Virus record (IMG/VR): IMGVR_UViG_3300044548_000117
From: a virus
Direction: 5' to 3' (one strand)
DNA length: 8,045 nucleotides
In this document: piece by piece, positions 1-8,045 of the stretch
How the letters are laid out: every line of letters begins with the position of its first letter
How positions within the stretch are numbered: position 1 is the first letter of the stretch
The notes under the pieces: generated by a model
Databases searched by the model: none
What the model was told of the DNA's origin: nothing
The model's input: only the letters and a program-made list of their open reading frames with translations
Made by a program: the position numbers and the translations under genes

Positions 1-127
1 TGCTCCATTGCTAGATTACCGGCATTCGCATTCCTGATTTCAGGTATTGACAGGGATTTCGCCGGTGCTTGATCGAATCCACATGTTCATCCGCTTTCGC
101 CGGGAGCACGTCCAGATGATTGGCAAG
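1..127. repeat. Terminal direct repeat, copy 1 (identical to 7919..8045); marks a circular genome written with an overlap, or a head-to-tail junction
   Basis: Read base by base, TGCTCCATTGCTAGATTACCGGCATTCGC...CAGATGATTGGCAAG at 1-127 recurs at 7919-8045. The offset is 7918 bp. Confidence 0.97.
33..44. promoter_or_regulatory. Inverted repeat CCTGA-TT-TCAGG in the divergent repressor/pII control region; candidate operator
   Basis: The 5-bp arms are exact reverse complements. The repeat lies between the minus-strand XRE gene start and the pII start, next to a tandem GCATTC GCATTC (22-33) and a TTGACA hexamer (47-52). The same element recurs at 7951-7962. Function is inferred only. Confidence 0.3.
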
Positions 128-1453
128 GTCGACTCGCCGACTCTGGTCGTTGACCTGGAGTCGCTGGGTGTTCGCATGCGGTCTTCGGGTGGGCTGACCA
201 AGCGGGAGGAGGGTGGTTACGACGTCGAAGACCTGTCCCATGCCTGGGAGTCCTTGCCGTCGAGCTACACGCCCATGGCCTTCAAGGTGTTCCACCAGAG
301 TCTAGGCAAGCGCCTCGATCCTGGCGTTGAGCTGAAAGCCAGCCCGGCGAAGCTGCTCCAGGGGCACAACGTGTTCGGCCCAACCTCGATCCGGAAGGGC
401 GCCGAGGTGATGCTGAAGTGGCTGGCCGGCTCCTACCCGGACCTTTGGGCCAAGCTCGATGTTCTGTCGATCGAGGTGTACGCCTTGGACTGCACGTTCT
501 CGGCACGCATGCCGAACGAACAGACCGCGCTCCAGGTGATCCAGTTCATGCGTGGCGTCAGCAACGGCCAGACACGCAACCGCGGTGACGACTACGAAAC
601 CACCGCCTACTGGGGCGCCAAGGATGGTCGTCTCCGCAAGATCAAGGCGTACCTGAAGGGGCCGGAGTTCCAGCGTCAGCTGGAAGAGGTCAAGAAAGCC
701 GCTCGCGGCGCTTCGTCGAACCCGGAGCCCCGGGATGACCTGGACAACGCCCACGTCCGTGCCTGGAAGGTGCTCAAGCGTGAGGCCCGTTGCGCCATGT
801 CCCATCTGTCAGCCGCTCGGACTCTACGGGTCATGCAGGACCCACGGCTTCAGGAGTTCGCCAGGCTTCTTCTTCGCCTTGAGGCGACCGTCATGCACCG
901 CTGGCTGGAGCGTCGGAATCTGCCGACGAACCTGTGGGAGTTGTGTGACTACCAGGAGGCGCTCCGCGACCAGGAGCGCTGTTTCATCCAGGAATGTTGG
1001 AGCGCAGTGACTGGCGAATTGTTCGCGGCCTTTGAGGGTATGACCATGAAGCGAATTGACGATGAAAAAGTGCTGGCCGCACTGATCGAGAAGTACACGA
1101 AGGTAGGGAAGGGGAAGTGGACCAAGGCCCGGGCAGACAAGGCAACTGGGACCATCATTCCGCCGATGTTCGTGCCGGGTAAGGCGAGTGATGCCCAGGC
1201 CCGCAACCTGTTCCGCACGTACCGCAGCCTGAAGGACTACGGCTGGGAAGAGACCATGGCGTCGATGTCCCGTGCGTCGTTCTACCGACATGTTGCCGAC
1301 CTGGAGGCCGTGGGCATCTCCAAGGCCATGCTGCAGAACCTGAAGGACTACGACAACACGCGCAACGTGGTGCCGATCCTGCGGCTCCTGGAGGTCGATT
1401 TCAGCGCCCAGGTGCCCGACTGGTACGTCGAACCCAGCGTGGAGGCCGCGTGA
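47..1453 (+). CDS. gII: Replication initiation protein, Ff pII family (rolling-circle nickase)
   Basis: The 468-aa ORF has blocks colinear with Ff (M13/f1) pII as I recall it: SHAWESLPSSY, ELKASPAKLLQGHNVFGP, LDCTFSARMPNEQTALQVIQFMRGVSNGQT and the C-terminal NVVPILRLLEVDFSAQVPDWYVEP. The start is ambiguous. Options are TTG 47, in-frame GTG 65 (AGGGA at 52-56, 8 nt upstream, giving MLDRIHMFIRF, which lines up with the Ff pII N-terminus) and ATG 83. Confidence 0.92.
   Translation: MTGISPVLDRIHMFIRFRREHVQMIGKVDSPTLVVDLESLGVRMRSSGGLTKREEGGYDVEDLSHAWESLPSSYTPMAFKVFHQSLGKRLDPGVELKASPAKLLQGHNVFGPTSIRKGAEVMLKWLAGSYPDLWAKLDVLSIEVYALDCTFSARMPNEQTALQVIQFMRGVSNGQTRNRGDDYETTAYWGAKDGRLRKIKAYLKGPEFQRQLEEVKKAARGASSNPEPRDDLDNAHVRAWKVLKREARCAMSHLSAARTLRVMQDPRLQEFARLLLRLEATVMHRWLERRNLPTNLWELCDYQEALRDQERCFIQECWSAVTGELFAAFEGMTMKRIDDEKVLAALIEKYTKVGKGKWTKARADKATGTIIPPMFVPGKASDAQARNLFRTYRSLKDYGWEETMASMSRASFYRHVADLEAVGISKAMLQNLKDYDNTRNVVPILRLLEVDFSAQVPDWYVEPSVEAA
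1046..1453 (+). CDS. gX: Nested in-frame pX-like product (C-terminal 135 aa of pII)
   Basis: An internal ATG at 1046 (another at 1040) follows GAGGG at 1034-1038. The product starts MKRIDDEKVLAALIEKY, the position where Ff pX starts (MNIYDDSAVLDAIQSKH, from memory). This call is an analogy, not a demonstration. Confidence 0.5.
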   Translation: MKRIDDEKVLAALIEKYTKVGKGKWTKARADKATGTIIPPMFVPGKASDAQARNLFRTYRSLKDYGWEETMASMSRASFYRHVADLEAVGISKAMLQNLKDYDNTRNVVPILRLLEVDFSAQVPDWYVEPSVEAA

Positions 1454-1671
1454 TGCTTAGCGCCCATCTGCACAGGCTCCACAGGAGCCTCACCAAGCTA
1501 CGTTACTGCCCTGTTTCCGAGCGTGCTTTTCAGTTGGGCTTTGTGTCCGGTTTGCTCTCGGGCTACCTGGAAGCCGCCCTGATCGAGTTCGACGTTTACG
1601 AGCGCCTTACTGCTCTCAAGCTGAACGCCTGGGAGCACTGCCTTCGTGACTCCCAAGGGGAGGGTGCCTGA
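1450..1671 (+). CDS. Hypothetical 73-aa protein
   Basis: Its ATG overlaps the pII stop (GTGATG), which suggests translational coupling. It has the same orientation and compact spacing as its neighbours. I recognise no motif. Confidence 0.5.
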   Translation: MMLSAHLHRLHRSLTKLRYCPVSERAFQLGFVSGLLSGYLEAALIEFDVYERLTALKLNAWEHCLRDSQGEGA

Positions 1672-1913
1672 TGAAAGCGCCCCTCCGTTTTGCATTCGGC
1701 TGGGTGGTGTACCTGGCCATTACGGCCGCTCTGACGCCGATTCTCAAGGCCCTGGTGGATGCCTTCCAACTCATGCCGATCTGGCTTGTGGTGGTGATCC
1801 TGGTTGCCTCCCTGGCCGCCTTCTTGGCCACGTTCTTCTTGCTCCTGCGCCGGTTCTGGTCCTGGTGCGATCAACCCCGAAAAGCTACCCGTGAGGTTCC
1901 CCCATGTTCGTGA
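1671..1913 (+). CDS. Small integral membrane protein (80 aa, two hydrophobic segments)
   Basis: The ATG overlaps the upstream stop (TGATG) and GGGGAGGG lies 6-7 nt upstream. The segments FAFGWVVYLAITAALTPIL and IWLVVVILVASLAAFLATFFLLL look like TM helices. Confidence 0.6.
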   Translation: MKAPLRFAFGWVVYLAITAALTPILKALVDAFQLMPIWLVVVILVASLAAFLATFFLLLRRFWSWCDQPRKATREVPPCS

Positions 1914-2239
1914 AAATCGGCCTGTGCAAAGGCACGTCTGTCAAAGAATCCCGCAACGGCTTCCAGGAACACTACGTCCTGGTCAGCGGCGAGAGTCAGG
2001 ACCAGTTCGGCCAGGTGGTCGAGGTGACTACTGGCATTCGCCTGTCCAAGGGGCAGCTCGACGCCGGCCTGCGCGATTACTACGACACGCTGAAGGGCAA
2101 GCAGGTGTGCGTGCCCTGCTACAACCGGCCGTGGAAGTCCGCTGGCGGCACTGTCGGCATGGACACGTGGCTGTCGAACGAGAACGGCGGCAAGCCGGTT
2201 CCCCTGGTCACCCAGCAGCAGCTGAAGGCTACGGGCTGA
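1904..2239 (+). CDS. Probable ssDNA-binding protein (gV analogue)
   Basis: GAGG lies 7 nt before the ATG. The ORF sits between the pII and coat genes, as gV does. It is a small soluble protein that looks beta-rich, and its N-terminus (KGTSVKESRNGFQEHYVLV) resembles inovirus gV/SSB N-termini. The assignment rests on position and loose resemblance only. Confidence 0.5.
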   Translation: MFVKIGLCKGTSVKESRNGFQEHYVLVSGESQDQFGQVVEVTTGIRLSKGQLDAGLRDYYDTLKGKQVCVPCYNRPWKSAGGTVGMDTWLSNENGGKPVPLVTQQQLKATG

Positions 2240-2248
2240 GTGTGACCG

Positions 2249-2461
2249 ATGAAGTACCTGGTCTGTGATGGTGATTGGCTGGTGGACGAGAGCGGGCTTG
2301 CCCGGTGCTCTGGCCAGCTGACTGCCATGACAGTGCAGGACGCGGGGAGCTTGGGCTCCCTGACGCCTGAGGAGCGCAAGGAGCTGCAGGATTACACCAT
2401 CGGTGTGTTCTTCGCGGTGTTCTGCGTCCTCGCTCTGAAGAAGCATCTGAGTACCAACTGA
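2249..2461 (+). CDS. Small protein (70 aa) with a C-terminal hydrophobic anchor; possible minor virion or membrane protein
   Basis: The ORF lies directly upstream of the major coat gene. The C-terminal YTIGVFFAVFCVLALKKHL is TM-like. The SD is weak. Confidence 0.5.
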   Translation: MKYLVCDGDWLVDESGLARCSGQLTAMTVQDAGSLGSLTPEERKELQDYTIGVFFAVFCVLALKKHLSTN

Positions 2462-2478
2462 CCTGGAGGGTCGCCAAC

Positions 2479-2706
2479 ATGAAATACATGAACGCTGTGA
2501 AGAAGTATGGCCGCAAGGCTCTGGTCTCCGGCGGCGCCATCGCCGCTGGTGTGGGCGGTCTGGCGATGCAGGCTTACGCCGAGCTGCCGGCATCCATGAC
2601 CACCGACGCCGCGTCGGCCAAGTCGGACAGCAACGAGCTGGGCTACCTGGTCCTGGGCGTGCTGTTCGGTATCGCGGCTCTGCGCTGGCTGCGCCGCGCG
2701 ATGTAA
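2479..2706 (+). CDS. gVIII: Major coat protein precursor (pVIII-like)
   Basis: GGAGGG lies 8 nt upstream. The 34-aa leader ends in AYA. The predicted 41-aa mature peptide has an acidic N-terminus (ELPASMTTDAASAKSDSNE), a hydrophobic core (LGYLVLGVLFGIAAL) and a basic C-terminus (RWLRRAM). This is the classic inovirus coat layout. Confidence 0.85.
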   Translation: MKYMNAVKKYGRKALVSGGAIAAGVGGLAMQAYAELPASMTTDAASAKSDSNELGYLVLGVLFGIAALRWLRRAM

Positions 2707-2712
2707 CAGGGG

Positions 2713-2736
2713 AGGAGGGGGCTTAGGCCCCCTCTT
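2713..2736 (+). terminator. Stable GC hairpin just after pVIII (possible partial terminator or attenuator)
   Basis: A 10-bp stem pairs 2713-2722 with 2727-2736 (AGGAGGGGGC / GCCCCCTCTT, one G-T pair) around the loop TTAG. The downstream T tract is poor. Confidence 0.4.
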
Positions 2737-2827
2737 ACTTCATGACCTACGAAATGTACTGGCTCGCGGTAAACGTGTTAGCGGCGTTGCTGATCTTGTT
2801 CGGTCGGTTATAGCGTCAGGTTGAATT

Positions 2828-2852
2828 AAAGGCCCCTGACGGGGCTTTTTTT
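2828..2852 (+). terminator. Rho-independent terminator between pVIII and pIII
   Basis: The sequence is AAAGGCCCC-TGAC-GGGGCTTTTTTT: a GC stem (2832-2836 / 2841-2845), a 4-nt loop and a run of 7 T. Ff phages also terminate after gene VIII. Confidence 0.8.
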
Positions 2853-2869
2853 ATTTTGAGAGGCTAGTT

Positions 2870-4147
2870 ATGCGGGCTATATTGATTTTGCTTTTATTTT
2901 TAATGCCCCCATTGTCCGCTTACTCGTCTGAGTACATTTGGACTACTACCAGCTGGTCTGGGAATACTTACTCCGGCCCTAGTCCCTTTTCTGCTTGCGC
3001 TCAGATTCCTTATGATAATCAGTTTGTCTTTGATCACTTGGATAGGATTTCTGACACACAGTTCCGATGTGTCGCTCTGCGGGTGTCTGATGGCGCAATT
3101 CACTCCGGCATGTCTGCGATTAGATCTGGTGATTCATGCCCTTCCGGTACTGTATTTAATGGCCTTACTGGTGTTTGTGATCCTCCAACTGATGGAGAGT
3201 GCCTGGCTAAAAGTTCATATACGAAAACCATTCAGTATTCATTTGCTGATGGTTCTGCTGTTTTTGGTCTCGGTGCAGATATTAAGGATGGTTGCATTTA
3301 TGAGCCCGGAGAGCCGAAGAACTGTACGGACACACAATGCGAAGTTGAAATGAAGCCGGTTGGTAATAACGTCATGTCGGATAACTCCGGCAACCCTGAC
3401 CAAGATCTTCAGGATTATCTGGACGAACTGGCAAAGCAGTTCAAGTGCGAGCATGTGGCCAATGGAACTGTTGGTTGTTCGGCTGCTGAGACTACGCCGC
3501 CGGATATCGATCCTGACGACAAGTGCCCGGATGGCTATTCCTGGTCAGGCACTGCTTGCTTCCCCACGAATGGCGGTGGGAACGAGAACCCCGATAACCC
3601 GACGCCTGGTGGTGATGGCGGCTCTTCTGGCGGCGGCAGTACCGGCGGCAGTGGCGGGGATGGCGGCAGTACCGGCGGCGATGGTAGCGGCGATGGCTCC
3701 AGCGGTGGCGGCGGAGGTGGTAACGACGGTGACGATGGTGACGACAAGGAACCTGGTGTTGAGGGTACGGCTTGTGACAAGGCGTTTAAGTGCACTGGCG
3801 ATGCCGTTAACTGCGCGATTGCTGAGCGCCAGAAGAATGCCTATTGCGAGAACAAGGAACTCCAGGATGCACAAAAAGGTTTCGACAAGATTGGCGAGGA
3901 AATAGGCCAGGAGAAGTACACGATGCTCGATGGCGGCGATGTAGATATTGGTTCGCTGTTTGGTGAAGGCACTCGGTTCTTGCCTTCGGCATGCCCGGCG
4001 ATTTCAACAACAACACTGCATGTAGGGCCTCTCCAGTTTAACTGGCAGCCGGTCTGTCAGTACGCCGAGCTGGTTGGAAAGTTCCTTGTCGCCTGGGCAT
4101 CCCTGTTCTTTGCAACGTATGTTGGTCGCGCCTTTGGAGGTGATTGA
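2870..4147 (+). CDS. gIII: Minor coat / adsorption protein (pIII-like)
   Basis: GAGAGG lies 6 nt upstream. The protein has a signal peptide (MRAILILLLFLMPPLSAYS), Cys-rich N-terminal domains and a long Gly/Ser/Asp linker (GGDGGSSGGGSTGGSGGDGGSTGGDGSGDGSSGGGGGGNDGDDGDD). A C-terminal hydrophobic anchor (FLVAWASLFFATYVG) completes the pIII architecture, and the gene sits after pVIII as gIII does. Confidence 0.85.
   Translation: MRAILILLLFLMPPLSAYSSEYIWTTTSWSGNTYSGPSPFSACAQIPYDNQFVFDHLDRISDTQFRCVALRVSDGAIHSGMSAIRSGDSCPSGTVFNGLTGVCDPPTDGECLAKSSYTKTIQYSFADGSAVFGLGADIKDGCIYEPGEPKNCTDTQCEVEMKPVGNNVMSDNSGNPDQDLQDYLDELAKQFKCEHVANGTVGCSAAETTPPDIDPDDKCPDGYSWSGTACFPTNGGGNENPDNPTPGGDGGSSGGGSTGGSGGDGGSTGGDGSGDGSSGGGGGGNDGDDGDDKEPGVEGTACDKAFKCTGDAVNCAIAERQKNAYCENKELQDAQKGFDKIGEEIGQEKYTMLDGGDVDIGSLFGEGTRFLPSACPAISTTTLHVGPLQFNWQPVCQYAELVGKFLVAWASLFFATYVGRAFGGD
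3632..3691 (+). repeat. Tandem 30-bp repeat inside the Gly-rich linker of pIII
   Basis: GGCGGCAGTACCGGCGGC occurs at 3632-3649 and again at 3662-3679. The two units encode GGSTGGSGGD and GGSTGGDGSG. Confidence 0.7.
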
Positions 4148-4149
4148 TT

Positions 4150-4455
4150 ATGTGGTTCTACTATGCGTTTTCGTTTTTGAGCTTCGTGCTTATTCCGCTG
4201 GTGAACATGGTGCTTCGCGCCTTGGGCATTGGCGTAATGAGCTATATCGGAATCAATCTGGCAATTAATGCCGCCAAGGATCACTTGATTGCAGCCCTTG
4301 GCGGAATGCCCATCCAAGTTCAGCAAATTCTTGGCCTGGCCAATGTTGATGTTGCGGTGAACATTGTTCTTTCCGCAGTGACCACCCGGTTCATCTTGAA
4401 CGGCGTTAACAAGCTCAGTGGTCGCAAGAAAAAGTATGGCGTCTTGGAGGCTTAA
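4150..4455 (+). CDS. gVI: Minor coat / membrane protein (pVI-like)
   Basis: GGAGGTG (4135-4141) lies 8 nt before ATG 4150; the ORF track starts at TTG 4144. The 101-aa product is hydrophobic and multi-TM, and sits between pIII and pI as in Ff. Confidence 0.75.
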   Translation: MWFYYAFSFLSFVLIPLVNMVLRALGIGVMSYIGINLAINAAKDHLIAALGGMPIQVQQILGLANVDVAVNIVLSAVTTRFILNGVNKLSGRKKKYGVLEA

Positions 4456-4458
4456 CGT

Positions 4459-5709
4459 ATGGGCTCGCCACTGAACTTGGTTACTGGTCTTCCTGGCAAT
4501 GGCAAGACGCTTAACACGATCAAGGAAGTAGATGCGCAGGCGGTTAAAGAAGGCCGGCTTGTGTACTTCCACAATATTCGCGGCCTTAAGCCCGAGCTGC
4601 TTAAGGCGGAATGGTACGAGTTCGAGGACCCGCATAAGTGGTTCGAACTGCCCGAGAACAGTCTGATCGTGGTGGATGAGGCCCAGGGCTTTTTCCCGCC
4701 CAGGGACATTCGCAAGCCGGTTCCCGAGTACTGCTCCAAGATGGAAACCGTGCGCCATGAGGGACGCGAGCTGTGGCTAATCACCCAGCACCCCAGCTTC
4801 ATTGACGTGCACGCTCGCCGGTTGACCAACCGGCACATCCATTTCAAGCGCATCTTCAAGTCGTCGCGGATTTTGCGGCACGAGTGGGAAGGGGTGTCCG
4901 ATGTCGACAAGGCCAGCTCGTTCAAGGCGGCCATGACGACGCCTATCAAGCTCGATAAGAAGTTCTTCGACGTCTACCAGTCCACGGCCCAGGGGGCTTC
5001 GCATTTCTTCAAATTCAAGGCGCCTCTGGCCCTCTATGCGCTGCTTCTCTGCCTGGGTGTGGTGGCCGTCTTCGGGTATCGGTTCTATCAGCGTTATCAG
5101 GAGAAGGTGGGCGCCCACGATGCGCCTACTGAGCAGCAGGCGCTGCCCTCGGGCGCTGCTGTGCTGGGATCGGTGGTGGATGCCGTGGCGCCGGAATCGG
5201 TGAAGGGCAAGGGCAAGCAGACGCTGCAGGAGTACCTGGCCGACCGGACGCCACGGATTGCGTCCGTGCCGTCGTCGGCGCCGATCTACGATGAGCTGAC
5301 CAAGCCCGTCAGCTTCCCGCGCACATACTGTGTCTCGACGACCAATGAAACGCTTCTGGAGCGCAACAGCGTGCGTAGCCGCATGAAGGTCGGTTGGCAC
5401 CATGGGAAGAAGACTGGGTGCGGGTGTTACACCCAGCAAGGCAGCCAGGTGCAGACGACTTTCGAGTACTGCATGAACGCGGTGGAGAATCGGTTCTTCG
5501 ATCCAACGCTGCCGGATCATGGCAGCCAGCAGGTGGCCTCGTTGCCACAGCCGCCAACCGCTGGCCTCGTCGCAAGCGGAAGCGACGTAGGAGCACCGCG
5601 CGACGTGTCCAGCGGCGCGCCGCTGGCTTCAGCGACCGATGGCGGTTTCGGCGGCACGCGCCTTACGATCGTGCCTGACAGCGAATACCCGTCGAGGCCG
5701 TGGAGGTGA
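4459..5709 (+). CDS. gI: Assembly ATPase pI / Zot-family protein
   Basis: GGAGG lies 8 nt upstream. The protein has a Walker A motif GLPGNGKT at aa 10-17, a Walker B-like LIVVDEAQ, one central TM segment (APLALYALLLCLGVVAVFGYRFY) and a Cys-containing C-terminal domain (GCGCYTQQG). This is the typical Zot/pI layout. Confidence 0.92.
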   Translation: MGSPLNLVTGLPGNGKTLNTIKEVDAQAVKEGRLVYFHNIRGLKPELLKAEWYEFEDPHKWFELPENSLIVVDEAQGFFPPRDIRKPVPEYCSKMETVRHEGRELWLITQHPSFIDVHARRLTNRHIHFKRIFKSSRILRHEWEGVSDVDKASSFKAAMTTPIKLDKKFFDVYQSTAQGASHFFKFKAPLALYALLLCLGVVAVFGYRFYQRYQEKVGAHDAPTEQQALPSGAAVLGSVVDAVAPESVKGKGKQTLQEYLADRTPRIASVPSSAPIYDELTKPVSFPRTYCVSTTNETLLERNSVRSRMKVGWHHGKKTGCGCYTQQGSQVQTTFEYCMNAVENRFFDPTLPDHGSQQVASLPQPPTAGLVASGSDVGAPRDVSSGAPLASATDGGFGGTRLTIVPDSEYPSRPWR

Positions 5710-5825
5710 TGATGGATGTGTGGATGGTGTTGACCGTGCTTCTGGTCGTTGTGGTGGGCACGGTGTTCGCCGGCTTGGCCGGCTTCGGCATGATGCAGGC
5801 GTGGGCGAGTCGTGGCGATGACTGA
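5709..5825 (+). CDS. Hydrophobic micro-ORF, 38 aa (MMDVWMVLTVLLVVVVGTVFAGLAGFGMMQAWASRGDD)
   Basis: This ORF is below the ORF-track size cutoff. Its ATG overlaps the pI stop (TGATGATG), with GGAGG at 5702-5706 (5 nt before the second ATG at 5712). It contains one clear TM-like segment. I translated it by hand. Confidence 0.4.
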   Translation: MMDVWMVLTVLLVVVVGTVFAGLAGFGMMQAWASRGDD

Positions 5826-5913
5826 CCTTACGTGGTGGCAGGCGGCTTTGGTTGTTGTTCCTGGAGTAATCCTGTTTGTGGTCGGCTTGGCTCGGGAGAT
5901 CCGTCACTGGTGA
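5818..5913 (+). CDS. Hydrophobic micro-ORF, 31 aa (MTDLTWWQAALVVVPGVILFVVGLAREIRHW)
   Basis: The start overlaps the end of the preceding micro-ORF (GATGACTGA). It has a single TM-like segment with flanking aromatic and basic residues and no strong SD of its own. I translated it by hand. Confidence 0.35.
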   Translation: MTDLTWWQAALVVVPGVILFVVGLAREIRHW

Positions 5914-5920
5914 ACCCTAG

Positions 5921-5948
5921 GCTTCGCATAATGTATATGGCGTTACGT
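5921..5948 (+). other. dif-like XerC/XerD recombination site 1 (candidate attP half)
   Basis: The site reads GCTTCGCATAA-TGTATA-TGGCGTTACGT. Against E. coli dif (GGTGCGCATAA-TGTATA-TTATGTTAAAT) the XerC arm matches 9/11, the central region 6/6 and the XerD arm 6/11. Confidence 0.7.
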
Positions 5949-5986
5949 TGAGCGGCGTGCGGAACATGGCCACGCCTCCGCGCGTC

Positions 5987-6014
5987 GCGTAACGTAATGC
6001 CCATTATGCGAACG
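5987..6014 (-). other. dif-like site 2, inverted relative to site 1
   Basis: The reverse complement reads CGTTCGCATAA-TGGGCA-TTACGTTACGC. Against dif the XerC arm matches 9/11, the central region 3/6 and the XerD arm 7/11. Site 2 shares TTCGCATAAT and CGTTACG exactly with site 1. Confidence 0.6.
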
Positions 6015-6242
6015 CCCGTGCCTCTCGAAATTCCGCCTCATCTGGTCGACCTGGCCACCTTGTATTCCCCATCCCGCGATCCTCTCGATGCCGTTTGTTA
6101 CGTCCTGCAGGCCTACCCGGAGCTGGTGGGCGATCTGCGCAAGCTGCGCCGCCGAGTCGCCCAACTGGACGAAGAGGGCGCGCTGCTGGACGAGCGCCTG
6201 GCGAAGCTCCAGGCAGCTTGCCGGGCGATACTCGATCTGTAG
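5997..6242 (+). CDS. Small DNA-binding-like protein: possible ribbon-helix-helix N-terminus plus C-terminal coiled coil (81 aa)
   Basis: VPLEIPPHLVDLA resembles an RHH beta-strand/helix start. The C-terminal LRKLRRRVAQLDEEGALLDERLAKLQAACRAILDL is heptad-like. There is no convincing SD. The stop TAG (6240-6242) abuts the first GCTAGC palindrome. The architecture parallels ORF 6454-6747. Confidence 0.45.
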   Translation: MPIMRTPVPLEIPPHLVDLATLYSPSRDPLDAVCYVLQAYPELVGDLRKLRRRVAQLDEEGALLDERLAKLQAACRAILDL

Positions 6243-6440
6243 TGCTAGCGTTTTTCGTTCTGCAGTTGCTGCACCAGGTCGAGATTTGCTAGCACCTGGC
6301 GGATCTGCCTGAAGGCGCCCTGCTAGCATTTCGCGTCCTCGATCGGCGCCGGCGCCGATGAAATTGCTAGCAATCGTCTCGATGGGAGTGCTAGCATTTT
6401 TGCACCTGGTGGATCTCGTCCAGGATCAAATTTGCTAGCA
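6242..6440. repeat. Array of six perfect GCTAGC palindromes (core of TGCTAGCA) in the 211-bp gap between the two RHH-like ORFs
   Basis: The cores lie at 6244-6249, 6288-6293, 6322-6327, 6366-6371, 6390-6395 and 6434-6439, spaced 44, 34, 44, 24 and 44 bp apart. Site 4 is a 12-bp perfect palindrome, ATTGCTAGCAAT (6363-6374). Site 6 abuts the SD of the downstream ORF. Confidence 0.9.
6342..6359. repeat. 18-bp perfect palindrome ATCGGCGCCGGCGCCGAT
   Basis: The sequence equals its own reverse complement. It lies between GCTAGC sites 3 and 4. Confidence 0.9.
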
Positions 6441-6453
6441 GGGAGAAAGTGGA

Positions 6454-6747
6454 ATGCTGCTGACCATTCGCGATGTGCCCGAAGACCTGGTGCGCCAGGC
6501 AAAGATTGCGACCGGCAAAGGTACTGGGAGCCAGGCGTTTATCGCCGGCATTGAGCTGATGCTGTGGCAGCGTGATCGCATCGACGAGATGCAGGAAGAG
6601 ATTCGCTCGCTGCGCGAGACCGTTGGTGTCTACCAGGGCGTGCTTGCCGATGCTCATTCGGCCGCTGTTCAGCTCGCCGAGATCGCCGGGCAGAAGGACC
6701 TTTTCCAGTCTGAGAACCCGCTGCGCCCCGGGTATCGTCGCCGCTAG
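6454..6747 (+). CDS. Ribbon-helix-helix-like DNA-binding protein with a C-terminal coiled coil (97 aa)
   Basis: GGGAG lies 8 nt upstream. MLLTIRDVPEDLVRQAKIATGKGTGSQAFIAGIELML fits the RHH pattern of beta-strand, helix A, G-x-S/T turn and helix B. It is followed by the heptad-like RIDEMQEEIRSLRETVGVYQGVL. The stop TAG (6745-6747) lies inside GCTAGC site 7. Confidence 0.7.
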   Translation: MLLTIRDVPEDLVRQAKIATGKGTGSQAFIAGIELMLWQRDRIDEMQEEIRSLRETVGVYQGVLADAHSAAVQLAEIAGQKDLFQSENPLRPGYRRR

Positions 6748-6838
6748 CAGTTTTCGCGCACCAGCTGCTGCACCGCGGCTGATTTTGCTAGCACTTTTGC
6801 CTGCAGGTTTCGTCCTGGATCCGACTGACTGCTAGCAA
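6741..6838. repeat. Array of three further GCTAGC palindromes downstream of the second RHH-like ORF
   Basis: The cores lie at 6743-6748, 6787-6792 and 6831-6836, spaced 44 and 44 bp apart. The first unit is homologous to the unit after ORF 5997-6242: both carry TTTTCG..TGCTGCACC..GATTTGCTAGCAC. Confidence 0.9.
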
Positions 6839-6841
6839 CTC

Positions 6842-7087
6842 GGAAGCCCCTTCGCGGGGCTCCGTCGTTCCCGGCGCTCCGAGCACACCTCGCGCCTGAT
6901 CACCCCAATTGCGCGTACAGCGGCCTTCCAGGGGCCTCTGTACGTGCGCGCACGTTGTGCTCGCAGACTTCCGAGGAATGTTCAGCCGTCTAGCCCAGCT
7001 GGTGGAGAGCGCGAAGCATTGGCCCTGCGGGCCAACGGGTAGCCGGAAGGCGCAGGGCGGAGCCCTGGCGGAAGGAACGAATGTTCC
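6842..7087 (+). other. Hairpin-dense GC-rich non-coding segment; candidate packaging signal and/or minus-strand origin, or a structured RNA
   Basis: I found five stem-loops by hand: 6842-6863; 6911-6947 (10-bp outer stem plus inner GGCC/GGCC); 7019-7035 (TTGGCCC-TGC-GGGCCAA); 7053-7067 (CAGGGC-GGA-GCCCTG, flanked by direct CGGAAGG repeats); and 7074-7087 (GGAAC-GAAT-GTTCC). There is no credible ORF. The functional assignment is by analogy with the Ff intergenic region. Confidence 0.4.
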
Positions 7088-7135
7088 TGGAGGGTAAGGC
7101 CGGCTTGCAGCGGGGCGGGGGTAGGCCGGAGGCCG

Positions 7136-7157
7136 CAGGGGTTCACCCCTGGTTTTT
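7136..7157 (+). terminator. Rho-independent terminator (plus strand)
   Basis: The sequence is CAGGGG-TTCA-CCCCTG followed by GTTTTT. On the minus strand no T tract follows the hairpin. Confidence 0.7.
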
Positions 7158-7415
7158 AGATGCCTCCGGCGCTGCCTTGGGTATGACTCCACGGCAGTAG
7201 ACCAGGTAGTTCTTGTCCGTCTTCCTAGTCGCTTTTTCTGCGGCCGCCATGGCTTTTCCTGCGGTGGTGCACGCCTCTTTCGTGGGGTAGGGGGTGTGCA
7301 CCGTAATTACAGTGGTAGGCGTCGGGTTGCTCTGGAGCAGGATTGTCAGGATGTATTCGAGGGTCACTGCCGCTCCATGGCTTTTTGGGGCTGCGCGGAG
7401 TGTCCGATAGCGCAC
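7143..7415 (-). CDS. Hypothetical small protein (90 aa from GTG 7415; 74 aa from GTG 7367)
   Basis: This is the only sizeable ORF in the interval. The internal GTG at 7367 has GGAG 5 nt upstream. I recognise no motif, and the C-terminus reads through the plus-strand terminator hairpin, so the call is weak. Confidence 0.3.
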   Translation of the reverse strand: MRYRTLRAAPKSHGAAVTLEYILTILLQSNPTPTTVITVHTPYPTKEACTTAGKAMAAAEKATRKTDKNYLVYCRGVIPKAAPEASKNQG

Positions 7416-7430
7416 TCCCGGCGGCAGCCG

Positions 7431-7473
7431 GGTCCACCATCTCTAATGGTGGACTCTTGTCTCATGGTGAGAA
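7431..7473 (+). promoter_or_regulatory. Plus-strand (rolling-circle) origin with an Ff-like nick-site hairpin
   Basis: GTCCACCAT-CTCTA-ATGGTGGAC forms a 9-bp stem (7432-7440 / 7446-7454). TCTCTAATGGTGGACTCTTGT matches the f1 origin TCTTTAATAGTGGACTCTTGT at 19/21, and GTGGACTCTTGT (7449-7460) is identical. A second inverted repeat, TCTCA-TGG-TGAGA (7460-7472), sits where the Ff pII-binding inverted repeat lies. By analogy the nick falls between T7444 and A7445. Confidence 0.8.
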
Positions 7474-7491
7474 TTTCCGATCATTTTTTGA

Positions 7492-7926
7492 TCAGCGCAG
7501 CGCTTCCTGCTCGTAGCCGTACAGAACGCCTTTTAGGGCGATTCGTGCTTGGTTTCTGATCTCGGCGGGCAGCGCATCAAACCTCTTGAGTATGGGTCTC
7601 AAGTCCTCGGATACGGTCATTTCTTCGCTGTCCAGCAGCAGCTCGTCGGTGGTTACGCCGAGCACCTTTGCCATGGCGACGACCTTGTCAGCCGATGGCA
7701 TTGCCGTGCCAGCTTCGTAGGTGCTGTAGGTTGATTTGCCGATGCCAGCAGGGCCCCAGACTTCAGGCATCGTGAGGCCTCGGCCCTTTCTGATCCGCTT
7801 TAGGTTCTCGCCAAGCGTCATAGCTCTCTCATGCGCGGTCTTCATGGTGGCGAGATCGTAGGTACTGTTCACGCATACAGCTCCAGCATTCTGGCATTTG
7901 ATTGCTTGCATGTTGTAATGCTCCAT
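7492..7926 (-). CDS. XRE/Cro-CI family helix-turn-helix transcriptional repressor (phage immunity-type regulator)
   Basis: LGENLKRIRKGRGLTMPEVWGPAGIGKSTYSTYEAGTAMPSADKVVAMAKVLGVTTDELL is a typical XRE HTH domain. The gene is transcribed divergently from pII. The start is uncertain: ATG at 7926, 7911, 7845 or 7821, where 7821 gives MTLGENLKR, a typical HTH N-terminus. The ORF runs into the terminal repeat. Confidence 0.85.
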   Translation of the reverse strand: MEHYNMQAIKCQNAGAVCVNSTYDLATMKTAHERAMTLGENLKRIRKGRGLTMPEVWGPAGIGKSTYSTYEAGTAMPSADKVVAMAKVLGVTTDELLLDSEEMTVSEDLRPILKRFDALPAEIRNQARIALKGVLYGYEQEALR

Positions 7927-8045
7927 TGCTAGATTACCGGCATTCGCATTCCTGATTTCAGGTATTGACAGGGATTTCGCCGGTGCTTGATCGAATCCAC
8001 ATGTTCATCCGCTTTCGCCGGGAGCACGTCCAGATGATTGGCAAG
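7919..8045. repeat. Terminal direct repeat, copy 2 (identical to 1..127)
   Basis: See copy 1. It contains the repressor start region and the 5' end of pII. Confidence 0.97.

Follow-up and report, generated by a model that had tools for sequence, protein, structure and literature searches.

How does a filamentous phage that encodes no integrase come to reside in the chromosome of its host? The question is raised by the stretch of viral DNA analysed here (the window, 8,045 nt), in which two sequences resembling the chromosomal dif site face each other in inverted orientation. Our analyses make it very likely that the segment 5920-6016 is an attP of the CTXphi type, belonging to an integrase-less filamentous phage that borrows the XerC and XerD proteins of its host. 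Bases 1-127 of the window are an exact repeat of 7919-8045, and therefore the contig represents a circle of 7,918 bp, probably the genome of a small circular filamentous phage (inovirus) with Pseudomonas as host. The standard inovirus gene set was recognised by Pfam on the + strand: the rolling-circle replication initiator gII (47-1453; Phage_CRI and G2P_X_C), a G5P-like single-strand binding protein (1904-2239), the major coat protein (2479-2706), a gIII-like protein (2870-4147), a DUF2523/gVI-like protein (4144-4455) and the Zot/gpI assembly ATPase (4459-5709; PF05707), which is the last large morphogenesis gene upstream of the putative attP. Since Zot/gpI is encoded on the + strand, this is the coding and packaged strand. 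Downstream of the attP there is a divergently transcribed HTH repressor (7492-7926, - strand; Pfam), in the position of rstR in CTXphi, and in the gene map of the window the attP thus lies between the morphogenesis genes and the divergent repressor. A preliminary description of this DNA, made from its letters alone, had stated that no integrase is encoded, and indeed neither an integrase or other recombinase nor a DUF3653 or Xaf-like activator was detected by Pfam in the 20 window ORFs scanned, long antisense ORFs included.

The nearest phage in GenBank is Pseudomonas phage NEU2023 (PQ144888), a P. aeruginosa inovirus of 7,067 bp whose gII shares 84% nucleotide identity with that of the window, DNA similarity being otherwise restricted to some 80 nt near 7416-7495. 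An exact-protein look-up of the window coat protein gave matches only in metagenome contigs and none in isolates. A Zot-based search returned relatives only at the 44-47% level, in Stutzerimonas and P. songnenensis; these carry no dif-like sites and are therefore uninformative on the window attP.

The two sites share an 11-mer, TTCGCATAATG, that is present exactly twice in the window, at 5923-5933 on the + strand and at 6002-6012 on the - strand, against a chance expectation of about 0.12; in 1 of 200 shuffles it occurred two or more times. The two copies form the core of the longest inverted repeat of the window (25 nt with 80% complementarity, arms 5923-5947 and 5988-6012). Each copy comprises a XerC-binding arm, TTCGCATAA, at 5923-5931 (+) and 6004-6012 (-), followed by the first two centre bases, TG; the arms are inverted and their TG ends are 68 nt apart. 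In site 1, whose arm and TG (5923-5933) make up the 5΄ half of the XerC-arm stem described below, the XerC cleavage point would lie after 5931. The site reads TTCGCATAA TGTATA, with the exact dif hexamer at 5932-5937, as had been noted before. This hexamer is only the beginning of a centre of 11 nt, TGTATATGGCG (5932-5942), delimited by the folds and by a survey of spacers in other phages. The XerD arm of site 1 had been regarded as poor; read in the corrected register, site 1 therefore has a usable XerD-like arm, TTACGTTGAGC (5943-5953, + strand), displaced by 5 nt and hence 11 nt, not 6, away from the XerC arm. Site 2, on the - strand, reads TTCGCATAA TGGGCA TTACGTTACGC and so has the same XerC arm (6004-6012, the 3΄ half of the XerC-arm stem), a diverged centre of 6 nt (5998-6003) and a XerD-like arm (5987-5997) that pairs with 5943-5953, in agreement with the earlier reading of this site. 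The measured centre lengths confirm that the two centres are unequal, 11 nt in site 1 and 6 nt in site 2, and with such centres the duplex sites would not be expected to work as double-stranded sites.

The preliminary description had proposed that these sites fold into a hairpin, with 5923-5933 perfectly paired to 6002-6012 over 11 bp. Folded as single-stranded DNA, as it had suggested, the + strand of 5915-6020 gives a long hairpin of -37.6 kcal/mol (z = -8.2), equalled by 0 of 200 shuffles, while the complementary (-) strand folds more weakly (-31.1 kcal/mol, z = -4.4). The minimum-energy fold begins with precisely that 11-bp XerC-arm stem, continues with a bulge in the 5΄ arm (5934-5938) and with 5939-5950 paired to 5990-6001, and after a 1x1 mismatch (5951/5989) extends into a distal part (5952-5988, + strand) in which 5952-5963 pairs with 5977-5988 and which shows compensatory changes in relatives. 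An apical loop with a 3-bp mini-stem (5964-5976) closes the structure. Thus, the packaged (+) strand is predicted to fold with a XerC-arm and a XerD-arm duplex around an imperfect centre. The bulge consists of the 5 unpaired nt TATAT of the site 1 centre, replaced in relatives by TCCAG, ACCTC or ACGAT, whereas the tail of this centre (5939-5942) pairs with 5998-6001, and the XerD-arm duplex contains a G.T pair at 5950/5990 next to the mismatch. Details of the earlier pairing scheme had to be changed. Its 3-nt central mismatch (5934-5936 / 5999-6001) becomes, on the fold and on the comparative data, the 5-nt bulge; its inner helix, 5941-5947 with 5988-5994, gives way to 5939-5950 / 5990-6001; and its local GGCGTG/CACGCC stem within the loop (5954-5959 / 5971-5976) gives way to 5952-5963 / 5977-5988. 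In eight related hairpins the discarded inner helix is paired in 76.8% of the cases with zero compensatory changes and the discarded local stem in 61.7% with four compensatory pairs, while the corrected main helix is 94.3% paired and has 13 compensatory pairs.

These eight hairpins are those of the window, L003, L121, L124, L251, L215, L167 from P. gregormendelii and L178 from Pseudomonas sp. S30; a 20-nt probe taken from site 2 matched 16 IMG/VR loci and one genome contig. Their consensus fold comprises 37 pairs, 16 of which show compensatory changes. Pairing holds in 94.9% of the cells of the alignment; it drops to 83.0 +/- 1.3% in shuffles, 0 of 500 attaining the real figure, and to 32-42% on sliding the partners. 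The covariation includes the tail of the site 1 centre and the site 2 centre, which among the relatives is either conserved or changes together with that tail: GGCG/GGCA in the window, GACG/GACA in L251, CGGT/CGGT in L121 and GGGA/GGGA in a second P. aeruginosa-type lineage. Could the second dif-like site still be a chance match, or the functionless relic of an inverted duplication? GC-rich phage genomes often contain short inverted repeats, and ten others were listed in the window. Against this possibility, two matches were observed where 0.12 are expected, the z-score of the fold is -8.2, 16 pairs show compensatory changes in relatives, and over 100 distinct inovirus contigs share the two-site design. 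The match statistics, the compensatory pairs and the shuffle and slide controls effectively refute this explanation, to which we give almost no credence.

To see the window in a wider context, we used a general probe, CGCATAATG N65-95 CATTATGCG, which matched at least 119 loci in viral contigs, mostly of inovirus size, and 120 loci in genomes. Many of the latter are chance matches, about 270 of which are expected for this 18-base pattern by our estimate from the size of the collection; they were removed by keeping only those pairs in which each site has a XerD-like arm. This left 125 of 207 non-redundant inverted pairs, almost all of them asymmetric: in these 125 the longer centre usually measures 9-13 nt, most often 11, and the shorter one usually 5-7 nt, and the two differ by 4-6 nt in 65 of 77 distinct stems. 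The orientation of the device is practically fixed. The long-centre site is on the gII strand in 86/86 cases and on the Zot strand in 91/93, as it is in the window, where it shares its strand with both genes. Since the long-centre site is on the packaged strand, XerC would cut the phage strand there, as is characteristic of the CTX type. The + strand gives the more stable fold in 76 of 121 elements and the - strand in 39 (Wilcoxon p = 2.7e-8). Over 20 stem positions, true partners score 12.56 matches and permuted ones 9.79 +/- 0.19, and the base at position 4 of the XerD arm, a C or a T, is the same in both sites in 77/77 stems. Non-identities in the stems comprise 180 G.T pairs on the + strand and 54 A.C, which correspond to G.T on the - strand. 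A start with TGT, as in dif, is found in 58 of 77 long centres and in 5 of 77 short ones, a bias predicted by the compatibility rule that applies in CTXphi to the strand exchanged by XerC (PMC4246890). These counts, inflated by shared phage ancestry and obtained with a probe that fixes CGCATAATG on both arms, support folding of the + strand and do not prove it. The survey suggests that the two-site device is common: it was found in well over 100 distinct inovirus contigs, which come from Pseudomonas, Moraxella, Pasteurellaceae, Enterobacteriaceae, Aeromonas, methanotrophs and other groups.

The system to which all these features point is the attP(+) of the Vibrio cholerae phage CTXphi, a forked hairpin formed by the attP1 and attP2 sites (Val et al. 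2005; reviewed in PMC3089051, PMC4246890 and PMC3442271). In CTXphi, attP1 is AGTGCGTATTA TGTGGCGCGGCA TTATGTTGAGG and attP2 is AATGCGTATTA TACGCCA TTATGTTACGG, with GGGGCA as centre in the G variant, and the sites are about 90 bp apart (PMC3089051). The attP1 centre is of 12 nt and that of attP2 of 5-7 nt (PMC3089051; PMC4246890), and the extended centre of attP1 has been reported to make the duplex site unsuitable (PMC4246890). As in the window, the replicative form of CTXphi carries two inverted dif-like sites, and its packaged strand carries the long-centre site, 5΄ of the short-centre site; in the CTXphi record, the ctxB coding strand shows the long-centre site first and the short-centre site after it, inverted. 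When folded with the same tool, the CTXphi attP shows, in this order, a XerC-arm stem, a 5΄-arm bulge of 5 nt, a tail in which pairing is incomplete, a XerD-arm stem interrupted by a single mismatch and, on top, a forked apex; the succession of XerC-arm stem, 5-nt 5΄-arm bulge and XerD-arm stem is that of the window. The similarity extends to the XerD arms, TTACGTTGAGC being identical at 9/11 positions to the attP1 arm TTATGTTGAGG and TTACGTTACGC at 9/11 to the attP2 arm TTATGTTACGG. In both phages a G.T pair and a mismatch occupy positions 8 and 9 of the XerD arm, and the window arms differ from the dif consensus TTATGTTAAAT where those of CTXphi do, at positions 8-10, which are GAG in site 1 and ACG in site 2. 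CTXphi is likewise devoid of an integrase and shares with the window the gene order zot, attP, - strand repressor and replication gene, and with the relatives of the window the presence of arrays and of prophages located at dif, one side of which is a regenerated dif. There are also differences. With its length of about 98 nt, the window hairpin is shorter than that of CTXphi (about 150 nt), and it consists of a single extended stem instead of having a forked apex; its XerC arms are of the Pseudomonas dif type, TTCGCATAA, and those of CTXphi of the Vibrio type, GCGTATTA; its site 1 centre contains the full dif hexamer TGTATA, of which CTXphi shares only 1-3 bases; and, unlike CTXphi, it has a replication protein of the gII/Phage_CRI type and no toxin genes. 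Moreover, CTXphi is known from experiment and the window from sequence and prediction.

Do relatives of the window integrate at dif? The search for prophage copies that had been recommended found several, integrated at a perfect dif and with their junction in site 1. Locus L003, on the same contig as L252 and L265, is 97.8% identical to 1177-5938 of the window and is a linear prophage relative opened exactly at site 1, at the boundary between the XerC arm and the centre. Its right end (L003/L265), ...aaccctaggcTTCGCATAA|TGTATATTATGTTAAAT, forms a perfect dif, TTCGCATAA|TGTATATTATGTTAAAT; it can also be written ...tgaaccctaggcTTCGCATAA TGTATA TTATGTTAAAT, followed by the host flank. The dif site of P. 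aeruginosa PAO1 is GATTCGCATAATGTATATTATGTTAAAT (PMC2731167), and the regenerated site at this right end corresponds to its bases 3 to 28. At the left end of L003, a foreign flank is followed by TTCGCATAA|TGTCCAGGTG TTACGTT..., the hairpin and site 2; because this flank resembles the end of a NEU2023-like phage, L003 is part of a mixed array. In L264, the attP with TGTCCAGGTG is intact and preceded by the phage's own end. The same dif and host flank were found at the end of L253, of L263 (8.0 kb) and of L266, a mini-element of 2.2 kb. Locus L215, located on a 44-kb contig that belongs to a Pseudomonas sp. MAG, is a complete prophage; the hairpin occupies its left end (1022-1107) and a dif reading TTCGCATAA TGTATA TTATGTTAAAC its right end (at about 7841), with gII at 2005-3201 and Zot at 6487-7788 in between. 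In all these prophages sited at dif (L003/L265, L263, L253, L266 and L215), one junction is a regenerated dif and the other keeps both phage sites. All the prophage junctions seen fall at site 1, those of L003/L265, L263 and L266 mapping to the region of its XerC arm, 5923-5933. Prophages and arrays of NEU2023 were seen in IMG/VR contigs derived from isolates, and attPs of the NEU2023 type have several different flanks directly 5΄ of TTCGCATAA and a constant sequence on the 3΄ side. Tandem arrays are also present, with four attPs about 7.07 kb apart on the isolate-derived contig IMGVR_UViG_2912953232_000005 and two on L099. One metagenome scan for the exact centre of the window, TGTATATGGCG, found no integrated copy with it, and two exact scans of a one-genome-per-species set did not find the host flank next to attR.

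Other filamentous phages, of the VGJphi and of the TLCphi, phiLf and Cf1c types, also use host XerCD and have no integrase, and they integrate reversibly through a single duplex dif-like attP. XerC acts first in the VGJphi type, while in the TLCphi/phiLf type a XerC arm is joined to a centre identical to that of dif and XerD acts first; integration of TLCphi needs the DUF3653 activator. It is thus conceivable that site 1 alone acts, as an ordinary duplex attP of one of these types, and that site 2 and the hairpin serve some other purpose. One argument for this alternative is the site 1 sequence: its XerC arm and centre, TTCGCATAATGTATA, are identical, on the other strand, to the 15-nt attP core TATACATTATGCGAA reported for the Xanthomonas phages phiLf, phiLf-UK and phiLf2, and its complete dif centre resembles the single duplex attP of Xanthomonas phages such as phiLf and Cf1c. 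In addition, the junctions at site 1, which cleavage of the + strand by XerC predicts, would arise just as well from recombination of a duplex site 1 alone and are therefore no proof of a single-stranded substrate. However, relatives have site 1 centres that are not those of dif, namely TGTCCA (L003, L263, L264 and L266), TATCGT (L251) and TGACCT (NEU2023), and the TGTCCA variant has been integrated at the same dif three times. The single 29-bp duplex attP of the VGJphi type also contrasts with the two inverted sites of the window and with the 11 nt, instead of 6, that separate the XerD motif of site 1 from its XerC arm, and on these grounds we rejected the window as a VGJphi-type element. Its classification with TLCphi and phiLf, with which it has the dif centre in common, was rejected too, in view of the two covarying inverted sites, of the relatives integrated at the same dif without a dif centre and of the lack of DUF3653 or Xaf-like factors among its Pfam matches. 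A duplex site 1 would likewise leave unexplained that site 2 is conserved and covaries with site 1, that the orientation to the packaged strand is fixed and that the G.T bias favours the + strand. Integrated relatives devoid of a dif centre, covariation, fixed orientation and the lack of a Xer activation factor together make this explanation, the strongest of the rivals, an unlikely one.

A different possibility is that the hairpin serves chiefly in packaging, as a signal, or as an origin for the complementary strand, its resemblance to dif being a secondary matter. The packaging signals of Ff phages are intergenic hairpins of a similar kind, and here too a long, conserved, + strand-specific hairpin occupies a non-coding stretch just after the morphogenesis genes. 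Nevertheless, conservation in the stem coincides exactly with the XerC and XerD arms, at the spacing typical of dif, and the prophage ends fall exactly in the hairpin, beside a regenerated dif. Furthermore, in the Xanthomonas phages that integrate at dif the mapped packaging signal is separate from the attP, being a hairpin of 20-26 nt near the origin, in or near gII, and for this reason we gave less weight to the packaging explanation, which seems very improbable as the main role. The hairpin may have a role in packaging or replication on top of that in attachment.

The folded attP of the CTXphi type that had been envisaged for this locus is thus supported by the unequal inverted sites, the covarying fold, the lack of an integrase, the position among the genes and the prophages at dif. 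We propose, by analogy with CTXphi, that on the packaged (+) strand the two inverted dif-like sites would fold back on each other, the XerC-arm duplex (5923-5933 / 6002-6012) being followed by the bulge 5934-5938, the paired tail 5939-5942 / 5998-6001 and the XerD-arm duplex 5943-5953 / 5987-5997. Host XerC and XerD, on which integration presumably depends, would bind this single-stranded pseudo-dif and pair it with the chromosomal dif. XerC would then cut the phage strand after TTCGCATAA (after 5931) and the top strand of dif, followed by strand exchange, which the TG(TATA) shared beside the cut may stabilise. The non-homologous bulged centre would block the second exchange, by XerD, leaving XerC as the only catalyst, and replication would turn the junction into a prophage. 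The left end of this prophage would consist of the host XerC arm and the phage sequence from 5932 onward, with both phage sites masked in duplex DNA, and the right end of the phage sequence up to 5931 joined to the host centre and XerD arm, by which a working dif would be regenerated. With the phage sites masked and dif regenerated, integration is expected to be irreversible, and new phage could arise from the replicative form or from tandem arrays.

To our knowledge, CTXphi is the only phage for which experiments have demonstrated that single-stranded DNA integrates directly at dif; for two enterobacterial phages this had been inferred. The properties of the CTX class have been described, with RS1, Ypfphi and CUS-1phi listed as relatives, and the attPs of CUS-1phi (E. 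coli O18:K1) and Ypfphi (Yersinia pestis) have been reported to be fit for direct single-stranded integration at dif (PMC4246890, PMC3442271). The latter are, like the window, filamentous phages from outside Vibrio, likened here by their description and differing in host group and in sequence; two enterobacterial contigs with the two-site design, L139 (Lelliottia) and L201 (Enterobacter), were found in our scan. Closer to the window, NEU2023 also has a two-site hairpin after zot, composed of TTCGCATAA TGACCTCGGCG TTACGTTACCT and CTCGCATAA TGGGCA TTACGTGTAAA; it is longer than that of the window, with 109 nt between the arm ends, and its public record carries no annotation of the attachment site. 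An incomplete search of the literature, which is weak evidence, did not turn up any Pseudomonas inovirus for which a CTX-type attP had been described. While the mechanism is already known from CTXphi, the window contains a genuine further attP(+) of the CTX type, and the device, its unequal centres and 5-nt bulge included, is now seen in a Pseudomonas-type inovirus lineage. It gives exact borders to small prophages that prediction tools delimit poorly, accounts for the mixed prophage arrays at dif and provides naturally occurring variants with which the rules of Xer hijacking can be tested.

What is the gene that overlaps site 2? The preliminary description had placed the start codon of an ORF, 5997-6242, within this site. 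The gene is real and the overlap holds, but the start that is conserved lies at 6006, an ATG within the XerC arm of site 2, the one at 5997 being an upstream in-frame ATG; in relatives the conserved start is likewise an ATG within the XerC arm, CATTATGCGA. The gene (6006-6242, + strand) is a small conserved one that matches phrog_13909, of unassigned function in that resource, over its full length (E = 3.9e-34). In comparison with L003 it has 30 synonymous and 18 non-synonymous codon differences, distributed as 12/10/40 over the three codon positions. Site 1 of the window, unlike that of its relatives, has the whole dif centre (TTCGCATAA TGTATA T) and resembles the phiLf/Cf1c core, and this led us to consider that it might work in a dual mode, with irreversible CTX-type integration of single-stranded DNA and reversible duplex integration with dif, the phrog_13909 gene being an attP-linked helper or switch; we regard this as quite unlikely. 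It had also been suggested that integration could change the context of the gene. Both the gene and site 2 would in fact stay intact, only the DNA upstream of 5923 being replaced, and any effect of integration on the gene would thus be exerted through its upstream context.

The DNA immediately to the left of the three integrated prophages (L003 1-230, L263 1-234 and L266 1-117) ends in ...cttatccatgac followed by TTCGCATAA, and is similar to the end of a phage resembling NEU2023, the Pseudomonas phage closest to the window in GenBank; a single dif is therefore occupied by different Xer-exploiting phages, one behind another in mixed arrays. Exchange of modules among these phages is ongoing. L263 joins a window-like gII (95.6%) to NEU2023-like structural genes, and the L251 phage has an identical coat protein and a different attP (L251 683-781). 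Within this attP, site 1 reads TTCGCATAA TATCGTGACG TTACGTTAAGT, its centre beginning with TA and not TG, and site 2 reads CGCATAA TGGACA TTACGCTAAAT.

The L266 prophage is a mini-element of 2.2 kb (118-2340 of Ga0180219_1026653), integrated at the same dif as L003 and carrying the hairpin attP and the phrog_13909 gene as in L003. Its initial 1 kb is 88.7% identical to L003, but L266 shows no resemblance to gII or to the morphogenesis genes, whether those of the window, of L003 or of NEU2023. It is a possible satellite, similar in this respect to the RS1 element of CTXphi. In Moraxella osloensis (CP069437, 408-432 kb; L161, L164 and L169), a two-site hairpin of 85 nt, with the sites TGTGCA TTATGTGTAAA and TGTCCGCG TTATGTTCA, occurs in four copies within ~24 kb, three of them ~0.4-1.7 kb apart. 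These copies may represent very small elements, or remnants, arrayed at dif.

An exact repeat of 127 nt shared by its two ends (1-127 and 7919-8045) shows that the window assembles into a circle of 7,918 bp. This circle is the episome or replicative form of the phage, or else a tandem array that collapsed in assembly. Its attP region is also present, circularly permuted, in L250 (Logan SRR16378462). Among representative genomes, Zot is matched most closely, at 44-47% identity, on Stutzerimonas and P. songnenensis contigs (L259, L260 and L261), and these loci contain no dif-like site; related phages evidently integrate by another route.

In the window, site 2 contains within its XerC arm the conserved ATG of phrog_13909, a small conserved protein (6006-6242, with a further possible start at 5997), whereas in NEU2023 the TAA of the corresponding arm ends a minus-strand gene. 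Between attP and the repressor, the window holds three copies of a direct repeat of ~52 nt (6244-6295, 6390-6441 and 6743-6794) bordered by GCTAGC...TTTGCTAGCA, and near them the palindromes or inverted repeats CCCTGCTAGCA (6318-6328 and 6433-6443) and ATTGCTAGCA (6363-6374); all of these may be operator or other regulatory repeats. The gIII-like gene contains glycine/serine-rich repeats (3607-3717), and G+C content in and around it falls to 0.46-0.52 (2750-3500 and 3750-4500), compared with ~0.60-0.64 elsewhere; this region may be a horizontally exchanged host-recognition module.

Follow-up and report, generated by a model that had tools for sequence, protein, structure and literature searches.

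Filamentous phages of Pseudomonas influence both biofilm biology and virulence, and the keeping and organisation of their RF in the cell is barely understood. The viral DNA analyzed here (IMG/VR record IMGVR_UViG_3300044548_000117; its full 8,045 nucleotides are called the window) contains a locus that bears on this problem, in which two small genes, ORF1 and ORF2, lie among repeated copies of the palindrome GCTAGC. An initial annotation read the locus as a duplicated module, each copy consisting of a gene for a protein with a ribbon-helix-helix (RHH)-like N-terminus and a heptad-rich tail, followed by a palindrome-bounded unit. It further proposed that these proteins bind the palindromes as part of an NTPase-less partition or RF-organising system, or of a multi-operator switch. 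We ask to which gene the sites belong, what kind of protein would bind them, and what such an arrangement is most likely to do for the phage.

Palindromic sites are clustered around ORF2

A count over the whole window finds nine GCTAGC sites in the 7.9-kb phage, all inside 6244-6836 and none outside it. Shuffling predicts 2.2 sites, and nine were reached in 0 of 200 shuffles. Successive sites are separated by 44, 34, 44, 24, 44, 309, 44 and 44 bp, which defines three paired units upstream of ORF2 (U1 to U3) and two downstream (D1 and D2) that have one site in common (Table 1). The boundaries given in the initial annotation are correct: the ORF1 stop codon (TAG 6240-6242) adjoins site 1 at 6243-6250, the ORF2 stop codon (TAG 6745-6747) lies inside the GCTAGC at 6743-6748, and the units that follow the two genes are homologous to each other, with 6244-6295 and 6743-6794 showing 73% identity in an ungapped alignment and their 38-nt interiors aligning better than 5000 of 5000 shuffles. 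The segments 6390-6439 and 6787-6836 are related likewise, and the interiors of the units are conserved by descent. What needs revision is the anatomy of an ORF plus its following unit, occurring twice; the locus is better described as one gene with arrays on both sides, within a 653-bp block (6243-6895) that has no counterpart in a close relative.

Table 1. Features of the ORF2 cassette and its neighbor ORF1 (positions in the window).
Feature	Position	Strand	Remarks
ORF1, 78 aa when counted from the conserved Met (start in the ORF list: 5997)	6006..6242	+	phrog_13909; neighbor of the cassette, not part of it
ORF2 cassette: upstream arrays, gene, downstream arrays, trailing hairpin region	6243..6895	+	653 bp; absent as a block from L062
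U1: sites 1 and 2, TGCTAGCG 6243-6250 and TGCTAGCA 6287-6294, 44 bp apart	6243..6294		interior homologous to D1
U2: sites 3 and 4, named A and B in the core; -132 and -88 relative to the ORF2 start	6321..6372		
U3: sites 5 and 6, named C and D in the core; -64 and -20 relative to the ORF2 start	6389..6440		
Shine-Dalgarno-like GGGAGA right after site D	6441..6446	+	kept in relatives
ORF2, 97 aa	6454..6747	+	phrog_8031
ORF2 codons Q80-K-D-L-F84, family C-terminal motif [GSA]-Q-x-D-[LMI]-[FL]	6691..6705	+	
D1: sites 7 and 8, CGCTAGCA 6742-6749 (holds the ORF2 stop codon) and TGCTAGCA 6786-6793	6742..6793		
D2: sites 8 and 9, TGCTAGCA 6786-6793 and 6830-6837	6786..6837		interior homologous to U3
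G+C-rich hairpin GGAAGCCCC-TTCGC-GGGGCTCC, closes the cassette	6842..6864	+	kept in closest relatives

The interior of U3 contains a motif, GCACCTGGT, that is conserved in nearly all relatives, while U1 is an extra upstream pair present in only a few of them (L041, L022 and L044, with a degenerate copy in L034). Two structural descriptions of the units were discarded. The 52-bp units are not full palindromes, as interior symmetry is significant only in U3 (11/18), marginal in U1 and absent in the other three; nor are they ssDNA hairpins in general, with folding z-scores against shuffles being mixed (U2 -4.2, U3 -5.1, D1 +0.4). Neither an Rfam nor a tRNA scan gave a hit in the region, and a literature search with the bare 8-mer returned cloning primers only.

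The cassette is a mobile block whose sites accompany ORF2

A close relative, L062, lacks exactly 6243-6895: its positions 228-504 match 5922-6199 of the window and its positions 562-1316 match 6896-7659, leaving only ~15 nt between the ORF1 stop codon and the rejoined sequence. Additionally, the cassette is found without ORF1 in inoviruses resembling phage 36-2, in the 10-kb integrase/primase element vB_Pae_U10, where it directly follows the primase gene, and in Pseudomonas plasmids, where it lies near rep, kfrA and ssb. For example, plasmid pPP1-3 has a KfrA gene beside its ORF2 homologue. In the phage, the cassette is adjoined by a non-coding hairpin-rich region (6896-7490). The initial annotation had assigned the sites to both ORFs. 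Since they accompany ORF2 into elements from which ORF1 is absent, and 62 of 80 ORF1 loci have no arrays, we assign them to ORF2 and not to both. The XRE repressor of the phage was also considered as the array-binding protein and rejected, as L062 has no arrays although it keeps the repressor region (91% identity), and elements that do not have this repressor nevertheless carry arrays.

There is no partition NTPase in the 7.9-kb genome, as the initial annotation had stated, the only NTPase being the Zot/pI assembly protein; the inspected plasmid and vB_Pae_U10 loci likewise have no ParA- or ParM-type NTPase within 4 kb. The annotation was also right that no toxin gene lies by either ORF, since no adjacent ORF matches a toxin family and there is no PADLOC or toxin-antitoxin family match; the adjacent toxin gene of type II toxin-antitoxin systems is therefore missing. 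No relaxase occurs near ORF2. Because the sites are found nowhere else in the phage and because gene and sites move as a block, we read the cassette as a self-contained device, and its occurrence in phages, an integrase/primase element and plasmids suggests a portable device for regulating or maintaining mobile DNA. What is delimited is thus a compact, transferable combination of protein and sites, whose family is unannotated in Pfam, NCBIfam and PHROGs.

ORF2 is predicted to have an RHH-like head on a long helix

Both ORFs are genuine plus-strand genes (5997-6242, 81 aa; 6454-6747, 97 aa), as annotated. Databases contain 96 and 70 relatives of them, respectively. Differences fall most often at codon position 3, then 1, then 2, and the proteins match PHROGs of unknown function (phrog_13909 at 2e-35 for ORF1 and phrog_8031 at 1.2e-33 for ORF2). 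The listed start of ORF1 at 5997 requires correction, as the conserved start is ATG 6006 (Met4 is invariant). AlphaFold2 gives the two proteins the same topology, in which an extended N-terminus leads into a 10-residue helix and, after a loop, into a helix of 52-60 residues (pLDDT 85-88). The ORF2 sequence reads as an N-terminal strand, LLTIRDV (nt 6457-6477), a helix at residues 10-20, a GKGTGS loop and a long helix at 25-84, and the ORF2 monomer model (pLDDT 85) is extended over residues 1-9 with helix 10-20, the GKGTGS loop and a helix from residue 25. The RHH layout consists of an N-terminal strand and two helices, the second of which is preceded by a G-x-[ST]-type turn, and this model reproduces it. 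Invariant residues in ORF2 are T4 and R6 of the strand and the turn T20-x-x-x-T24-x-S26-Q27-A28.

The predicted topology of both proteins therefore agrees with the RHH-like N-terminus and heptad-rich tail that had been annotated, but no significant structural or Pfam match accompanies it. Foldseek searches with predicted models, which the initial annotation had proposed, gave weak matches that include the RHH proteins FitA, MazE-mt1 and NikR (all E > 3) and nothing at E < 0.4 for both monomers against the PDB and for ORF2 against BFVD. Sequence and profile searches of the PDB returned coiled-coil noise only. Pfam, NCBIfam and PADLOC contain no family for ORF1 or ORF2, and PHROGs only families of unknown function. 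The sole recurrent Pfam match that is not a coiled coil is FitA-like_RHH, which is below threshold both in the 9 of 66 family members that match it (best E 9.4e-5) and in the ORF2 of the window (E 0.17).

The other conserved part of ORF2 is a C-terminal peptide, Q-x-D-[LMI]-[FLI], present in 91 of 135 representatives of the wider family, as compared with 0.007 occurrences per protein by chance. It usually lies 0-3 residues from the C-terminus and has acidic residues after it. In the window it reads QKDLF (residues 80-84), and its second position is usually Gly, Ser or Lys in the family.

Site geometry is conserved while the site sequence covaries with the N-terminal strand

Roughly 55 related loci keep a layout of four upstream sites at 44/24/44 bp and three downstream sites at 44/44 bp. 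The upstream spacing is found in 36 of 43 distinct flanks, and the downstream spacing, with its first site on or next to the stop codon, in 36 of 46. Relatives at 30-47% identity have the same layout with other 8-mers. For example, L040 has TGGTACCA sites, with 7/7 GGTACC of the locus in the flanks, L003 and L059 have TGATAGCA sites, and plasmid pBS1142 has TGATTGCA at -141, -97, -74, -31, +268, +360 and +404. The site sequence follows two strand residues: T4/R6 goes with TGCTAGCA (40 cases), TGATAGCA (4) or TGATTGCA (2), K4 with TGGTACCA, and M4/R6 with TGCTAACA. Covariation of strand residues 4 and 6 with the 8-mer is the pattern that base-reading residues of an RHH protein would be expected to leave. 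Because the 8-mer changes with the N-terminal strand while the layout is kept, ORF2 very probably binds these sites, using an RHH-like head joined to a helix of ~60 residues. The proposal that the palindromes are bound by a small protein, RHH-like in its head and coiled-coil in its tail, has thus become very probable.

Variants TGATAGCA, TGATTGCA and TGCTAACA are non-palindromic. Their orientation follows no consistent pattern within pairs and hence provides no evidence on the symmetry of the complex. The distance from the upstream to the downstream array ranges from 238 to 324 bp across relatives and does not keep helical phase. One cassette with a rigid 44/24/44 geometry is thus common to phages, an integrase/primase element and plasmids, with natural specificity variants (TGCTAGCA, TGGTACCA, TGATAGCA, TGATTGCA and TGCTAACA) that track two reading-strand residues and would supply orthogonal repressor/operator pairs for Pseudomonas synthetic biology. 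Three ideas become testable with it: RHH/coiled-coil proteins as molecular rulers, maintenance of a phage replicon without an NTPase, and the identity of what the C-terminal peptide recruits.

A self-regulating maintenance complex is the likeliest role

We propose that ORF2 would be a small DNA-binding protein that combines an RHH-type head, an oligomerising helix of ~60 residues and a short conserved C-terminal peptide, and that it would recognise the 8-bp palindrome TGCTAGCA. Each pair of sites, exactly 44 bp (~four helical turns) apart, would be spanned by an oligomer that carries two DNA-binding heads and probably consists of two RHH dimers held together through the long helices. Two or three such pairs lie upstream, as far as the ribosome-binding site, and the downstream run of three sites begins on the stop codon. 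The upstream complex would cover the promoter and leader of ORF2 and lead to autorepression, and the arrays on both sides may join in a larger nucleoprotein complex with the gene enclosed. We infer that ORF2 almost certainly represses itself, given the position of site D, which adjoins the Shine-Dalgarno sequence, and the sequence of site C, which is TGCTAGCAT in essentially all relatives and is a candidate extended -10 element. A consensus scan of 5800-8045 found no sigma-70 promoter, so this promoter assignment is a guess.

The cassette is thus viewed as a self-contained cis/trans device of extrachromosomal replicons, for which the likeliest role, at a probability of about 0.5, is that of a self-regulating maintenance complex that is centromere-like or organises the RF. 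Maintenance is considered most likely in comparison with regulation of other phage genes. Several observations count against it: no RHH protein matches ORF2 significantly (Foldseek E > 3, PDB profiles coiled coils only, Pfam below threshold), the phage has no partition NTPase, the array-to-array distance is out of helical phase (238-324 bp), and a set of seven to nine sites about a single gene could suit a cooperative switch just as well. Additionally, a centromere may be dispensable, as the RF of filamentous phages is usually multicopy and this phage also has an integration site, a dif-like attP.

Competing explanations

The strongest competitor, which we consider possible although clearly not favored, is a purely regulatory cassette with no segregation role. 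ORF2 would be a cooperative autoregulated repressor, the upstream sites a multi-operator switch and the downstream sites roadblocks, insulators or looping partners that stop transcription of the rep-zot-ORF1-ORF2 operon from entering the origin/repressor region or tune read-through. The sites do lie on the probable promoter, leader and stop codon, and the RHH families nearest in sequence are repressors and antitoxins. All genes from rep through ORF2 are on the plus strand and the next good terminator is located only at 7136-7157, and D1 of the window contains a terminator-like hairpin (6762-6781); however, its T-run is not conserved and is AAAA in most relatives. The plasmid and integrase/primase-element contexts also do not have the phage operon layout, and a regulator with targets only around its own gene has no evident selective advantage, although three kinds of replicon retain the block.

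A replication accessory is unlikely. According to this explanation the arrays and ORF2 act near the origin, either by recruiting or retaining the beta clamp through the C-terminal peptide or by handcuffing of sister arrays to control copy number. The frequency of the peptide, 91/135 versus 0.007 by chance, argues for it, as does its resemblance to a sliding-clamp-binding motif: the peptide agrees with the consensus Q-phi-x-[L/M]-[F/L] in four of its five positions and is similar to QADMF of Pol III alpha (PMC11139829). The location of the cassette right after primase in vB_Pae_U10, near rep and kfrA in plasmids and beside the hairpin-rich segment in the phage points in the same direction. On the other hand, position 2 of the peptide is mostly Gly or otherwise small or polar instead of aliphatic, a change that weakens clamp binding in known peptides; AlphaFold2 places the peptide at the end of the long helix, where it could merely cap the bundle; and a close relative replicates without the cassette. 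We therefore treat the clamp connection as a lead. A bolder combination, which is a long shot, is that the ORF2 family constitutes a novel NTPase-free hitch-hiking maintenance module of mobile replicons in Pseudomonas, in which an RHH/coiled-coil ruler clamps the 44-bp pairs flanking its gene and the C-terminal peptide tethers the phage RF, integrase/primase element or plasmid to the host beta sliding clamp, at the replisome or on clamp-rich DNA. If true, such tethering would link the replication or inheritance of these elements to that of the host DNA.

A duplicated pair in which the two ORFs act jointly on the array, for instance through hetero-oligomers or with ORF1 being a headless or altered-specificity modulator of ORF2, is quite improbable. 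The two proteins do have the same predicted topology and length, the ORF1 stop codon adjoins the first site in most loci with both genes, and in most relatives it adjoins a D1-type unit. A recent duplication was rejected, since BLASTP gives no alignment between them. Their similarity is visible only by profile-profile comparison, in which hhalign of the ORF1 family against the broad ORF2 family gives a probability of 93.6% over 71 columns, a value that coiled-coil composition may inflate. ORF1 is thus a probable distant paralogue of ORF2 and a deep duplication is plausible. However, ORF1 does not have the invariant T/R strand residues, the G-T-G-S turn or the C-terminal motif. The 62 of 80 ORF1 loci without arrays have no ORF2-class gene either, and ORF2 accompanies ORF1 in 13 of the 80, a count corrected for ORF1 proteins themselves matching the ORF2 profile. 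Conversely, ORF2 cassettes occur without ORF1 in three types of element, and ORF1 is instead tied to the dif-like attP hairpin.

Very improbable, finally, are readings of the units as ssDNA elements (packaging signals or minus-strand origin hairpins, with the palindromes serving only as hairpin bases) or as restriction, host-factor or chance features, and of ORF2 as an orphan RHH antitoxin. In their favor, U2 and U3 fold as ssDNA better than shuffles (z -4.2 and -5.1), and GCTAGC and GGTACC are classical restriction palindromes. Against them, D1 does not fold better than shuffles (z +0.4), interior symmetry is absent in three of five units, the cassette is also carried by replicons other than filamentous phages (plasmids and a 10-kb integrase/primase element), site sequences vary along with the protein and some are non-palindromic, and neither a toxin-like neighbor nor a PADLOC or toxin-antitoxin family match is present. 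Covariation and the contexts outside filamentous phages already largely refute this group of readings.

Comparison with known systems

Phage RHH repressors are represented by Mnt and Arc of P22, with short palindromic operators that overlap promoters, and Mnt tetramerises via a C-terminal coiled coil. Unlike ORF2, Mnt has one 17-bp operator and no arrays, 44-bp pairing, downstream sites or Q-x-D-L-F peptide. The stability determinants pSK1 Par, R388 StbA and IncP KfrA, each consisting of one protein, act on repeats adjacent to their own genes without a dedicated NTPase, as a DNA-binding head with a coiled coil or as a small protein alone. Their heads are helix-turn-helix or winged-helix in contrast to the RHH-like head of ORF2, their repeat geometry differs and no homology is seen.

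The partition proteins ParG (parH, TP228), ParR (parC, R1 and pSK41) and omega (pSM19035) are small proteins with RHH heads, to which the predicted head of ORF2 is similar, and with short-repeat arrays at or around their own promoter, self-repression, which is probable for ORF2, and specificity that diverges between replicons (described in part in PMC3130281). They form an operon with a ParA- or ParM-type NTPase through which they act, the component that characterizes type Ib and type II partition and that the phage does not have. Their repeats are contiguous (4-11 bp periodicity) whereas ORF2 has sites in 44-bp-spaced pairs to either side of it, and they have no detectable sequence or fold match to ORF2. 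TraM of F-like plasmids and Aux2 of pLS20 (PDB 7NUV) have an RHH N-terminus and long helices that form a tetramer with two heads for separated sites (PMC8829557), an architecture like the one proposed for ORF2. ORF2 does not belong with them, as sequence and fold searches give no match to 7NUV or TraM, there is no relaxase/oriT context, and its predicted single continuous helix differs from their helical hairpin stalk.

Two reports qualify the statement in the initial annotation that no such system has been described for filamentous phages, a statement that is nearly right, as one is an unsupported annotation and the other a speculation. The ORF2 homologue of phage 36-2 is annotated 'DNA-binding protein 7NUV-like', a label that sequence, PDB profile and Foldseek searches did not reproduce. 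In addition, ORF13 of PMBT54 is a small omega-like RHH gene at the genome end of a filamentous Pseudomonas phage, for which its authors suggest episome maintenance (PMC10534721); it was recognised by its resemblance to omega, whereas ORF2 has no such similarity, and the report describes neither arrays nor experiments.

A precedent for a centromere with similar spacing is sopC of F, which has 43-bp repeats as compared to 44 bp in the ORF2 arrays, each with one short inverted repeat that accommodates one SopB dimer, and with intervening DNA that adds no affinity (PMC2910045). SopB is a large helix-turn-helix protein of the ParB family that works with the SopA ATPase, while ORF2 is small and predicted to be RHH-like. 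The sopC site comprises 12 tandem copies on one side of its operon only, whereas the ORF2 arrays flank their gene on both sides.

Arrangement and inheritance of the sites

The window has nine copies of the hexamer GCTAGC in all, every one located within 6244-6836, compared with 2.2 copies expected from shuffles, none of which (0 of 200) reached nine. Six of the nine sites contain the full palindrome TGCTAGCA and the remaining three are off by one flanking base. Successive spacings are 44, 34, 44, 24, 44, 309, 44 and 44 bp. As described in the initial annotation, the ORF1 stop codon adjoins site 1 and the ORF2 stop codon lies within site 7. The units that follow the two ORFs, which had been called related, are indeed 73% identical without gaps, and once their GCTAGC ends are cut off the interiors align better than 5000 of 5000 shuffles. 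The same comparison also links the third upstream unit to the second one downstream. The downstream run is a duplicate of the upstream units, with D1 resembling the U1 and U2-type units and D2 resembling U3, and thus the gene is bracketed, as tightly as possible, by two homologous arrays.

Features of the phage genome and of the ORF2 cassette
Feature	Position	Strand
G2P-type replication protein	47-1453	+
Single-strand DNA-binding protein	1904-2239	+
Coat protein	2479-2706	+
pIII-like protein	2870-4147	+
pVI-like protein	4144-4455	+
Zot/pI	4459-5709	+
ORF1 (81 aa)	5997-6242	+
Upstream site pair U1	6243-6294	
Upstream site pair U2	6321-6372	
Upstream site pair U3 (sites C and D)	6389-6440	
ORF2 (97 aa)	6454-6747	+
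QKDLF, C-terminal peptide of ORF2 (residues 80-84)	6691-6705	
Downstream site pair D1	6742-6793	
Downstream site pair D2	6786-6837	
XRE-type repressor	7492-7926	-

Both ORFs are present in the sequence as proposed, with the conserved ORF1 start being the ATG at 6006. They match PHROG families without known function (2e-35 for ORF1, 1.2e-33 for ORF2) and have 96 and 70 relatives, respectively, in a large protein collection, mostly on ~7-kb contigs. Pairwise differences at codon positions 1/2/3 are highest at position 3 for both ORF1 (0.36/0.23/0.60) and ORF2 (0.22/0.16/0.47), and on all these grounds both are real genes.

The view that the sites are shared by both ORFs did not hold, as the arrays go with ORF2. 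ORF1 is mostly found without any arrays (ORF1 alone with none behind it in 62 of 80 ORF1-family viral loci, an ORF2-class gene too in 13), and inoviruses like P. aeruginosa phage 36-2 have the arrays and ORF2 without ORF1. Furthermore, L062, a close relative of the window phage with 82% identity to 5922-6199 and 91% to 6896-7659, is missing exactly 6243-6895. Together these comparisons define the unit of inheritance as a 653-bp cassette in which ORF2 has arrays on both sides and a hairpin closes the end. The motif CTGATCACCC at 6896-6906 (CTGATTACCC in relatives) marks the right border of the cassette and is seen again after ORF1 or ORF2 in the otherwise unlike loci L062, L097 and L040, and as ATGATTACCC in locus L066; it may represent an element of origin or nick-site type.

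The layout is conserved among ~55 ORF2-relative loci gathered from phage records, viral contigs, metagenomes and genomes. Four GCTAGC sites at 44/24/44 bp, the last ending directly 5' of the Shine-Dalgarno sequence, are present in 36 of 43 distinct upstream flanks, and three sites at 44/44 bp, the first on or beside the stop codon, in 36 of 46 distinct downstream flanks. The extra upstream pair U1 is limited to the window and four relatives, and is degenerate in one of these (L034). vB_Pae_U10, deposited as a phage, is a 10-kb integrase/primase element that has one upstream pair, ORF2 and three downstream sites directly after its primase gene. Pseudomonas plasmids also contain ORF2 relatives (30-47% identity) beside rep, kfrA and ssb genes. 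At three such loci (L058, pPP1-3 2276-3274; L060; L061) the relatives are within the replication/maintenance region, neighbored by a KfrA-family coiled-coil DNA-binding gene, rep, ssb and toxin-antitoxin genes, with site layout unchanged and 8-mers different.

ORF2 as the candidate site-binding protein

The strongest argument that ORF2 would bind the sites is sequence covariation. Distant ORF2 relatives keep site positions and spacing with an altered 8-mer. For example, phage silverpheasant213 and plasmid pL21634-2 have TGATAGCA/TGCTATCA sites, locus L040 has TGGTACCA sites with 7 of 7 GGTACC of the locus within the two flanks, plasmid pBS1142 has TGATTGCA sites at -141, -97, -74, -31, +268, +360 and +404, and two more phages have TGCTAACA sites. 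Across 57 distinct loci, site sequence tracks ORF2 residues 4 and 6: T4/R6 proteins occur with TGCTAGCA in 40 loci, TGATAGCA in 4 and TGATTGCA in 2, K4 proteins with GGTACC-type sites, and M4/R6 proteins with TGCTAACA. In the AlphaFold2 model (pLDDT 85) these residues are within an extended N-terminal segment, LLTIRDV, followed by a 10-residue helix, a G-K-G-T-G-S turn and a helix covering residues 25-84. Invariant among close relatives are T4, R6, T20, T24, S26, Q27 and A28.

Of the proposed ribbon-helix-helix (RHH)-like head and heptad tail, the predicted topology and covariation support an RHH pattern with the second helix lengthened into a coiled coil, an assignment made because of these two lines and without any significant match in Pfam, Foldseek or PDB profiles. 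The Pfam FitA-like RHH gave sub-threshold matches in 9 of 66 family members (best 9.4e-5), Foldseek of the AlphaFold2 models gave a best E of about 3 with weak matches that include FitA and MazE-mt1 (NikR too for ORF1), and PDB sequence-profile searches returned coiled coils only. The "7NUV-like" annotation of the phage 36-2 homologue, which refers to the tetramerisation domain of Aux2, the pLS20 RHH protein and TraM analogue (PMC8829557), could not be reproduced.

Other readings of the sites were rejected. That they are XRE repressor targets is ruled out by L062, which retains the repressor region without the cassette, and no repressor counterpart was seen in vB_Pae_U10 and the plasmid loci inspected. 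Host-factor or restriction sites are ruled out by covariation and by the non-palindromic variants. Single-strand hairpins are also ruled out: site pairs would fold trivially as single-stranded DNA because their terminal palindromes pair together, interior symmetry is significant in one unit only, folding z-scores run from -5.1 to +0.4 across units, and the cassette is also present in elements other than filamentous phages.

Proposed mechanism

A mechanism for the cassette can be inferred from its geometry. Nothing in the system is as rigid as the 44-bp spacing within pairs, which is about four helical turns or ~150 Å. Given that a 60-residue helix is ~90 Å long, two RHH dimers joined via the alanine-rich C-terminal parts of their helices, where A67, A71, L74 and E76 are nearly invariant, could hold two heads ~150 Å apart, and such an oligomer would be a ruler reading a pair of palindromes. 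Site C is TGCTAGCAT in essentially all relatives and tentatively fits an extended -10 element (TGnTAnnnT), tentatively because no classical -35/-10 promoter was found. With site C as candidate -10 and site D next, ahead of the ribosome-binding site, binding to both sites would be expected to shut off the ORF2 gene. Just downstream of site C, the interior motif GCACCTGGT (6402-6410) is almost invariant, including in relatives with changed 8-mers, and may mark where transcription starts or be the site of another protein. Among relatives, 238 to 324 bp separate the upstream and downstream arrays, with phase not conserved; any communication between the arrays would be through a flexible loop.

Role of the cassette

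Sites are absent from the rest of the phage, and direct regulation of other phage genes by ORF2 is therefore excluded. The cassette, whose specificity diversifies, moves between plasmids, phages and an integrase/primase element. By analogy, such a mobile block of cis sites and trans factor is the signature of partition/incompatibility determinants (or immunity systems). Its 44-bp periodic short palindromes also resemble F sopC, in which a single SopB dimer binds the one inverted repeat within each 43-bp repeat (PMC2910045). Because of both likenesses, we favor a maintenance complex that represses its own gene and is centromere-like or organises the RF. An NTPase-less partition system had been suggested and no partition NTPase is present, which counts against the centromere-like reading.

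The leading alternative is that the cassette has a regulatory function only, as a cooperative switch that also insulates transcription where a long + strand operon ends. A third possibility involves the C-terminus of the broad ORF2 family (165 clusters at 50% identity, typical length 85 aa), where a conserved peptide, [GSA]-Q-x-D-[LMI]-[FL], had escaped the initial annotation. Its strict form is present in 91 of 135 representatives versus 0.007 expected per protein, mostly 0-3 residues from the C-terminus with acidic residues after it. The peptide, QKDLF in the window, matches four of five positions of the bacterial sliding-clamp-binding consensus Q-phi-x-[L/M]-[F/L] and resembles QADMF of Pol III alpha (PMC11139829). 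However, position 2 is mostly glycine and not aliphatic, and the peptide may merely cap the helix bundle; the resemblance is a lead.

The cassette is like several known systems in architecture and logic, namely the RHH centromere binders ParG, ParR and omega, the RHH-plus-tetramerisation proteins TraM, Aux2 and Mnt, and the coiled-coil single-protein stability determinants pSK1 Par, StbA and KfrA. It belongs to none of them. Checks for a partner NTPase, for homology to TraM/Aux2 and for a toxin partner were all negative, the last in agreement with the earlier statement that no toxin-like ORF follows. The claim that filamentous phages offer no precedent stands except for two items, an unsupported database annotation and a speculative suggestion on an omega-like ORF in filamentous phage PMBT54 (PMC10534721). 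The cassette is thus an uncharacterised, portable protein/site-array unit, unusual in its two-sided geometry and 44-bp pairing, plus the conserved terminal peptide.

ORF1 and the dif-like hairpin

ORF1 has the predicted topology of ORF2 (AlphaFold2), and hhalign of the two families gives 93.6% probability over 71 columns with the broad ORF2 family and 52.6% with the narrow ORF2 alignment, a score that coiled-coil composition may inflate. Because of the common topology and hhalign probability, an ancient duplication is plausible. ORF1 is without the T/R strand residues, G-T-G-S turn and C-terminal motif.

ORF1 is tied to a different element, at 5920-6016, where a pair of dif-like sites in inverted orientation (TTCGCATAATG... 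with ...CATTATGCGAA) folds as single-stranded DNA into a forked hairpin (ΔG -37.6 kcal/mol, z -7.1). XerCD-mediated integration of CTXphi uses such a paired arrangement, and by analogy this region resembles an attP of the CTXphi type through which XerCD would integrate the + strand. The conserved ORF1 Met codon is inside the right arm of the hairpin, as in every ORF1-family locus inspected, and in 36-2-like phages the hairpin directly precedes the ORF2 arrays.

Phage genome setting

The filamentous-phage genome in the window is circular and 7918 bp in length, with positions 1-127 repeated at 7919-8045 as a terminal overlap of 127 bp, and therefore the repressor-rep intergenic region is divided between the window ends. 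All of its morphogenesis genes are encoded by the + strand. Its closest deposited phage, Pseudomonas phage NEU2023, has the rep gene alone in common (84.5% identity). The pIII/pVI block (2707-4455) has a G+C content of 52% versus 61-62% elsewhere, which suggests a recently exchanged adsorption/host-range module. A stretch of 59 bp (7418-7476) is 91.5% identical to phage blackswan219-1, a genome with no other match at the megablast level, and includes a hairpin, CCACCATCTCTAATGGTGG, just upstream of the repressor gene end. A G+C-rich direct repeat of 31 nt (7027-7057 and 7110-7140, 71% identical) is followed by the region's only good + strand intrinsic-terminator-like hairpin, CAGGGGTTCACCCCTG plus GTTTTT (7136-7157). 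The non-coding stretch with these features may be the site of replication origins or a packaging signal.

Follow-up and report, generated by a model that had tools for sequence, protein, structure and literature searches.

The array and its surroundings

Why should one six-letter palindrome be packed into a single short stretch of a filamentous phage genome and be held there at a few recurring distances? The DNA that raises this question (IMG/VR record IMGVR_UViG_3300044548_000117; 8,045 nt, hereafter the window) is a circular genome in which the first 127 nt recur as the last (1-127 = 7919-8045), so that 7918 bp are unique; its long ORFs encode Zot, an HTH repressor and a Rep of the G2P family, and one of 425 aa takes the place of the minor coat gene. 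A recount gave nine copies of GCTAGC, with starts at 6244, 6288, 6322, 6366, 6390, 6434, 6743, 6787 and 6831 and none elsewhere in the whole window. By chance about two copies of such a 6-mer had been expected in 8 kb, and dinucleotide-preserving shuffles of the whole window held 2.19 on average (maximum 7; at least nine in 0 of 200). On re-measuring, the sites are spaced by 44, 34, 44, 24 and 44 bp, then, after 309 bp between the two blocks, by 44 and 44 bp. The full 8-mer TGCTAGCA is present at 7 of the 9 sites, TGCTAGCG and CGCTAGCA being the exceptions, and one copy lies within the 12-bp palindrome ATTGCTAGCAAT. In number, confinement, extension and spacing, the palindromes are therefore as the preliminary description had them (Table 1).

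Table 1. Features of the palindrome array and of the adjoining DNA (positions in the window).
Feature	Position	Strand	Remark
Two inverted dif-like sites, CTX-type XerCD attP	5920..6016	+	Forked hairpin in single-stranded DNA
ORF1, 81 aa	5997..6242	+	phrog_13909; start inside attP hairpin
Site 1, TGCTAGCG	6243..6250		Left end of extra 44-bp unit; starts 1 base past the stop of ORF 5997-6242
Box GCACCAGGTCGA	6271-6282		Just inside site 2
Site 2, TGCTAGCA	6287..6294		Right end of extra 44-bp unit
Site 3 (family site a)	6321..6328		Left end of upstream unit U1
Site 4 (family site b)	6365..6372		Contained in 12-bp palindrome ATTGCTAGCAAT (6363-6374)
Site 5 (family site c)	6389..6396		Left end of U2; followed by T tract
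Box GCACCTGGTGG	6402-6412		After site 5 and its T tract
Site 6 (family site d)	6433..6440		Abuts Shine-Dalgarno-like GGGAGA (6441-6446); 13 nt 5' of ORF2 ATG
ORF2, 97 aa, proposed site binder	6454..6747	+	phrog_8031, E 1.2e-33
Site 7 (family site e), CGCTAGCA	6742..6749		Its TAG (6745-6747) is the ORF2 stop codon
Site 8 (family site f)	6786..6793		Common to downstream units D1 and D2
Site 9 (family site g), last site	6830..6837		Followed by G+C-rich hairpin and non-coding region
Non-coding region	6840-7490		3' of site 9
G+C-rich hairpin GCCCCTTCGCGGGGC	6846-6860		3' of site 9

A sigma-70 promoter scan of 5850-8045 found none in or near the array, so the strict label of operator is only putative for these sites, and in some relatives the ORF2-type gene may be read from upstream only. 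Terminator-like matches in the same interval are not kept in relatives, and Rfam gave no match in the whole window at E <= 1. Mini-ORFs within the units (L-A-12 residues-C-stop) were rejected as coding sequences, being an arithmetic outcome of 44 = 2 mod 3 and the CTAG core; the long minus-strand ORFs across the array were likewise rejected as genes since they look non-protein-like. A decoy of restriction sites (palindromes of the NheI/KpnI/EcoRV type) is contradicted by the asymmetric variants GATAGC and GATTGC and by the rigid spacing.

Gene and sites recur together in phages, satellites and plasmids

Relatives of ORF2 with 36-98% identity were found at 34 IMG/VR loci, at 3 genome loci and in the phages Pf 36-2 and vB_Pae_U10. 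Most of them have four upstream sites (44/24/44) and three downstream sites (44/44), the first of which overlaps the stop codon. Across about 70 non-redundant relatives the order is four upstream sites (44/24/44 or 44/33/44), the gene, and 0-3 downstream sites; the latter are missing from the L092, L115 and L123 branches, so the gene need not be flanked by sites on both sides. In a census of 31 unique modules, 44 bp occurred 111 times and 24 bp 28 times. The 34-bp gap is peculiar to the window (the nearest six-site relative has 25), and the GGTACC branch has 33 bp where others have 24. The spacings had been read as exact 10-bp steps that hold the sites in helical register. This reading is only loosely supported, because relatives use 25 or 33 bp and 44 bp at 10.5 bp per turn corresponds to 4.19 turns, a 69-degree offset. 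Tandem TGCTAGCA arrays with an 11-bp period in other viral contigs seemed at first to favour an 11-bp helical rule but were judged unrelated, as none has an adjacent ORF2 relative and they lie inside ORFs (a replication-organiser-like gene and a repeat protein) or in a eukaryotic virus.

A database search for clusters with about 44-bp periodicity, proposed in the preliminary description, led back to the same gene. The pattern TGCTAGCA-N36-TGCTAGCA was present in 49 viral contigs; 31 of them have a gene for an ORF2 homologue, and a further 8 have one of a distant branch beside the array. The carriers are inoviruses, P4-like satellites and plasmids, all of them small extrachromosomal or integrative replicons. 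In the inovirus relatives the array begins a few bases past the attP hairpin, or past ORF1, and ends at the non-coding region; ORF1 (phrog_13909) is a frequent yet dispensable neighbour upstream of the module, and most inovirus copies are integrated at dif. The P4-like satellites have a DUF927 primase and the same sites, with the array directly 3' of the primase gene; the array of the distant branch is preceded, at a few hundred bp, by a replication-organiser gene of the Lin1244 type. On three plasmids the module is 1-3 kb from rep, and for another plasmid copy no replication gene lies closer than 4 kb. Homologues on Pseudomonas and Bacteroides plasmids adjoin toxin-antitoxin, resolvase and replication genes, and the nearest catalogued relatives of the distant branch are on Bacteroides plasmids. 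Literature searches for TGCTAGCA returned cloning primers only, those combining ribbon-helix-helix (RHH), filamentous phage and Pseudomonas did not find the module, and it goes unmentioned in the paper on Pf 36-2.

The palindromes covary with the N-terminus of ORF2

The hexamers have a pairwise identity of 0.997, against 0.905, 0.838 and 0.576 at codon positions 2, 1 and 3 of ORF2 and 0.709 in inter-site DNA. Palindrome and ORF2 N-terminus covary without exception in about 70 non-redundant modules: xT(I/L)R occurs with TGCTAGCA, TGATAGCA or TGATTGCA, L(I/V)K(I/F/L) with TGGTACCA and HLIVR with TGATATCA. The palindrome positions that vary are 3 and 6 of TG-N-TA-N'-CA, and these track the type of N-terminal residue. 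At one locus of the TGGTACCA type (L038) the homology of the protein is certain from residue 9 onward (hhalign 99.5%, E 2e-22); the replaced parts are residues 1-8 and the loop alone, and the sites are TGGTACCA. Such covariation is indirect but consistent evidence for what an RHH protein would display, namely base specificity from the N-terminal strand and symmetric sites for dimers.

Three products of the window had been named as candidate binders, and the comparative evidence of covariation points to that of 6454-6747. The product of 5997-6242 is absent from Pf 36-2, which retains the array, and the repressor encoded at 7492-7926 has no similarity to that of Pf 36-2. The array had also been described as an ordered set of protein-binding sites, an iteron, operator or centromere-like element. 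Its ordered, protein-binding character is supported by 99.7% identity at the sites against 57.6% at third codon positions, by the rigid 44/24-bp spacing and by the covariation with the N-terminus, but iterons of the Rep type find no support, for the reasons given below.

An inner box, CCWGGTCGA or GCACCWGGTGC, is conserved in every branch, whichever outer palindrome is present. It is not explained by the ORF2 model, and a second conserved factor may be involved. A sigma-54 reading of this box was rejected, the GG-to-GC spacing, judged by eye, being short by one base.

ORF2 has a putative RHH-like N-terminus and a long predicted helix

ORF2 consists of a putative RHH-like module at the N-terminus (MLLTIRDVPEDLVRQAKIATGKGTGSQAFI), one long helix predicted for residues 25-84 and a basic tail. 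The AlphaFold2 model of the monomer (pLDDT 82) has an extended N-terminus (1-9), a helix (10-20), a GKGT loop and the helix 25-84. An RHH protein is expected to have an N-terminal strand-helix-helix module of about 40-45 residues; the predicted topology is compatible with this, given that the strand forms only in the dimer and the model is that of a monomer.

Profile searches gave matches of the same kind in part of the family. ORF2 of the window matched Pfam FitA-like_RHH with E 0.17 and 12.3 bits, below the cut-off of 27, and no model of Pfam or NCBIfam was significant for it. Among 43 diverse family members, 4 matched FitA-like_RHH (best E 9.4e-5) and 2 matched PSK_trans_fac, and the distant branch, which has the same TGCTAGCA/44-bp arrays, gave a weak RHH_1 match (E 0.037). 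With hhalign, ORF2 against a hand-typed RHH alignment reached a probability of 0.7%. Foldseek of ORF2 against the PDB returned nothing below E 2.5, with FitA at rank 4 (E 6.3). Sequence searches of the PDB with the protein and two profiles yielded coiled-coil noise only, without a TraM or Aux2 match, the long helix 25-84 having only weak matches of coiled-coil type. NCBIfam and PADLOC searches with ORF2 gave no match, which sets it apart from catalogued defence proteins. The family corresponds to PHROG 8031 (170 clusters at 50% identity).

A model for the cassette

The reading that we favour, and regard as probable on comparative grounds, is that the 97-aa protein binds the nine palindromes as its cognate sites and that gene and sites form a self-contained, horizontally mobile cassette. 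ORF2 would dimerise through its RHH-like module, and the paired N-terminal strands would read one TG-N-TA-N'-CA palindrome, a step that we infer from the covariation and the predicted secondary structure. The 60-residue helix may act as a coiled coil that ties dimers together, so that sites would be filled cooperatively in pairs 44 bp apart with their T/A tracts facing inward; in the window, six upstream and three downstream sites would be coated in this way. Upstream, the site nearest the gene touches its ribosome-binding site, and the first one downstream includes the stop codon; occupancy would therefore be predicted to throttle ORF2 expression, an autoregulation by operator or roadblock. 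The coated array could also keep late-gene transcription out of the neighbouring non-coding region, the presumed location of origin and packaging signals. ORF2 is thus likely to control its own expression and to assemble a nucleoprotein complex in the stretch from the XerCD attachment hairpin to the presumed origin region, where, more speculatively, the complex may also play an architectural part.

Comparison with known systems and alternative explanations

TraM of F-like plasmids has its sites near its own gene and is self-regulating. TraM (sbmA/B/C at oriT) and pLS20 Aux2 are small, like ORF2, and their RHH-type head and helical C-terminal part, their oligomerisation via the latter and their cooperative binding of several short symmetric motifs over a long stretch resemble what is predicted for ORF2. 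Allele-specific DNA recognition by TraM is located in its N-terminal RHH domain (PMC3159463; PMC8829557). ORF2 could accordingly be pictured as an accessory architectural factor, as TraM/TraY or Aux1/Aux2 are at oriT, with arrays that shape DNA near a rolling-circle origin or the XerCD attP and assist nicking, termination, packaging or integration. We consider this rather unlikely. The invariable position of the inovirus arrays between attP hairpin (or ORF1) and non-coding region would suit it, as would the satellite primase, the Lin1244-type gene and the plasmid rep genes near other copies; the Pf 36-2 homologue was labelled '7NUV-like' by its depositors, and 7NUV comes from the paper on pLS20 relaxosome auxiliary proteins in which the tetramerisation domain of Aux2, the TraM analogue, was solved (PMC8829557). 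However, the sites do not covary with Rep, one plasmid copy lacks a nearby replication gene as noted above, nearness to the phage origin and nick site is only presumed, and closeness to everything is expected in a 7-kb genome. The partners of TraM are the relaxase and the coupling protein TraD, neither of which is known to occur in an inovirus: domain scans gave G2P Rep, Zot and HTH repressor only, and no relaxase or coupling protein is annotated in the satellites. TraM sites are moreover close-set and staggered whereas those of the ORF2 array form pairs 44 bp apart, and the PDB searches gave no significant sequence or fold match between TraM or Aux2 and ORF2.

RHH centromere binders are known from partition systems of type Ib/II, including ParG-parH (TP228), omega (pSM19035), ParB with parC1/parC2 (pB171) and ParR-parC (R1). 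Their centromere repeats also serve as operators, and in pB171 repeat arrays lie on both sides of the operon. Arrays of short repeats and a small protein, RHH in these systems and putatively RHH-like in the ORF2 module, are common to both, and ORF2 might bind the arrays as a centromere, as ParG, omega and pB171 ParB do with theirs, so that replicative form, satellite or plasmid stays segregated with or without a host ATPase. That every carrier is a small extrachromosomal or integrative replicon fits this explanation, as do the homologues on real plasmids near toxin-antitoxin, resolvase and replication genes and the arrays themselves (nine sites here, 4+3 in most relatives), which flank the gene for a small RHH-like protein with a predicted coiled coil. 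It is nevertheless unlikely, since type Ib/II systems depend on an ATPase (ParA/ParF/delta/ParM) that is encoded next door, and none was found here. No ParA-, ParM- or TubZ-type partner was found in the 7.9-kb genome, where Zot was the sole P-loop protein found, and no such NTPase is annotated beside the plasmid or satellite copies. The geometry is also unlike that of known centromeres, with only 2-6 sites per array, as palindromes in 44-bp pairs, against 10-35 direct or mixed repeats with periods of 4-11 bp; and the inovirus copies integrated at dif, which are the majority, do not need partition there. The single-protein partition system pSK1 Par resembles the ORF2 module in having a DNA-binding head, a coiled coil, repeats by its own gene and no ATPase, but its head is a winged helix, its length is about 245 aa and its direct repeats are upstream only.

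It is improbable that the 44-bp inverted pairs serve as hairpins of the packaged strand, as a packaging signal or complementary-strand origin in the manner of the Ff intergenic hairpins. Although 4 of the 5 units fold better than shuffles as single-stranded DNA (z -2.4 to -4.4) and the adjoining attP is a strong hairpin in that form, unit 7-8 is no better than shuffled sequence (z +0.5), stems consist almost solely of the palindromes, P4-like satellites and plasmids, which are double-stranded, carry the same arrays, and pairing alone would not demand one protein-covarying palindrome per element.

That the sites are iterons of a replication initiator, or that the immunity repressor (7492-7926) uses them as operators, is hardly credible. 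Repeated sites would indeed be at home in the non-coding or regulatory part of a small replicon, but identical sites accompany very divergent G2P Reps, those of the window and Pf 36-2 barely aligning (best BLASTP E 0.054), as well as the DUF927 primase of the satellites. The repressors of the two phages are unrelated, and the repressor-Rep divergent region contains no exact GCTAGC, only one-mismatch TGCTAGCA-like 8-mers at 7743 and 7903, both within the repressor gene. Chance or a generic host repeat is negligible even for so simple a palindrome, as nine copies against 0.16 expected in the 593-bp span (scaled from the shuffles) have P(>=9) ~2e-13, and GCTAGC is sparse outside modules both in related phage genomes (0.12 per kb) and in 47 kb of a record that combines a P. 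aeruginosa P2-like phage with a satellite, where just 3 stray copies occur.

The favoured reading, ORF2 as binder of its own sites, would place the module as a variant within the known theme of an RHH regulator with repeated sites. The metbox of MetJ, AGACGTCT, is an 8-bp palindrome. MetJ, Arc/Mnt and CopG all resemble the proposal for ORF2 in one RHH dimer per short palindrome, specificity from the N-terminal beta-strand and cooperative repeats. They differ in that metboxes abut each other, unlike the 44-bp-spaced sites here, that the operators of Arc and CopG are single promoter sites of 13-21 bp rather than an array, and that none of these regulators is known to have a 60-residue coiled coil or sites downstream of its gene.

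Implications

Integrase-less filamentous prophages of Pseudomonas, which apparently use the host XerCD, were recognised only recently (PMC10675462). The cassette is among their most conserved non-structural features and lies between the attachment site and the presumed origin region. It defines an uncharacterised family (PHROG 8031) common to filamentous phages, P4-like satellites and plasmids of Pseudomonas, plus a distant branch, and it offers a testable protein-DNA recognition code in which a swap of about 8 residues predicts GCTAGC, GATATC or GGTACC.

A bolder reading, possible though on the doubtful side, is that of an autonomous cassette of a protein plus its private address, with a reprogrammable code, which coats DNA in inoviruses, satellites and plasmids for a non-transcriptional job. 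If this is true, the code would comprise three N-terminal residue types for three palindromes, and the inner box CCWGGTCGA would be the docking point for a second, conserved partner. The job might then be to anchor or segregate the replicative form without an ATPase, or to control events at the XerCD attP hairpin and rolling-circle origin (integration versus tandem-prophage replication versus packaging). If ORF2 controls phage production or maintenance, it would offer a way into the biology of Pf phages during P. aeruginosa infections.

Nine GCTAGC palindromes form an ordered array around ORF2

With a terminal redundancy of 127 nt (1-127 = 7919-8045), the window represents a complete, circular inovirus genome whose unique length is 7918 bp. 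A scan of its full length found nine copies of GCTAGC, all in the cluster reported in the preliminary description, which is thereby confirmed. Dinucleotide-preserving shuffles of the whole window averaged 2.19 copies, none of them reaching 9, and 0.16 copies are expected in the 593-bp span against the 9 observed (P(>=9) ~2e-13). The centre-to-centre distances reported earlier were exact. Seven of the nine sites carry the full 8-mer TGCTAGCA, and 52-bp inverted-repeat units (TGCTAGCA-T tract ... A tract-TGCTAGCA) have centres 44 bp apart. Two site blocks bracket ORF2.

Features of the window around the palindrome array
Feature	Coordinates	Strand	Description
Predicted attP	5920-6016		two inverted dif-like sites, TTCGCATAATGTATATGGCGTTACG and an imperfect inverted copy; ahead of ORF1
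ORF1	5997-6242	plus	81 aa; phrog_13909; upstream of the array; start inside attP arm, stop directly before site 1
GCTAGC sites 1-6	6244, 6288, 6322, 6366, 6390, 6434 (starts)		site 6 adjoins Shine-Dalgarno-like GGGAGA, 13 nt ahead of the ORF2 ATG
ATTGCTAGCAAT	6363-6374
Inner box, examples	6271-6282, 6402-6412, 6770-6782		also in the relatives L096, L115 and L118
ORF2	6454-6747	plus	97 aa
GCTAGC sites 7-9	6743, 6787, 6831 (starts)		TAG of site 7 is the ORF2 stop codon
HTH repressor	7492-7926	minus	144 aa; beyond 6840-7490; G2P-family Rep follows

As ssDNA, the dif-like pair adopts a forked hairpin (dG -37.6 kcal/mol, z -6.0). Such a fold typifies a CTX-type XerCD attP, to which we assign this stretch from its sequence; no integrase gene was found in the window. 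The deposit of the Pseudomonas phage Pf 36-2, a linear prophage record, begins exactly at the attP dif-like motif. In many relatives an ORF1 homologue lies ahead of the array; ORF1 is present without the ORF2 cassette in Phage blackswan219-1 and absent from Pf 36-2. Downstream of the sites, 6840-7490 holds no convincing gene. Within 5700-7950, only 7386-7495 resembles catalogued phages at the nucleotide level (84-92%, to Pseudomonas phage NEU2023 and blackswan219-1). This stretch includes a hairpin, CCACCATCTCTAATGGTGG, just past the repressor gene's 3' end, and may be a conserved terminator or origin element. Elsewhere, block 2751-4460 (a 425-aa ORF at 2870-4147, in the minor coat/adsorption gene position, and the next small ORF) has 51% G+C against ~61% in its flanks, which suggests that this block is a mosaic host-recognition module acquired by horizontal replacement.

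The module recurs with rigid spacing

Relatives of ORF2 (36-98% identity) occur in Pseudomonas and Stutzerimonas, chiefly on ~7-kb inovirus contigs. Four sites upstream (44/24/44) and three downstream (44/44) were present in most of 34 IMG/VR and 3 genome loci. In Pf 36-2 four sites (124, 168, 192, 236) precede the gene and three (543, 587, 631) follow it; in the P4-like satellite vB_Pae_U10 two (3938, 3981) precede it and three (4290, 4334, 4378) follow. Adjacent spacings across 31 unique modules were 44 bp (n=111) and 24 bp (n=28). Mean pairwise identity in the 16 GCTAGC-type modules was 0.997 for the hexamers, 0.709 for inter-site DNA and 0.838/0.905/0.576 for ORF2 codon positions 1/2/3. 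The suggestion of an ordered array is thus upheld by the spacings and hexamers kept in relatives.

An extra upstream unit is shared by the window and one relative (L020), with a joint of 34 bp in the former and 25 bp in the latter, so 34 bp does not appear to be a conserved quantum. The proposed helical register is only loosely supported: the 44- and 24-bp spacings are rigid, but with 10.5 bp to the turn, offsets of 69, 103 and 86 degrees result from distances of 44, 24 and 34 bp, so that placement on the same face is only approximate.

Every 44-bp unit, in all branches and regardless of the outer palindrome, also holds an off-centre box, CCWGGTCGA, a few bases from one of the two sites. Its best form is the palindrome GCACCWGGTGC, and parts of it are >90% conserved. 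The box suggests that another, conserved partner takes part, or that the ORF2 protein itself makes a second contact.

Several viral contigs carry two cassette copies ~7 kb apart (L017/L034, L102/L103, L110/L112, L111/L113), an arrangement that we read as tandem prophages. This is what one would expect of CTX-like phages that, unable to excise, rely on tandem arrays for their production. In C-terminally extended homologues (124-126 aa; L035 611-671, L036 1749), the reading frame continues across the former stop-codon site as ...DLLA..., and the sites downstream have disappeared or fall inside coding sequence. LexA-box-like sequences, CTGTATATAGATACAG (L091, about 3775-3790) and CTGTATAAATATACAG (L092, about 3757-3772), lie just upstream of the cassette in two Pseudomonas plasmids.

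ORF2 encodes a probable RHH-like protein

ORF2 belongs to PHROG 8031 (E 1.2e-33) and had no significant match in Pfam, NCBIfam or PADLOC. Its AlphaFold2 model (28-sequence alignment, pLDDT 82) comprises an extended N-terminus, a helix at 10-20, a short loop and a single long helix at 25-84. This predicted topology is compatible with a ribbon-helix-helix (RHH) head whose second helix runs on into a coiled coil. A FitA-like match was weak for the window protein (E 0.17) and better for some relatives (best E 9.4e-5); no significant match came from Foldseek, from profile searches of the PDB or from an RHH profile built by hand. The depositors of Pf 36-2 labelled its homologue '7NUV-like'. 7NUV is cited in a single relevant paper, which reports the solved structure of the tetramerisation domain of Aux2, the RHH protein of pLS20 that is analogous to TraM (PMC8829557). 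The ORF2 protein is probably RHH-like.

Palindrome type covaries with the protein N-terminus

The 36%-identical homologue of L038 keeps the 44/24/44 geometry with GGTACC at 7/7 sites; its alignment is certain from residue 9 on (hhalign 99.5%), and the first 8 residues and the loop differ. Homologues of 46% identity have GATAGC/GCTATC, and a 32%-identical plasmid homologue has TGATTGCA, two upstream and two downstream, 44 bp apart within each pair. A profile search of 1.84 billion representatives gave 170 clusters, mainly of ~85-aa proteins. Proteins that begin with MLVKI or MLIKF form a second branch, which added 42 viral loci, again chiefly ~7-kb inoviruses; it has TGGTACCA sites spaced 44/33/44 and, in members read through, the order attP hairpin, four sites, gene. 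Two MHLIVRD proteins accompany TGATATCA (44/24/44, gene, 44). Tabulation of ~70 non-redundant modules found zero exceptions to the match between N-terminal and palindrome types, with a general site TG-N-TA-N'-CA.

TGCTAGCA-N36-TGCTAGCA occurs in 49 viral contigs, 31 of which encode an ORF2 homologue. In 8 others (44-51% G+C), 4-6 sites spaced exactly 44 bp directly follow the gene for an 89-aa protein of like design (MSEKVSTITLRLTAEE..LTGKRTASEAI; hhalign E 7e-4 against the ORF2 family, RHH_1 match weak), relatives of which are carried by Bacteroides plasmids. On this covariation, we consider it reasonably likely that the ORF2 protein is the binder of the sites; the evidence throughout is comparative.

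Alternative readings of the sites

A purely single-strand structural role is unlikely: as ssDNA, folding is moderately better than in shuffles for four of the five units but not for unit 7-8 (z +0.5), and the same arrays are found in dsDNA satellites and plasmids. The iteron reading raised in the preliminary description failed, and immunity operators are likewise excluded. The Reps of the window and Pf 36-2 are nearly unalignable (best BLASTP E 0.054), and the repressors of the two share no relationship; in satellites, replication depends on a toprim/DUF927 primase. Nevertheless, the ORF2-family protein is 86% identical and the sites are the same. A generic repeat is ruled out by the scarcity of GCTAGC outside the module in related phages (0.12 per kb); a 47-kb record of a P. 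aeruginosa P2-like phage plus satellite has three stray copies. Tandem TGCTAGCA copies of 10-11 bp period (L074 4778-5051, L066 11962-12224, L087 5425-5528) were set aside as unlinked to the ORF2 family; they reside in a replication-organiser-like ORF, a repeat-protein ORF and an IAP-encoding eukaryotic virus contig.

A proposed mechanism and its relation to known systems

We propose that a dimer of the ORF2 protein would read each palindrome via paired N-terminal strands, and that dimers tied by the coiled coil would cooperatively fill site pairs 44 bp apart, with the inward-facing T/A tracts probably aiding DNA bending. The ribosome-binding region of the ORF2 gene and its 3' end would both lie within the coated DNA. 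Coating could therefore impose negative autoregulation and wall off the late operon from the non-coding stretch, where the origin and packaging signals presumably reside. A scan of 5850-8045 detected no sigma-70-like promoter; one plasmid relative has a good promoter (TAGACA-17-TATAAT, identified by eye) downstream of a site pair, so regulatory logic may differ between hosts. The cassette may serve autoregulation only, partition, or help at attP/ori.

The closest known systems, which share this logic, are TraM-sbm, the RHH centromere-binding proteins (ParG, omega, pB171 ParB) and MetJ with its metboxes. pB171 ParB has arrays on both sides of its operon, and metboxes are 8-bp palindromes. However, neither a relaxase or coupling protein, as in the first, nor a partition ATPase, as in the second, was found with the cassette, and its boxes are not contiguous as in the third. 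No description of it was found in the searchable literature. It is best filed as an uncharacterised RHH-like protein family with a private, re-programmable palindrome and rigid 44-bp pair geometry, which inoviruses, satellites and plasmids carry as a portable cassette.
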